From: Phycisphaerae bacterium
GTDB taxonomy: Bacteria > Planctomycetota > Phycisphaerae > UBA1845 > Fen-1342
NCBI GenBank assembly: GCA_963675745.2
Contig: CAXXWX010000026.1
Span: 800,001 to 864,000, forward strand
Length of the DNA stretch: 64,000 bases
Direction: 5' to 3'
Each line of letters begins with the position of its first letter. The first letter of the stretch is position 1. Below are positions 1-64,000 of the stretch, piece by piece. Below the pieces are notes generated by a model. It did no database searches. It was not told the DNA's origin and saw nothing but the letters and a program-made list of their open reading frames with translations. A program made the translations under genes and the position numbers.

Positions 1-33
1 ACCGACGCCGAAACCGAGTTGGCCACTACCTAA
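1..33 (+). CDS. 3' fragment of an upstream gene (TDAETELATT*), identity not determinable
   Basis: Open frame from base 1 to TAA at 31-33, just upstream of yraN. Confidence 0.4.
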   Translation, partial: TDAETELATT

Positions 34-51
34 GCAGCAGCAGGCGCCGGC

Positions 52-426
52 GTGAGCGACACCCGCCGCGATCTCGGACTCCAAGGCGAGCGCCTGGCCG
101 AAGCGTTCCTCAAGAACTGTGGGCTGCGCCCCCTCACCCGCCGATACAACACACCCGTTGGCGAGCTCGATCTCGTCATGCGCGATGCTGACACCGTCGT
201 GTTTGTCGAAGTCAAGACGCTACGCGACGACCGGTTCATAGAGCCCCATGAGCACGTGGGCCGCGCCCAGCAACGTCACCTGATCAAGGCCGCGCGCTGG
301 CTGCTCGAACGCAAGCACTGGATGGACCGCCCCTGCCGTTTCGACATCGTCGGCGTAGTGCTGCCGGACGTCGGCGAGCCGCGCATCCAGCACTTCCCCG
401 ACGCCTTCAAGCCCCCACGTTGGTGA
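52..426 (+). CDS. yraN: YraN/UPF0102 family endonuclease-like protein
   Basis: LG..GE..A..FL, GELDLV, VFVEVKT and CRFDIV motifs. Confidence 0.92.
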   Translation: MSDTRRDLGLQGERLAEAFLKNCGLRPLTRRYNTPVGELDLVMRDADTVVFVEVKTLRDDRFIEPHEHVGRAQQRHLIKAARWLLERKHWMDRPCRFDIVGVVLPDVGEPRIQHFPDAFKPPRW

Positions 427-549
427 GCCCCGGCCGCACGTGCCCGACGTCTTGTCGGCCGGAGAAGGAGAACATGCCGACGCGAACAGCCGTCGGCATG
501 GCACCCAGCGTTACATGGCACCCGGCCTTCAAGCCCCCACGTTGGTGAG
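403..549. repeat. 25-bp perfect direct repeat (403-427 and 525-549) enclosing a REP-like hairpin
   Basis: GCCTTCAAGCCCCCACGTTGGTGAG occurs twice; between the copies lies CATGCCGACG-CGAACAGC-CGTCGGCATG-GCACCC (473-506). Confidence 0.85.
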
Positions 550-581
550 TTCCGCGTGGCTGCCGGCGATGACCCGTGCGT

Positions 582-1373
582 TCAACCGGCCTGCGACCGT
601 TCTCCGCGGTAGACAACCACGCCGCCGAAATTCAACGCCACACTGGTTACGTTTGTAAAACCGGCGTCGGCCAGCCGGCGCGTCATCTCGGCACGTGTTT
701 CAAATGTCTCAATTGAACGCGGCAGGTACTGGTACGCGCCACTGCGGTCCCGGCTGATCAGCCGCCCCAGCAGCGGCAGGGCCACGTCGCAGTATTTGCG
801 ATATCCCCAGCGCAAGAGTCGATTCGCCGGCGGCGCGAATTCCAGAATCACCACGCGGCCGCCGGGCCTGAGTACGCGCCACATCTCGCGCAGCCCGGCC
901 GGTAAGTCCTGGAAATTGCGCACGCCGAACGCACAAGTCACCACGTCCACCGCCCCATCCGCGATCGGCAGCGCCAGCGCGTCGGCGTGCAGCAGTTCGA
1001 GCGGGATCTTGACGCCGGCGTAAGTGCCCTGATTCAGCATCTCGCGGGCGAAGTCAACACCGATGAGCCTGGCCGGCGCGGGATGTCCGGCGGCCAGCGC
1101 CCGCAGCATGTCACCGGTCCCACAGCAAACATCGAGCACGACGTCACCGGCCCGCACGTCAGCGGCCAAAACGGCGCACCGTCGCCAGCGTGCGTCGCGC
1201 CCGAGGCTGGCTACTGTGTTTACGCGTTCGTACGTTGGCGCGATCGCGTTGAACATGGCCTCGACGCGTGCGGCTTTGGCCGGCTCGCCGTGCGGATCGC
1301 GCAGCGCGCGTTCGTCCCAGGCGCTCGATCGCGCTGAATCGGATGAGGTGGGATATTCTCCGGTTGGGCTCAT
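582..1373 (-). CDS. ubiE: UbiE/MenG family menaquinone biosynthesis methyltransferase
   Basis: MF..IAP.Y...N, VLDVCCGTGD, AFGVRN, LRPGGRVVILEF and AY.YL..S motifs; ATG at 1373 taken as the start. Confidence 0.9.
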   Translation of the reverse strand: MSPTGEYPTSSDSARSSAWDERALRDPHGEPAKAARVEAMFNAIAPTYERVNTVASLGRDARWRRCAVLAADVRAGDVVLDVCCGTGDMLRALAAGHPAPARLIGVDFAREMLNQGTYAGVKIPLELLHADALALPIADGAVDVVTCAFGVRNFQDLPAGLREMWRVLRPGGRVVILEFAPPANRLLRWGYRKYCDVALPLLGRLISRDRSGAYQYLPRSIETFETRAEMTRRLADAGFTNVTSVALNFGGVVVYRGERSQAG

Positions 1374-1440
1374 CTTCCCGCTGGTGATCGGGGGCGACGG
1401 ATTGCGGCGGTCACGCGGCGGCTTTCTCGCCGGGCACTGC

Positions 1441-1484
1441 AAAAAACCAGCGGGCGTCGAAAGCCAGTAGCTCGACGCCCGCTG
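1441..1484 (-). terminator. Intrinsic terminator of the 6S RNA
   Basis: 13-bp stem CAGCGGGCGTCGA/TCGACGCCCGCTG followed by GTTTTTT on the minus strand. Confidence 0.85.
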
Positions 1485-1496
1485 TCCAAGTGGATT

Positions 1497-1680
1497 AACC
1501 TCCGCCGATGCCGTTGAGAGCTGGTTTGCTGAAACCCAACTTACAAAGTGGGTGGCTGCTGACGGCCCCGACCCAACGCTCAGTGGCGCCTCCGCCGGGG
1601 GAACGTTTCAGTCAGCCTCCCGCGGGTCAGCGTAACGGTTCCGCAAACTGATAGCTCTCTGGCGAACACCTCAGAGGCTT
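1497..1680 (-). ncRNA. ssrS: 6S RNA
   Basis: About 185 nt; the 5' CCTCTGAGGTGTTCGCC and 3' CGGCATCGGCGGAGG ends resemble 6S termini; long-range pairing GAGAGCT..GTTTGC.GAACC / GGTTTC.GCAAAC.AGCTCTC flanks a central bubble; TATACT -10 at 1711-1706; terminator downstream. Confidence 0.85.
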
Positions 1681-1889
1681 TTCCCACGGTCGAACGACTC
1701 TACTTAGTATAGCGATTCCTTCGACCGTCCAGCGCTGCGAAATTGAATTCTTCTCGCTGCCCGCGACTTCGAATTTGACGCACTGTGGCACACGATGTGC
1801 TAACCGCAATTCGCTCATGCCGCAAATCGGGCGCTGTCAAAGATGCGGCTCGCCGCAATCGCCACAGGCGCAGGCGCGCACCGCTCGCC

Positions 1890-2459
1890 TTACAAGATCA
1901 TCAGGCGGCGCAGGGGCTGATTGTCCTCCGCCTGATCATCAACGATCCAATGCGTGACCAGGTCGCGGTCCAGATCGATAGTGGCAACCGAATGGACCGT
2001 CGCGCGATGAAGCGCTCCCGGATTGACGAGATGCAGCCCACAGGCCAGTCGCTCCGAGTTGGCCTGATGCGAATGGCCATACAGCACATAGTTGACGCCC
2101 GACACCGCTGCCGGAAGCGCTTCATTCGGATCATCCAACGCATTGATCAACCGCTGAAATGTGGACTCATGGCCGTGCCACACGGCCAGCGTCTTGCCCC
2201 CCAGCTCCACATGCAGCGGAACACCATTTGGCACATGGACCCCGATCGTGGCGGCGTACTGGTGCAACGCGTCGAAATCACCGTCCGTGTTACCCAGCAC
2301 AAACCACGCGGGAAAGCCGGCGAGATGGTCGAGCACGCGCTCGTCGCCGAGATCGCCGCAGTGGATAAACGCTTCGGCCCCGGCACGTTTGAGTACATTC
2401 AGTGCCCGCGCGGTGCGCTCCAGCCGCCCGTGCGTATCGGACAAAACACCAACGATCAC
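1890..2459 (-). CDS. Metallophosphoesterase, YfcE/MJ0936 family
   Basis: SDTHG, HCGD, GNTD, HGH, GHSH and NPG motifs. Confidence 0.92.
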   Translation of the reverse strand: MIVGVLSDTHGRLERTARALNVLKRAGAEAFIHCGDLGDERVLDHLAGFPAWFVLGNTDGDFDALHQYAATIGVHVPNGVPLHVELGGKTLAVWHGHESTFQRLINALDDPNEALPAAVSGVNYVLYGHSHQANSERLACGLHLVNPGALHRATVHSVATIDLDRDLVTHWIVDDQAEDNQPLRRLMIL

Positions 2460-2461
2460 GA

Positions 2462-3757
2462 TCAGGCTCTCAGGTTATCCAGGAATGACTCAAGGTCCTT
2501 GTGCAACCCCATGTTGCTCAGAAGTGTCTCGATCTGCTTGGCGGGTGGCAGGTCATTCAGTTGCCGCCTGAGCATGATTACCTTCGCCAGCGTATCCGGG
2601 TCCAACAGTTTTTCCTCTTTGCGCGTGCCGGACTCCTGCAAATTGACCGCCGGCCACAACCGCATATTGGCCAGTTCGCGATCTAGCCGCAACTCCATGT
2701 TTCCGGTGCCCTTGAATTCTTCGAAAATGAAATCGTCGGCGCGGCTGCCGGTGTCGACCAGCGCCGACGCGATTATAGTCAGCGAGCCGCCATTCTCGAT
2801 GGCGCGTGCGGCGCCGAAGATCTGTTTGGGTTCCTGCAAGGCGCGGATATCAAGGCCGCCGGTCATCGTGCGACCGCTCGAACCGACAGTGTGGTTAAAG
2901 GCCCGGGCCAGGCGTGTAATCGAGTCGAGCAGAATCACGATGTGCTGCCCGCACTCGACGAGGCGCCGGGCACGCTGGATCACCAGGCGCGCTAGGCGTA
3001 CGTGTGACTGGGCGTCGTGATCGTTGCTGGACGCAAAAACCTCGCCACGCACGTTGCGCCGCATTTCGGTGACTTCTTCCGGGCGTTCGTCGACCAACAG
3101 CACCACCATATAAACGTCGGGGTGATTCACGGAGATGCCGTGGGCCATCTGCTGCAACAAGACGGTCTTACCGGTACGCGGCGAGGCCACGAGCAGCCCG
3201 CGCTGCCCGAATCCGATGGGCGTGAACAGGTCGACAATGCGTGTGCTGAGGGGCCCATCGGAGGTTGAGAAACGCAGCGGACGGTGAGGATCAATGGCGA
3301 CGGTCTCTTCCAGCGGAGGTGGCGTCTCCCATTTTTCAGCGGGAATCCCGTTTATCTCGCGCAGTTCGAGGCTGACTGGACCACCGTTGTCCGCCGGGAC
3401 TCCCTCGCCCTGTAGCAGCTCTCCGCCGCGCAACCCGAACCTGGTCACTATCTTCGCCGGGACGAACGGATCGTCGGGCTTGATCGCCAGGTTGGTTTTG
3501 GGCCGGCGCAGGTAACCGTCGCCGTGTTCGCTGAGTTCCAGCACACCGTCCACGGGCCCCAGCGGAATCGGTGGTGCGTTGCGCCGCGCCGGCGCGCCGC
3601 GCGACTCGCGGCGTTGTCCCGCATGGGCCCGACCTGAGGATCGTCCCGTTTGGCGTCCCCCGGGACGCCCGCCGGAGCGTTTGCCGGCCCGTCCGTCGCG
3701 TTGCTTATTCTGGCGTGGTTTCGCGTGTGCTTTGCGTTTTGTCGGACGCCTGTCCAC
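2462..3757 (-). CDS. rho: Transcription termination factor Rho with Arg/Gly-rich N-terminal extension
   Basis: PIGFGQRGLLVASPRTGKT, LVDERPEEVT, DSITRLARA, EEFKGTGNMEL, SGTRKEE. Confidence 0.97.
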   Translation of the reverse strand: MDRRPTKRKAHAKPRQNKQRDGRAGKRSGGRPGGRQTGRSSGRAHAGQRRESRGAPARRNAPPIPLGPVDGVLELSEHGDGYLRRPKTNLAIKPDDPFVPAKIVTRFGLRGGELLQGEGVPADNGGPVSLELREINGIPAEKWETPPPLEETVAIDPHRPLRFSTSDGPLSTRIVDLFTPIGFGQRGLLVASPRTGKTVLLQQMAHGISVNHPDVYMVVLLVDERPEEVTEMRRNVRGEVFASSNDHDAQSHVRLARLVIQRARRLVECGQHIVILLDSITRLARAFNHTVGSSGRTMTGGLDIRALQEPKQIFGAARAIENGGSLTIIASALVDTGSRADDFIFEEFKGTGNMELRLDRELANMRLWPAVNLQESGTRKEEKLLDPDTLAKVIMLRRQLNDLPPAKQIETLLSNMGLHKDLESFLDNLRA

Positions 3758-4050
3758 AGCTTCACTCCAGTCCCGCCGCGCGACGGAACCCCCCTCGACG
3801 CGTTCCTGTGTTCATGAAGGAGAGGGTGCGGCCGTTATCCCCTCGGCTGATTCGGCCCATTACCCGACTCACCAAGTATAACGAACTCACTCCCACCCAC
3901 AAAAGCCCATTGCATGAGAAGCGCTCAACATTCCGCCGTCAGTGCATACTCCCGAGCACGTACGGTTCGCTTGTGGCGGCCGACGGTCGTGTTGGCATTT
4001 GCCGCAATGGACGTTCTCCTTTCTGTCACGTCCAACCGCAGCGGCGGACG

Positions 4051-4860
4051 TTACAGATCTCCGGCGGATGCCGTCGGCCCAATCACCTCGTTCTCGAGCA
4101 GGCCGATACCCTCCACCTCGATTTCGATGGTATCGCCATCGCGCAGAAAAACCGGCGGTTGCCGCACAAAACCAACCCCTTCCGGTGTGCCGGTCAGGAT
4201 CACGGTACCCGGCAACAGTGTGAACTGGTGAGAAAGATAGCTGATCAACTCAAACGGCGGGATGATCATCTCCGCCGTGCTGGCCGACTGCATCGATGTA
4301 CCATTCAGCCGGCTGCTGATCGCACAGTTGCCTGGATCGAGCTCATCAGCCGTCACCAGCCATGGCCCCAACGGGCAGAATGTGTCAAACCCCTTGGCGC
4401 GCGCCCACTGCTTGTCGGCGGCCTGGCAATCACGCGCCGTCACATCGTTTGCACAAGTATACCCCAGCACGTGTTCCGACGCTTGCGCCGGCGAAACGCC
4501 ACGCGCGGTCCGGCTGATTACCACGGCCAGCTCAGCTTCAAAATCAACTTGCTCGGGCGCGCTTTCAGGCAGCACGATCGGCACGCGCGGTCCGGTAACG
4601 GCGGTGGTGGGCTTCATGAATACCAGCGGTCTCTCGGGCCGCCGCGCGCCGGTTTCCTTAACATGCGCGGCATAGTTGCGCCCGATCGCGAAGATGTTCG
4701 GCGGCTCTACCGGAGCCAGTAGCTTGGCGGCGGTGACCTCGCGATCCAGCGGCCGCAGTTTGCCAAACAGGTCGCCCGCCAGCGGGCAAAACGTACGTTC
4801 GCCGACCGGCGTGCCATACATGACGCGCCCGTCCGTCGACATAAACCGCGCGATTCTCAT
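4051..4860 (-). CDS. Fumarylacetoacetate hydrolase family protein
   Basis: IGRNY..H, DFEAEL, NDVTARD, KGFDTFCPLGP, ILTGTPEGVG. Confidence 0.95.
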   Translation of the reverse strand: MRIARFMSTDGRVMYGTPVGERTFCPLAGDLFGKLRPLDREVTAAKLLAPVEPPNIFAIGRNYAAHVKETGARRPERPLVFMKPTTAVTGPRVPIVLPESAPEQVDFEAELAVVISRTARGVSPAQASEHVLGYTCANDVTARDCQAADKQWARAKGFDTFCPLGPWLVTADELDPGNCAISSRLNGTSMQSASTAEMIIPPFELISYLSHQFTLLPGTVILTGTPEGVGFVRQPPVFLRDGDTIEIEVEGIGLLENEVIGPTASAGDL

Positions 4861-4953
4861 TGGTACTCGAATCTCTCGTCACAAGGGATGCATCGTGGCG
4901 CACGTGTCGGGCGCCCGTGGTTCGCGCGACATACGGACGCGCGGCGGGGTCAA

Positions 4954-5484
4954 TCAATAAAAGACCGTCACGATCAGGTGTGGGTCGGCGTGCTTGCCTT
5001 CCACGACGCCGATGTTTGTCGAGACAAACTTGATCACGATGTTCTCGTGCGCATCGACCCAGGCGTTTATCTGGTCGGTCATGTAGGCCATCGAAGCATC
5101 ATTGAGCTTGGCGTGGAACACGCGGCAGCGCGTCGCGCCCTTACCGTCGGGCAGCAGCACCCGCTGATAGTCTGCCTCCGTGTGCTCCATCTGGTCAAAC
5201 GATATCCCGCCGCCGCCGTATTGCTTGAGATCGGGACCACTCTGATCCCCCCGGCCTGGGACCTCCTGCTCGGGGATGAGCGCCAGCGGCTCTCCGAGCG
5301 GCTCGGGCTCGACGCCGGCATTTGCCACCCCGGCCGCCGCCCGTTTGAGCTCCTGGATGCAAAACGGGCAAAGCAACTGCCCCTCATGCTGGGCGGCTTT
5401 TCCCTGCTCCAGATGCTCAGGGTAGATTGTCGCGCCGCACTTCCCACATTCCTGTGTGGCCTGTTCACTCGTCGCCATGGCCAT
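4954..5484 (-). CDS. Hypothetical protein with N-terminal CxxC..CxxC zinc ribbon and compact C-terminal domain
   Basis: CGKCG and LCPFC motifs; coding-like composition; GGAGG RBS upstream. Confidence 0.7.
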   Translation of the reverse strand: MAMATSEQATQECGKCGATIYPEHLEQGKAAQHEGQLLCPFCIQELKRAAAGVANAGVEPEPLGEPLALIPEQEVPGRGDQSGPDLKQYGGGGISFDQMEHTEADYQRVLLPDGKGATRCRVFHAKLNDASMAYMTDQINAWVDAHENIVIKFVSTNIGVVEGKHADPHLIVTVFY

Positions 5485-5793
5485 GCCTCCATGCCGTGGG
5501 GTATCGAACGCGCCCTTGGAGCAGCGTCGCCCGGAAACACCTGTACCGGCCAGGCAAGCCCGCCGTCGGCGTCGGCTGCCGCCCCCCTCCGGGCCGGATC
5601 AACTGGGCCCACGCCCATCGCCAATACTGACCGCGTCCGCTGTGAGCTGCGCCCGCGGTCGGTTTGAAAGATGTGTCAACAACGAGTATAACCGCTGAGG
5701 CAGGGCCACGGCAATAACACCGAGCTCAAACGCAGCCAGCGATCGGGCCCGGATCGCGCGGCGATCGATCATCATTGTGTCACGGAGAGGTCC

Positions 5794-6240
5794 ATGACCC
5801 GCACGTGTTTGTCAGCCGCCGGCGCCGCATTTGTCAGCCTTGTGGTTCTGTGGTCAAGCGGGGGATGCCCATCACAGACGCAGGTGCTGGATCCCGTCAA
5901 TGACGACACCCCCGAGCCCAACTTCGTCAACGTCCGACCGAACACCGCGCCGACCGCGGTAGCCGGAGACGATCAGGTAATTTTCGCCGGAACTGAGCTC
6001 GTACTGGACGCCACCGCCTCCAGTGACCCGGACGGCGATCAACTGGCATACGTCTGGACGCAATTGGATGGCCCGATCGACCTGACAATCTCGAACCCCG
6101 GCGCCGCCATCACGCGTATCGCCACGCCCGAAGACCTCGACACCCCCGTGGTTCTGACCTTTCACGTCACGGTCGTCGATGGTTTCTCCAGCAGCGTCGA
6201 CACGGTCGCCGTGCGCATCAACCCCGCCGTCGAAGAATGA
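5794..6240 (+). CDS. Probable lipoprotein with PKD/Ig-like domain
   Basis: Signal peptide ending SGGC; NTAPTAVAGDDQ..LDATASSDPDGDQLAYVWTQ..G PKD-like signature. Confidence 0.8.
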   Translation: MTRTCLSAAGAAFVSLVVLWSSGGCPSQTQVLDPVNDDTPEPNFVNVRPNTAPTAVAGDDQVIFAGTELVLDATASSDPDGDQLAYVWTQLDGPIDLTISNPGAAITRIATPEDLDTPVVLTFHVTVVDGFSSSVDTVAVRINPAVEE

Positions 6241-6374
6241 AACCGGCGTGGGCCCGCTTTCCGAACCACACCATCGGCCCTAACATGGTGTGGGGTGGCT
6301 CGGCCGGTCGAAGCCTCTCCGCGCGGCGGGTGCGTATCGGCCGCAGACGCGCCGGTTATTGAGGGCAATCGAGC

Positions 6375-7859
6375 GTGCATAAGTTCGCGTACATAGATAC
6401 TGGCGACTGCCATCCACCCGAGTCGCTGAGCGGCGCGCATTTACTCGGCGCCGATGGTGTTCCCACGCGTGGGGAGATCGCGCTCGATGGCAACGTAATC
6501 AACTGTGACGCCCGTATCGATGAGCCGCTGGCACTCTCGCTGCTGTGGACCGCCGGCGACTACGGCACCGTGCAACTGGAGACCACCCGTCTGCCCGCGC
6601 GCGACGAGCCCTACCGGCTTCAAGTCGAGCTGGCGCGACGCCGACTCATGCGGATCAGTTGCAAACGCGAAGAGTGGGGCCTGTTCGATTTTCCGGGAAT
6701 GGACGATGTTTCCCGGCAGGTCGACGAGGCCCGCGATCTGTTTATTGCCGCGCTTGAGCAGCGCGATAACGCCAAGGCCGCCGGCGAGGCCGGCGAAGAG
6801 TCGCTGCGCCGCGCCTTGTGGGCCTCGGAACACATGTCGCATTTCCACGCCTCGGTGTTCCTTACGCGCCGCCAGCAGAACCAGGGCTTTGCCCATCAGT
6901 TTCTGGGCACCAACGTACCCGCCGGCCTGCCCGATCCGGGTGTGATCCCGCAACTTGCCGGCAATTTCGACTTCGTCAACATCCCCTTCACCTGGCGCAA
7001 TATCCAGCCCAAGGAACAGGGCGCTCAATACGACGTCATCGACGGTTGGGTCAAGGCCTGCAAGAGCGCCAAACTGGCGCTGCGCGGCGGACCGCTCCTG
7101 GCATTCGGCGTGCAATCACTGCCGGATTGGATGTACATCTGGGAGAACGACTACGACACCGTCTTTGAACTCGCCCGCGAGCACGTTCGCCGCACCGTCA
7201 AGCGTTACGCCAAGGACATCAAGACGTGGGTGGTGGCCAGCGGCCTGCACGCCAGTGACGCGCTGTCGCTCAACTTCGAGCACATGATCGAGTTGACGCG
7301 CATGGCCGCGAGCCTGACCAAGCAGACCTCCGCGCGCAGCCAGGTTATCATCGATCTGACCCAACCCTGGGGCGAATACTTTGCGCGCAATCAACGAACG
7401 GTCCCGCCCATGCTGTATGCCGAGATGGTTGCGCAGGCCGGGATCCCCTTCGACGCTTTCGGACTCCAGTTCCTCTACGGCATTGGCAGCGACGGATATC
7501 ACCTGCGCGACATGCTCCAGATCAGTTCGCTGCTCGACCGCCTGGCCAACCTCGGAAAGCCGCTGCATATCACCAGCGTGTGCGTACCTTCGCAAACCGA
7601 GCCCGGCAACACGATTCTCTGCGGCGGCGAGTGGCATAAGCCCTGGTCAGAGGAGACCCAGGCCGATTGGCTGAATCTGTTTTGCGAAGTCGCCCTCTCC
7701 AAACCGTTCGTGGAGAGTGTGTGCATCCACGGGATCGCGGACGGCCTCGGCAGTACGTTCCCGGCCGGCGGGCTCCTGCGCCAGAATCTCGAGCCCAAGC
7801 CGGCATTTCAACGCCTTGTTGACTTACGCAGACACTTGCGCAGTGAACCCAGCGAATAA
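6375..7859 (+). CDS. GH10 (endo-1,4-beta-xylanase)-fold protein, catalytic glutamates apparently missing
   Basis: FTW..IQP..G.Y, LPDW, FDAFGLQ, GKPLHIT, QADW and GLL....PKPAF motifs. Confidence 0.8.
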   Translation: MHKFAYIDTGDCHPPESLSGAHLLGADGVPTRGEIALDGNVINCDARIDEPLALSLLWTAGDYGTVQLETTRLPARDEPYRLQVELARRRLMRISCKREEWGLFDFPGMDDVSRQVDEARDLFIAALEQRDNAKAAGEAGEESLRRALWASEHMSHFHASVFLTRRQQNQGFAHQFLGTNVPAGLPDPGVIPQLAGNFDFVNIPFTWRNIQPKEQGAQYDVIDGWVKACKSAKLALRGGPLLAFGVQSLPDWMYIWENDYDTVFELAREHVRRTVKRYAKDIKTWVVASGLHASDALSLNFEHMIELTRMAASLTKQTSARSQVIIDLTQPWGEYFARNQRTVPPMLYAEMVAQAGIPFDAFGLQFLYGIGSDGYHLRDMLQISSLLDRLANLGKPLHITSVCVPSQTEPGNTILCGGEWHKPWSEETQADWLNLFCEVALSKPFVESVCIHGIADGLGSTFPAGGLLRQNLEPKPAFQRLVDLRRHLRSEPSE

Positions 7860-8254
7860 TGCCGCCCGATCAAGCTCAGCATCAGCAACGCACGCGCGCG
7901 ATCGTGCGGACGCGGGCCGCGCTCGCTCCCGCGCTCGCCGCCGCCCTGCTGGCCCTTGGCGCTGTGCGCACGCCGCAAGCTGCTCCGCCGGGGACTCAGC
8001 TCTCGCGCGACGATCTGCTGCTGCGTGTCAACCCCAACACCGCCAGCGCCGCCGAACTCCAGCTTCTGCCGGGCGTCGGCGCTACACGTGCCGCGAACAT
8101 CATCGCCTATCGCCAATCCGCGGCATCGGAACCGGCGTTTTCAACCGCTGCTGACCTCGATCATGTTCCCTCAATCGGACCGTTGACGGCGGAACGCCTC
8201 GCCCCGCTGCTGCGCTTCACCGATACTCCGATACGCCGGGAGACCAGCCCATGA
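7859..8254 (+). CDS. ComEA-like helix-hairpin-helix DNA-binding protein
   Basis: VNPNTASAAELQLLPGVG...A..II.YR...F....DL..V..IGP. Confidence 0.9.
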   Translation: MPPDQAQHQQRTRAIVRTRAALAPALAAALLALGAVRTPQAAPPGTQLSRDDLLLRVNPNTASAAELQLLPGVGATRAANIIAYRQSAASEPAFSTAADLDHVPSIGPLTAERLAPLLRFTDTPIRRETSP

Positions 8255-9249
8255 CGCAGTTGCCGGCTCCGTTTGTGTGCGATCCAATCTTCAAAGACAA
8301 GCCGTGGGGCGGTCGCCGCCTTGCCGAGCGGTTTGGCAAATCGCTGCCGCCCGACGTGCCGATCGGCGAGTCCTGGGAGTTGGTCAGTCTGCCGGACAAT
8401 GAATCGCGCGTCAGGCGTGGTCCGCTCGCCGGACAGACGTTGCGCTCGCTCGTTGACCAGTGGGGCACTGATCTGCTCGGCCACGCCAGCCCCGTCGGCG
8501 GCCGTTTTCCACTTCTGATCAAGTTTCTGGATGCGCGGCAACATCTCAGCGTGCAGGTTCACCCCAAACCGCTGCCCGGTGACCAGGCCAACGCGACGCC
8601 CGGCCTGAAACACGAGGCGTGGTACGTGCTCGACGCCGAGCCCGACGCCGCCTTGTTCATCGGGTTGAAGCCCGGCGTCACTGCGGCCGACGTCACGCAG
8701 GCGGCAAACACGCCGGCGTTTGCCGACCTGCTACGGCGCTGGCCGGTGAAGCCCGGCGATTGCTACTACCTCCCCAGCGGCACGGTCCACGCGCTCGGCG
8801 CGGGTATCATGGTCGCCGAGGTCCAAACCCCGTCGGATGTGACGTACCGGTTCTACGACTGGGACCGCATGGGGCTGGACGGAAAGCCGCGCTCACTGCA
8901 CATCGAGGAAGCGTTGGCAAACACGCGATACGGCGTGCCTGATGCGGAGATCGCGCAGCCGCAATGCGCGGCCACTACCGATTTCTGCAACGCGATACGC
9001 CGCACAAGCTGCGAACGCTTCACGATCGACCGCGTCAAGTTCGATCCGGGTGCAGACATGGCCTGCCCGGGGGGCGGCGAGCTAAGGATCTGGATCGCAC
9101 TGCAAGGTGAGCTTGAGCTGTCGCAGGCAGGCGTGACGGAGCGCGTTGCACCGGGTGATGTGGCGGTGTTGCCGGCATCGTGCGCAGACACATGGGTCCG
9201 GGTGGAGAAATCGGTGGAATTTTTGGAAATTCGAATCCCCCATTCGTAA
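8251..9249 (+). CDS. manA: Class I mannose-6-phosphate isomerase
   Basis: WGG..L, IGESWE, FPLLIKFLDA...LSVQVHP, EAWY, GTVHA, EVQTPSDVTYR.YD. Confidence 0.93.
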   Translation: MTQLPAPFVCDPIFKDKPWGGRRLAERFGKSLPPDVPIGESWELVSLPDNESRVRRGPLAGQTLRSLVDQWGTDLLGHASPVGGRFPLLIKFLDARQHLSVQVHPKPLPGDQANATPGLKHEAWYVLDAEPDAALFIGLKPGVTAADVTQAANTPAFADLLRRWPVKPGDCYYLPSGTVHALGAGIMVAEVQTPSDVTYRFYDWDRMGLDGKPRSLHIEEALANTRYGVPDAEIAQPQCAATTDFCNAIRRTSCERFTIDRVKFDPGADMACPGGGELRIWIALQGELELSQAGVTERVAPGDVAVLPASCADTWVRVEKSVEFLEIRIPHS

Positions 9250-9599
9250 CCAATCTCGGGCCTTGCTGTGGGACTCGGCGGTAACGTACATCTGGCACGA
9301 AAATCTGCGATTTCCTGCGAAAAACTACAATATCTTACATTTGGTCGGCTTTTGCCGGATCAGGGGACACGGGTTCTTGCAGCCCCACACGCATCCGGGT
9401 ATGCTGGCCGCTTCAAGCCACAAGGATTGATCCAACCGGTGGCTTGTCGATATACTCATTAGTAACCGGACGCGCCCGCTGGCGCGCCGCTGATTGGGAA
9501 GTGTTGGGAAGCAGCATATCGTGGTTTTTTGGGACGCTTAGCTCGCCCGACGGGCGTGCGAAGGCAGCGAACTAGGCCATTTCAGAGGTGAACTGAATA

Positions 9600-9914
9600 G
9601 TGGAAAACCTGCAGCGCTTCCGACGCACCGCGAAGGTCAATCCCGTACTGCTCGGCGTTTTGGGAATCTTGGTGGTGGTGTGTGTTATCTACTTTGTCTT
9701 CTTCCGTGGCGAGAAGCTACCGCCACCTGTGGCTGAAGAGCAACGCAAGCCCTGGACGTTTTACCACCATAAGACGGGCGAGACGTTTGAGGTGCCCTAC
9801 GCTGAGGCCAAGGAGCTCAAGCAGGAGGATGGCCTGTATGAGTATCCGCCGGGGTCAGGCAAATTCCTCTATATGAGGCAACGCCCAGGGCAGCCCAAGA
9901 TGCTGAGCCCCTGA
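9600..9914 (+). CDS. Small single-TM hypothetical protein upstream of the prepilin-like gene
   Basis: Hydrophobic helix VLLGVLGILVVVCVIYFVFF; GAGGTG RBS. Confidence 0.7.
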   Translation: MENLQRFRRTAKVNPVLLGVLGILVVVCVIYFVFFRGEKLPPPVAEEQRKPWTFYHHKTGETFEVPYAEAKELKQEDGLYEYPPGSGKFLYMRQRPGQPKMLSP

Positions 9915-10024
9915 CCAGCCGGGCGATGCTGTGTTGCTGTTTGTATGACTTGGTTTTGTATCAACATGTTTATGATCCCCGGCGCCAGCCGTGCTCTCGG
10001 CGAGCGGGCACAAGGAGTTAAGCC

Positions 10025-11140
10025 ATGCATGAAAGAGAAAAACGAGCTTTTACCCTAATCGAACTTCTGGTTGTGGTGGCCATCATCGCATTGCTCATTT
10101 CGATTCTGCTGCCGAGCCTCTCATCGGCGCGCGAGCAGGGCAAGAAGGCGGTCTGCCTGGCCAACCTGCGCAGCATCGGTCTCGGCACGCACGAGTACGC
10201 CAACGAAGATCCGGCTGAGTTGCTCATGCCGGTCCATCAGATGCAGGTCGCGAACACTTCATTATTCGGCAGTGACTTCGCGGGCACACACTGGGCCTGG
10301 CGCACGGCCAACTGGTTCGTCTTCGGCGGCTCAACCGCAACCGACAAGTTCTTCTGTGCCGATGGAATCGGACCGCTCCTCGGTCAGGACCGCACGCGTT
10401 ACTGGGGCGCCCAGACGCGCCCGTTGAACAAATACCTCTATCCGAACATCACCGAGGATCCCGACGAAGATCGTTACGAGCACAACCTCAAGATGTTCCA
10501 GTGCCCCGGCGATCGCGGCTATCCGGATGGTATGGATGGCGACACCCCGTTGGTCGATGACAGCCCGATCTACAACGCCAAGCGCAAATGTTGGAAGACG
10601 CTCGGCAACAGCTACCGCGCGAGCATGAACGGCAGCTTTATTGGTTCGATTGGTAGCGCCTCATACAAGGGTGCTTTCAGCTACGGACCGTGGGGACACA
10701 AGGTATCTGACCTGGTCAACACGGCGCGCGTCGTGCTGTTCGGCGAGCCGACGTTCTTCAACATGATCGGAAGGGATGACACCGGTGGCGGCGACCTCAA
10801 GGAAGCTGAGCTGCTGCTCGGCTGGCACCGCCAGTTGCTGAAGGACAACCTGGTCTACTGCGACGGGTCGGGACGTACGACGAAGGTCGAGCTTGACGAG
10901 AACGGCGTGGGCATGCTGCCGATCACGCCGCCGGAGCTCGTCGACGAGTACTTCACCGATTACGAGTGCCGCGGCCGCACGTTCCAGCTTGATACATACC
11001 CGACTCCGGGTGCGTTTATCTGGGCGCTCACGCAATCCGACCGCGAGAGCCTCACTCGCGCAAACGCCACCGGCCCCAAGAAATGGCCGTTCGCCCGCTA
11101 CCGCAACAACCTCCAGCCGGTACCGGCCCCTTGGGAGTAA
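10025..11140 (+). CDS. Prepilin-type N-terminal cleavage/methylation domain protein (DUF1559-like)
   Basis: [28 protein letters not shown].....C..NL, FQCPGD, WH...N..YCDG; AAGGAG RBS. Confidence 0.92.
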
Positions 11141-11194
11141 GCGGCGTTTGCAGTACCAGCAATACCTGACGGGCATCTGGCTCGTCTGAATCAG

Positions 11195-11245
11195 CAAAAA
11201 GAACGCGGCGTCGGAAAGAAACTCCGACGCCGCGTTTGCTTTATC
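11195..11245. terminator. Bidirectional intrinsic terminator
   Basis: 14-bp stem AACGCGGCGTCGGA/TCCGACGCCGCGTT with an A-run on the left and T-rich tail on the right, between convergent genes. Confidence 0.8.
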
Positions 11246-11310
11246 TCTTCCGCGGGCGTGAGGATACTCAGAGACGACTCCGTTGCCCTGCTGCTCGCCA
11301 CCACACCGGC

Positions 11311-11778
11311 TTAGTCGCCGTATAGCCCGCGTTCACACGCGACCGCGAAGCGCTCGGCCTGACCTTTCAGGCGCTCCCATGATTTTCGAATGCGCTTGGC
11401 CTCTTCGGGTGAAATCCTGCCGTCGTCTTCGATACCCTTGCTTATGTCGCTGAGGAGTCTGCCGAAGTCCTCGACCATATGCTGGGTGGAGGTCAGCAGG
11501 CGCTCTTCCTGTTCGCCGGGGGGGATCTTGGGATTGGCGACGAAGAAACCATCGCCGACCTGGCACATCCAGTTTATCAACTCCTGATCGCGCGTCGCTT
11601 CGTACACGGCGCGCAAGCGGTCAAGCGGGTTGCGCGCACCGGACGCGCCGGGATCCTCGTCTGTCGGCGGCTCCTGACACCACTTGTAAACCAGGGCTGT
11701 GCTCAGGTTCAGCTTTGCCGCCAACGCCTTGACGCCGATCTTGTCGGCGGCATCCCGCAGTATGTCCCAAGAGTTCAC
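11311..11778 (-). CDS. Phage regulatory protein CII / YmfL-like protein
   Basis: N-terminal HTH-like GVKALAAKLNLSTALVYKW, NPLDRL, and C-terminal DGRISPEEAKRIR; GTG start with AAGG RBS. Confidence 0.75.
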   Translation of the reverse strand: MNSWDILRDAADKIGVKALAAKLNLSTALVYKWCQEPPTDEDPGASGARNPLDRLRAVYEATRDQELINWMCQVGDGFFVANPKIPPGEQEERLLTSTQHMVEDFGRLLSDISKGIEDDGRISPEEAKRIRKSWERLKGQAERFAVACERGLYGD

Positions 11779-12065
11779 GTGGCACCTTCCGCAATCCGAC
11801 CTGTGTGGCTGGCGCGGCGGTCCGGCCGCCCGGCAGCCACAACCTCGATGTGCGCCGGATATTCTGCGGGCACGCCATCGCCGCGTCAACGCGAGCCCAC
11901 GCACGTCGCCGGACCCCGCCTCTTCGCGATCCGAATCCTGCCGCCGCCCGCTTTCGCACATATACTCACTGGTAAGAATCGAGTGATTCGAGGACCGCAA
12001 TGACACCGGGGCCCGCGTCGGGCGCAAGCGGACAACGGCCCCATCTTAGATCGAGGAGACCACCA

Positions 12066-12683
12066 ATGGCCTATGAGCTTCCGCCCTTGCCGTATAAGCA
12101 CGAGGCGCTCGAGCCGCACATCGACGCCCTGACGATGCAGATCCACCACGGCAAGCACCATCAGGCATACGTCAGCAAGACCAACGCCGCCCTCGAGGGG
12201 CACGCCGACCTGGCATCCAAGTCCATCATCGAGTTGCTGCGCGACATACAGAGTGCGCCGGACAACATACGCCAGGCACTGATCAACAACGGCGGTGGAC
12301 ATGCCAACCATACGTTGTTCTGGCAGATCATGGGGCCGGCCAACGGCGGGCAGCCTTCCGGTGTGCTGGCCGATGCCATTGCCAGCACATTCGGAAGTCT
12401 TGACAAATTCAAAGAGCTCTTCGGCAACAACGCCGCGAGCAGATTCGGCAGCGGGTGGTCATGGCTGGTGTTGGATGGCGACGGCAAACTCCAGGCCTAT
12501 TCAACCGCCAACCAGGATTCCCCTTACATGCAGAGCCATACTCCCATCCTGGCCCTCGACATCTGGGAGCACGCCTATTACCTCAAGTACCAGAACCGCA
12601 GGCCGGACTACATCGCGGCCTGGTGGAACGTCGTGAACTGGGACAAGGTGGCGGAGCTGCTGCAGACAGGCCTGCGCGGATAG
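12066..12683 (+). CDS. sodA: Superoxide dismutase (Mn/Fe)
   Basis: LPPLPY...[39 protein letters not shown]. Confidence 0.97.
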
Positions 12684-12815
12684 CGCAGGTCGATCCACGC
12701 GCTGGCAATCTGCGCATCGACAGCAGCGTGCCGGCGCAACGACTGTGCGCCGGCGGCCTGCGAGGCGCAGGCCGTTACGGCGCTGGTGCGCCAAACGACG
12801 GCGATAAAGAAGATG

Positions 12816-14951
12816 CTAATTCTCTGATCGTCCGGGTTGTGTTTCCGCGCTGGCGGCGGCGGGCATCGTCGTTGCCGGCGTCAGATCGAACAGCGGCGTG
12901 TCGCTCTGCCGGAGCTCCACCGTCAGGAATCCACGCGGGCCACCCTTGCCGGGCAGATCGTCGCTGTAGACGACGCGCTGCACGAGCTTGCCGATGGCGA
13001 TCCAGCGCCGCAGGATTGCGATTGGATCGACAAACGGCAGCGGGATGCGTTTGATCACGCGGTCGCCGTCGTGTTCGATGATCAGATCGATCCAGCGGGC
13101 ATGGGGACGCATTTTCAACGCGCGTTGCATTTCGCGAATCGGGTGCTCGGTAGCGAAGAACGCCTGGTCGTGCCCGATGATCCGGTCGCCCGGCTCAAGC
13201 AGGCCGCTGGCCGGCACATTGGTGCCCACACTGACGATCCGCAGCCGGTTCTGCTCCGGCTCTTCGGCGACATCGATGCCGAGGCGGAGCTGCGTGCCGC
13301 TGGGTTGATGCGAACGCCACCAGGCTTCGTCAACCACCTTCGGCGCCACGCGCTCCAGATGCCGCAGCCACATGGCCCCCAGATCGGCGGCGGGCCCGGC
13401 CTGGAACACGGCCAGGCTGTCGCTGGCGGCGTTTGGCGGCCGTTTGCTCAGCTTAAACACCTCCGCCAGTTGCGGCGCGTCGCCATGGCGGCTTTCGAGA
13501 ATGCGCGCCAGCCACTCGGCATGCGTCGCCACGATCAGCACGTTGCCGTCCAGCGCCCAACAGATTTGCATTTCGGCAATCGAACCGCCGGTCATCGCCG
13601 CGATCGGCGCGCTGATGTCCCACTGGGCCACATCCACACCCGCGACAGACATCTCTTCGATCGGTGGCACGGTGGGCAAACCGCGCTGAAGCGCCATCAG
13701 CGCGTAGAGTGACGCCGACGTCATGACCAGGTCGGTAACCGCCGAATGGGCGGCGGGGGCGTCGTCGGCGGTAAGTAACAAGGCCACGGCCGGCGCGGGC
13801 GGCGCATCCGCGTTGGACCGCTGATGCACGAAACCCAGGGCCACGCCCGTCGGCGACGCCAGGATCTTCTCGAGCCACACACCCGTCTGTTGGTGCAGCG
13901 TCAGAGCCACTCGCGCCATATGCTGTCGCGGCAGAGCCTCAACAGCCGCACGCAACGCCGCGTAGTCCACGTGCCCCCCCCACGCGGCCAATGTCTGGCG
14001 CGGCAGCGTCTGGATCAAACGCGTCAAATGCGCCGATCGCGGCGCGCCGTGGTTGTCCGCATCGCCGACGGCGCTGAAGTGCAACAATCGCCCCTCGCGA
14101 TGCAGCGCCAGCAAAACGTGTGAGGCGCCGCGCAGCGGGCCGGGCAGATTCGGCAGAACCGGCGATAACCGAGGGACGCTGGCGCGTGTCGTTGGTTGTG
14201 TCGACGATTGAGTCGATGGCGCGCTGGTCGGCGGCAGTAGCACGGGGCGGCGCGCCGCTCCCATGCGCGCGAAAAGCAGCCCGTCAGGATCAGGTGGCAC
14301 GCGCTGCAACAGCTCGCGCAGCGTCACGTCGTCCGCCAGGCTCGCCGGCGGGTCTGGTCCAACCAGCGCCAGCGCGCGCCTGAACATGCCGTCGTGCAAC
14401 CCGGCGTCACCGAATATGAGCGTACCGTCGTGTGACGCCATGCCTACGTTTGTTCCAAGACGATACGCCGGCACCGGCATTTGATCCGAGGTTTCGCCGG
14501 TGATCAGCTTGGCATTCCAGCGCTTCAGGAACTCTGAGCAACTGTCTTCCGTCGCCGGTCGGCACAAAACGACGGCGTCCTGGCTGCGCAGCGGCCCTTC
14601 GCCGACGAAAGCCACACCACCGACGAACAGCGTGCGAATGGCCTCCGCCGGGTCCATGTCGAGAGTGGCCCGGATGTGCTCACGCCACGAGACGGCGTCC
14701 TCCACGCCGGCCGGCTGTCCGGCAACCTCGGCCAGCGCGCTCCAGAGTTGCGGCTCAGTCAGCGCGATCAGCAGGTCTTCACAACGCCGAATCTCGACGA
14801 ACAACCCGGTATCGGCCGGTGCGTAACGCGCCAGCGACGCGTCCGGCGGCGCGTCGGTTGCGGCCGCTCCCGGTAACACACACGCCAGGATCAGCAGGGG
14901 AATAGTCTGCGTGCGGCTTTTGGTCCGCAAGAGAGGGTATCTCGCAGGCAA
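12816..14951 (-). CDS. Exported hypothetical protein with C-terminal PDZ-like domain
   Basis: Signal peptide; LGIDV...LRIVSV...PA...LEPGDRII PDZ pattern; third gene of the ECF operon. Confidence 0.7.
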   Translation of the reverse strand: MPARYPLLRTKSRTQTIPLLILACVLPGAAATDAPPDASLARYAPADTGLFVEIRRCEDLLIALTEPQLWSALAEVAGQPAGVEDAVSWREHIRATLDMDPAEAIRTLFVGGVAFVGEGPLRSQDAVVLCRPATEDSCSEFLKRWNAKLITGETSDQMPVPAYRLGTNVGMASHDGTLIFGDAGLHDGMFRRALALVGPDPPASLADDVTLRELLQRVPPDPDGLLFARMGAARRPVLLPPTSAPSTQSSTQPTTRASVPRLSPVLPNLPGPLRGASHVLLALHREGRLLHFSAVGDADNHGAPRSAHLTRLIQTLPRQTLAAWGGHVDYAALRAAVEALPRQHMARVALTLHQQTGVWLEKILASPTGVALGFVHQRSNADAPPAPAVALLLTADDAPAAHSAVTDLVMTSASLYALMALQRGLPTVPPIEEMSVAGVDVAQWDISAPIAAMTGGSIAEMQICWALDGNVLIVATHAEWLARILESRHGDAPQLAEVFKLSKRPPNAASDSLAVFQAGPAADLGAMWLRHLERVAPKVVDEAWWRSHQPSGTQLRLGIDVAEEPEQNRLRIVSVGTNVPASGLLEPGDRIIGHDQAFFATEHPIREMQRALKMRPHARWIDLIIEHDGDRVIKRIPLPFVDPIAILRRWIAIGKLVQRVVYSDDLPGKGGPRGFLTVELRQSDTPLFDLTPATTMPAAASAETQPGRSEN

Positions 14952-14953
14952 GA

Positions 14954-15652
14954 TCAGAGCGAATAAACGTCATCCGTCGAATCGATCGGCGTTTGGTCCG
15001 GTTCGACAACGGCGGGTTGGGGGAACATGGAATTCAGAATACCGGTGGCCGGGGCGAACATCGAGAAATTAACGGTGTTCTCGACATCCTCCGGCAGCAT
15101 GATGTTCAGGTAGCGCACGGTGCCCCAGGTCTCATCAGAAATCGCCCGGCCGCTGGCGCGTGCCCACCTGATCTTGGCCTCCACGTTTTCCGCGATGGCC
15201 TCGAACACCTCGACGTCATCCAGGTTTTTCTCGGCCGCCAGTGTCAGAGGCTGAGCGGGCTGGTTAACCGCGACATCCGGCGCGTCGAGCGCGGCGGGGC
15301 CGACTTCGGTGCTTCCGGGCCGCAGCACGATCGCGAAGAAGAGCACCGCCGCCGCCTGGAGCATCATCGCCGTGGCAAACGCGACGCGAATGGAGAGCGT
15401 CCGCCGGCTCAACGGCTGTCGCCGCTCCACCTTGGCGACGACGCGATCGGTGAAATCCTCGGAGAGTCTGGGGATGTCGCCATCGGAAGCAATCGAGTGC
15501 TCGATGGCCTCCAGCACGGCCAGCCGCTGCTGGCAACGTTGGCACCGCAGCCGATGAGCGTCGACTTCGAGTCGCAGTGCACCGTTTAGCGTCCGATCCA
15601 GATACGCGTCTTGCAGTTGTCTGAATTGCTTGCACGTCATGGTGTCACTCAC
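14954..15652 (-). CDS. Anti-sigma factor (zf-HC2 zinc finger plus TM helix)
   Basis: C...HRLRCQRC motif, one TM segment, overlaps the sigma gene stop. Confidence 0.85.
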   Translation of the reverse strand: MSDTMTCKQFRQLQDAYLDRTLNGALRLEVDAHRLRCQRCQQRLAVLEAIEHSIASDGDIPRLSEDFTDRVVAKVERRQPLSRRTLSIRVAFATAMMLQAAAVLFFAIVLRPGSTEVGPAALDAPDVAVNQPAQPLTLAAEKNLDDVEVFEAIAENVEAKIRWARASGRAISDETWGTVRYLNIMLPEDVENTVNFSMFAPATGILNSMFPQPAVVEPDQTPIDSTDDVYSL

Positions 15653-16281
15653 GCGTAGTGCGAGTCTGAAAGAAAGCGGATAGCCATCCAGTCATCCACC
15701 AGTTCAGACTGCAACCGCGCTCCCAGCTTCTCGCGGGCTCGATGCAGATGGCTCTTTACCGTAACCGCGGGAATATCGAGAGCTTGACCGATCTCCTGAC
15801 AACTCTGCCCTTCACGATAGAACAACGTAACACACGCCTTTTGCGGCGTCGTCAACTGGTCAACCGCCGACCAGATCACCTCGCGCAGCCGACGAGCTTC
15901 TTCGCTGTTGGCGACGGATTCGGAAACCTCATCGCCGCCGGCGTCGATCCGCGAGTAATCAACATCCGCCGCGATCGGCCGTCGTTTGCGCAGATGGTTG
16001 AGGCACAGCCGGTAGCCGATCGTGAACAGCCACGTGCTGAAGGCATACTTGTTCGAGTAGCTCTCCAGCGATTCAAAAGCCCGCACGAATGCGGATTGGC
16101 ACAAATCCTCGGCCTCGTGGTGGTTTCGGATCATCCGCCAGATGAACGCGAACAGCCGATCCTTGTACAAATCCACGAGCGCACGGAAGGCGTCAGCGCT
16201 GCCGCGCTTTGCGCGTTCTATTAAACGCTGCTCTTCCTCGCGAGGCATTTGGCTCACCCGGTTAATGGGCTCGCGAACCAT
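15649..16281 (-). CDS. ECF sigma-70 factor
   Basis: AEDLCQSAF, FSTWLFTI, region 4 EIGQALDIPAVTVKSHLHRAR. Confidence 0.93.
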   Translation of the reverse strand: MVREPINRVSQMPREEEQRLIERAKRGSADAFRALVDLYKDRLFAFIWRMIRNHHEAEDLCQSAFVRAFESLESYSNKYAFSTWLFTIGYRLCLNHLRKRRPIAADVDYSRIDAGGDEVSESVANSEEARRLREVIWSAVDQLTTPQKACVTLFYREGQSCQEIGQALDIPAVTVKSHLHRAREKLGARLQSELVDDWMAIRFLSDSHYA

Positions 16282-16358
16282 CGTCCGTCATCATCTTTTA
16301 CCACCCGCGCGGGGTGGAGTTGCAGCAAACCGTTGCCACGTTACAATCTATACGGCTC

Positions 16359-16826
16359 ATGGCGAAAGGTCCACCAGCAACCCCGACGATTCAAAACAAG
16401 AAAGCCCGCTTCAACTTCGAGATTATCGAGAAGCTGGAGGCGGGAATAGCGCTAACTGGTAGTGAAGTCAAGAGTTTGCGCAACGGGAAGGCCTCGCTTG
16501 ACGAAGCGTTCGCCGTCATCCGTGGCAGCGAGGTTTTTCTGCGCGATTGCAACATATCTCCTTATGCACAGGCCGGTTATGCACAGCATGTCCCAACGCG
16601 CGAGCGCAAGCTGCTGCTCCACCGACGAGAGATCGAACGCTGGCAGAAAAAGGTGACCCAGCGCGGACTGACGCTGGTGCCCCTACGCATTTACTTCAGT
16701 GAGCGCGGATTGGCGAAGATCACGATTGCTCTCGGACGTGGGAAGACGCACGCGGACAAACGCTCGGACCTTAAAACGCGCGAACACAGACGTGAAATGG
16801 ACCGCGCCATGCGCCGTGGCCGATAA
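16359..16826 (+). CDS. smpB: SsrA-binding protein SmpB
   Basis: NKKARFNF...EAGIALTGSEVKSLR, RKLLLHRREI, GK...DKR. Confidence 0.97.
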   Translation: MAKGPPATPTIQNKKARFNFEIIEKLEAGIALTGSEVKSLRNGKASLDEAFAVIRGSEVFLRDCNISPYAQAGYAQHVPTRERKLLLHRREIERWQKKVTQRGLTLVPLRIYFSERGLAKITIALGRGKTHADKRSDLKTREHRREMDRAMRRGR

Positions 16827-17212
16827 CACATTCACCAGAGGCCCAGACAACTCGCGTCGCACGGCTGGACCAATAAACCAGAGCCAAATCGCGCATAGCT
16901 TGCGCGTTTGAGGTAATTCACGCCTAATTTAATTGGGACCACAAATTGCCTATTTTAACATCGCGCGAACCAAAATTGCAAAAGAGACGGAAATGGGGGA
17001 CACAGAGGGCTTCTGACCGCCCATTTTGCGGTTCACAGCACGTTTTTTACCACATCTGGGTGAAACTACTGGGCGATAGATACCCGTAGCAAGACTAACG
17101 TGGTCGCGACAGGCCGCACGTGTGCCGTTTGGCTCTGATCTGTGTGAGAGTCGTGTGCCGACCCCAGTCACGACCACGCAAATGGGTTGGCGGATGTGCT
17201 GTTAGTGAGGTG

Positions 17213-17419
17213 ATGAGTATGTTCCCCACCATGACAATGAGTGCCACGCACGCCAGTGGCGCCCGCGCGGCGCAACAGCGCGCCGACCGGATCGACAGAA
17301 TCAGGCGTGAGATTGCCGCCGGCGTCTATCTGACGCCCGAACGCATCGCGCGAGCCGTTGACGCACTGTTCGACGATCTCACATCAAAGGACAACCGAGC
17401 GCGCAGGCGTGTCGGCTGA
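17213..17419 (+). CDS. FlgM-like anti-sigma-28 factor, C-terminal domain only
   Basis: R.DRI.RIR.EIAAG.Y......A..L pattern; GAGGTG RBS. Confidence 0.65.
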   Translation: MSMFPTMTMSATHASGARAAQQRADRIDRIRREIAAGVYLTPERIARAVDALFDDLTSKDNRARRRVG

Positions 17420-17475
17420 CGGCGGAGACCTGGATCACTCGGCCCGTTGACACTGGGCTGGTCTGAATATCACGT

Positions 17476-17512
17476 GAGGCGGGCACGGCCATCGCACAGC
17501 CGTGCCCGCCTC
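17476..17512. terminator. 14-bp hairpin between convergent genes
   Basis: GAGGCGGGCACGGC / GCCGTGCCCGCCTC; no strong U-tract. Confidence 0.55.
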
Positions 17513-17537
17513 TGCTCGTATGTACGGCGCAAAGCAC

Positions 17538-20102
17538 TCAGAAGCGGCGCCGGCGTTGTGAGCTCAACCCGGCCAAGCCGATCAGCGTCGCGCTGACCGC
17601 GAATCCCGAGCCAAAGCCGCACGGCGTAACCAGGGGTGGCGCGACCATCGGGTCCGGCATCTCCGGCAAGTTCGGCTCAACCTCATACCACGGTTCCGGT
17701 TCGGGGGCCGGCTGAGGGCCGGGATCCAAAGGCCCGTCTAATACTGGCGTCGGCTCGAGCACCGGCGCCGGCGCCGGCGTCGGCACCGGGTCGGCGATCG
17801 GCTCCGGAGACGGGGCCGGCGTCGACGGCGTCGGCTGCGGGCTCGGGGGAGTCCAGGGATCGGTGACCGGGGCGGGCTCAGGCGTCGGAGCGGGCGCCGG
17901 CGCAGGAGCAGGCTGCGGCTCTGGCTGGGGCTCGGGTGCCGGTTCGGGCTCGGGAGCTGGTTGAGGCGCCGGCTCAGGCTCGGGTTCCGGCTCGGGCTCG
18001 GGATCGGGCTCAGGGGATGGATCGGGCTGGTCTTCGGGCGGCTCCGGGGAAGCCTCGAATGCGATCGTCAGGGTATACGGACTGCCAGCGTCGTCGTGTG
18101 GCAACGCCACGATGTAGCACGTGCCGGCCTCGACGTGCACGCTGACATGCTCATCTGAGGTGTGCTCGGTAGCGGACAATCCGATGCGTATGCGATCCTG
18201 GTCAAGCAGGGCCAGGTTCAAATCGCCGTCCGGGCCGGTGATCGAGACACTGAGCTCGCCGGCCTCGTCGAGTGCCAAGGCAAAGCAGTCGGCGTCCCAA
18301 CCCTTGAGCTCATACTCGCCGAGCTCGATCGGGCTGGCCTCATTGACGGTGTCATTCTCCTCGTAGTCGTCGTCAGCCAGCGGATCGTCGTCCTCCTCGC
18401 CATCCAGCGACAACGTCAACGTGTACGAGCCCGTCTGGGAGTTGTACGGCAAGACGGCGATGTAGGCCCCGGTCGCGGGGATATCGGCCTCGACTGACTC
18501 CTCCGAGCCGACCTCCTCCGAGCGGGCCAGGATAGTCTCCTGGTCTGCGTCGATCAGGTAGAGATCAAGGTCGCCGGCGGGGCCGGATATTTCCACGCTG
18601 GCGTGCACGCCGCCAGTTGCGATCCAGAACACGTCGTTGTCCAGCCCCTGCAACTCGTATGAGCCGGGCGCGAGGATGGCGGCCTGGGCATAGGTGTCGT
18701 TCTCCTCAAAGTCATCGTCGGCCCCGGGGACCTCGGGGTCCGACGCCTCACCGTCTTCGGTAAGCGCCCGCAGTGCGTTAACACGCCCATAGCCGGTCAG
18801 CGTGTCATAGCCGGCGCCGTACAGGTCATCGGCCGTGCCATTGAGCCGCGCACGCACCTGGACGGCGGACATCTCCGGGAAGGCTGACCGTACCAGCGCC
18901 GCGACGCCCGCCGCATACGGACTGGCCATCGAAGTCCCGTCGTAGGTGTCATAGCCGCCCGGCACGGTGCTCACGATTTGCACGCCGGGTGCAACCAGAT
19001 CGATGCCTGACCCGGTGTTGCTGAAGTCCGCCAGCATGTCGTTTTCGTCGCTGGCACCGACGGCCATCACACTGTCGTACGCGGCCGGGTAGTTGAGCTG
19101 GTTCATACCGTCGTTGCCGGTCGCGGCGATGACCAGCACGTCCGCCTCGGCGGCGCGCGTGCAGGCTTCGGCAAGCGCCTGGCTATAGCCCTGAAAGCCC
19201 AAGCTCATGTTGATGATGCGCGCCCCGTTGGCAACCGCATAGTCAACAGCGGATATAGCGGCGGATATCGGTCCATTACCTTCCGCGTCAAGAACCTTCA
19301 ACGGCATGATGCGCACGTCGGCCGTACCGGCGATGCCGCAGCCATTGCCCCGAACGGCGGCGATGATGCCGGCGACATGCGAGCCGTGGCCGCAGTCGTC
19401 GCCCGGGTTGTTGTGGCCTTGAGGGTATTGGGCGGAGGTGATGAAGTTCCATCCAACAAGATCGTCCACGAATCCGTTGTTGTCATTGTCGATGCCGTCC
19501 AGCTCGTCGCCGACGTCCTCAGCGGCGTTGATCCACAGTTGCGGGTAAAGGTCTTCGTGGCCCAGCGCCACGCCGCTATCAATGACAGCCACGATCAGCT
19601 GGCCGTCGCCGGCATGAATCTCCCAGGCCTCGGGCGCGGAAATGATATCCAGGGCGTACTGCTCCCCGGCCCGCGGATCGCCGGTGGTAGCCTGGGCATG
19701 TGCCTCGCCGGCGTCTGTGGCATGGGCGATGAAGTCAGGCTCGACGGCCAGCACGGCGCGCTCACCGGCAAGCGCGGCGATCGCACTAGTAACGCTGACA
19801 CCCTCTTTCAACTCTGCTGAGAACCAGGCCGACCCGACGAATCCTCGCTGCGGCCCGCGCGCCAGCGCCGAAACGGCGCGCATCGTCTGCACGCCGTCCA
19901 AAGCCAATTGGCCGGAGGAAGCGGCGGCCACATTCTGTTCCTGAACTTTGACGAGAACGCGCCCGGGAACGTAGGACCGTCCAGCGGGCCGTTCCTTTGC
20001 GACGGTCACGTTCGAGGCGATGCAGGCGGCGATCAGCATCGCAGCAAGGCGAAACCGGCGGGCATGGTGCAGACGGCCTTCTGAGTGGCGGTACGCGCTC
20101 AT
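17538..20102 (-). CDS. S8 (subtilisin) serine peptidase with two PPC-like domains, Pro-rich stalk and C-terminal anchor
   Basis: Catalytic triad motifs [14 protein letters not shown] and GTSMASP; repeated DD.E.ND..G..GD.DL.L domains; (PE/PA)n linker. Confidence 0.92.
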
Positions 20103-20294
20103 GGGAGAACTCCTGTGCAGTAGTGTTTCGGCTGATTGGCACACCCCGTGTGCGTCGCTGGTGGGAGTACCCCGTTGGCGCGAAAATCTGCCGCGGCAGT
20201 TTTCGTTTTTATCTTGCGGTCGGGACTGGCGCGTGTGCGGCGCTGCCGGGCGTGGCGCGATCAGGTATGATGGGGGTCAGAGGTCACGTGGGGC

Positions 20295-20870
20295 ATGCGC
20301 GAAACCAGGGCCAGCCTGTTGTTGCGAATCCGCAACCGCCGCGATTCGGTGGCCTGGGGCCAGTTCGATGCGATCTACCGGCCGCTGTTGCATCGTTTCG
20401 CGCTGGCGCGTGGATTGGATGACTCAGAGGCCGAGGACGTCGTACAGCATTGCATGATGGCGCTCACGCGTCACATCGACGGCTTTGACTATGACCCGAG
20501 CAAGGGGCGTTTTAAGGGGTGGTTGTGTACGCTGGCGATGAACCGTATCCGCAACCTTCACAGCCGCCGCCGTGAGCAGCCCGCCGCTTCGCAGGATCTG
20601 AAGCGCGACCAGCAACGCGAGGACTCGCCCGAGGAGCAATTCGAGCAGGTTTGGCTGGACGAGCACCTGCGCCACTGTCTGGAGCAGGTCAAGGAAGAGG
20701 TCGAGCCGACGACATACGCGGCGTTTCAACAGCACGTTGTTCAACAGCGCTCGGTTGCCGAGGTCTGTGCCGCGTTTGGATTGAGCACGAACCGCCTGTA
20801 CAAAATCAAGGCGCGCATGTTGGGAAAGCTGCGCGCGCGGATGAACGAATTGCTGGGGGACGACGGGTAG
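20295..20870 (+). CDS. ECF sigma-70 factor, planctomycete type
   Basis: TR.SLL.R.R...D..AW..F...Y, YDP.KGRF.GWL. Confidence 0.9.
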   Translation: MRETRASLLLRIRNRRDSVAWGQFDAIYRPLLHRFALARGLDDSEAEDVVQHCMMALTRHIDGFDYDPSKGRFKGWLCTLAMNRIRNLHSRRREQPAASQDLKRDQQREDSPEEQFEQVWLDEHLRHCLEQVKEEVEPTTYAAFQQHVVQQRSVAEVCAAFGLSTNRLYKIKARMLGKLRARMNELLGDDG

Positions 20871-20938
20871 CCAATAGCCGGTCGACAGGCTGGTTCATCA
20901 CGGAAACGGCATGTCCTGTACAACCGCGTAATCTCTTC

Positions 20939-20992
20939 TTGACATCAGTGTGTAGCTGAGGCAGACTATAATGAGTGAAGATTTACTTATTA
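20939..20992 (+). promoter_or_regulatory. tetR promoter with candidate palindromic operator
   Basis: TTGACA 20939-44, TATAAT 20967-72, imperfect palindrome TAATGAGTGAA-GA-TTTACTTATTA 20969-92. Confidence 0.6.
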
Positions 20993-21002
20993 CAGAGGTT
21001 GC

Positions 21003-21617
21003 ATGATGGCCAGGCCGGTTCAGAAGCGGCAAGACATAGAGCGGGGAGTGGTGGAGGCGGTCGCGGTGAAGGGCCTGCGCGGCACGACGATCCAGGATAT
21101 CGCCGACGCCGCCGGCGTCTCGCCGGGGCTGCTTTACCGCTATTGGAAGAACCGCAATGATCTGGCTGGGGAGGTATATCGCGCACATTTATCGGACATC
21201 CTGGCACGCCTGGCCAAGTGCGCCGCGCCGCACGTGCGGACCATGGATCGGCTGCGCGCCGTCGTGCGAGAGTTCTTTCGCTTCGCCGACGAACAGCCCG
21301 TGATTCTGCGTTTCCTGCTCTTCACGCAGCACGAGCTCGGCGGGGCCGTCCCACAGGACGAAGGTGTGCGCGCGTTCATGCGTGAGTTGATCTACGACGG
21401 CGTCCGCGACGGCAGCTTCCGCCAGATTAATCCGGAGCTCGCGCTCCAATTCGCATTCGGCATCGTCCTCCAACCCACCATCGCCGCGATTTACGGCGAC
21501 ATCCCGCAACCGGTGGCGGATCACTACGACGAAATCATGTCGGCGTTGGAACGCGCGCTGCTGCCGGCGGAGGTGAACACGGCGAACGCGCGTGCGCGCG
21601 AAATCACCTCACCATAG
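21003..21617 (+). CDS. TetR/AcrR family regulator
   Basis: G...TTIQDIADAAGVSPGLLYRYW..R..L HTH. Confidence 0.93.
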   Translation: MMARPVQKRQDIERGVVEAVAVKGLRGTTIQDIADAAGVSPGLLYRYWKNRNDLAGEVYRAHLSDILARLAKCAAPHVRTMDRLRAVVREFFRFADEQPVILRFLLFTQHELGGAVPQDEGVRAFMRELIYDGVRDGSFRQINPELALQFAFGIVLQPTIAAIYGDIPQPVADHYDEIMSALERALLPAEVNTANARAREITSP

Positions 21618-21687
21618 CACGACTCACACGCCGCACCCACGCTGCGTCACATGGACCGCCGCGCCCGGCATATCTACAATGCGCGGC

Positions 21688-23538
21688 ATGATCGGCCCGC
21701 CCGGTAAACCCGTGTCACTGGATTCGCAGACATTGGCGACGGTCAGCCGGTTTTACGAAGCATTCGCACCGGCTGGGCAAGCGCCGGCCCGGTTCGACCG
21801 CACGTTTCGTAACATCGCCAACGCGCTGTGCAGCACGTTTGACACGTCGCACGTGATTTTGTGGGTGCCGGACCCCGAAGCCGAGGGGGACGAGGCCGTC
21901 GGCGCGGGCGATCGCGGTCGGCTGAATCCGGCGTTCACCACGTTTCCCGCGGAGATGTTTGAGGCAATACCCGACAGTGTCCCGATGACATTGTCGCGCG
22001 TCGGGCGGGCGTTCGCCGAGGGGCGGGCACGTTTCTATCCAGAGCTCGACGCCTGGGCCAGCGCGACCGAATACGACCTGCTGCGCGAACACGGGCTGGC
22101 CGGCATGTGGGCAATCCCGCTGCGTCCCATGGTGCAGCGAATCACCACGCGCGAACTCGATCCGCACAACGTGCTGGCGGTTGCGCTGGCGGGCTTCCCG
22201 GCGAAGTCATGGGTCGCCGAGCTGGCGCCCGAGGCGCTGGGGTTTTTCGGCAGCATCTGCGGCCGCGCGATCGAGCGGGCCCTCTGGGCCGAGCAGGATC
22301 TGGTCAGCCAGAAAGCCTACGAAGCGCTCGATGCCGTCGAGACCGACCGTTTCAAGGCGATGGCGACCGTGGCGGCGGTGATCAAGGACTGCATGCAATT
22401 CGAGGCCTGCACGATCCTGCAAGCCGATGGGCCACAACACGTGTTACGGGTGCTCGGCACGACCGGCCTCGATTCGCGCATCCCGCTGCGCAAGATGTAC
22501 TACAACTATGGTGAAGGCTGCACGGGATGGGTGGCGGAAAACCGCAAGACGCTGGCAACCGAGGATCTGCGATCGTGCCCGTTGCACACCAGGCAGAAAT
22601 ACCCCGACGTCGTGGTGTCAGCCGAGCACCAGCAATACCTGGGCACGCCGATGCTGTCGAACGCGGGCGAGTTGCTCGGCGTTATTCGCTTACGCAACAA
22701 GCTGCCGCCCGATGGGCAAGCCTGGCCGCGCTGCCTGAACCACCTTGATCGCATCCGTGTCGAGCGGGTCGCCAAACTGATCGCACCGCTGATGTCGCTG
22801 TTAATAAAGGAGCGGCAGGTCTCGGGCGTGATGGAGCGCATTCAGCACGACCTGACCATGCCGGCGATGGCCATTCGCGACGGGGCCGGCATGCTGCTGC
22901 GCGAGTCGGACGCGACGATTTGTGGCGACCTGGACCGCGTTCGCCAGAAGCTGGAGGACATCGAATCATTCGGCGAGATTCTGCTACTGAATTCGGAGAT
23001 CATGGGCCTGACACCCGAGGTGGAACTGACGCTAAGGCCGGAGAACGTGCTGCCACTGGGCGGGTTCATTGTAAAGCTGTGCAAGATGCTCGGGCCGGCG
23101 GCGCGGCGGCGCGGGCTCAACGGGATTCTGTATAACCAGGGCAGTTTCATGTCCATTCCCGCCCTGTGGATCGATCCGCGCCTGTTTCAGGTGGCCATGT
23201 ACAACCTGCTGCAAAACGCCTTGAAGTACAGCGCGCGTGACAGCTTGATCACGATCGAGGGAGAGACCACGCGTACCGAAGGGGAGGTCTGGCACCTCAT
23301 CCATGTGAAAAACACGGGCATCGGCATAACCGACGAAGAGGCACCGCACATCTTCGAGCGGCATTGGCGCTCGCCACGGGCCCGCCGGCGCAGTAACACC
23401 GGCCTGGGCATCGGGCTGGCCACGGCCAGCGAAATCATCCGACGGCACGGTGGGCGGCTGGTGCTCACGCACGCCCATGACCCCACGGTGTTTACCATCG
23501 AGCTGCCGGCGCAGCTTGCTACCTGTAAGCCGGCGTGA
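21688..23538 (+). CDS. GAF-domain sensor histidine kinase
   Basis: GEGCTGWVA GAF; HDL H-box; NLLQNALKYS, G.GI and GLGIGL boxes. Confidence 0.88.
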   Translation: MIGPPGKPVSLDSQTLATVSRFYEAFAPAGQAPARFDRTFRNIANALCSTFDTSHVILWVPDPEAEGDEAVGAGDRGRLNPAFTTFPAEMFEAIPDSVPMTLSRVGRAFAEGRARFYPELDAWASATEYDLLREHGLAGMWAIPLRPMVQRITTRELDPHNVLAVALAGFPAKSWVAELAPEALGFFGSICGRAIERALWAEQDLVSQKAYEALDAVETDRFKAMATVAAVIKDCMQFEACTILQADGPQHVLRVLGTTGLDSRIPLRKMYYNYGEGCTGWVAENRKTLATEDLRSCPLHTRQKYPDVVVSAEHQQYLGTPMLSNAGELLGVIRLRNKLPPDGQAWPRCLNHLDRIRVERVAKLIAPLMSLLIKERQVSGVMERIQHDLTMPAMAIRDGAGMLLRESDATICGDLDRVRQKLEDIESFGEILLLNSEIMGLTPEVELTLRPENVLPLGGFIVKLCKMLGPAARRRGLNGILYNQGSFMSIPALWIDPRLFQVAMYNLLQNALKYSARDSLITIEGETTRTEGEVWHLIHVKNTGIGITDEEAPHIFERHWRSPRARRRSNTGLGIGLATASEIIRRHGGRLVLTHAHDPTVFTIELPAQLATCKPA

Positions 23539-23553
23539 TAACTTAGCGGAGTT

Positions 23554-24084
23554 ATGCCCGGGCAGACGATCCTACTTGTCGACGACGAACTCGAGATCCT
23601 CTCCGACCACATTCGGAAGTTGGAGGAGGCCGGATTTGCCGTCACCCAGCGCCGCACCACGGATCAGGCCATTGATGATTTCATGAATGACCGCGGCGTG
23701 GCCTACGATCTGGTCATACTGGACATGATGATCCCGCCGCCCGATCGCGAGGAGTATCGGCACTTCTACGACGATTGGGACGGGATGCGCTCCGGCGGCC
23801 GCCTGTTGTACATCCTGCGGCAGAGCCAGCAGAACCCGCACCCGCCGGTGCTGCTGCTGTCCAACCTCAAGGATGACGAGATGCTGACGGAGGCGTGGGA
23901 TCGCTACGCGATATGGTGCGATCGTCACGACCTCGACATGCCGCCGGTCCGCTCGGACGAGGCGATGATCTCCACGCTGAGGAGCCGCTTCGGCACCTGG
24001 GTGCGTGAGAAGCGCCGCACGCCCCCCTGGCATCTACCGAAGGTTGTGCAGGAAATCCTCGCCGACAGTTCTCCAACTAACTAG
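23554..24084 (+). CDS. Response regulator receiver protein with atypical C-terminal half
   Basis: ILLVDDE, DLVILDMMIP, PVLLLSN. Confidence 0.8.
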   Translation: MPGQTILLVDDELEILSDHIRKLEEAGFAVTQRRTTDQAIDDFMNDRGVAYDLVILDMMIPPPDREEYRHFYDDWDGMRSGGRLLYILRQSQQNPHPPVLLLSNLKDDEMLTEAWDRYAIWCDRHDLDMPPVRSDEAMISTLRSRFGTWVREKRRTPPWHLPKVVQEILADSSPTN

Positions 24085-24183
24085 GTCAGTGCGCACGTCT
24101 GTCCCGTACCGCCGCCGCCGGCGGTGGTGTGCATTGAGACGCGCTTGCGCTCGGGCCGCGGAATGGCTATAGTGACTGCCACG

Positions 24184-25698
24184 ATGAGCGACCAGAGATC
24201 CGATCGTATTGCCAAGCTGGACAGACTGCGTGCCCTGGAGCCGCCGGTTGATCCGTATGGCGCGCGTTTCACCGACGTCACGTCACACGCTGCGGTTCGC
24301 GCGGCCGCGGAGAAACTCGATATAGCCGAGGGGCAGATTCTCGAACCCGGCACGGGCACGAGCTTCCGAACCGCCGGTCGCGTGGTGCTGCAACGCGCGT
24401 TCGGCAATCTGATTTTCCTCACGGCGCGCGACCTGAGCGGCGATCTCCAGTACGGCCTCAGCAAGAAGCTGGTGGCGGGCAACGGCTTCAAGGTTGCGAA
24501 GCTGCTGGACCTGGGCGATATCGTCGGTGTGGACGGAGTGCTCGGACGTACGAAGACCGGCGAATTGACGCTGTGGGTCAGTGAGTTCACGCTGCTGTCC
24601 AAGTCGCTGCGGCCGCCGCCCGAGAAGTTCAAGGGACTCAAGGACGTCGAAGAGCGCTATCGTCGGCGCTACATAGATCTGGCCAGCAATGCTGAATCGC
24701 GCGAGGTTTTTGTGCGGCGCGCGCAGATCATGGCGCACATTCGCGAGGTGCTTCAACGCCGCGGCTTCCTGGAAGTTGACACGCCGGTGCTCCAGCCGTT
24801 GTACGGCGGGGCCGCCGCGCGGCCGTTTTTGACCCACCACAACACGCTCGACATGCGTCTTTACCTGCGGATCTCGCCGGAGCTGTACTTGAAGCGCTGC
24901 CTGGTGGGCGGCCTGGAGCGGGTTTACGAATTCTCGCGCTGTTTTCGCAACGAAGGTATCAGTGCGCGCCACAATCCCGAATTCACGATGCTCGAGCTCT
25001 ACCAGGCGTACGGTGATTACCACGACATGATGGAAATCACGGAGGAGATCATCGCCGGCGCGGCACGAGAGGTGACCGGCTCGACCAAGATCGCGTTCGG
25101 CGACCGTGAGATTGACTACACCACCCCCTGGCCGCGGCGCAAGTACGCCGACCTGTTCGCCGAGTACGTGGGCTTTCCGCTTTCCGAAATCGCTCAAGCC
25201 CGCGCTCGTGCGCGGGAGCTGAAGATCGAGGAGCACAAGCTGGACGACGCAGTCGTGATCAATGTCCTCTTCGAGCATTACGTCGAGCCGCACCTGATCA
25301 ACCCGACGTTTGTGATCGACTATCCGGCCCCGCTGTGCCCGCTCACCAAACGGCATCCGGACGATGCGAGTGTCGCGCTGCGTTTCGAGGTTTTCATCAA
25401 TCGCATGGAGCTGGGCAACGCCTACAGCGAGTTGAATGATCCGCGCGTGCAGGAGGAGACCTTCAGCAGGCAGCTTCGCGGCGAGGAAGACGAGACGATG
25501 GCGGTCATGGATACTGACTTCATCGAGGCCCTCGAGTACGGCATGCCCCCCGCCGGTGGTCTCGGCCTGGGCGTTGACCGCCTGGTCATGCTTCTTACCG
25601 GCAGCCAGAACATTCGCGACGTGATCCTGTTTCCGCTGCAACGGCCAGAGCAGACACACGACACGTCGCAGTCTGATTCGGATGAGCCGTCGGAGTGA
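24184..25698 (+). CDS. lysS: Lysine--tRNA ligase (class II)
   Basis: YGGAAARPF.THHN, YLRISPELYLKR, FRNEG...HNPEF, EYGMPPAGGLGLGVDRL. Confidence 0.98.
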   Translation: MSDQRSDRIAKLDRLRALEPPVDPYGARFTDVTSHAAVRAAAEKLDIAEGQILEPGTGTSFRTAGRVVLQRAFGNLIFLTARDLSGDLQYGLSKKLVAGNGFKVAKLLDLGDIVGVDGVLGRTKTGELTLWVSEFTLLSKSLRPPPEKFKGLKDVEERYRRRYIDLASNAESREVFVRRAQIMAHIREVLQRRGFLEVDTPVLQPLYGGAAARPFLTHHNTLDMRLYLRISPELYLKRCLVGGLERVYEFSRCFRNEGISARHNPEFTMLELYQAYGDYHDMMEITEEIIAGAAREVTGSTKIAFGDREIDYTTPWPRRKYADLFAEYVGFPLSEIAQARARARELKIEEHKLDDAVVINVLFEHYVEPHLINPTFVIDYPAPLCPLTKRHPDDASVALRFEVFINRMELGNAYSELNDPRVQEETFSRQLRGEEDETMAVMDTDFIEALEYGMPPAGGLGLGVDRLVMLLTGSQNIRDVILFPLQRPEQTHDTSQSDSDEPSE

Positions 25699-25877
25699 CG
25701 CAGTAATAATCGACGGTTGCGCACAGTCACCCCGACGCCGCGCACGCGCTCAGCAGCTTGCGGCAATCAGGGCCAGCCAGTATACCGGCTGGCGACGCGG
25801 GCCACGGAAGACCCGCCGATGCGTGACAGCGATCTCGGGTTCAGCACCCGCGCGCCGCGAGTCGAGACCAACGCGAG

Positions 25878-27488
25878 TTGTACAAGCTCTTTCTCACAAT
25901 CCGGTACTTGCGAAAACGCCGAATCGCGTACTTCGCCATTGTTGCGGTGGCACTGTGCGTGGCCATGGTGCTCACAGTCATGTCGGTCATGCAGGGGTTT
26001 CTGGATAATGTGAAGCTGCGCGCCAGGGGCCTTTTGGGCGACGTGATAGTCGACAATCGCGCGTATAGCGGCTTTCCTCTGTACGAGGAGTTTATCGAGG
26101 AAATCCGCCAGTGGCCGGAAGTGGTCGCCGCCACGCCGGTGATTTACTCCTACGGTCTGATCCGTTTCCCCGACACCGAGCAAAGCGGGACGGTCCGAGT
26201 GGTCGGGTTGCGGCTGGAGGAGGCCTACGAGGTCAATGCCTTCAGATCGAGTCTCTATTACGAAGAGCAATATCCGGGTGCGACTCAGCTTGGTGACGTG
26301 CGCCAGCCGCGCATCGGCGTGAAGTGGGAGGAGTTGCCGGAACAAGGCGGGTGGAAGCCGATTCCATCTCTGCCAGAGCCGTACGCGACGGCGCTGCAAC
26401 AAGCCAGAGCCCGCGGTGTGGTTGACGAGGATGAGGATCCGGACAAGGCGTCCAATCCGCATGATATCGACATTCCGCCCGGGCGGTTCGCCGCCGTACC
26501 GTTCGAGGGTCCGCGCGATACGGAGCCCGACTATGTGGGTGAGCCGCGGCCCGGTCTGATCATCGGGCGTGATATTGTCGCCGAGCGGCTGTCGGATGGG
26601 CGGTATGAGCGTTTCTATGACTGTGGTGAGCGCGTGCACGTCACGCTCTTGCAGGTTTTGCCGAACGGGACGGTCGATCAACCGGTGAAACAGGCGTTTC
26701 GTTACGTTGATGATTCGCGCACGGGGATTTTCGAGATCGACTCGAGACATGTGTATTGCGACTTCGACCTGCTGCAAAAGCTGCTGCTGATGGATGCGGC
26801 CGAACGCGCCGACGGCAGCGGCACGGCGCCGGCCCGCTGTTCGCAGGTTCAGATCAAGCTGGTCCCGAATCTGACCGGCACTCAGCACAAGAGCATCGCC
26901 AGGCGGCTCGAGCAGTGTTATCTGGCGCTCGCGAGCGAACCGCGCTTCGATCTCGACTTCTGGGAGCAGCGGCTCGTCAGCCGTATCACCGCCGTGACCT
27001 GGGAGGAGTCACAGGCTCACATCATCGAGCCGGTCGAGAAAGAGCGCATCCTGGTGACGATTATCCTGGGGGTTATCTCGTGCGTGTCGGGCGTGCTCGT
27101 GTTGTGCATTCTGTACATGATCGTGCTTCAGAAGACGCGCGATATCGGGATCGTCAAGGCCATCGGCGGCTCTTCGATGGGTGTGGCGCTCACGTTCGTC
27201 GGCTACGGCACGGCCATCGGCATCGTGGGAAGCGTTGTCGGCGGCGTCGGGGGATTCTGTTTTGTCACGTACATCAACGAGTTCCAGGCGTTTCTGGTCA
27301 GTTTGAACCCTGCGTGGCAGGTGTGGGACCGCTCCGTGTACTCGTTTGACGAGATTCCGAACCAGGTATCCCCCTGGGACATCGGCACGGTAGTCGTGGC
27401 CGCCGTGGGCCTGTCAATCCTGGGGTCGCTGTTGGCGGCCTGGCGTGCGGGTTCGATGGAGCCGGTGAAGGCGTTGTCCTATGAATAG
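25878..27488 (+). CDS. LolC/E-like ABC permease with large periplasmic domain
   Basis: TTG start MYKLFL..RYL; V.SVM.GF; KTRDIGIVKAIG; C-terminal P..AL.YE. Confidence 0.85.
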   Translation: MYKLFLTIRYLRKRRIAYFAIVAVALCVAMVLTVMSVMQGFLDNVKLRARGLLGDVIVDNRAYSGFPLYEEFIEEIRQWPEVVAATPVIYSYGLIRFPDTEQSGTVRVVGLRLEEAYEVNAFRSSLYYEEQYPGATQLGDVRQPRIGVKWEELPEQGGWKPIPSLPEPYATALQQARARGVVDEDEDPDKASNPHDIDIPPGRFAAVPFEGPRDTEPDYVGEPRPGLIIGRDIVAERLSDGRYERFYDCGERVHVTLLQVLPNGTVDQPVKQAFRYVDDSRTGIFEIDSRHVYCDFDLLQKLLLMDAAERADGSGTAPARCSQVQIKLVPNLTGTQHKSIARRLEQCYLALASEPRFDLDFWEQRLVSRITAVTWEESQAHIIEPVEKERILVTIILGVISCVSGVLVLCILYMIVLQKTRDIGIVKAIGGSSMGVALTFVGYGTAIGIVGSVVGGVGGFCFVTYINEFQAFLVSLNPAWQVWDRSVYSFDEIPNQVSPWDIGTVVVAAVGLSILGSLLAAWRAGSMEPVKALSYE

Positions 27489-28443
27489 CGCACTGCTGCG
27501 CACTGACGCGCTGAAGAAACACTACCAGATGGGACGCACGCGCCTCGACGTATTGCGCGGCTGTGAGCTCAACGTCCGGGAAGGCGAATTCATCACCATC
27601 ATGGGCAAGTCCGGCAGCGGCAAGAGCACGCTGCTGCACATTCTGGGCGCGCTGGACGTGCCCACCAGCGGTGAGGTCTATTTCAACGGGGCCGCCGTTT
27701 GTCGGCCTGACACGGCGATCGCGAGCCTTGGCGCGTGGTTGGACGGCATAGTTGCGTGGTTCCAGCGCCTGATCATGTTCGTGCTGTTGTGGATACTGCT
27801 GCCGGGATTTGCCCTGTTCATGCTGGCGGCCGTCTTCTTCATCGAGACAATCTCGGCGCACTTGTTCACTATCCTCGGCGTGATTACGGCCGCATTGGCC
27901 CTGCTTCCGCTTTACGTCGGTTTGCTGCTATGCCGTCTGCTGCTGGCGGACTTCGTCGGCCACCGCCGGATCGCCCTGCGCCGCCGCGCGTTTGGGTTTG
28001 TCTTTCAGTTTTATCACCTTCTTCCGGAATTGAACGTGCTCGAGAATGTGCTGCTGCCGCGCATGACAAAGAAGTGGCCCTGGACGTGGCTGTGGGAGCG
28101 CCGCGCCGCGCGGATCGATGCACTGGCGATTCTCAAGCGCGTCGGACTCGGGGGACGGCTGAAGCATCACCCCGGCGAACTCTCCGGGGGCGAGCGGCAA
28201 CGGGTGGCCATCGCCCGCGCCCTGGTTCACCGGCCGCGCGTTCTGCTGGCCGATGAGCCGACCGGCAATCTGGATGCCGAAGCCGGCCGCGGGATCATGG
28301 ATGTGCTCAGCGGTCTCCATGCGGAGGGCCAGACGATTGTGATGGTCACGCACGACCCGGCTTTGGCGAAGTACACGGACCGTGTGCTTCACCTGGAGAA
28401 CGGCCGGCTCCGCGAAGTCCGAGCTGACGCCGATACCGCGTAG
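27481..28443 (+). CDS. LolD-like ABC ATP-binding protein with hydrophobic insertion
   Basis: GKSGSGKST, GFVFQFYHLL, LSGGERQRVAIARAL, ADEPTGNLD, VTHD. Confidence 0.9.
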   Translation: MNSALLRTDALKKHYQMGRTRLDVLRGCELNVREGEFITIMGKSGSGKSTLLHILGALDVPTSGEVYFNGAAVCRPDTAIASLGAWLDGIVAWFQRLIMFVLLWILLPGFALFMLAAVFFIETISAHLFTILGVITAALALLPLYVGLLLCRLLLADFVGHRRIALRRRAFGFVFQFYHLLPELNVLENVLLPRMTKKWPWTWLWERRAARIDALAILKRVGLGGRLKHHPGELSGGERQRVAIARALVHRPRVLLADEPTGNLDAEAGRGIMDVLSGLHAEGQTIVMVTHDPALAKYTDRVLHLENGRLREVRADADTA

Positions 28444-28458
28444 CAACCGGCGCCGCTC

Positions 28459-30423
28459 TCAGGCCTCCTCGCTCTCGACGGGAATTCGAACAGTGAAGGT
28501 GCTGCCCTTGCCAAGCTCGGAGCGGACTTCGACCTTGCCCTGATGGGCGGCGGTGATGCGTTTGACAATGGCCAACCCCAGGCCGGTGCCGCGTGTTTTG
28601 CGCACGCGTGGGTCAGCGCCGCGTTCGAAGCCGCGGCCGAGGCGGCGAAGCTGGCTCCGCGCCATCCCAATCCCGTGATCCTCGACCTCGATCAGCACCT
28701 CGTTACGCCGGCGCCAGACAGCCACACGCAGGTACTTCCGATCCGACGAATAGCGGTGGGCGTTTTGCAGCAGATTGACGAGCACCTGTTCGAGCGCCGC
28801 CGGATCGGCCGTGATCGTCGGTAAATCCGGGGCGATGTCGAGCTGGCACTCAAAGCCCTCTTCGCGCAATCGGGGTTGAAACAGCGACCAGGCCTGGCGC
28901 ACGATCTGCCCGGGATCACACCGCGACATGTCGTAGTGGCGGCGCCCGGAGGCCAGGCGGCTGAAGTCCAGGATGTTGTCGAGCAGCATCGTCAGACGCT
29001 CACTCTCACGCGCTATCGTCTGATGGTACTCGCGGGCACGTTCGGCGTCGCTGACGCGTCCGGCCTCGAGAGTTTCGGCGGAGAGCCTGATCAGGGCCAA
29101 CGGCGTTTTCAGCTCATGGCTCATGTCCGCCATGAATTGCTGCTGCATCCGCACCAGCTCCCGCCGTCTATTCAGGGCGCGCATCACCAGCCAGATCACC
29201 ACGGCCCAGGCGCCGGTGGTGCCGATGCTGACGCTGACCAGAAAACCCAGTCTGCGCTGGGCTGATTCGCGCAGGCGTGTCAACGTCGCCCGCGACGGCG
29301 TGAGGGCCAAGCCGCCAAAGCACTCCGGCAGCCGGCAGAACAGCTCACCCTCGGCCGCCTCGGCGGGAGAAAGTACGCGCCAGCGCCGCTCGGGGGTTTC
29401 GCGATACCAATAGCGACGAATGACGTTATCGAGCGTGGCCACCAGCACGATCTGCCGATCATCGCGCGTGCGCTGCACAACCGCCAGCATGGCAGCCGCC
29501 TGCGCTGGCTTGAGGGTGGCGAATGCGATCTCCTCAGGCGCGAGCGCGCGGGTCGGTGGAAACGTGCTGAGCAGCGCGGTTTGAATCGCGGGCAGCGCGG
29601 CGCGCACCTCGGCCCGTCGGGCGAGCTGTGTCAACATCTCGTCAAATGGATCAGAAGCGAACGGTCGGCGCGGGATGGCCTCGACTCGGCTTTGTACCAG
29701 GGCGACCTCGGCTGGGCCGAACGCCGCCGTGTGGGCCGCGGCCATGGCATCCAGCAGAAGGCCCAGTTCATGTCGTGCCGCCGGCAGCTCCAGGCGATCC
29801 AGTTGGCAATCTACCACCGCCAGGCGCGCGCCAAATGCGCCGCGCCAGCCCGCCGGATCGGCGTCGAAGATCTCCGCGGCGCGCATGTAATCGCGCGCCG
29901 CCGCTCGCAGCAACCCCAGCTTTCGCGAGTTCGCCGCGGCGGCCAGCAGCGCCGACACGACCACCGGCCCGTCAGCGGTCTCACTGAGCGACTCGTAGTG
30001 CTCGACCGCGGCGGTCGGATCGTGGTCGGCAAACTCCAGCACCTCGCCTTCCTCGAGTTGATCATCGTACACAAGCGGCAGTGGCGCTTCGGTCGGTGTG
30101 CGCGGGTAGAAGTGATATGTCCCGCCACGATCATCGCTCCCGACAAACCACCAGAAGCGCTGCTCGCACGTCCAGGAATCGAGGGCATCCTCACCAATGT
30201 CACGGGCCGCCGTCGCCGCGTACAACCAGTTCTCCAGCTCGAGGCGAAACTCGCGTTCGCGTTCGATGGCGGCGTGCTGGGCCGCCTGTCGCTCGGCATC
30301 GAGTTCGCGCGCTTCGAGTGTGAGTCCCTGCCGCGCTACCGCCGAGACAATCAGCCACGTCAGCGTCAGGCTGATGGTGACGGCCAGGGCCGAGAGCAGT
30401 CGATCGGTGTTCCAACGCGGCAC
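28459..30423 (-). CDS. Membrane sensor histidine kinase
   Basis: Two TM segments; SHELKTPL, NLLQNA, DHGIG, GTGLGL. Confidence 0.9.
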   Translation of the reverse strand: MPRWNTDRLLSALAVTISLTLTWLIVSAVARQGLTLEARELDAERQAAQHAAIEREREFRLELENWLYAATAARDIGEDALDSWTCEQRFWWFVGSDDRGGTYHFYPRTPTEAPLPLVYDDQLEEGEVLEFADHDPTAAVEHYESLSETADGPVVVSALLAAAANSRKLGLLRAAARDYMRAAEIFDADPAGWRGAFGARLAVVDCQLDRLELPAARHELGLLLDAMAAAHTAAFGPAEVALVQSRVEAIPRRPFASDPFDEMLTQLARRAEVRAALPAIQTALLSTFPPTRALAPEEIAFATLKPAQAAAMLAVVQRTRDDRQIVLVATLDNVIRRYWYRETPERRWRVLSPAEAAEGELFCRLPECFGGLALTPSRATLTRLRESAQRRLGFLVSVSIGTTGAWAVVIWLVMRALNRRRELVRMQQQFMADMSHELKTPLALIRLSAETLEAGRVSDAERAREYHQTIARESERLTMLLDNILDFSRLASGRRHYDMSRCDPGQIVRQAWSLFQPRLREEGFECQLDIAPDLPTITADPAALEQVLVNLLQNAHRYSSDRKYLRVAVWRRRNEVLIEVEDHGIGMARSQLRRLGRGFERGADPRVRKTRGTGLGLAIVKRITAAHQGKVEVRSELGKGSTFTVRIPVESEEA

Positions 30424-30426
30424 AGG

Positions 30427-31977
30427 TCACTCCGGATGATCGGCCGTGGCTGCGTCATCAGCGCCGTGGCGTAGACTGGTTTGCAGCACGCGAGCCGCCC
30501 GCTCGCGCAGCGGCTCGAACCACACCGCCAGATCGATCGGATTGAAAGCGTCCTCGCGGACCAGCGGCAGGTCGGCACCACCCACGCGCAGCGTCAGGAT
30601 CGTCCTGTCGCGCGGGCCGTGCGTACCATGCACGCGCAGCACCTCATCGTGAACTTCGATGCGCAGGCCGAGTTGGGAATACTCTATGCGTTCCGGCAGC
30701 TTGACCCAGCCGGGTAACAAATTGTCGAGGTCCAGTCCGAAGCCCTCGCGCAGCACGGTCTTCAGAAACGCGAACTCGATCCAGCGCGCCTCGCCGTCGG
30801 GCACGTTAACGCGCAGCGTCGCGGCCAGCGACGTCAGGCGGTTGTGCTGGACAGTCAGGTCCTCGATGACGACATCCAGGTCACCGTTCATGCGTCCCCG
30901 GCCGAGCGCCGCGGTAAGCTGCTCTAGTGAATACCCGGTACACTCGCCGGAAGCGACCAGCAGGTCGATGCCCTCGGGCGAGAGGTCGGCCTGCCGGATG
31001 CGGAGTGTCACTGTGCCGCCGCCGCTGGGGTATTGCCACACATCGAGCAGATCATCCGGCGCGATGCCCGCCAGCACGCCGCGAAAACGCAGCCTCACCG
31101 GCCGGTCGTTCTCGACCCGAAACTCGTTGACCTCCAGTTCGGGACAACGCCCCTGCCAGGGCTCATCGAACAAGCCGCCGGTCAACTCGGCGAGCATCAC
31201 GTCGGTGAAGCCGCCGCTGACCACGGTGGTCTGGTCGGTTCCCGATTCGCGGTGGACGAGCGTGCCCTCGAACGTACCCGAGCGAACCTGCGTGTTCAGA
31301 ATCGACTCGAGGCGCATGATTGCCAGCGGCATGGGTGGTACACGCAATTCGAGCATGTCAACCTGCACCCCCTCCGCGCGGGCCGAGAAGGCCGCGTTTA
31401 GAAACACCGGCGTGGGCACCTCGCAGTCGTTGAAAACGCGACAGGCAACGGCGGCGCGGCCGATGCGCTGATTCTCGAAAACCACCCGGCCGCCGGCTTC
31501 GCGCAGGTCAAGGTGAAAATCGCCACGCGACACGTGAAGGCTCATGTTGCTGAAGCGCACCTGGCGCGGCCCGTCGGGTCCAAACCCCGGGCGCAAACCC
31601 TGCTCAAGCACACGCCGATATCCGGGACGCAGCCAGGTCCGCGACGAAATTTCGCAAAACCCGTCGAAAAGGTCTATTTCGTATTCGTCTTCATGGTTAT
31701 CGGGCAGGTAGGCGACCAGAGCCCGCTCGCAGCGGAACGCCTGACCATCGCGGTCCGGCAACCATACGATGACGTCGTCGAATTGCTGCGATCGCCACGA
31801 GCGCGGTACCACGCGGCCAATCTGAGCCGGCAGGCCCAGTGAGTCGCTCAAATGCGCACGGCAGGTCTCCCGATAGCGGTTGCTGCGCCAGTACCAGGCG
31901 TAGCCGCCGGTCCACGACAGCGACGCGAACAGCACCACGATCAGCACCCCCGCCGCAATAATCCGACCCGTTCGCAT
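30427..31977 (-). CDS. Hypothetical membrane-anchored beta-rich protein (possibly AsmA-like)
   Basis: N-terminal TM helix, alternating hydrophobic beta pattern; 3 bp from the downstream kinase. Confidence 0.6.
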   Translation of the reverse strand: MRTGRIIAAGVLIVVLFASLSWTGGYAWYWRSNRYRETCRAHLSDSLGLPAQIGRVVPRSWRSQQFDDVIVWLPDRDGQAFRCERALVAYLPDNHEDEYEIDLFDGFCEISSRTWLRPGYRRVLEQGLRPGFGPDGPRQVRFSNMSLHVSRGDFHLDLREAGGRVVFENQRIGRAAVACRVFNDCEVPTPVFLNAAFSARAEGVQVDMLELRVPPMPLAIMRLESILNTQVRSGTFEGTLVHRESGTDQTTVVSGGFTDVMLAELTGGLFDEPWQGRCPELEVNEFRVENDRPVRLRFRGVLAGIAPDDLLDVWQYPSGGGTVTLRIRQADLSPEGIDLLVASGECTGYSLEQLTAALGRGRMNGDLDVVIEDLTVQHNRLTSLAATLRVNVPDGEARWIEFAFLKTVLREGFGLDLDNLLPGWVKLPERIEYSQLGLRIEVHDEVLRVHGTHGPRDRTILTLRVGGADLPLVREDAFNPIDLAVWFEPLRERAARVLQTSLRHGADDAATADHPE

Positions 31978-32125
31978 AGGCGGGATTCTAACTGTCGGCG
32001 GAAACGCGGTACAGACGGGCCGGGCCGGCGGATTGCGCGCGGCCAATTAACTCGCCCGCGCACTCTGCCGATTTTATGGGAGGAACGAGCGCGTTCATGC
32101 TCGCATTTGCCATCGGAGGCACAGC

Positions 32126-32644
32126 ATGCGTTACATCCTCATCTCGCTGATAGTACTGACCGTGGCCGGCGGTTGTGAGTCACCCGAACCCGAGCAGGCC
32201 GATCCCGTGCCGGAGCCCGTGATCGAAGCGCAAGATGTGCAGGGTACGTTCGAATACATGGTCGACAATGCGCTGCTCGCGGATATGACGATCGCCGACT
32301 ACCACTTCGTGCCACATCGTGCGCTGCTCACACCCCTCGGAGAGCAGCGGCTTCTGCGGCTGGCGACGCTGATCGAGTCATACGGCGGCGTTATCCGCTA
32401 CAACACCGATCTGGACGATGGCGCTCTCTTGGGCGAGCGCACGCGCACGATTATCGACTTCCTGGCCGCCAACGGGGCCGACACCACGGCCGATATCCTC
32501 ACGCGTGAGATGTCGGGCGGCGTCGGCATGGAGGCGCGCGAGGCGATTCTGATCAAGTCAAACGAAGCCACGTACAAGCCGTCGTCCACGTCGGGCGGCA
32601 CGTCCGTGCCACCGGGTGTCGGCGTTTCGAGTGGTACTCCGTAG
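32126..32644 (+). CDS. Hypothetical lipoprotein
   Basis: Lipobox VAGGC; GGAGG RBS. Confidence 0.75.
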   Translation: MRYILISLIVLTVAGGCESPEPEQADPVPEPVIEAQDVQGTFEYMVDNALLADMTIADYHFVPHRALLTPLGEQRLLRLATLIESYGGVIRYNTDLDDGALLGERTRTIIDFLAANGADTTADILTREMSGGVGMEAREAILIKSNEATYKPSSTSGGTSVPPGVGVSSGTP

Positions 32645-32666
32645 ACGCTGCTGTTGGAGCCTTGCC

Positions 32667-33920
32667 ATGCGTTTTGTGTGTATTGGTCTTTGCGCCGTAG
32701 CGGGGATTGTCCTGCTCACACCGCTGGCCTGCCAGCAAGGGCAGAAATCCGCCAGCCCGGGTAATCTACCGTCCCGGCTGGACACCGGGCCGCAGGCGGG
32801 AATCGACGCGGCCACCTACTTTGCCCACGGGCACCTGCTCGAACGGCAGGGCGCGCTCGAGCGCGCCGTCGAGCAGTATGAGCACGCCCTCGAACTGAAG
32901 CCGGACTTCCCCGCGGCGTTGAACCGGCACGGTATCGTGCTGAACAAGCTGGGCCGGCACACCCAGGCCAGCGCGCAGTTTCGAGCGGCAATTGAACTGC
33001 AACCCGATGAGGCCTTCCTGTACAACAACCTTGGGTTCAGCCTGCATCTTGGCGGTGAGTACCAGGAAGCCGAACAGATTCTGGCGCGGGCCCTCGAGAT
33101 ACAGCCGAGCTTTGCGCGGGCACGAATGAATCATGCGATCGTGCTCGCACAGCTTGACCGCTACCCCGAGGCCTTTGAGGAGTTCCGCAAGGTCGGTAGT
33201 GAGGCTGACGCACACTACAACATCGCAGTGATCCAGACCGAGGCCCGACGGTACGTTGACGCAACAGAATCGCTCGATCGGGCACTCAAATTGAATCAAT
33301 TGAATCCGCAAATGGAAGCCGCGCGCCAGCAGATGCGCGTGATCGCGCGGCTGGCAGCACAACAGGAATCTGCACACAGCCCGGCGGCCCCCCAAAACAC
33401 TGCCGGTGCGGCACCGCCCCCGGCGGGCGATCCGCCGCGGTTGGCCGAGCCGGCGGAGCCGGCGGGAACAGCCAGCCTGACCACCTGGGAGCTGCCGCCC
33501 GAGCACACGAGCGCGCCTGCGTACGTTCCGCCCCCGCTGACACCAGCCGAACCGCCGGAATCGGTGCTGGCGGAGCAGGGCGACTCCGCGACCAAGGTGA
33601 ATACGCCGACGCCGGCGCCCGTCGACAAAGCGACTCCAACGCGTACCAAGGATGTCGAGCAGAAAGAGCCGGTGGCCAACCCGTCATCATCGGAGTTTCT
33701 GCAATTGCGCGACGAAATCTATCGCCGTGTTGAAGCCGGACGCGAGCGGGCCGCTCGCGAACGCGCGGAGCAGACGGCGGCGGATATCGCCCAGGCAGCC
33801 TGGTCGGCGCCTGCCGATGGGCAAGGCGATCCGCGCCGTACGCTGGTCGATGTCGCTCTGGCAAGCAACCGCGAGTGGCGCGAACTCTGGCGCGAGGTGG
33901 CGGCCAGCAGGCGTCACTGA
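32667..33920 (+). CDS. TPR-repeat lipoprotein
   Basis: Lipobox PLAC; tandem TPRs (YNNLG, ARMNHA, AHYNIA); Pro-rich tail. Confidence 0.85.
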   Translation: MRFVCIGLCAVAGIVLLTPLACQQGQKSASPGNLPSRLDTGPQAGIDAATYFAHGHLLERQGALERAVEQYEHALELKPDFPAALNRHGIVLNKLGRHTQASAQFRAAIELQPDEAFLYNNLGFSLHLGGEYQEAEQILARALEIQPSFARARMNHAIVLAQLDRYPEAFEEFRKVGSEADAHYNIAVIQTEARRYVDATESLDRALKLNQLNPQMEAARQQMRVIARLAAQQESAHSPAAPQNTAGAAPPPAGDPPRLAEPAEPAGTASLTTWELPPEHTSAPAYVPPPLTPAEPPESVLAEQGDSATKVNTPTPAPVDKATPTRTKDVEQKEPVANPSSSEFLQLRDEIYRRVEAGRERAARERAEQTAADIAQAAWSAPADGQGDPRRTLVDVALASNREWRELWREVAASRRH

Positions 33921-34009
33921 CGACGACAGAACGTCCTCAACCGGGACGTGGTAAGCAGCGGCAGCCGCCGGGCGTGAGGTGATTCTCACGTCCGGCGGCT
34001 GCGCGCGCT

Positions 34010-35134
34010 TCAGCACAAGGCGGCGACGCGCTGGTGGAGCCGTTGGTACAGATCGTTGTAGTAAGTCACCAGCTCGTCCCACGCCGCGAGGTTGTCCGCA
34101 CCATGCTCACGCGTGGGATCCGGCACGGCAACACCCACGACCCGGTCAAGTGCCGCCAACAGCGCTTGGGCGGTGGCTTTCGGATCATTGGGCGGCACCA
34201 ACCGGGCGCCACGGTCGCGCAGCAATTCATCAATCGGCGCCATGCGGCTCGCCACTATCTGCCGACCGGCCACCAGCGCCCACGCCAGCCCCACGGGCGA
34301 TATCGGCCGCGTCGGAACGTGCAAGACAATATCCGCGGCTGACATCAACTCGGCGGGTGAATACTCCGTGCCGGTCAAACGCACGATGTGACTGTGCCGG
34401 GATGCGTGCGCCAGCCTGATCAACCGCTGCACCTCGCGTCCTTCGTCCGGTATCAGTAGTCGCAGATCCCGATCCACTTGCGCCGCCAGCAACGCCGCCC
34501 ATGTTGCCACGAACGCGCCAGTCTCGCGTCTCACGGGCGGCAACAGCGTCAGGATCGGTGAATCCACGTCACATGCCAGGCGTTTGCGCAGCGCGGAACG
34601 GTCGACCGTGTCGAGAAGCGCGCGATCGGCGCGGATGGGGACAAGTTCGACGCGCGCCGGCGCCGCGCCGGCACGTAGCAGGCGCTGCCGCACAAAACGC
34701 GTCCGGGCAAGGTAAACCGCACGTCCCTGATCGGCCGGCCACCAATGCGGCGGCACGATGGCCTTGGGCTCTGACTCCTCGTCAACCTCGGCCAGCATGC
34801 CGTCACAACCGGCGCCGAGTAGTTCGATCCCGCATTTAATCGCGCGGGGTGACCAGGCGTGGACGATGACAGAGTCGGCCGATCTTGCATCGAGCAATCG
34901 GCCGATCGCGCGGCGCACGCTGCGCCGATCGCGTAAACCGCCGACAGACGAAGGGACAGTGCGTCGCGCGAGCGTGCGTAAACTCGCGAACCGGCTGCTC
35001 CCAAGCTGGAGGATTACGGCGCGATGAGCGGCATCGCTCTCACGCACCAGGGTTTCGATGAGTGGCACAGACAGAGGCGACAGATCGGCGGCCACGAGAT
35101 GCACAACGAGATGTTGATGCACAGGTGCTGTCAT
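34010..35134 (-). CDS. GT4-fold glycosyltransferase-like protein, degenerate
   Basis: GT-B C-terminal pattern MSAADIV....A...G..IVAS, LVPPND..A.A.A. Confidence 0.7.
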   Translation of the reverse strand: MTAPVHQHLVVHLVAADLSPLSVPLIETLVRESDAAHRAVILQLGSSRFASLRTLARRTVPSSVGGLRDRRSVRRAIGRLLDARSADSVIVHAWSPRAIKCGIELLGAGCDGMLAEVDEESEPKAIVPPHWWPADQGRAVYLARTRFVRQRLLRAGAAPARVELVPIRADRALLDTVDRSALRKRLACDVDSPILTLLPPVRRETGAFVATWAALLAAQVDRDLRLLIPDEGREVQRLIRLAHASRHSHIVRLTGTEYSPAELMSAADIVLHVPTRPISPVGLAWALVAGRQIVASRMAPIDELLRDRGARLVPPNDPKATAQALLAALDRVVGVAVPDPTREHGADNLAAWDELVTYYNDLYQRLHQRVAALC

Positions 35135-35233
35135 ATCACCGACATTCTCGGGGTTTGCCGAAGGATTGTCGAATGCGGCGGCGACGGCTATGATCCGTGA
35201 TCTGGGGGGTACGCCGCATTAGTCGAGAGTTGC

Positions 35234-36523
35234 ATGCTACGAAAATTCCTGATCTCCGTCAGCCTCATCATCGCCATTCTGGCAATTGGTGTTGGTGCCG
35301 CGACGCTGCTGGTTTTCACGAAATCCGCCCCCCAGAAACGTGATTCCGAGCGGCCGCCGATGCTGGTCCGCTGCCAGCGACTTACGCCGCACACCGCCAG
35401 AGAGACACTGGTGGGTTACGGAACGGCCCGTGCGGACCGCCTTGCGCAGGTATCGGCGGAGGTCAGCGGTCTGGTCGAGTACGTGAGCGACAATCTCAAG
35501 CCCGGCAGCAGCGTGGCGCAGGGCGAGGTTCTGATTCGGCTTGACGACCGCGAATACAAGGCGCGCCTGGACCGGGCGCGCCACCAGGTCGCCGCGGAAG
35601 AAGCCGCCCTGGCCAACATCGCGATCGAGGTCACCAATGTCACGGAGCTCGAGCGGATAGCGCTGGTGGAGCTGGAGATTGCCAACCGCGAACAGGTGCG
35701 CGTACAGAAGCTGTTTGAACAGGGCCTGGCGGGTCGGCGTGAGCTCGACACGGCCGAGGGCGATGTGGAAGCCAGACGGCGGGTGTTGCAGAACCTGCGC
35801 AAGGAACATGAATACTTGCCAAACACGCGCCGGCAGCGTGAGGCCGCTGTGCAACTGAGACGGGCCGACGTTGAAATAGCCGCGCTCAATCTGGCCCGCT
35901 GCGTTATCGCCGCGCCCTTCGCCGGGCGCATCGAACAGGTTCGCGTCGAACTCGGCGAGCGCATCGCCGCCGGCACCTGGCAGTTCTCGCTGCTGGACCC
36001 GGCCCTGATCGAGATTCCGGTGGAAATCCCGATGTCATGGTACCCGCGTTTGGCGGTCGGGGCGGTTTGCCGTATAGCGACGGAGGCGGACGGGGGTGTG
36101 GTCTGGTCGGGAAAGGTCGCCCGCATCGCGCCCAGTGGAAACAGCGACATGCGCACAATCTCGGCGTACGTCGAGGTCGACAACCGCACCCAGCCGATCC
36201 CGCTCAAACCCGGGCTATTCGTACGAGCGGAGATCGACGGCAGCGTCTTTGAGAACGCGCTGACGGTCCCGCGCGGTGCGGTGCAGGACGGCGCGGTGTT
36301 CGTCTATGAAGGCGGCGTTGCCCACCGACGTGAAGTGCGGGTTACGCGCCAGATACTTGCAGAGAGCCTGGTGAGCGGGTTGGAGCCGGGCGTGATTGTG
36401 ATCACAAGTAACCTCGACGCGCTGGCGGATGGCGCACCGGTCCGTATCGACCTTACCAACGATGACTATGGTCCCGCCATCCAAGCGGACGCGCAAGATT
36501 CCGAGCAGCCCCGGACGCCATGA
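35234..36523 (+). CDS. RND efflux periplasmic adaptor subunit
   Basis: VSAEVSG, G..V..G.VL..LD, I.APF.G.I, L.PG.FV. Confidence 0.92.
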   Translation: MLRKFLISVSLIIAILAIGVGAATLLVFTKSAPQKRDSERPPMLVRCQRLTPHTARETLVGYGTARADRLAQVSAEVSGLVEYVSDNLKPGSSVAQGEVLIRLDDREYKARLDRARHQVAAEEAALANIAIEVTNVTELERIALVELEIANREQVRVQKLFEQGLAGRRELDTAEGDVEARRRVLQNLRKEHEYLPNTRRQREAAVQLRRADVEIAALNLARCVIAAPFAGRIEQVRVELGERIAAGTWQFSLLDPALIEIPVEIPMSWYPRLAVGAVCRIATEADGGVVWSGKVARIAPSGNSDMRTISAYVEVDNRTQPIPLKPGLFVRAEIDGSVFENALTVPRGAVQDGAVFVYEGGVAHRREVRVTRQILAESLVSGLEPGVIVITSNLDALADGAPVRIDLTNDDYGPAIQADAQDSEQPRTP

Positions 36524-39500
36524 CCTCACTCCCGAGATTCAGCGTTAACAACCCGATCCTGGTGGGCGTCACGATGGCGGCCATTTTGATAGGCGGGGTC
36601 CACGGCGCATTCACGCTGGTGCGTGAGATGTTTCCCGAATTCCGCCCCAACCTGGTGGGCGTATCGACGCTTTATCCCGGCGCCAGTCCGGAAGAAATCG
36701 AGAAAGGGTTGGCTCTGCGTCTCGAGGAGGCAATCAAAGAGGTCGACCACATCGAGAAGATACAGACGACGATCAATGAAGGCAATTGCATGATCGCCGT
36801 GGAGATGACCGACGACGTCGATGATATCGACCAGGCCGTGACGGACGTCAAGGCCGCCATCGACGCAATCCCACGTGACCAGTTCCCGGACGAAGCCGAA
36901 GAGACGCGCGTCGCCAAGGTAGAGCCGGTCCTGCCGGTCATCTCCGTGATCGTCTTCGGCGAGGCCGGCGAGCACGCGTTAAAGGAGTATGGTCAGGATC
37001 TGCGCGACGAGTTGCTGGCCTTGCCCGGAATCACGGAGGTGACACTCAGCGGGTACCGCAAGGCGGAGCTGACGGTCGAGATTCAGCCGGAGAAGCTCAT
37101 CGAGTATGAGCTGTCGCTGTCGGCGATCGCTGACGCCATCCGGCAGAGCAACATCGATTTGCCGGGAGGACAGGTCAAGACGTCCGATCAGAACATCTCG
37201 GTGCGCACACTGGGTGAGACTGACCAGGCCGGCGCTATCGCCGAGACGATCGTGCGCACGCGACCGGGCGGCGATGTGGTGCGCGTACGCGATCTGGGAC
37301 GTGTGATTGACGGGTTCGAGGATTCGGATGTTGCCGGACGTTTCAACGGTCTACCGGCCGTCGATCTTACGATTCAGAAGACGGGTGACCAGGATGCGAT
37401 CGACATCGCCACCAAGATCAAGGCGTTTGTCGCGGGCAAAATGGGCCACGAGATGGAGTGGGACTGGGGCACGCGGCTGCGCAACGCGCTGAATGTGAAA
37501 ACGCCAGCGCAGCGAATCTATGACCGGGCGCGCAATGCCCCCCTGCCGCCCGGTGTGCGTATCGCCACGCACAGCAATCTGGCCAAGTTCATCGAGGGGC
37601 GGCTGGAACTGCTGCAACGCAACGGCGCGTGCGGCCTGGTGCTGGTCTTTGGTTCGCTGCTGTTGTTTCTTAACTGGCGCGTGGCCATCTGGGTGCTGAT
37701 GGGCCTGATTCTCTCCGTGGCGGGCGCCATAATGCTGATGGGGCTTGTCGGCGCGACGCTGAATCTGATCAGCATGTTCGGCCTGATCGTCGTGCTGGGC
37801 ATCATCGTCGATGACGCCATCGTCGTGGGCGAGAACATATTCTCCCGGTTCGAGCGTGGCGATGATCCGCATGAGGCCGCCGTTGCCGGGGCCGAACAAG
37901 TCTCCTGGCCGGTGACGATCGCGGTTTTGACGACGATTGCGGCGTTTGTGCCGCTGATGTTCATCGAAGGTCTGATCGGCGATTTCATGGGCATCTTGCC
38001 GGTTGTGGTGATGTGCGCGCTGTCAGTTTCGCTGATCGAGGCGCTGGCGATCCTCCCGTCGCACCTGGCCGAGTCATTGAAAAAGGTGAAGCGGCACCCG
38101 ATCGGGTCACCAGCCGTGCAAGATATGCCGGCCGGTGTGCTGGGGCGCCTCAGGGCGCGCGTGCGCACTGCCCTGACGATCACGCTTCCCAATGTGTATG
38201 GCAGGCTGCTGATAAGGGCGACGGCATACCGCTATGTGACTGTCGCCGTGGCGGCGGCAGCACTGATCGTCTCGGTTGGCATGGTGGCGGGCGAGCGTGT
38301 GCCGTTTGTTTACCTCCAGAAGATGGAATCTGAGACTCTGATGGTGAATCTGGAGATGCCGGTCGGCACGCCGGCGGAACTCACCAGTGTGGCGCTCGAG
38401 GAGGTCGAACAGGCGGTGCTGCAATTGCAGGCCGGCGAGTTGCTCAGCGTATACACGATAGTCGGCGGACAACTGACATTTGAGGGCGGCGGCGGTGCGA
38501 TCGCTTTGCGCTCACACCTTGGGCAGTGCATCGTCGAACTGACCGACATCGAAGATCGCGAGCGCACCAGCGAGGACATTATCGCCGAGCTGCGCGAAAG
38601 AACCCGCGACGTCGCCGGGGCCAATTCACTGCGTTTTGAACCCATGCAGGGCGGGCCGGGCGGCGCGGCGATCGAAATCGAGATCAGCGGGCAAGCGCTC
38701 GAAGGCATTCTCGCCTGTACCAACGCCCTCAAGGCCGGACTGGCCGGATATGACGGCGTGTTCGATGTCGATGACAACCACGACGCCGGTCGCCGCGAGG
38801 TGCGTATCGAACTGCTGGATAGCGCGCGTCCGCTCAACGTGACGACGCGTGCCCTGGCCACAGAGGTGCGCGGCGCCTTCTATGGACTCGAGGCACGCAC
38901 GATTCAACGCCGCCACGAGGACGTCGATATCCGCGTGCGTTTCCCGGCCGAGCGGCGGCGGCATCTGTATGAACTGGAGTCGATGCGCATCGCGACGCCC
39001 GCGGGCAACATGATTCCCCTGGGAGAGATTGCACGCATCGTGGATACGCGCGGATACTCCGCGATTCGTCGCATCGACCAGCGTCGCGCGGTTACTATCA
39101 CGGCCGACGTGGATCAGACGCGCAACAACGCCGAGAAGATCATCGCCGAGTTGGGACCGCTGGTGGCTGAGCTGGAGCGCGCACACCCGGGCGTGCGCGT
39201 CGAGTTCGCCGGTAACAAGCGCGAGACAACCAAGTCACTCGGCTCGTTGCGGCGCGACTTTCTGATCGCGCTGTTGATCATCTACGTGATGCTCTGCGGC
39301 CTGTTCAAGAGCTACACGCAGCCGGTGATCGTGATGACGGCGGTGCCGTTTGGCCTGACGGGTGCCATCATGGGGCACTACATCATGGGCTATCCGATGA
39401 CGATCTTGTCGATGATCGGGATTGTCGCGCTAACGGGGATCGTAGTGAACGATTCGCTGATTCTGGTGGATTTCATCAACCACGAGATCAAGTCGGGGCG

Positions 39501-39780
39501 GGAGGTGCGCGAGGCGGTGATCGCCGGCGGGCGCCGCCGGCTGCGCCCCATCCTGCTCACGTCGCTAACCACCATCCTGGGCCTGGCGCCCCTGATGGCC
39601 GAGCAGTCGTTCCAGGCCAGGTTCCTGATCCCGATGGCCATATCGATCAGCTTTGGCTTGGCGTTTGCAACGCTGCTCACGCTGGTGGTGGTGCCATCGA
39701 TTTACCTGATCTACCAGGACTTCAAGGGGATCATCGCGCGAATCTGGGCTAAACCCGAGTTGCTGGCGTTGCCGGAATAG
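36520..39780 (+). CDS. RND efflux transporter permease (AcrB family)
   Basis: YPGASPEEIE, LGIIVDDAIVVGEN, GIVVNDS, RLRPILLTSLTT. Confidence 0.96.
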   Translation: MTSLPRFSVNNPILVGVTMAAILIGGVHGAFTLVREMFPEFRPNLVGVSTLYPGASPEEIEKGLALRLEEAIKEVDHIEKIQTTINEGNCMIAVEMTDDVDDIDQAVTDVKAAIDAIPRDQFPDEAEETRVAKVEPVLPVISVIVFGEAGEHALKEYGQDLRDELLALPGITEVTLSGYRKAELTVEIQPEKLIEYELSLSAIADAIRQSNIDLPGGQVKTSDQNISVRTLGETDQAGAIAETIVRTRPGGDVVRVRDLGRVIDGFEDSDVAGRFNGLPAVDLTIQKTGDQDAIDIATKIKAFVAGKMGHEMEWDWGTRLRNALNVKTPAQRIYDRARNAPLPPGVRIATHSNLAKFIEGRLELLQRNGACGLVLVFGSLLLFLNWRVAIWVLMGLILSVAGAIMLMGLVGATLNLISMFGLIVVLGIIVDDAIVVGENIFSRFERGDDPHEAAVAGAEQVSWPVTIAVLTTIAAFVPLMFIEGLIGDFMGILPVVVMCALSVSLIEALAILPSHLAESLKKVKRHPIGSPAVQDMPAGVLGRLRARVRTALTITLPNVYGRLLIRATAYRYVTVAVAAAALIVSVGMVAGERVPFVYLQKMESETLMVNLEMPVGTPAELTSVALEEVEQAVLQLQAGELLSVYTIVGGQLTFEGGGGAIALRSHLGQCIVELTDIEDRERTSEDIIAELRERTRDVAGANSLRFEPMQGGPGGAAIEIEISGQALEGILACTNALKAGLAGYDGVFDVDDNHDAGRREVRIELLDSARPLNVTTRALATEVRGAFYGLEARTIQRRHEDVDIRVRFPAERRRHLYELESMRIATPAGNMIPLGEIARIVDTRGYSAIRRIDQRRAVTITADVDQTRNNAEKIIAELGPLVAELERAHPGVRVEFAGNKRETTKSLGSLRRDFLIALLIIYVMLCGLFKSYTQPVIVMTAVPFGLTGAIMGHYIMGYPMTILSMIGIVALTGIVVNDSLILVDFINHEIKSGREVREAVIAGGRRRLRPILLTSLTTILGLAPLMAEQSFQARFLIPMAISISFGLAFATLLTLVVVPSIYLIYQDFKGIIARIWAKPELLALPE

Positions 39781-39805
39781 TCTGCCGGCTCCGCGGCGGC
39801 CGCGC

Positions 39806-40918
39806 TCAATCCTGGCGCTTGATCGGCAACACGACTTCAAACCGCGCGCCGGCCCCTGGTAGATTGCCGGCCGAAATATACCCACCCAGCTCTGATACAA
39901 AGCCATGAACGACGGCCAGCCCCATGCCCGCATTGCGCGACGGGCCGGATGCCAGCACACCCTTGGTCGTGAAAAACGGTTCGAAAAGATGTTCGATCAC
40001 ACCCGGCTCAATGCCCGGGCCGGTGTCGGTAATCGAGAGGGAAACGTGCGTGGCATCGCGATGCGCGATCGTGACGGTGAGCGTACCGCCGTTGGGCATA
40101 ACCTCGATCGCGTTCTGCACGAGATTGCTGATCACGACAATAATCTGTTCGCGCGGTACGGGACAGATCGGCACGCGATGCCAGTCCAGGCGCAGTTTGA
40201 TGTGCTTCTGACGCAGCCGTTCCTCGTTTTCGTCGAAGAAGTAGAGCACGGCTTCGGTCAGGTCGGAGTAGGCGCGCGCGCGATGATCGGCTTGCGCGAA
40301 CACGAGCAACTGCCCCGTGATCTCGGCGGCGCGGGTTACCGCGTCCGCGGTGCGCTGGAGGGCGCGCCGCATCGCCGTGGTGGTGTTCATGTTGCTTGCG
40401 TATTCGAGGCTGGTAACGATGCCACACAGCAGGTTGTTGTAGTGATGCGCCACGGCACCGGCCAACGATCCCAGGACGCTGAGGCGTTGGCGTTTCTCGA
40501 CCGCGTGCTTGAGACGCACGCGTTGGGTTATGTCACGAAACCAAAGTGCGACGCCGTGCATACTGCCATCCGGCTGCAAGACGGGAGTCCACCAGGTGGC
40601 ATAGACGATCGGATCGGCCTCGGTGCCGCCTATTTCCAGGCGAAAATCGACGGGCTCGCGCGTTTTGACGCATGTTTTCAAATGCGTCATGACCGCAAGT
40701 CGATCGCGAACTGGAAAGAGACCCTCGACCTGCTGCCCTTCACACCCCGCAACCAGATTCTCAAACAGGTTTTCGGCGGCCGCGTTCCACCCGATGATCC
40801 GACCATCGGCCTTACACGCCACAATCGCCAGACGCGATCCGCGAAACAGACCCTCGAAGTAGTTGGCATCCAGACTGGTCGGCACGGATAGACTCTCAGT
40901 CGTCAGGGCCGGCGTCAC
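39806..40918 (-). CDS. PAS-domain cytoplasmic histidine kinase
   Basis: WNAAAE.LF PAS; AHHYNN, NLVQNA, FEPFFTTK, GMGL. Confidence 0.88.
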   Translation of the reverse strand: MTPALTTESLSVPTSLDANYFEGLFRGSRLAIVACKADGRIIGWNAAAENLFENLVAGCEGQQVEGLFPVRDRLAVMTHLKTCVKTREPVDFRLEIGGTEADPIVYATWWTPVLQPDGSMHGVALWFRDITQRVRLKHAVEKRQRLSVLGSLAGAVAHHYNNLLCGIVTSLEYASNMNTTTAMRRALQRTADAVTRAAEITGQLLVFAQADHRARAYSDLTEAVLYFFDENEERLRQKHIKLRLDWHRVPICPVPREQIIVVISNLVQNAIEVMPNGGTLTVTIAHRDATHVSLSITDTGPGIEPGVIEHLFEPFFTTKGVLASGPSRNAGMGLAVVHGFVSELGGYISAGNLPGAGARFEVVLPIKRQD

Positions 40919-41819
40919 GCACGTCGGGTCGGATAATCACGTAATACTCATACACGACGGTGTCGGCGCTATGCGTAAGAAACGTCGCGCCCAACAGGCC
41001 GGGGATACCGGCGGTGTCGCTCGGCGCGATTACGAGGTACTCACCCGGGTCAAGCCCGACGGTGAATGCGGCCTCGGGATAAGCGCGCCCGTCTTCCCGG
41101 GGCACCGACCACAGGCCGCTTTCAGTTCGAATCCGCCGCCAGCCGGACTGGGCGCGCCGCACCACCGGTAGGATGGTAACGCGATCACGCTGGCTGTCGA
41201 GCAGATCGAGCTCGTGGGTGAGTTGCAGGGCGCAGCGGCTGTCAGGCCAGATGTCGCCGCCCAGCACACCATCGGCGGCCACGTAGAAGACGGTGTGCTC
41301 GCGCGGTTCCTCGGTCAGCTCGAGATTCAGCGGGTAACGTTGTGGGATGCGCCACGGCTCGGGTTGTGAGGTGCGGTGCCCCTCGATCGCCGCAAACGCC
41401 GCCCGAAGCGGTTCCCACCATTCGACGTTGCCGACGCCCACGCGCAAGCCGTTGTTGTGCAGGCGCAAGACAGTGGCGCTGTCGAGCGTGTCTTCGCGAA
41501 GGTAGTTCCAGATCTTCACAACCTGATCGCGCTTGGTCTGTGGAATCTGAACCAGAATCACGTGAAAGGGCACCGCACGCTGATGCGCCGCCACGACTTC
41601 CTCGGCGACCGTCGGCCGGTGGGCCTGGAGCGGACCGAGGCCAACCGCGGCGGCGTCAAACTCGAGTGACTCCGGCATGTCGGCCGAATCCGGCGACGCC
41701 TGCGAGCCTCGCCCTGGTTCGCGACAACCGGCCAACGCCGCCGCACTTAGCAGACCCACGCCTACGGTGACGCGCCACGCGACAGCCCACGCACGTTGGC
41801 TTACACGTCTATCGGCCAC
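40896..41819 (-). CDS. Hypothetical lipoprotein
   Basis: Lipobox LAGC; W..L.E...L..NGLRVG segment; beta-rich C-terminus. Confidence 0.7.
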   Translation of the reverse strand: MADRRVSQRAWAVAWRVTVGVGLLSAAALAGCREPGRGSQASPDSADMPESLEFDAAAVGLGPLQAHRPTVAEEVVAAHQRAVPFHVILVQIPQTKRDQVVKIWNYLREDTLDSATVLRLHNNGLRVGVGNVEWWEPLRAAFAAIEGHRTSQPEPWRIPQRYPLNLELTEEPREHTVFYVAADGVLGGDIWPDSRCALQLTHELDLLDSQRDRVTILPVVRRAQSGWRRIRTESGLWSVPREDGRAYPEAAFTVGLDPGEYLVIAPSDTAGIPGLLGATFLTHSADTVVYEYYVIIRPDVRDAGPDD

Positions 41820-41912
41820 GATAGATCACCGGATCAACCACCCCACTCGCGCTCCCCATCGGCACCGCCGGCGCAACACACAGGATGTCACTCTCGCACG
41901 CATGCGGCGCTG

Positions 41913-42650
41913 TTACCATTGGGCCTCGCCGAACGGGCCATCCGGAGCGGGGCCCTTGCGCTGTCGGCTGATTTCCTTGAGGATCGCAGCCGCGAGCGAC
42001 ATATCACCCGGCGCGGTGATTTTTATGTTGCGGCGGTCGCTGGGCACGATTGTGACCGGATGTCCGCTTGACTCGACAACCTGGGCGTCATCGGTCGGCA
42101 GTTCACCGTCCGCCACCTCCCCGTAGGCTTTCAGTAGCACATCCTTGCGGAACACCTGCGGCGTCTGGGCCTCGTATAGTCCCTCGCGCGATACGGTCTC
42201 GTCCACGACACCCGCAGCACTGACGCGCTTGATCGTGCCGGACAGCGGCGCCGCCAGAATCGCCGCCCCACTCTTGGTCGCCTCTTCAAAGACCTTGTCG
42301 ATCTGTTCCGGGCGCACGCAAGGCCGTACGGCGTCGTGTACACAGATCAAGTCGGCCTCCTCGGCGACGTGCTCCAGCGCGGCGCGCACCGAGTGGCAGC
42401 GTTCGGCGCCACCCTTGACCAGCTTGATGTCCATGAACATGAGGTTGGCCTGGTACTTCTCTTTGACGACGTCATAGTCTTCGGGGGCCACGGTCAGAAT
42501 GGTCTGGCAAACGTCATCGCGATTGATGAACAGCTCGACCGATCGTATGAACACGGGCCGGTCGTCGATGCGCGCAAAGGGCTTCTTCACGTCACCGCCG
42601 AAGCGCTTGCCCGCGCCGGCCGCCGGTATGATCACCGCCGCTTTCGCCAT
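41913..42650 (-). CDS. ispD: 2-C-methyl-D-erythritol 4-phosphate cytidylyltransferase
   Basis: IIPAAGAGKRF, GG.ER..SV, VHDAVRP, QTPQVF, TDD, NIKIT...D. Confidence 0.96.
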   Translation of the reverse strand: MAKAAVIIPAAGAGKRFGGDVKKPFARIDDRPVFIRSVELFINRDDVCQTILTVAPEDYDVVKEKYQANLMFMDIKLVKGGAERCHSVRAALEHVAEEADLICVHDAVRPCVRPEQIDKVFEEATKSGAAILAAPLSGTIKRVSAAGVVDETVSREGLYEAQTPQVFRKDVLLKAYGEVADGELPTDDAQVVESSGHPVTIVPSDRRNIKITAPGDMSLAAAILKEISRQRKGPAPDGPFGEAQW

Positions 42651-42916
42651 GGCTAATCTCCACCGTCACGTGCCTGTCTAATCATACCTTGCCGCCAAGC
42701 CGACCAGCGGTCAAGGGGTGTGGCGACCGGTGCGGCGTCAGCAGAAGACGTGTCGGTCGCGACGACCGCGACCTGCGTCGTGCCAGCCCGGCGATGTCGC
42801 GGGCCCTCGGTCAAACCGGCGAGTTGTGCTATACTCCGCGGCAACGGGAACCGGCGCGGCACGCCACCGGGCGGCGGCGTTTGCGACTGGTTGCCGAGTC
42901 TGTTGAGGTTGCCACA

Positions 42917-44773
42917 ATGAGAAGCCGTGCCGAATTTGTGGCGATGGCACGCACTCCCCTGCTGCTGTCGGTGGCTGTACTTCTTGGATGCGGAGACGGA
43001 TTTGGCTTTCCGTGGGGCCGTAAGCAAGACAAGCCGGCGGAACCCAAGCCGAAGCTGGTTGACCAGCGCGACGCCGTCCGGGCCGATACGGTCGGGGCGT
43101 TGACGCTGGTTGGTAACGCCGGCCCGCTCCAGGTTAAGGGCTTTGGGGTGGTGGTTGGGCTCAACGGCAGCGGCAGCCGTGATTGCGCGTCATCGATTCG
43201 CACGTACCTGATCGACAATCTCCAGAAGTTGATCGCCAGCAACAGTTGGTACTTTTCCGATCCCGGCATTGAACCGGCCGACCTGATCGAGTCGCCCGAC
43301 ACCGCGGTGGTTGAGCTGACCGCGTACATCGACCCAGGCGCGTGTCAGGGGTCGCGTCTCGACGTGGCGGTTGCCGCCGCCACCGGCACGCAAACGCGAT
43401 CACTCGAGGGCGGTCTGCTGCTGCAGGCCGAGCTGAAGCGCGTGGGGCGCGCGAGCGGCGGCCCCGGGATCATCACCGGACGGACCGTGGGCTATGCCCG
43501 GGGGCCGGTGTTCACCAACCCGTTCGCCGCCGAGACCGAAGGCACGTTCTCCGCCGATCCGCGCCGGGCGACGGTGTTGGGTGGCGGAATAACTCTCGAA
43601 CAGCGCCCCACAAAGCTGATTCTGAAGCAGCCGTCATATCCCATGGCGCGCCGGATTGAGCAGCGTCTGAACGAGACGTTCGGCCACCGCCGGCCGGCCA
43701 TCGCCGAGGCCATGAGTCAATCGTATCTATATCTGCGCACGCCGCCGCGTTTCGCCACGTATCCGAGCCACCTGGTCGATGTCGCCACACATGTGTACTT
43801 GCGAAATGACCCGGCGTTCTTTGATGCCAAGCTGGCCGAACTCGCCAGAATCGCCAGCCAGCCGGACGCACCCTACGAGACGCTGTCAGCCGCCTGGGTC
43901 GGGCTTGGCCGGATTGCCGTGCCCCGGATTCAGCCGCTTTACACCAGCGAAAACCCCGCGCTGGGCTTTTACGCGCTGCAAGCGGGAGTGCGGATGAACG
44001 ACGCGACGGCGGTGCGGCTGATGGGCGAGATCGCACTGCAAGCAGAGCATCCGTATCGCTTTCAGGCCACCCGTGAGCTTTCCAATGCGCTGCTGCCGAT
44101 CGCGGCGCTTCGGCTGTTACCACTGTTGAATGATATCGATCCCGACATACGTGTCGCCGCATATGAAGGCCTGTTGCGACACGAGCACCCGGCCGTTCAG
44201 TCACGTTCGTTTGGCCACCGCCTGGACCCGACACAGGTCAATCTGACGCTGGACGCGATCGAGTCGGACGCACCGCCGCTCATCCACGTACGGCGTTCGC
44301 GCGCGCCGCGAATTGCCGTTTTTGGCAGAGACGTGCCGATCATGCGACCACTGTTCTACAAACACCATGACGAGCGTATGATCCTCAACTGCACCAATGA
44401 ACACGACGATCTGACGCTGCTGATTCAGATCATCCCCGAGGGGCCTGCCGAAGCTTTCAAAGTACGCCCCAATGTCGTGGATCTGATCGCGGTGCTGGCG
44501 CGGCGACCGGACAAGGACGGCGAGGGCCAGTTGCGCGGCGCCGGCCAACCGTATGCGAAGGTCATCGAGATTCTCGCGGCCCTCTCGCGCGAGGGCATAA
44601 TACCCGCTCCCGTGTTGTTCGAGCGCGTGGCGCTTCAGGAGCTGCTGGGAGACGAAGACACAATGACGCGCCCCGAAGCCGATGAGCCGACGCTCGACGA
44701 ATACGAAGCCGGCGACGACTCTTGGGAGCGTGGAGAGGCCGAGTGGTTTGATGACCCGCCCCCGGACGAATAG
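42917..44773 (+). CDS. FlgI (flagellar P-ring)-like lipoprotein with HEAT-like repeats
   Basis: Lipobox LLGC; G.G.VVGL.G.G, A.V..TA, G..LDV.V, SL.GG.L FlgI motifs; R.AAYE.L HEAT-like segment. Confidence 0.8.
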   Translation: MRSRAEFVAMARTPLLLSVAVLLGCGDGFGFPWGRKQDKPAEPKPKLVDQRDAVRADTVGALTLVGNAGPLQVKGFGVVVGLNGSGSRDCASSIRTYLIDNLQKLIASNSWYFSDPGIEPADLIESPDTAVVELTAYIDPGACQGSRLDVAVAAATGTQTRSLEGGLLLQAELKRVGRASGGPGIITGRTVGYARGPVFTNPFAAETEGTFSADPRRATVLGGGITLEQRPTKLILKQPSYPMARRIEQRLNETFGHRRPAIAEAMSQSYLYLRTPPRFATYPSHLVDVATHVYLRNDPAFFDAKLAELARIASQPDAPYETLSAAWVGLGRIAVPRIQPLYTSENPALGFYALQAGVRMNDATAVRLMGEIALQAEHPYRFQATRELSNALLPIAALRLLPLLNDIDPDIRVAAYEGLLRHEHPAVQSRSFGHRLDPTQVNLTLDAIESDAPPLIHVRRSRAPRIAVFGRDVPIMRPLFYKHHDERMILNCTNEHDDLTLLIQIIPEGPAEAFKVRPNVVDLIAVLARRPDKDGEGQLRGAGQPYAKVIEILAALSREGIIPAPVLFERVALQELLGDEDTMTRPEADEPTLDEYEAGDDSWERGEAEWFDDPPPDE

Positions 44774-44776
44774 CCC

Positions 44777-45694
44777 ATGACCGCGGCAACAACAGCCAAG
44801 ACACGCGTGCGCTTGCAGAAATACCTGGCCGATTCGGGCGTCGCATCGCGGCGGCGCGCCGAGGAGTTGATCCTCCTGGGGCGCGTGCTGGTGAACGACC
44901 AGATCGTCGATGAGTTGCCGGCCTTTGTCGACCCGCGCCGCGACAAGGTGATCGTCGACGGCGACGTGCTTCGTTCGCAGAAACTCGAGTACTTCATCGT
45001 GAACAAGCCAAAGGGCGTCGTGTGCACAAACCGCGATCCGGCGGGCCGCCCGCGCGCGGTTGACCTGCTGCCCCCAATACGCGAACGCCTGTTCGTTGTC
45101 GGCCGGCTCGACGCGGACAGCACCGGCCTGCTGCTGATGACCAATGACGGTGAACTGGCCGAGCGGATCACACATCCGCGTTTTGGCGTTGCCAAAACCT
45201 ACCGGGCCGAGGTTGATGGCCGCGCCGCGCCTGAGCTGCTGGAGCGCATGAAAAAGGGCATCTATCTGTCCGCCGGCAAAGTTGTGGCGGAAGACGCCGA
45301 GATCGTCCACTGTGGCAAGCAGCGTTCGGTGCTGCACATCACGCTGCACGAGGGGCGCAACCGACAGGTGCGCCGCATGCTGGCGCGCCTCGGCCACAAA
45401 GTCCGGTCGCTCAAGCGCCTCAGCATCGGACCGCTGTCGGTGAAACGCTTGCCACCGGGAGCATCGCGACGATTGAGCGCGCGCGAACTTGACGCCTTGC
45501 GCACGGCCACCGCGGACGCCGCCGCGCAAGCCGCCACAAGCGTGAAGCCGCGCAAACGGCGACCGGCCAAGGCTGCCGCGCGGCGTCCGTCCAAAGCACC
45601 GGCACGACCCCCCAAGTCGGCAGCCCCCAAGCGCGCGAGGAAGACCACAGCAAAGAAACAGAGCGATACGCCCCGCCGCCGCATTGTGAAGTAA
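44777..45694 (+). CDS. rRNA pseudouridine synthase (RluB/RsuA family) with basic tail
   Basis: RLQKYLA..GVASRR S4 domain; VGRLD..STGLLLMTNDG; EGRNRQVRRM. Confidence 0.95.
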   Translation: MTAATTAKTRVRLQKYLADSGVASRRRAEELILLGRVLVNDQIVDELPAFVDPRRDKVIVDGDVLRSQKLEYFIVNKPKGVVCTNRDPAGRPRAVDLLPPIRERLFVVGRLDADSTGLLLMTNDGELAERITHPRFGVAKTYRAEVDGRAAPELLERMKKGIYLSAGKVVAEDAEIVHCGKQRSVLHITLHEGRNRQVRRMLARLGHKVRSLKRLSIGPLSVKRLPPGASRRLSARELDALRTATADAAAQAATSVKPRKRRPAKAAARRPSKAPARPPKSAAPKRARKTTAKKQSDTPRRRIVK

Positions 45695-45718
45695 CGCGGT
45701 TCGAGGATGCCGGCGGCG

Positions 45719-46513
45719 TCACTCCAGTATCACATACGCACGGCGCGAGACTTCGACAAACCCGAGTTTCAAGGCGGCTTGCATGGATGCCACATTGGTT
45801 TCGCCGGCGCTCCAGACTGGTGTCTGGCCGGCTTCGAGAATGCGACGGGTGACAATGGTGGCGGCAGCCGCCGCGAACCCGCGTCGCCGCCACGCCTCCA
45901 GCGTATGAACTCCCACATTCGCGTAGTACCGCGAACGCGCGGACGTGTGGCAGATTGACACCACCTGCCCATCGATGATCGCCCCGGCGGCAAAACCCTC
46001 GCGCAGCAGCGCGGCGACGCTCCCGAAGCCCAGGGCGCGCATGTCATGCGGAGCGCCGTCGAGCAACGCCGCGTCCGCCGGCGTCAATTCCCGTACGTCC
46101 GCACACTCCACGTCGGGCGGCGGCCGCGTCAGCGTGAAATACACGTCGCCCAGGTAGCGCACGCTTCTGCGCCGCTCGCGTGCGATCAACGGCCCCAGCA
46201 CCCGGGCGCAGCGCTGCGAAACGCACACGCACTCCCAGCCGTCAATGCCACGCAGCAACGACCACAGAGCCGCGGCGTCCTCACCAAAACCGTCCGGCTC
46301 GCCGGGCACCTCGGGTCGGCAAATCAGCGCAGCTCGGCAGTATCCAGGCTCCCCGACCACAAACGCGTCACACAACCCCCGCCGCAAAGCATGCACCGCG
46401 ATCACGGTCTCGGGCGATTCACCCAGCGCGTCGGCCAGCGCCCCACAACCAGCGCGGTCGAGCGGGGAGTTGCGGCCATTCCGCACAGCGCTGTGGTCGA
46501 GTGGTCGTCCCAT
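45719..46513 (-). CDS. GNAT family N-acetyltransferase
   Basis: V.T...RRRGFA, W.....N.AS...A.KLGF. Confidence 0.85.
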   Translation of the reverse strand: MGRPLDHSAVRNGRNSPLDRAGCGALADALGESPETVIAVHALRRGLCDAFVVGEPGYCRAALICRPEVPGEPDGFGEDAAALWSLLRGIDGWECVCVSQRCARVLGPLIARERRRSVRYLGDVYFTLTRPPPDVECADVRELTPADAALLDGAPHDMRALGFGSVAALLREGFAAGAIIDGQVVSICHTSARSRYYANVGVHTLEAWRRRGFAAAAATIVTRRILEAGQTPVWSAGETNVASMQAALKLGFVEVSRRAYVILE

Positions 46514-46559
46514 TCCCTCTTCGCGCTAGCATGCCAGGCGCGTACTAACTGCAATCGCG

Positions 46560-47375
46560 TCATTCCCCCCCCGCCGCCGCATCCGGGCCGGCGAGCGGGT
46601 CCGGGATGATGATTTGAGCCGCCGCACTGACAACCCGGACAGCGTTCACCTTGTCATCGACAATCGCAAACAGGTAATAGCTGCCGATGGCCAAACGCGC
46701 ACTATCCGCGTCCGTGCCATCCCATGCAAAGGTGCCCTGCGTCGCCTCGTCTTCGAGAGTCACATCGTGGATGAAGATCTCGTTGCCGCTGGCGTGATCC
46801 GCATCGCTGTCGATGCCGATGCGCGCGGTGGCGTCCCCTTCCGCGTCTACCGCCTCCCAGGTCAGTGTGACCTGCTCATCCTCCGGCACCGAAGCATCCT
46901 CGGCGGGCTCGAGGAACGTGAACCGCGGCTCGCCATCGACCGTGATCTGGCCGCCGGCCGTGGCCTCGTGTTTCACCTGGCCGTCTGCCACAATCCGCGC
47001 GCGGATCACGTATGTGCCCGCCGGGTACACCAGCCGGTTCGGATCGCCGTCGATGAGCTGGCCGGCATCCCATCCGACGGATTCCTCGAAATTGCCCTCG
47101 GGGATTGGGATCCCCTGCTTCAGCGTGAACGACTGGAGCGAGGGGCGGTGTTCGAGAATCAGGTCCACGGTCGCCGCGCGGCCGGATTCCTTGTACGAAC
47201 GCCAGATTATCTGCACGACGGTCTTTTGCGGGACCGACCTGCTGCCCGCCGGGGTGGTCAAGGTGACAGCGAAGATGTCGTCGCGCTCCACCAGGGTCTG
47301 CGGGTCGGGCTGAATACAAGCGTTCCCCGCCAAGCCGGCCAGAACAGCCAATGTGAGCAAGACACTTATGCGCAT
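46560..47375 (-). CDS. Hypothetical lipoprotein with Ig-like domains
   Basis: Signal peptide ending GNAC; WD....G.Y.I motifs. Confidence 0.7.
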   Translation of the reverse strand: MRISVLLTLAVLAGLAGNACIQPDPQTLVERDDIFAVTLTTPAGSRSVPQKTVVQIIWRSYKESGRAATVDLILEHRPSLQSFTLKQGIPIPEGNFEESVGWDAGQLIDGDPNRLVYPAGTYVIRARIVADGQVKHEATAGGQITVDGEPRFTFLEPAEDASVPEDEQVTLTWEAVDAEGDATARIGIDSDADHASGNEIFIHDVTLEDEATQGTFAWDGTDADSARLAIGSYYLFAIVDDKVNAVRVVSAAAQIIIPDPLAGPDAAAGGE

Positions 47376-47724
47376 TGAAATACCCTTGTTAAGAATCGGA
47401 TCGCCGCCTCATCGACGGGGATGCACGTATTGTTATCGGCATCTGGCTGACGTTGCGTTGATCAGCTTCGGGTGATCGCCGATTCGGTCGGCTCCATTCC
47501 ATTATTTGCCCGGCCGGAGCGTCGTCAAGCGTCGGCGGGCGGGTGCTGGCTCCCGCTGCAACCGCTCCCGGGGCCGCTCCCCCACAGCCGGTGGCGGTAA
47601 TTGACCAGGCTGCTAAGATTCCCGCGGGCGCGTCGCCCGATAGGATAAGCACCATCACGCCACGCTCGAAGACGCAGAGCCGACAGCGTGGCCGCAGCGG
47701 CAGACCTTCGACACAGGTGGATGA

Positions 47725-48291
47725 ATGCAGGGAAAGCTCACGTTTACAGTGTCATTATGCCTGGCGACGCTCGCGGTGGCGGGTTGCATAAACTTCGATG
47801 CCTTCGTCAACAACACCAAGGAGATCGAGGGCCAGGTCGGCGTCGTGTTCACAAACAGCACGATCTACAACATCTCGTTCACCTGGGGCACCTGGAATGA
47901 TCTCGACCGTCAGACACCCCGCTTGGTGGATATCGATCAGGTACGGCTTTCAGGGCTGACCTCGACGGATATTCGCCTGCTGCCGTGCGCCCGCAACATG
48001 GCGATCGGGACAGATAAGTTCGTCGATTGGGTCATGCTGAGCAGCGAGATTGACGAACTCGCTTTCGAGATTGAGCTGCTCAATCCGGTCGTACACTTCT
48101 CAGACGCCGCCACGGATACCGATGCCTCAACGTCGCCGACGGTTGGCACGGCGGAAGGCGTCGAATTGCTGCTGGGCCTGGACTATAGCTGCGACGACCA
48201 GATCATGATCACGTTCGTGGAGGATCCCGACGCCACCGGCGGCTTCAGGCTCGAGTGGGCCGTCATCAAAGATCAGAACCGCGACGAGTAG
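47725..48291 (+). CDS. Hypothetical lipoprotein
   Basis: Lipobox VAGC; G.DYSC.D.I..TF. Confidence 0.75.
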   Translation: MQGKLTFTVSLCLATLAVAGCINFDAFVNNTKEIEGQVGVVFTNSTIYNISFTWGTWNDLDRQTPRLVDIDQVRLSGLTSTDIRLLPCARNMAIGTDKFVDWVMLSSEIDELAFEIELLNPVVHFSDAATDTDASTSPTVGTAEGVELLLGLDYSCDDQIMITFVEDPDATGGFRLEWAVIKDQNRDE

Positions 48292-48307
48292 CGGGGCGCC
48301 CCACGGC

Positions 48308-48877
48308 TCAGTGCCAGCACTCCTTGGCAATTGGCACAATCACCAGCAAGAGACACTGCCATTCAACAGCCGCGGCACGCCATAAGCTTGCGCCGCGCGC
48401 TGCAAACGGCGTCGGTATCGGCGTGCGCGGCAACCAACGCGGCACGCGCCGGCAGTAGGCTGTGTAAGCTTCACCGTAGCGCTTGTTCAGACGATCTTCC
48501 TCAAAGCGTACGGCGGCATGGTACACCAGGGCCACCCAAGCCAACGCAAAGGGCAGCACCCAGGGAAGCTCGCACGTCACGCAAAGCCCCGCAAACATGA
48601 GAAGATTGCCAAGGTAGACCGGATTGCGCGTCCAGGCATACGGACCCACCGTCGCCAGCCCCTTCCCCTCACGCAATCGATACCGCAGATATCGTTGCGC
48701 CCAGATGCGAAGCGCCACGCCCACAAGGAACAGCGCCAGGCCAACGCCCCATACTCCCGGCTCGTACTCCCACTCCCACCGTGTCCAAAACAGGAGGAAG
48801 GCGACCAGCGGGACCATGAGCAGCCCGCGCAGCTTAAAGGCGACGGCCTGATGAAGTCGGTAGGGTCTGTTCTGCAT
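48308..48877 (-). CDS. Isoprenylcysteine carboxyl methyltransferase (ICMT/PEMT) family protein
   Basis: L.T.GPY..TRNP.YLG, EE..L...YG..Y..Y...VPR. Confidence 0.9.
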   Translation of the reverse strand: MQNRPYRLHQAVAFKLRGLLMVPLVAFLLFWTRWEWEYEPGVWGVGLALFLVGVALRIWAQRYLRYRLREGKGLATVGPYAWTRNPVYLGNLLMFAGLCVTCELPWVLPFALAWVALVYHAAVRFEEDRLNKRYGEAYTAYCRRVPRWLPRTPIPTPFAARGASLWRAAAVEWQCLLLVIVPIAKECWH

Positions 48878-48928
48878 AACGGTTTCCTCTAACTCCTTGG
48901 AATCTGAACCGGCCTCGGGGGCCGGCTA

Positions 48929-49270
48929 CTACGTCGGGGCGCTTTCGCGGCGGAGACGCAGGCGTTTGCGCTGGCGGTGAATCAGGATCAGGTTGCGCAG
49001 GTAGATGATGACGCCGAGGCCCTGGCCGGCTACGAACACGGGGTCTTTACGCAGCAGCGCATAGGTGCCGAGCATCACGCCCCCCAGCAGACTCAACCAC
49101 CAGAAGATCACCGGCACCGTGCTCTTGCCGCGGCGCTCGGAGACGTACCACTGCACGAGAAAACGCGACATGAAAACGCCCTGCGCCGCGAACCCGAACA
49201 ACACCAGCAGCCACTGGCCCGTAGTCCGCGGCCAGTCCACCGTTGAGAGGGCATCGGCGAGGACGCTCAT
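48929..49270 (-). CDS. Lipid-A-disaccharide synthase N-terminal (LAB_N) domain protein
   Basis: GF.AQ..F..RF.VQW..SE....S..P..FW..SL.G, Y.RNL. Confidence 0.9.
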   Translation of the reverse strand: MSVLADALSTVDWPRTTGQWLLVLFGFAAQGVFMSRFLVQWYVSERRGKSTVPVIFWWLSLLGGVMLGTYALLRKDPVFVAGQGLGVIIYLRNLILIHRQRKRLRLRRESAPT

Positions 49271-50091
49271 TTGTTGCAGTAGTCGATGATGCGCGCGATT
49301 TCGCTGCGCAGATTCTTGCGGTGAACGATGCGGTCAACGAATCCGTGTTCAAGCATGAATTCGGCGCTCTGAAATCCCTCCGGTAACGTGGCGTTGATGG
49401 TCTCGGCGATCACGCGCGGGCCGGCGAAGCCGATCAGGGCGCGCGGCTCGGCGAGAGTCACGTCACCCAGAAAAGCGAAACTGGCCGCGACGCCGGCGGT
49501 GGTCGGGTCGGTCATCACGACGATATACAACCCGCCGGCATCATCGAGCCGCGCGATGGCGGCCGAGGTCTTGGCCATCTGCACCAGTGAGACCATGCCT
49601 TCCATCATGCGCGCGCCGCCGCTACAGGTGATCAGCACGAGCGGCAGATTTTCATTGACGGCCTGCTCGGCGGCGGCGCTGACTTTTTCGCCCACCACGC
49701 TGCCCATTGAGCCCATGATGAAGGCCGGGTTCATCACGCCCAGAATCACGGGCCGGCCTTTTATGAAGCTCTTGCCGACGATGATGGCTTCGGTTTCGTT
49801 GCTGGCCTTCCGCGTGCTCGCGAGCCGGTCCTGGTAGGTCATGCGATCTTCGAAATCCAGCGGGTCGCTCGACTCGAGATCAGGCAGGAACTCTTCGAAG
49901 GTGTCCGGGTCGCTTAGCTGCCTGATGCGCGTGCGCGCGTCGAGCCGGTTGTGGTATCCGCACTCGGGACAGACGTTCAGCTCTTCTTCGAGAATGCGGT
50001 GATAGACCATGGCGCCGCAGTGCGGGCAGCGGACCCACAGACCTTCCGGCACATCAACGTTGCGTCGCGCTTGTGAGGGTGTCTCTGCCAT
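49267..50091 (-). CDS. accD: Acetyl-CoA carboxylase carboxyltransferase beta subunit
   Basis: VPEGLW.RCP.C, GSMGSVVGEK, SGGARM.EG, GFAGPRVI, LPEGFQ.AEF. Confidence 0.97.
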   Translation of the reverse strand: MAETPSQARRNVDVPEGLWVRCPHCGAMVYHRILEEELNVCPECGYHNRLDARTRIRQLSDPDTFEEFLPDLESSDPLDFEDRMTYQDRLASTRKASNETEAIIVGKSFIKGRPVILGVMNPAFIMGSMGSVVGEKVSAAAEQAVNENLPLVLITCSGGARMMEGMVSLVQMAKTSAAIARLDDAGGLYIVVMTDPTTAGVAASFAFLGDVTLAEPRALIGFAGPRVIAETINATLPEGFQSAEFMLEHGFVDRIVHRKNLRSEIARIIDYCNK

Positions 50092-50697
50092 TCACACTCC
50101 TATCGATCCCGAGCCGCGCTTGCCTGACGCCACGGCCGCCTGAGCCTGCTCGCGCTCGATGACGACCGGGTCGCGCTCGCGCCGCGCGTCCCATACTCCG
50201 GCGATCTCCAGTTCGCCGAGCGCACAACGCGCCAGGGCACGAGACAAGGGCCGCATCACCAACCCAACTGTCTCCTTGCCATTCCTCTTGAGACGCCTGC
50301 GCAGCCAATCAACCACACGCTCGGCGGCGTCGGCCACCTGTTCGCCCCCCGGCGGGCTCACGTTGAGCGGCGCATCAACCAGTTGACGATGGGCCTTGGC
50401 AAAACGGCTCTTCAGTTCCGCCTCGGTCAGACCCGCCCACAATCCCAGATCGACCTCGGCCAACTCCGGTTCCACGCGCGTCGACACATCGAGTGCCGCG
50501 CCCAGGATTTTGGCCGTACGTTTGGCCAGCTCGTCGGGCGAGTGGTAGATGCGGGCCAGTTCCAGCGGCCGCAGAACATCGACCCACTGAGCAGCCTGGG
50601 CGGCACCCGCGTCCGACAGCGACAGGTTGGACCTTCCAAGCAGGCGCCCCTCGCCACACCACTCCGTCGCTCCGCATGGTATCAGCACGATCTTCAT
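50092..50697 (-). CDS. Histidine phosphatase (PGM) family fold protein lacking the RHG motif
   Basis: LS..G..QA, IY.SP....TA, L.EVDLG.W.GL, PPGGE. Confidence 0.8.
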   Translation of the reverse strand: MKIVLIPCGATEWCGEGRLLGRSNLSLSDAGAAQAAQWVDVLRPLELARIYHSPDELAKRTAKILGAALDVSTRVEPELAEVDLGLWAGLTEAELKSRFAKAHRQLVDAPLNVSPPGGEQVADAAERVVDWLRRRLKRNGKETVGLVMRPLSRALARCALGELEIAGVWDARRERDPVVIEREQAQAAVASGKRGSGSIGV

Positions 50698-51389
50698 ACG
50701 CGCTGCCCTGCCGCTTTCCGTTGTGCCGCGACCTGTGCCGCCTGGCGTATGGTCTCGTACGCGTCGCGCGGGTTGGGTGCCTTGAAAATCGCTGAACCCA
50801 CGACGAGGTTATTCGCCCCGGCGGTGACAACCATCGGTGCCGTGTCGAGGTTTATTCCGCCATCGACCTGGAGCTGCTGTTCGGCCGTCATGCGCGCGGC
50901 GAGCTCCGAGATCTTGTCGAGGCAGTCCGTGATAAACTTCTGTCCGCCAAACCCGGGCCAGACAGTCATGACCAGAGCAAGGTCAACGCTCTCGATGACG
51001 TCGAACACGGCGCTGGCCGGCGTGCCGGGATTCAGCGAGACGCCAACCGTCACGCCGTAACCGCGAATGGTCTCGATCAGTGCGGCGGGATCGTCCGTTG
51101 TCTCGATGTGAAAAGTGATGTGGCCCGCACCGGCATCGACGAACGCCTTTGCCAACTTGTCCGGCTCGGTGACCATCAAGTGCACGTCGAGCAGCGCGGC
51201 GCTGCACTGTCTGACGCTCGTGACGACCCCCGGCCCAATCGAGAGGTTTGGGACAAAGTGCCCATCCATGATATCGAGGTGCAGCCAGTCGGCGCCGGCC
51301 GCTTCGACCTCGTTGATCTCCTCACCCAGCCGGCCGAAATCGGCATTCAGCAGTGAAGGGGCGATTCGGATGTTGGGCACGTCGGGCAA
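50694..51389 (-). CDS. rpe: Ribulose-phosphate 3-epimerase
   Basis: IAPSLL.ADF, HLDIMDGHFVPN, DVHLMV, MTV.PGFGGQ, VDGG. Confidence 0.97.
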   Translation of the reverse strand: MPDVPNIRIAPSLLNADFGRLGEEINEVEAAGADWLHLDIMDGHFVPNLSIGPGVVTSVRQCSAALLDVHLMVTEPDKLAKAFVDAGAGHITFHIETTDDPAALIETIRGYGVTVGVSLNPGTPASAVFDVIESVDLALVMTVWPGFGGQKFITDCLDKISELAARMTAEQQLQVDGGINLDTAPMVVTAGANNLVVGSAIFKAPNPRDAYETIRQAAQVAAQRKAAGQRV

Positions 51390-51401
51390 GTGGTGCTCCG
51401 G

Positions 51402-51471
51402 TCAGGTGTCAGCGGTCAGCGGTCAGCAGTCAGCTATCAGCTATCAGCTATCAGCGGTCAGCTATCAGCGT
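51402..51471. repeat. Tandem heptamer array of 10 units (nine TCAGCnn, the first TCAGGTG)
   Basis: tcaggtg tcagcgg tcagcgg tcagcag tcagcta tcagcta tcagcta tcagcgg tcagcta tcagcgt. Confidence 0.92.
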
Positions 51472-52714
51472 TGTCTATGATCTCGATCGGGTCGAATTTC
51501 TTGCCTTCGAGGAACTTCAACGACGCGCCGCCGCCCGTGCTGATGTGCGTCATGCGCGCCGAAAGGCCCGCCTGCTCGACGGCCGCCGCACTGTCCCCGC
51601 CCCCGATGACGGTCACCGCGCCGCGATCCGTTGCGCGGGCGATGTGCTCGGCCAGGGCGAATGTCGCCGCGTCGAACGGCTTGATCTCGAAAGCACCGAC
51701 GGGACCGTTCCAGACGATCGTATTGGCCTCTGCGATGACCTGTTCGTACTGCGCCAGCGTTTTGGGCCCGATGTCCAGTCCCATCATGCCGTCCGGCAGG
51801 TCACCTTCAATGACAGCGGACTCGACGCCCGCCTTCAGTTCACCGGCCGCCACGGAGTCAACCGGCAACTGGAGCTTCTGGCCGGCTTCGGCGAGCAGCG
51901 AACTTGCGAGATCAAGCTTGTCCAGCTCGCAGAGGCTCTTGCCGACCCGTTTGCCTTGCGCGGCCCAGAAAGTGTAGGTCATGGCCCCACCGATCAGGAT
52001 GCGGTCGACCTTTGTCAATAAACTCTTGATAACATTGATCTTATCACTGACTTTGGCGCCGCCCAGGACCGCCACAAAAGGTCGCGGCGGAGCTTCCAGC
52101 GCTTTCCCCAGATACTCAAGCTCTTTTTGCACCAGGAAACCGATCGCGCGCTTGCCCGGGCCCAGGAGCTCGGGCACGTCGTACATGCTGACGTGCTTAC
52201 GGTGGCAGGTGCCGAACGCGTCATTGATATAGACGTCCGCGAGGGCGGCCAATCCTCTGCCGAATTGACTCCGGGCCGCGTCCTGCTCGGGGGTCAGTTT
52301 GCCGTCCGCGTTCTTCTTGGCTTTGTCGATGACCGTTTCGGCCGGATTGAACCGCAGGTTTTCCAGCAACAGCACCTCTCCGTCGGCGAGTTCGGACGCC
52401 GCCCGCTCCGCCTCAGGCCCTGTGGTCACGTTGACAAAGGTGACCGGCTTGCCGAGCAGATCGCTCATCCGCGCGGCCACCGGCGCAAGTGAAAGCTTGC
52501 GATCCTGCTCCGGGTCGCCAGTGGGGCGCCCTAGGTGGCTCATCAGAATGGCCCGACCGCCCTGATCCATGACATACCGCAGCGTGGGAAGGAACATGCG
52601 AATGCGGCGGTCGTCGGAGACATTCTGGTCGTCGTCCAGAGGAACGTTCAGATCGGCGCGGATCAATACGCGTCGGCCTGCGAGTGAAAGGTCGCGGACG
52701 GACTTCTTGGCCAT
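51458..52714 (-). CDS. pgk: Phosphoglycerate kinase
   Basis: [49 protein letters not shown]. Confidence 0.98.
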
Positions 52715-52816
52715 GGTCTTATCCCTCAGACGCCAGTTGTAGCTGTCACCGCCGCTCAGGCGGCTGACACTCGGACGACCTCCAGCAACCCGCTGGCCGC
52801 CGCGCAGGTTCTAAGC

Positions 52817-52845
52817 CAAAGACCCATCCAAGGGATGGGTCTTTG
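52817..52845. other. Perfect 13-bp intergenic hairpin between gap and pgk
   Basis: CAAAGACCCATCC-AAG-GGATGGGTCTTTG. Confidence 0.7.
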
Positions 52846-52878
52846 CGCAACGCCGGTATTTTATGCGAGTCTCTCGGA

Positions 52879-55119
<2,241 letters not shown>

Positions 55120-55120
<1 letters not shown>

Positions 55121-55914
55121 TGCTTGCGCTGGCGTGTATCGCGGTCGTGCCGATCATAATGTGGCTCAGCCAGAGCGTGCTGGTGCGGCGCGCCGGGTTA
55201 CCGCTGCGCTGGCGCATCAGCGCGGCGGATCTTCCGCGCAACTTGAAGCGGATTAACCGGGTGATGACCAACGTGGCGTTCGCCGTCGCCCTGATCGGGT
55301 TTCCGTTTCTGCGCGGCCAATCGCCGTTGGGCTACTACGTGGGTTTTTTCCCGCTGGGCGCTGAGGTCGCGCGGCTGCCGTATGGGGCCGCGGCGGCGAT
55401 TCTATACCTGGCTCTGCTGTATCTCGCGTGGCTGCTATCGGGGAATGTGCGCTTCGAGCTGCGACATGCGCCGACGCGCCTGATCAAGCGCCTCGCGGGC
55501 GTACCACTGACCGCCATCCTGGCGGCCCTGGTTGAGGAACTGCTGTTCCGCGCGATACTCCTGGCCGATCTGATGCGATCATTCGACACGACCACGGCCG
55601 TCGTCCTTGGCGTACTGGTTTTCGCCGGCGCTCATTATGTGCGAAGCGTGAAGCGCTATTGGACGTTTCCGGGACACTTGGCGCTGGGGGTGCTGTTCTG
55701 CGTTGCGTTTGTGGTCACAGGAGATTTGTGGCTTTCGACCGGGCTGCACGCCGGCGGGATCATCGTGTTGATGGGTACGCGGCCGTTCATCCGTTACACG
55801 GGCCCCGGCTGGATCGTCGGGGCCAGCATTTTCCCCTACGCCGGCGTGGTCGGTGTCGCCGCGCTGGGCTTGCTGACACTGAACATATGGCTGAGCTATG
55901 GTGGCACAGGATGA
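55120..55914 (+). CDS. CPBP (CAAX protease-like) intramembrane metalloprotease
   Basis: EELLFR, F...H and H..G motifs; multiple TM helices. Confidence 0.88.
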
Positions 55915-56342
55915 GCATTGACGGGCAGATATCACAGACGGTAGTCGTCTGTGAGAAGGATGGTGATTGCGCGGACCTGGTTCGGCGATATCTCGAAGAG
56001 CGGCATTTCGGGGAAGTCCGCTGGTATGCGCCGCGTGATCTGAATGATGTGGACCGGCAGGTCTGCGCCGGTGCTGCGCAGCGTGTGGTCTTCGGGCAGC
56101 CGAGTGACTTCCTGGAAGGCGTCTGGAATGGTGTCCTCGACTTTGACTGCTGGCAGGCCGCCGGTGCGGATATCCTGTTCGCCGACGAGACAACGCGCGA
56201 CGACGCTGCGTGGCTGACCGCCATCGCCGGCAGTTGGAAGCGATATCGTCAGCGGACGAGGAATGCGCGCATGATTGCCGGGCTGGTGCTTAGCGTGGTC
56301 GCGGTGGCGGCGGCATTCGTGGTGATCCTGGCCGCCGGGTGA
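55911..56342 (+). CDS. Hypothetical protein with C-terminal TM helix
   Basis: ATGA overlap with the CPBP gene; hydrophobic C-terminus. Confidence 0.65.
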   Translation: MSIDGQISQTVVVCEKDGDCADLVRRYLEERHFGEVRWYAPRDLNDVDRQVCAGAAQRVVFGQPSDFLEGVWNGVLDFDCWQAAGADILFADETTRDDAAWLTAIAGSWKRYRQRTRNARMIAGLVLSVVAVAAAFVVILAAG

Positions 56343-56355
56343 TTGCGAGCCGCAG

Positions 56356-57135
56356 TCAATCACCACGCCGACAGACCATGATCAAGTCGGCGCTCTCCTC
56401 ACGAACGTACGGCTCGTCGTTGTACCCGCCATAGAACCGTGTGTCACCGCCGCCGCCCTGCTGGACGGCGCGCCGGAGCTCATCAGCCTCGATACCGCGG
56501 ACCACGGCGGTGCTGGTGAGCTCTTGCGGCGGGTCGCTCGACAAATCTACCTCGACGAATTCGACGTACCCCACGCCGCCGGCGCGGTGGATTCCCTTGA
56601 GCAGCAGCGTGTCACGTCCACGCATCGTTTGGCGCAGGCACTTCTGCCAGATGGTCGGCCCCTCCTCCAGCCGCCAGAGATTGAGCACCTGGACCATGCA
56701 GAGGCCACCCGGACGCACCGCGGCGAGCATTTGAGCGATTACCGTGGCGACCTGGATCTGATCCGCACAGATGGCCAGTGAATTGCCGACGCAGACCACG
56801 TTGTCGAAGGTGCCGGCGTGCTCGGGCGGTTGATCAAACGAGCGTACCACCCAGCGCAGGCGTTCGTTCTCGCCGTGCCGGGCGCGGCTGGTCTCGATCA
56901 TCTCCGCACTGAGGTCCGCGCCGGTAACATCCAGCCCCCAGGAGTGAAAGAGTGCCGCATGGTGTCCGGTGCCGCACGCGACATCCAGCACCCGGTCGCC
57001 GCTGCTCGATCGAAACAGCCGCTTGTAGAACGGCGTTTCGTGGGCCAGTCTTCGTGGCCAATTGACCATGGCGTCGTAGCGCTCGACGGCGCTTTCGAAA
57101 ATGCTGCCCTCGGGCGCGGCTGACATTGTCATCAC
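56356..57135 (-). CDS. Class I SAM-dependent methyltransferase
   Basis: VLDVACGTG, G.DLS.EM, FD.V.C.GNSL, RPGG. Confidence 0.9.
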   Translation of the reverse strand: MMTMSAAPEGSIFESAVERYDAMVNWPRRLAHETPFYKRLFRSSSGDRVLDVACGTGHHAALFHSWGLDVTGADLSAEMIETSRARHGENERLRWVVRSFDQPPEHAGTFDNVVCVGNSLAICADQIQVATVIAQMLAAVRPGGLCMVQVLNLWRLEEGPTIWQKCLRQTMRGRDTLLLKGIHRAGGVGYVEFVEVDLSSDPPQELTSTAVVRGIEADELRRAVQQGGGGDTRFYGGYNDEPYVREESADLIMVCRRGD

Positions 57136-58322
57136 CTTTCGATGGTGCCGTGCATTGCCTTCCGCGCCGCCACGACGTGTTCGTAAAACGCCGCCAACTC
57201 GCGCGCGTGCCTTGCCATCGAGGCCTGCTGGCGGAACTCACCGGCCACGGCCTGGCAGGCGTGCTTCAGCTCGGGTGATAGGCAGTGCTTGATCGCATTG
57301 GCCAGCGCCGTGGCGTCCGCCGGTGAATCCAGCACAACGCCGTGCTTGTCCGGCTGCATCATTTCGGCGGCACCGTTGAAGCAGGTGGTCACCACCGGCA
57401 GTCCATAGGAGAGGGCCTCCAGCACAACGCGGCTGCACGGGTCGTACCAGGTGGGGTGTGCCAGCACATCCGCCGCCGCGTACCAGTCGGACAGGTCGGC
57501 CGTCGCCCCCAGCCAGCGCACCCGGTCGGCGAGGCGCAAGCGTCGTGCCAGTCGCTCGTACGCGGGGCGCTTGCCGTCGCCAGCGATGATGAGCACCACA
57601 CCCGGCGCATCCAGCCGAGCAAACGCGATCAGCAGCTCGCGCAGCCCCTTCAGCTTGTAGTTGTGCCCGACGAACAGGACCAGCGGGGTTGCATCTGGAA
57701 TCCGCTCCCGCGCGCGCAACTCCGCGCCGGCGCGTGATGTGACGGCGGTGTCCACATCGACACCGTTGAATACGACGCGCACCAGGTCGGCCGGGTAGTC
57801 GAATCCATCCACGACCTGCCGGCGCACATAGTCCGAAACCGCCGCCACATGCGGCCGGCGACGGCCTCGGAGCAGCTCGCGTTCGAGCAGTACCAGGAAA
57901 CGCTGGCGCCAGCTCAACCGTCGATCGACCCACTTCATCATGCGCGCGACGATCGAGCGTTCGAGTGCCACATTGCGCGCGATCGTCTCAGCGTAGGTTC
58001 CTCCGCGCGGCTGATACACGTTGGCCGACATGCACGGCATGACCGCGTGGACTATGTCGTAGCCCTCTTCGCGACAGTGCCGATCGGCGCCGCGCACAAA
58101 GCCGATCACCCGTGCGATTCGCGAACCGCTGGTCACGCGGATGCGCTCGAAGGCCACACCCGGTACGGCGGCGTCGCTGTCGGTCGCATCATCCGCAGCG
58201 CGGCACACCACGGTCACGTCCAGGCCGAGAGCGGCGAGGTTCCGCGCCATCTCCACGGTCGATGTCTCAGCGCCGCCGCGCTGCACATCAACGGTCTCTT
58301 GAACAATGGCGATTCTCATCAT
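57132..58322 (-). CDS. GT4 glycosyltransferase (WaaG/RfaG-like)
   Basis: GGAE, NGVD, F.G.....KG, PT.YDPCS.VVLEA...GLPVVT. Confidence 0.9.
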   Translation of the reverse strand: MMRIAIVQETVDVQRGGAETSTVEMARNLAALGLDVTVVCRAADDATDSDAAVPGVAFERIRVTSGSRIARVIGFVRGADRHCREEGYDIVHAVMPCMSANVYQPRGGTYAETIARNVALERSIVARMMKWVDRRLSWRQRFLVLLERELLRGRRRPHVAAVSDYVRRQVVDGFDYPADLVRVVFNGVDVDTAVTSRAGAELRARERIPDATPLVLFVGHNYKLKGLRELLIAFARLDAPGVVLIIAGDGKRPAYERLARRLRLADRVRWLGATADLSDWYAAADVLAHPTWYDPCSRVVLEALSYGLPVVTTCFNGAAEMMQPDKHGVVLDSPADATALANAIKHCLSPELKHACQAVAGEFRQQASMARHARELAAFYEHVVAARKAMHGTIER

Positions 58323-59170
58323 GCCCGGCCCTTGCGAATCTCACGTCGTAAGATCGCGTCGCTGCGGCGCGCGACGCGCACGGCAAACCAGCGCACGCGC
58401 GGCGCGCCGCGCGGCAGGCTGAGATAGGCCTCTAGCAGGCGCAGTCGATCGGCCCGTGATGCACCAACCCGGCGCGCCGAGTAATCGAGCTGCGACAGGT
58501 CCTTGAGGACCCAACGCATCCGCCGCAGGTGCGGGCGGTGCGTGCGCGCGAGATCGATCAGCGCGAATGATGGCGGGCGGCGCCCGTCGGGATCGAGGTC
58601 TACGAAGATGTGGCAGAGATACAGATCGCGGTGGCAGTAGCTGGTCTGGTGGAACGCCGACACAAAACGTCCCAGGCGTCTGATCATGTCGAGACGAGCC
58701 AGGCCGCGCGTTATCGGTGCGCCGCGCTGCTCGCACTCACGCCACACGCGGTCAAACGCGTTTCCAGGAACGCGCCGCAGCAGGACAGCGCTGCGACGTT
58801 CGAAAGGGCCGACCATGCTCTCGACGACACCGACCGGCTCGGGCACGGGCAGATAGGCCTCGGACAGCCGCACCGATTGCCGGTATTCCCACCAAGCCCG
58901 ACTGTGCCACGGGAATTGGCGCAGAAGGCGGTCGAGCTGCTCGCGTAGGGGCGTACGGCCATAGCGTTTGACGTACACGACGGCCGCGCCATCGTCGGTG
59001 GGCAACTCCCAGCGCCAGCGCTGCCGACCACCCAGGCCGGGCTTGGTCAGCGCGGTCCACGATCCGGCGAGTTCGTCCGGATCAAAACCCCTGTTCAGGA
59101 AGCGACGCAAGTGACTTGCGCCCGCGGCGCCGAGCAATCGTTGCCAGGCAGAGGCGATCATCTCTCTCAC
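58319..59170 (-). CDS. LPS core heptose kinase (WaaP/InaA family)
   Basis: YVKRY, HRDLYLCHIF, LIDLAR, KDLSQL. Confidence 0.85.
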   Translation of the reverse strand: MREMIASAWQRLLGAAGASHLRRFLNRGFDPDELAGSWTALTKPGLGGRQRWRWELPTDDGAAVVYVKRYGRTPLREQLDRLLRQFPWHSRAWWEYRQSVRLSEAYLPVPEPVGVVESMVGPFERRSAVLLRRVPGNAFDRVWRECEQRGAPITRGLARLDMIRRLGRFVSAFHQTSYCHRDLYLCHIFVDLDPDGRRPPSFALIDLARTHRPHLRRMRWVLKDLSQLDYSARRVGASRADRLRLLEAYLSLPRGAPRVRWFAVRVARRSDAILRREIRKGRA

Positions 59171-59171
59171 G

Positions 59172-60095
59172 TTAGCCGGCACCCTCGGTTGTAGCCGATC
59201 CGATCGCGGCGCTCTCCTCGGCGGCGAGCGATTTGCTCCAGGCCACAAACCGGCTGTTCATGCGAATCCGCTGTTGCTCGTGGTGGCACCACTGCCGGGC
59301 CATGCGGGATAGCTCTCCGATCTGCTCCTTTGCGTCGGCGGTCAGGTGCTTGATACCGAAGTAATGGCGCATGAAGCGCAGGCGTTCGGTCCGCGTGGTG
59401 AACGGAATCGCGGACGTGGCCATCTTGGCCAGCTCCCACAGCCACCAGCGGCCGCCGCGGCCGAGCCGCTCTATCCTCTTGGGCGGCTCCGAGTCCAAAA
59501 GGAAGAACTCGGGCTCGGCGGTGGGCCCCCAACGGACGAGCACGTTGCGCCAGAACAAGCGCCCGTGGGCGAACCCGGTACGATGCAGGCGGGCGATCAT
59601 CTCGGCCAGGCGCTCGATCATGAGCATACGCTGCCGATGGGCTAGCTGGGTCTCTCCGGATTGGACGGCCTGGGCGAACGTGGTCAAGTTCGGCGCGCCG
59701 GGCACGTCCTCGGTGATGAGGAAGCAGGCGGCAATGAGATATCCGCAGCGCCGCCAGCCATATGCCACCGGCCGCACCGCCGGCACGCCGAGCTCGCGCA
59801 TGGCGTGCAGCGCGCGGGCTTCGGCCTTTGCGCGGTGGGTGCCAAAGAAAGTCCCGCGAAAGAATCCGCGAAAACGCCGGGCCCAGGTCGGATAGAAATA
59901 GCGTTTGACATAGAAGCCGATGCCGCCGTTTGGGGCGGGAATGTAGGTCGAGTCGGTGGTGCGACTCCAGGCGACGATTTTGCCGTCGGTGCGAGTGAGA
60001 ATGTCCTCCACGCGGTCCAGGCCCGCGGCCTTCAGCGCCGCGCGACACGCCGGCTCGGTCCGCATGTTGTCTGTGTGGAACATTCGGGCACTCAC
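59172..60095 (-). CDS. LPS kinase (InaA/WaaP/Kdo family) homolog, catalytic Asp substituted
   Basis: YVKRY, E...L......GVP, LITE, HGRLFWRN, FFLLD. Confidence 0.8.
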   Translation of the reverse strand: MSARMFHTDNMRTEPACRAALKAAGLDRVEDILTRTDGKIVAWSRTTDSTYIPAPNGGIGFYVKRYFYPTWARRFRGFFRGTFFGTHRAKAEARALHAMRELGVPAVRPVAYGWRRCGYLIAACFLITEDVPGAPNLTTFAQAVQSGETQLAHRQRMLMIERLAEMIARLHRTGFAHGRLFWRNVLVRWGPTAEPEFFLLDSEPPKRIERLGRGGRWWLWELAKMATSAIPFTTRTERLRFMRHYFGIKHLTADAKEQIGELSRMARQWCHHEQQRIRMNSRFVAWSKSLAAEESAAIGSATTEGAG

Positions 60096-60137
60096 CTGCC
60101 TGAAGCGGCTGCTCGCGTCTGAACCGGGCGGCGTCCG

Positions 60138-61223
60138 CTACACGGCTGCGCCGCTGCTGCTGCGCTGCATTACCTGTGCCACGGCCGCCATGACCATATC
60201 CGCCGTGACCAGCCTCATGCACTCGAGGTCAAGCGGGCACTTCTTCAACTGGCACGGACCACACTCTACCAGCGCCTGGAGCTTGATCTCCAGTGGATGA
60301 TGCGAATCCGTCCATTCCTGGAACGTCGGGCCGAAGATGCACACCGTCGGCACATCGAACGCCAGGCCGTAGTGACGCGGGCCGGTATCGTTGCACACCA
60401 GCGCGGCCGCATCGCGCACCAGCGGCTTGAGCGACCCGAGCGTCGTGCCCGGATTGTAACAGACGGTGACTTCCGCGTCGGCCCTGTCGGCGATCGTGCG
60501 CATCAGGGCCGCTTCGTTCGTCGCACCGACAATAACCGGCTGGAGATCGAGTTCCCGCCGCAGCCGCATCGCAACTTCAGCAAAGCGCTCAGGCAACCAG
60601 CATTTGGCCGCCCCGAACGCCGCTCCGACGTTAATCACCGCGTAGCGCTTCGGCGTCAGCTTGTAGTGTTGCTGCAACGCGGCGCCGGCGGTTTCCTGTT
60701 GCTCGGTCACACCCAGGCGCAAGCGGAAATCCGTCACCTCGCAGCCGGCGCGCTCGGCGAGGGCGGCGTAATACGGCAGCATCGGCGCCGGGACGTATTC
60801 GCCGCGCAGCTTGAGCGGGCAGAGCCGGTCGGTCAGCATCCAGCTACGGCCGTCGCGGGCGTATCCTATCCGCCGCGGCACACCGCCGAGGTAGACCGCC
60901 AGTGCCGAGCGAAACGAGTTCGTCAGCAACAGCGCCAGGTCGAACCGCCGACGTCGAATCTCGCGTCCGAGGCCGACTAGGCGAACGTCGCGTCCGACGC
61001 CCTTCCCCTCGGGCCAATACAGCTCGGCGTCATGCCACGCACACCCGGCGACAATCTCGCGGGCATACCTGCGGCAAAGAAACGTAATCTCAGCATCTTC
61101 GAACCGCGCACGCAAAGCCGCCAGAATCGGCGAAGCCATCACAACATCGCCAACCCAGTTGGGAAGGGTAATGAGAACGCGACGGGGCGCTTGGATTACA
61201 GGGCCTTGGGCGGTTATTGGCAT
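60138..61223 (-). CDS. waaF: Lipopolysaccharide heptosyltransferase II (GT9)
   Basis: PNWVGDVVM, GA.FG.AKCW, NDTGPRH...A, IFGPT. Confidence 0.92.
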   Translation of the reverse strand: MPITAQGPVIQAPRRVLITLPNWVGDVVMASPILAALRARFEDAEITFLCRRYAREIVAGCAWHDAELYWPEGKGVGRDVRLVGLGREIRRRRFDLALLLTNSFRSALAVYLGGVPRRIGYARDGRSWMLTDRLCPLKLRGEYVPAPMLPYYAALAERAGCEVTDFRLRLGVTEQQETAGAALQQHYKLTPKRYAVINVGAAFGAAKCWLPERFAEVAMRLRRELDLQPVIVGATNEAALMRTIADRADAEVTVCYNPGTTLGSLKPLVRDAAALVCNDTGPRHYGLAFDVPTVCIFGPTFQEWTDSHHPLEIKLQALVECGPCQLKKCPLDLECMRLVTADMVMAAVAQVMQRSSSGAAV

Positions 61224-61354
61224 TGTCGCGGTAGTCTAACGCACGGGTGTGTTGGTGTAGAGGCGGTATTTCACGCGACGCGAATACGGCGGAAGCCATC
61301 TTTGGCGCGGCAGGGCGTTGCGTCGTTGTTGATTGGAGGCTTTACTTTGCATCC

Positions 61355-62275
61355 ATGGTGGGCAAGAGAGAACGAGCTTCTGGCGACAACCCCTCAATAA
61401 TCGATCAGGCGAAGCGCCTCGCGTTGATCGCGATCTGCTCGGATGATCGGCTCCTCGATACACTTGTATTGAAGGGTGGCAACGCGCTCCAGCTTGCGTA
61501 CGGACTCACCGCTCGCGCGTCGATTGACCTTGACTTCTCGATGGAAGGCGAGTTCGCCCCGGACTCGCTCGAGCCAACGCGCACACGGATCGCACATCGC
61601 CTCCGTCAATCATTTCGGAGCGCGGGACTCGACGTATTCGACATCGAATTCACTGAACGTCCGCCGGAAGTGTCGGAGGAGTTCGCGAGTTTCTGGGGTG
61701 GCTATCGCGTGGAGTTCAAGGTCTTGCCGGCCGCGCGTTTCCGCGAGCTTGCGGGGGATCTCAGTGAGGCGCGTCGGCAAGCTCTGCCGGTCGGGCCAAG
61801 GAATCGCTCGCGGTTTCGCATCGATATCAGCAAATTCGAGCGCTGCGTCGAAAAGAAGCGGATCGAGATCGACGGTTACACTGTCTTCGTCTACACACCG
61901 GCGATGATCATCGCGGAGAAGCTGCGTGCGATTTGTCAGCAGCGCCCGGATTACACAACACGGCTACAGAAGCATCGCAGCGAACGAGCACGTGACTTTT
62001 TCGATATTCACGAGACTCTGCAACACTGCCGGGCGGAACTCGATGCCCCAGCGTACGCGCGTCTGATCCGCGAGGTCTTTGAAGCGAAACGTGTTCCATT
62101 GCGGTTGCTCGGGGAAATCTCTCAGGACCGCGAGCTGCATCGAACGGGCTGGCCGGCGGTGGTTGACACCACCGAACCAACCGTCAACCTCCGCTCGTTC
62201 GACTTCTATTTCGACTTTGTTCTCGACATGTGCAAACGACTACAGCCCTTGTGGAACGAATATCCTCCAGCTTGA
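61355..62275 (+). CDS. AbiEii/AbiGii family nucleotidyltransferase (type IV TA toxin)
   Basis: LKGGNAL...Y...RASIDLDFS; C-terminal EKLRAI and RARDFFD. Confidence 0.88.
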   Translation: MVGKRERASGDNPSIIDQAKRLALIAICSDDRLLDTLVLKGGNALQLAYGLTARASIDLDFSMEGEFAPDSLEPTRTRIAHRLRQSFRSAGLDVFDIEFTERPPEVSEEFASFWGGYRVEFKVLPAARFRELAGDLSEARRQALPVGPRNRSRFRIDISKFERCVEKKRIEIDGYTVFVYTPAMIIAEKLRAICQQRPDYTTRLQKHRSERARDFFDIHETLQHCRAELDAPAYARLIREVFEAKRVPLRLLGEISQDRELHRTGWPAVVDTTEPTVNLRSFDFYFDFVLDMCKRLQPLWNEYPPA

Positions 62276-63130
62276 ATCATGGCGCGGGAGCTTGAGCTGG
62301 TAATCGAGATAGAAGTCGTGCGTGATTTCGAACTTGCTGCGAAACAGCTCGATCGCATGTGCGGCATAGGCGCCGGATCGCTCCAGGTAAAACCCAATTG
62401 CCTGATGGTACGGGTACACGTAGTCGAGCTGGCGCAGTAGGGCCGCGAGCCGATTTGTCGACGCGCGGTCGGCCGCCGCGCGATACGCTTTGAGTACCTC
62501 CGCAACACCGCCGGCATAGAACGGCCGCACCGCGATGTCGATGAGCGTGCGCTCGATGTCGGTGACGCGCGCTTCGATTGTCGCGGGCGACTTTCCACGG
62601 CCGACGCGCCGGACTTCGACACCGAGATAGCCGGTGTTCTTGCCGTTTAAAAGGAACACGCGTTGCCCGTCAACAGTGGCGACGTTTGACGTAATCCTCG
62701 GACGACGTTTGAACGCCACGTCGATCTGATGCTGGGTGAGCGATGCGCCACTTATGGGCTTGGCCGGTTGTTCGTGGTTTACGTAGATTGTCTTTGGGTC
62801 CTGCTCGGTGAGCTCGTGCATCGCCATTGCGCTGTAGTGCGAGAAGTGGCAATGCGGCTTCAACGTCAGCAGAACTTCGAGAAGATCGACCTCGCCCCAC
62901 GTATAGCGAATCTCCTTGCGATGCGGGAATGGCAGGTCGACGCGCCTGAGCTTGGAGCTGCTGCGGAGGTAGCGGATGAACTCGTTGACCGTCGTTCTTT
63001 GCGCCAGCCGCCATTGGTCGCGATTTTGAGAAAGCAGTCCTTCAAGGTCGGAGTGACGTAACACAATCTGCCCCGCGGCCTCGATCTCGCGGATTATGTC
63101 TTTCCTGGCTATCTGAAGGCGTGTTGGCAT
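62240..63130 (-). CDS. AbiEi-like antitoxin / transcriptional regulator (type IV TA)
   Basis: SH.SA...H.LT.Q.P..IY and T..ERTLID...P...GG..EV motifs; alternative ATG at 63145. Confidence 0.8.
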   Translation of the reverse strand: MPTRLQIARKDIIREIEAAGQIVLRHSDLEGLLSQNRDQWRLAQRTTVNEFIRYLRSSSKLRRVDLPFPHRKEIRYTWGEVDLLEVLLTLKPHCHFSHYSAMAMHELTEQDPKTIYVNHEQPAKPISGASLTQHQIDVAFKRRPRITSNVATVDGQRVFLLNGKNTGYLGVEVRRVGRGKSPATIEARVTDIERTLIDIAVRPFYAGGVAEVLKAYRAAADRASTNRLAALLRQLDYVYPYHQAIGFYLERSGAYAAHAIELFRSKFEITHDFYLDYQLKLPRHDSSWRIFVPQGL

Positions 63131-63141
63131 CCAGCGATCTC

Positions 63142-63402
63142 GCATTAAAATGTACAAGTACATTTTAATGCTATAGCTGGTGCACGTCAACCAAGCGCAA
63201 GCCGGTTATAAAGCTACAGATGCCACTTTCAGTGTAACACGTCGGGGCATCACCGTACTGTGTAGTATACATACTACACAGTACATCGGTATATGCGCTT
63301 TAGATCTGGAGACCTATAACTTATGCCTATGGCCCGTATTCTGAGGGCGTTTGTGTCTGCCCGCGCTGCCGCGCAATGTGGCGTATAAATACGCCACATT
63401 GC
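63142..63402. repeat. Three perfect 14-2-14 palindromes (63142-171, 63255-284, 63373-402)
   Basis: GCATTAAAATGTAC-AA-GTACATTTTAATGC; GTACTGTGTAGTAT-AC-ATACTACACAGTAC; GCAATGTGGCGTAT-AA-ATACGCCACATTGC. Confidence 0.95.
63162..63190 (-). promoter_or_regulatory. Sigma70-type promoter of the antitoxin gene
   Basis: TTGACG (63190-85), 17 nt, TAAAAT (63167-62) on the minus strand. Confidence 0.75.
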
Positions 63403-63427
63403 TCGGGTTAGCTCCTGGTACCAGCAA

Positions 63428-64000
63428 TCAGCCTGCTGACGCTGGCGTCAGCCGCCACAGCCATTCTCGATTGCCGCCTTGGCCGCGGATTGGGCTTTCG
63501 ATTTCGCCGGCGATTTGCCAGCCGAGGTCGAGCACGTCCTGGCGGCAGGTGGCGAGCACTGACGGGAGGTGTTCGTCGGGGAGGACGCCTTTGCTGAGCT
63601 GGTCCTTGGCCGCTTCGTATTGGGGCTTGATCAGCGTTACGACGACGCCGGCGGGTTTCAGACAGCGCCGGGCGGCGGGGAGGATCAGGCGTTGGGGGGT
63701 CCAGCCGACGTCGATGCTGACCAGGTCGCAGGGCTCGGGGGCGGTCCAGGCAAGCGCGTTGGTGCGCTCGCAGACCACCACGCGCTGGTCTTTGCGCAGC
63801 GCGTAATCCAGCACGCCATAACCCGGATCGACGGCGTAGACGCGCGCGGCGCCGTTTTGCAACAGGCAGTCGACAAACCCGCCGGCGTGGCTGCCGAAGT
63901 CGGCGCAGATCCAGCCGGTGGGATCGAGCGCGAAAGCCTCCAATGCCGCCGACAGCTTTGTGCCGCCGCGTGAGACGTGCCGTCGCGGGTTGGAGGGGGA
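63428..64000 (-). CDS. tlyA: TlyA family rRNA 2'-O-methyltransferase, 5' end beyond the window
   Basis: VSRGG.KL, D.GS..GGF.DCLL..GA..V.AVD.G, LIKPQYE, SPI.G..GN.E. Confidence 0.92.
   Translation of the reverse strand, partial: SPSNPRRHVSRGGTKLSAALEAFALDPTGWICADFGSHAGGFVDCLLQNGAARVYAVDPGYGVLDYALRKDQRVVVCERTNALAWTAPEPCDLVSIDVGWTPQRLILPAARRCLKPAGVVVTLIKPQYEAAKDQLSKGVLPDEHLPSVLATCRQDVLDLGWQIAGEIESPIRGQGGNREWLWRLTPASAG

Follow-up and report, generated by a model that had tools for sequence, protein, structure and literature searches.

AbiE-Type Toxin-Antitoxin Systems

The antitoxins AbiEi and Rv2827c repress their own synthesis through inverted repeats in their promoters (PMC3985639, PMC7319586). 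In S. agalactiae AbiE, antitoxin and toxin form a bicistronic operon with one repeat pair, which is conserved on its outer side: 11 bp-N27-11 bp, in 23-bp halves with 4 mismatches (Dy et al. 2014, PMC3985639). This system has been reclassified as type VII, and AbiEi is reported to neutralise the toxin by induced auto-phosphorylation (bioRxiv 10.64898/2026.01.19.700257). The Rv2827c-Rv2826c pair of M. tuberculosis (MenAT4) is also an operon; it has four imperfect 23-bp repeats with 13-bp spacers, contiguous within 131 bp and bound with graded affinity (Beck et al. 2020, PMC7319586). Only a small number of natural bacterial promoters are known to be controlled through cruciforms.

The locus described here lies in a window of 64,000 nucleotides (the whole stretch of DNA analysed) from a Phycisphaerae bacterium. 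An earlier note, made from the letters of the window, had drawn attention to three different perfect palindromes upstream of an AbiEi-like antitoxin gene.

A Convergent Module between Two Host Genes

Is the protein behind the palindromes an AbiEi antitoxin? This identification is upheld by PF09407, by PADLOC and by structural matches (Table 1). The antitoxin model (pLDDT 94) has a winged-helix N-terminal domain and an NTase-like C-terminal domain, the combination that marks COG5340/AbiEi proteins. It matches Rv2827c (1ZEL; Z 15.1, rmsd 4.8, 245 aligned) and S. agalactiae AbiEi (6Y8Q; Z 12.1, rmsd 4.7, 189 aligned). A homodimer prediction scored 0.00, which is evidence neither for nor against a dimer. 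The toxin gene, which the earlier note did not mention, is convergent to the antitoxin gene, and the two 3' ends overlap by 36 nt. Its translation shows KGG..DLD, in keeping with the GG..DhD motif of polymerase-beta-type nucleotidyltransferases. A weak -10-like hexamer lies about 6 nt before the toxin ATG (61320-61357, plus strand), and the gene is possibly leaderless; the 40 upstream regions compared showed no evident conserved promoter for the toxin.

Table 1. Features of the toxin-antitoxin module, its palindrome array and its flanks, in window coordinates.
Feature	Position	Strand	Remarks
waaF-like heptosyltransferase, host gene flanking the module	60138..61223	-	
AbiEii (DUF1814) nucleotidyltransferase toxin, 306 aa	61355..62275	+	PF08843 E 1e-26; PADLOC AbiEii
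AbiEi/Rv2827c-type antitoxin, 296 aa	62240..63130	-	PF09407 E 4e-5; PADLOC AbiEi E 2e-16
Palindrome 1, promoter-proximal	63142..63171	.	-10 box in upstream arm; divergent core GTAC
Predicted sigma-70 promoter of antitoxin gene	63162..63190	-	10/12 consensus matches
Micro-ORF, 14 codons, MP.R start	63206..63250	-	judged chance
Palindrome 2	63255..63284	.	genome's best family-consensus match; score 37.2, top of 6 genome matches
10-of-11 match to antitoxin 5'-end stretch (63112-63122)	63340..63350	-	z 2.1; borderline, no family trait
Palindrome 3, distal	63373..63402	.	26 bp from tlyA-like stop codon; second genome match, score 14.0
tlyA/FtsJ-like methyltransferase, host gene, other flank	63428..64000	-	runs off window

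The G+C content is 0.66-0.68 in the flanks, 0.58 in the module and 0.49 in the array. Among the relatives' loci, tlyA is directly adjacent to waaF in five of 11, and the module is absent within the 1.5-kb flank in all 11 tlyA/waaF loci. Given this low G+C and the adjacency of tlyA and waaF without the module in relatives, the module is most likely an insertion between the tlyA-like and waaF-like genes. Its distribution is patchy, with any match in 23 of 300 genomes of the class. The minus-strand stretch 56356-61223 holds a host lipopolysaccharide-type cluster: the heptosyltransferase, two Kdo/WaaP-family kinases, a family-4 glycosyltransferase and then a likely methyltransferase.

Three Palindromes upstream of the Antitoxin Gene

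The three perfect 14-2-14 inverted repeats, with starts 113 and 118 bp apart, are confirmed, and the half-site G-Y-A-n-T-n5-G-T-A-Y can be read in all three. The 14-2-14 geometry stands as a local form, in which the central pair is mismatched in 3/3 palindromes; the true unit is a spacerless palindrome of 28-30 bp with a free central pair. Maximal perfect 14-2-14 repeats number four in the 5.2-Mb genome, three of them being those of the window, and no 10-2-10 repeat appeared when the intergenic region was shuffled (0/3000 shuffles). As single strands, all three give stable folds (DNA z -4.9 to -5.8).

Palindrome 1 falls below the cut-off of the family weight matrix, while palindromes 2 and 3 pass. 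When the genome was scanned with this matrix, six matches were returned; only palindromes 2 and 3 are symmetric, and no further symmetric family site was found elsewhere in the genome. This speaks against REP or REPIN elements, of which many dispersed copies would be expected. Intrinsic terminators were also rejected, as the combination of a GC-rich stem and a U-tract is lacking; no U-tract follows palindrome 3. LexA (SOS) boxes have the register CTG-N10-CAG; this reading was dropped as well, the family core being in a different register and found across phyla. Other long, perfect, near-spacerless palindromes (arms 12-23 bp) occur in the genome at C3:207617-207662, C22:34803-34850, C15:408955-408990, C18:8730-8765 and C5:68371-68394. 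An 8-2-8 GC-rich inverted repeat at 63435-63452, inside the 3' end of the tlyA-like gene, is probably unrelated.

The promoter TTGACG-17-TAAAAT, read by the earlier note, is confirmed on the minus strand and overlaps palindrome 1. As far as sequence can tell, an inverted repeat thus covers the antitoxin promoter, as in AbiE systems. Transcription is predicted to start near the centre of palindrome 1. The alternative ATG at 63145 gives way as a start codon to the likelier ATG at 63130 (MPTRLQ), which is that of the database gene call and of most homologues. Because the -10 box is palindromic, a mirror promoter-like site on the plus strand (TTGGCA-16-TAAAAT, 63124-63151) reads outward through the array. 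The element ACGCC(T/C)TCAGA is indeed present beside palindromes 1 and 3 (Table 1). The micro-ORF reported downstream of palindrome 2 exists, read from 63250 to 63206, but is judged to be chance, the family relic test being negative.

Layout and Arrays across the Family

A protein search returned 2279 antitoxin homologues. Loci were collected from genomes of the class, from the best 80 of 533 genome stretches, from the best 80 of 554 metagenome stretches, from 12 of 48 plasmid records and from two betaproteobacterial families; related loci are not independent of each other. IMG/VR and the phage collection held no antitoxin homologue, nor did E. coli genomes in a distant DNA search with one betaproteobacterial gene. 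A PDB sequence search and NCBIfam gave nothing useful. For one homologue, a search of RNA runs returned a single run, holding 0.07 of words.

Gene layout was counted in 174 loci that retain the N-terminus and reach at least 40% identity. The toxin is convergent in 166 and operonic in none, and eight have no toxin match; the 12 plasmid loci comprise nine convergent and three divergent pairs. The bicistronic antitoxin-toxin operon of AbiE is not found here, and the family is therefore filed as an AbiE variant and not as a canonical member. The 3' ends of toxin and antitoxin overlap in 127 of 134 loci, by exactly 24 nt in 84/134, a pattern that points to a conserved frame of overlap and to possible antisense control. 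The toxin is interrupted in 7/141 loci. In the lactic acid bacterium plasmids L192, L195 and L197 the pair is divergent, and two to three near-identical sites, spaced at 72-77 bp, lie in the stretch that separates the genes. The toxin ORF annotated in L192 is short, at 381 bp, and a TIR-domain gene comes after it.

Do homologous antitoxins have such palindromes upstream? Dereplication left 149 loci, and the 124 with at least 500 bp of upstream sequence were used for the count. Between two and five palindromes were found in 121 of these non-redundant loci (none in one locus, one in two, two in 40, three in 64, four in 12 and five in five). The upstream regions hold 347 palindromes, compared with one in an equal length of coding DNA and 2.0 per shuffle set. 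All 12 plasmid loci have at least one site and 11 have at least two. The centre of the proximal site lies at a median of 38 bp before the estimated start, and sites are spaced at a median of 111 bp (10-90%: 75-176). Helical phasing of the spacing at 10.5-11 bp, judged against a jitter null, is weak (p 0.02 over the tested range; side peak at 13.75). Of the proximal sites, 29% have a -35-like hexamer ahead of them, versus 12% and 7% of distal ones.

Anatomy of the Family Site

Counting outward from the centre, a requirement for symmetry at 12 or more of 15 positions, as in the first set of palindromes, imposes a boundary at position 15 from the outset. Because circularity had to be avoided, sites were also called from positions 2-5 alone, which gave 354 sites in 120 of the 124 loci, and claims on the boundary use this core-only calling. 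The half-site tends towards RTNYTATGTAGTATA, and the centre is usually GTATA|TATAC. Information amounts to 1.4-1.7 bits at positions 2-5, is moderate at 6 and 8, and is low at 7, 9-11 and 14; at positions 12-13 it is 0.02-0.06 bit, with an expected symmetry of 0.26-0.38.

How far does the symmetry reach? In the 354 core-only sites it is 0.89-0.93 at positions 6-14, 0.62 at 15, 0.46 at 16 and 0.30 by 23, whereas 0.26-0.50 is expected at 9-14 from base composition or from arms paired between sites of the same locus. Where positions 2-8 are symmetric (298 sites), positions 9-14 are symmetric in 0.95-0.98, versus 0.26-0.39 in 759 background sites of the genome. The outer hexamer (9-14) takes 210 forms in 265 perfect sites and is identical in only 4 of 199 pairs of sites within a locus. 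Where 15 and 16 are mismatched, 66 of 68 sites are still symmetric at pair 14, among them 18 of the 19 that have a non-consensus base there; the corresponding counts are 56/106 for pair 15 and 31/109 for pair 16. At position 15 a purine is preferred on each side independently, and the position is often asymmetric. A tail of symmetry remains at 16-19 (0.41-0.46 versus 0.26 by chance). Family conservation is central (positions 2-8), and the arms end at 14-15. Very long perfect outer arms (about 20-28 bp) are seen in L005/L036, L068 and L017, some with a 3-nt mismatch beside the core, and are consistent with template-switch extension.

A pyrimidine-purine pair occupies position 2 in 341 of 347 sites. 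Known DNA tetraloops are described as closed by an L1-L4 pair, and the likeness of the family site to them lies in the pyrimidine-purine closing pair (PMC9975016). Mismatches comprise 13 G-T, 22 A-C and 43 others, so that wobble pairs are not enriched on either strand. The idea that the symmetric span equals the transcription bubble was dropped, the -10 box being found at several positions.

Evolution of the Sites

The earlier note's remark that differences are compensated in both arms proved to be the main signal across the whole antitoxin family. Across 33 sites from 21 independent close pairs, 28 of the changes at positions 6-14 are paired and seven are single, although these sites were preselected to be at least 11/13 symmetric in both loci, which is a bias against single changes. 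In the flanks of the same pairs (16-30), paired changes number 13, against 179 that are single and 53 that are double but unpaired. One A-C intermediate was seen between two symmetric states. Divergence per base is 0.08-0.15 in the arms, 0.21 in the centre and 0.29-0.37 in the flanks, the arms being two to three times slower than the flanks. Positions 12-14 are also slower than the flanks, though at position 13 there is no consensus for the family or for a locus. Distal sites match proximal ones in perfection (0.81-0.86 perfect at 2-14) and are kept between close relatives.

The core type tracks the antitoxin tree, with a TTAT clade (seven rows, support 99) and a GC-core clade (19 rows, support 97), and the sites within a locus share the core type of that locus. 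Antitoxins of the GC-core clade have Q121R and have lost R75; in their sites, positions 2-3 occur in four forms and are symmetric in 31/31 sites, with a symmetric centre in 15. This joint shift of protein and core comprises two events or clades only and does not show co-evolution.

A second AbiEi of the same genome (contig C4, locus L002) is of the operon type and has an 18-1-18 palindrome at about 68798-68834 with a different core. It is part of a sister subfamily of the same design, with 15 sites in 10 loci (L002, one class relative and eight plasmid relatives, L216-L223, from 8 of 105 records). Here the core is GTCCT-N-AGGAC, the arms are perfect over 18-23 bp with unrelated outer sequences, and second copies lie 84-131 bp away. 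The plasmid matches of this subfamily include many enterobacterial and Xanthomonas records. The weak paralogue loci L214 and L215 have no sister-type site, and other AbiEi loci, such as L018 and L020, have canonical outer-conserved repeats around a longer, largely asymmetric spacer.

What Do the Palindromes Do?

The palindromes are very probably operators of the antitoxin, because they are strictly linked to its gene and overlap the promoter, because their core follows the antitoxin clade, and because AbiEi and Rv2827c are known to behave in this way. Of the interpretations offered in the earlier note, the multi-operator array is backed by the comparison: arrays recur in homologues, the core tracks the tree, the proximal site lies on the promoter and there is weak phasing. 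The two others have lost ground. The 10-of-11 match and the MP.R micro-ORF of the window had hinted that promoters and 5' ends of successive toxin-antitoxin variants lie stacked as relics, and arrays can arise by unit duplication, as in lactic acid bacteria and Flavobacterium plasmids, where near-identical sites have shared flanks. However, the DNA after distal sites scores on average 13.5 against the antitoxin 5' end versus 13.25 for shuffles, with z>3 in 6/207 (z = -0.4 and 2.1 in the window), and the distal sites equal the proximal ones in perfection and are conserved between close relatives. Decoys for non-cognate antitoxins fit no better, since the cores match the local antitoxin clade and the core of the genome's paralogue differs. 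Relics or decoys are thus a very improbable explanation.

Could the palindromes be hairpin substrates for recombination, used in the movement of the module? The insertion between tlyA and waaF, the patchy distribution and the frequent proximity to plasmid recombinase genes would suit such a role, but the sites lie upstream of the antitoxin only (a palindromic and core-like match was found in 1/100 toxin-side regions), the module has no recombinase, and no target duplication of more than 6 bp was found at it. Mobility sites are accordingly given very little credence. RNA hairpins, acting as terminators, processing signals or a repeat-type RNA antitoxin, would account for the stable single-strand folding and the fairly regular spacing of the copies. 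However, G-U pairs are not in excess on either strand, which speaks against an RNA helix, and symmetry reaches the 2-nt centre, whereas an RNA loop takes at least 3 nt. Of 337 sites, 23 have a T-tract behind them in sense and 30 in antisense orientation, versus a background of 7.6%, and Rfam gave no matches. As the predicted start is inside or beyond the proximal site, the distal sites would be upstream of the transcript. An RNA function is therefore very improbable.

The most substantial rival keeps the operators but reads them as duplex DNA: the antitoxin would recognise linear half-sites, with loose preferences over 15 bp, and the symmetry would be a by-product of polymerase template switching. 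Canonical AbiEi proteins bind linear half-sites (PMC3985639, PMC7319586), and for proteobacteria it has been proposed that template switching keeps short inverted repeats homogeneous (PMC5941160). The symmetry tail past position 15, the occasional long arms and the weak base preferences at 9-11, 14 and 15 point the same way. Against it, the step at 14 is the same across phyla, genome background palindromes show no such plateau, and the purine preference at position 15 acts on each side independently and often leaves the pair asymmetric. The terminal pair is symmetric even with non-consensus bases, which counts against switching because a switch would have no distal match on which to return. 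Positions 12-14 are also slower than the flanks in spite of the missing consensus at 13. The duplex account is a possible but rather doubtful one; if it were true, the set would document concerted evolution by template switching in nature with unusual clarity.

The preferred reading, for which the chances seem about equal either way, is that the palindromes are autoregulatory operators whose selected form is likely a paired DNA hairpin or cruciform, and that the antitoxin may also bind them in this form. A duplex reader gives no reason for the arms to agree at free positions, and so the arms must pair or copy each other; the 14-bp boundary across phyla and the slow, information-free positions then speak for a selected stem of 13 bp that ends in a small loop, with the pyrimidine-purine pair closing the loop. 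Several points count against the hairpin. S. agalactiae AbiEi and Rv2827c are reported to bind single half-sites with the partner repeat replaced, in probes of PCR or oligonucleotide DNA, and thus have no need of a hairpin (PMC3985639, PMC7319586). The core of palindrome 1 is atypical for the family. Cores centred on GC, which make up about 31 of 337 sites, should extrude poorly.

How might the array work under selection for pairing? The antitoxin would read the core bases and need a 13-bp stem of any sequence. The proximal site would block the sigma-70 promoter, and the distal sites, mostly without a -35 hexamer, may strengthen repression by looping or act as a buffer for the antitoxin. Since the toxin has its own transcription, directed head-on, it is the level of the antitoxin and of any antisense RNA over the toxin gene that would be set by the array. 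Neutralisation by auto-phosphorylation could allow the two genes to work without co-transcription. The symmetry tail beyond 15 indicates that template switching probably acts and may explain part of the signal; it would supply the paired mutations, while selection on pairing would fix the length. A stronger and more tentative proposal is that this widespread antitoxin clade represses its promoter by binding extruded hairpins, of which it would read a short core at the loop and measure a stem of 13 bp, whatever its sequence (18-23 bp in the sister subfamily), so that toxin-antitoxin balance would be wired to DNA topology. If this were true, a phage that nicks or relaxes the chromosome, or the arrival of the module as single-stranded DNA, would switch the antitoxin supply.

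Comparison with Known Systems

The protein family is already known, as is multi-site autoregulation for Rv2827c. In the literature searched, the arrays and the convergent layout are undescribed, although Supplementary Figure S8 of PMC3985639 (repeats of other abiE loci) and Hampton et al. 2018 (J Mol Biol) may bear on this. The non-operonic layout and the arrays of centre-conserved, free-armed palindromes of fixed length were not found there and are new in that sense. The family provides a comparative signature of DNA pairing, with free sequence, strict symmetry and fixed length in more than 300 sites from several phyla.

Two systems outside the AbiE group show parts of this picture. In Vibrio parahaemolyticus, the winged-helix regulator HlyU acts at a promoter DNA cruciform of exsA; there it is an activator that attenuates a single repressive cruciform, with no toxin-antitoxin system and no array (PMC10325908). 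The concerted evolution of short inverted repeats by template switching likewise yields paired changes that preserve the arms (Lavi et al. 2018, PMC5941160). By contrast with the family, this process is general, arm lengths decay smoothly, and no fixed boundary at 14 bp tied to a gene family is predicted.

Rv2827c is the closest solved fold and of similar size, and it has several upstream operator sites, as in the family; the repeats of the family are dispersed and perfect, those of Rv2827c contiguous and imperfect, and the portions of main text available for that system do not describe covariation of the structure type (PMC7319586). S. agalactiae AbiE has the same two folds and inverted repeats over the antitoxin promoter (PMC3985639). 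Its bicistronic operon and single repeat pair stand against a convergent or divergent layout, with 2-5 dispersed palindromes, in the family, and the convergent, 3'-overlapping arrangement itself departs from described AbiE operons. The canonical AbiEi box, with 23-bp halves and a conserved outer 11 bp, is not what the family has: unlike the repeats of S. agalactiae, its palindromes are spacerless and conserved at the centre, with outer arms that are free in sequence yet perfect.
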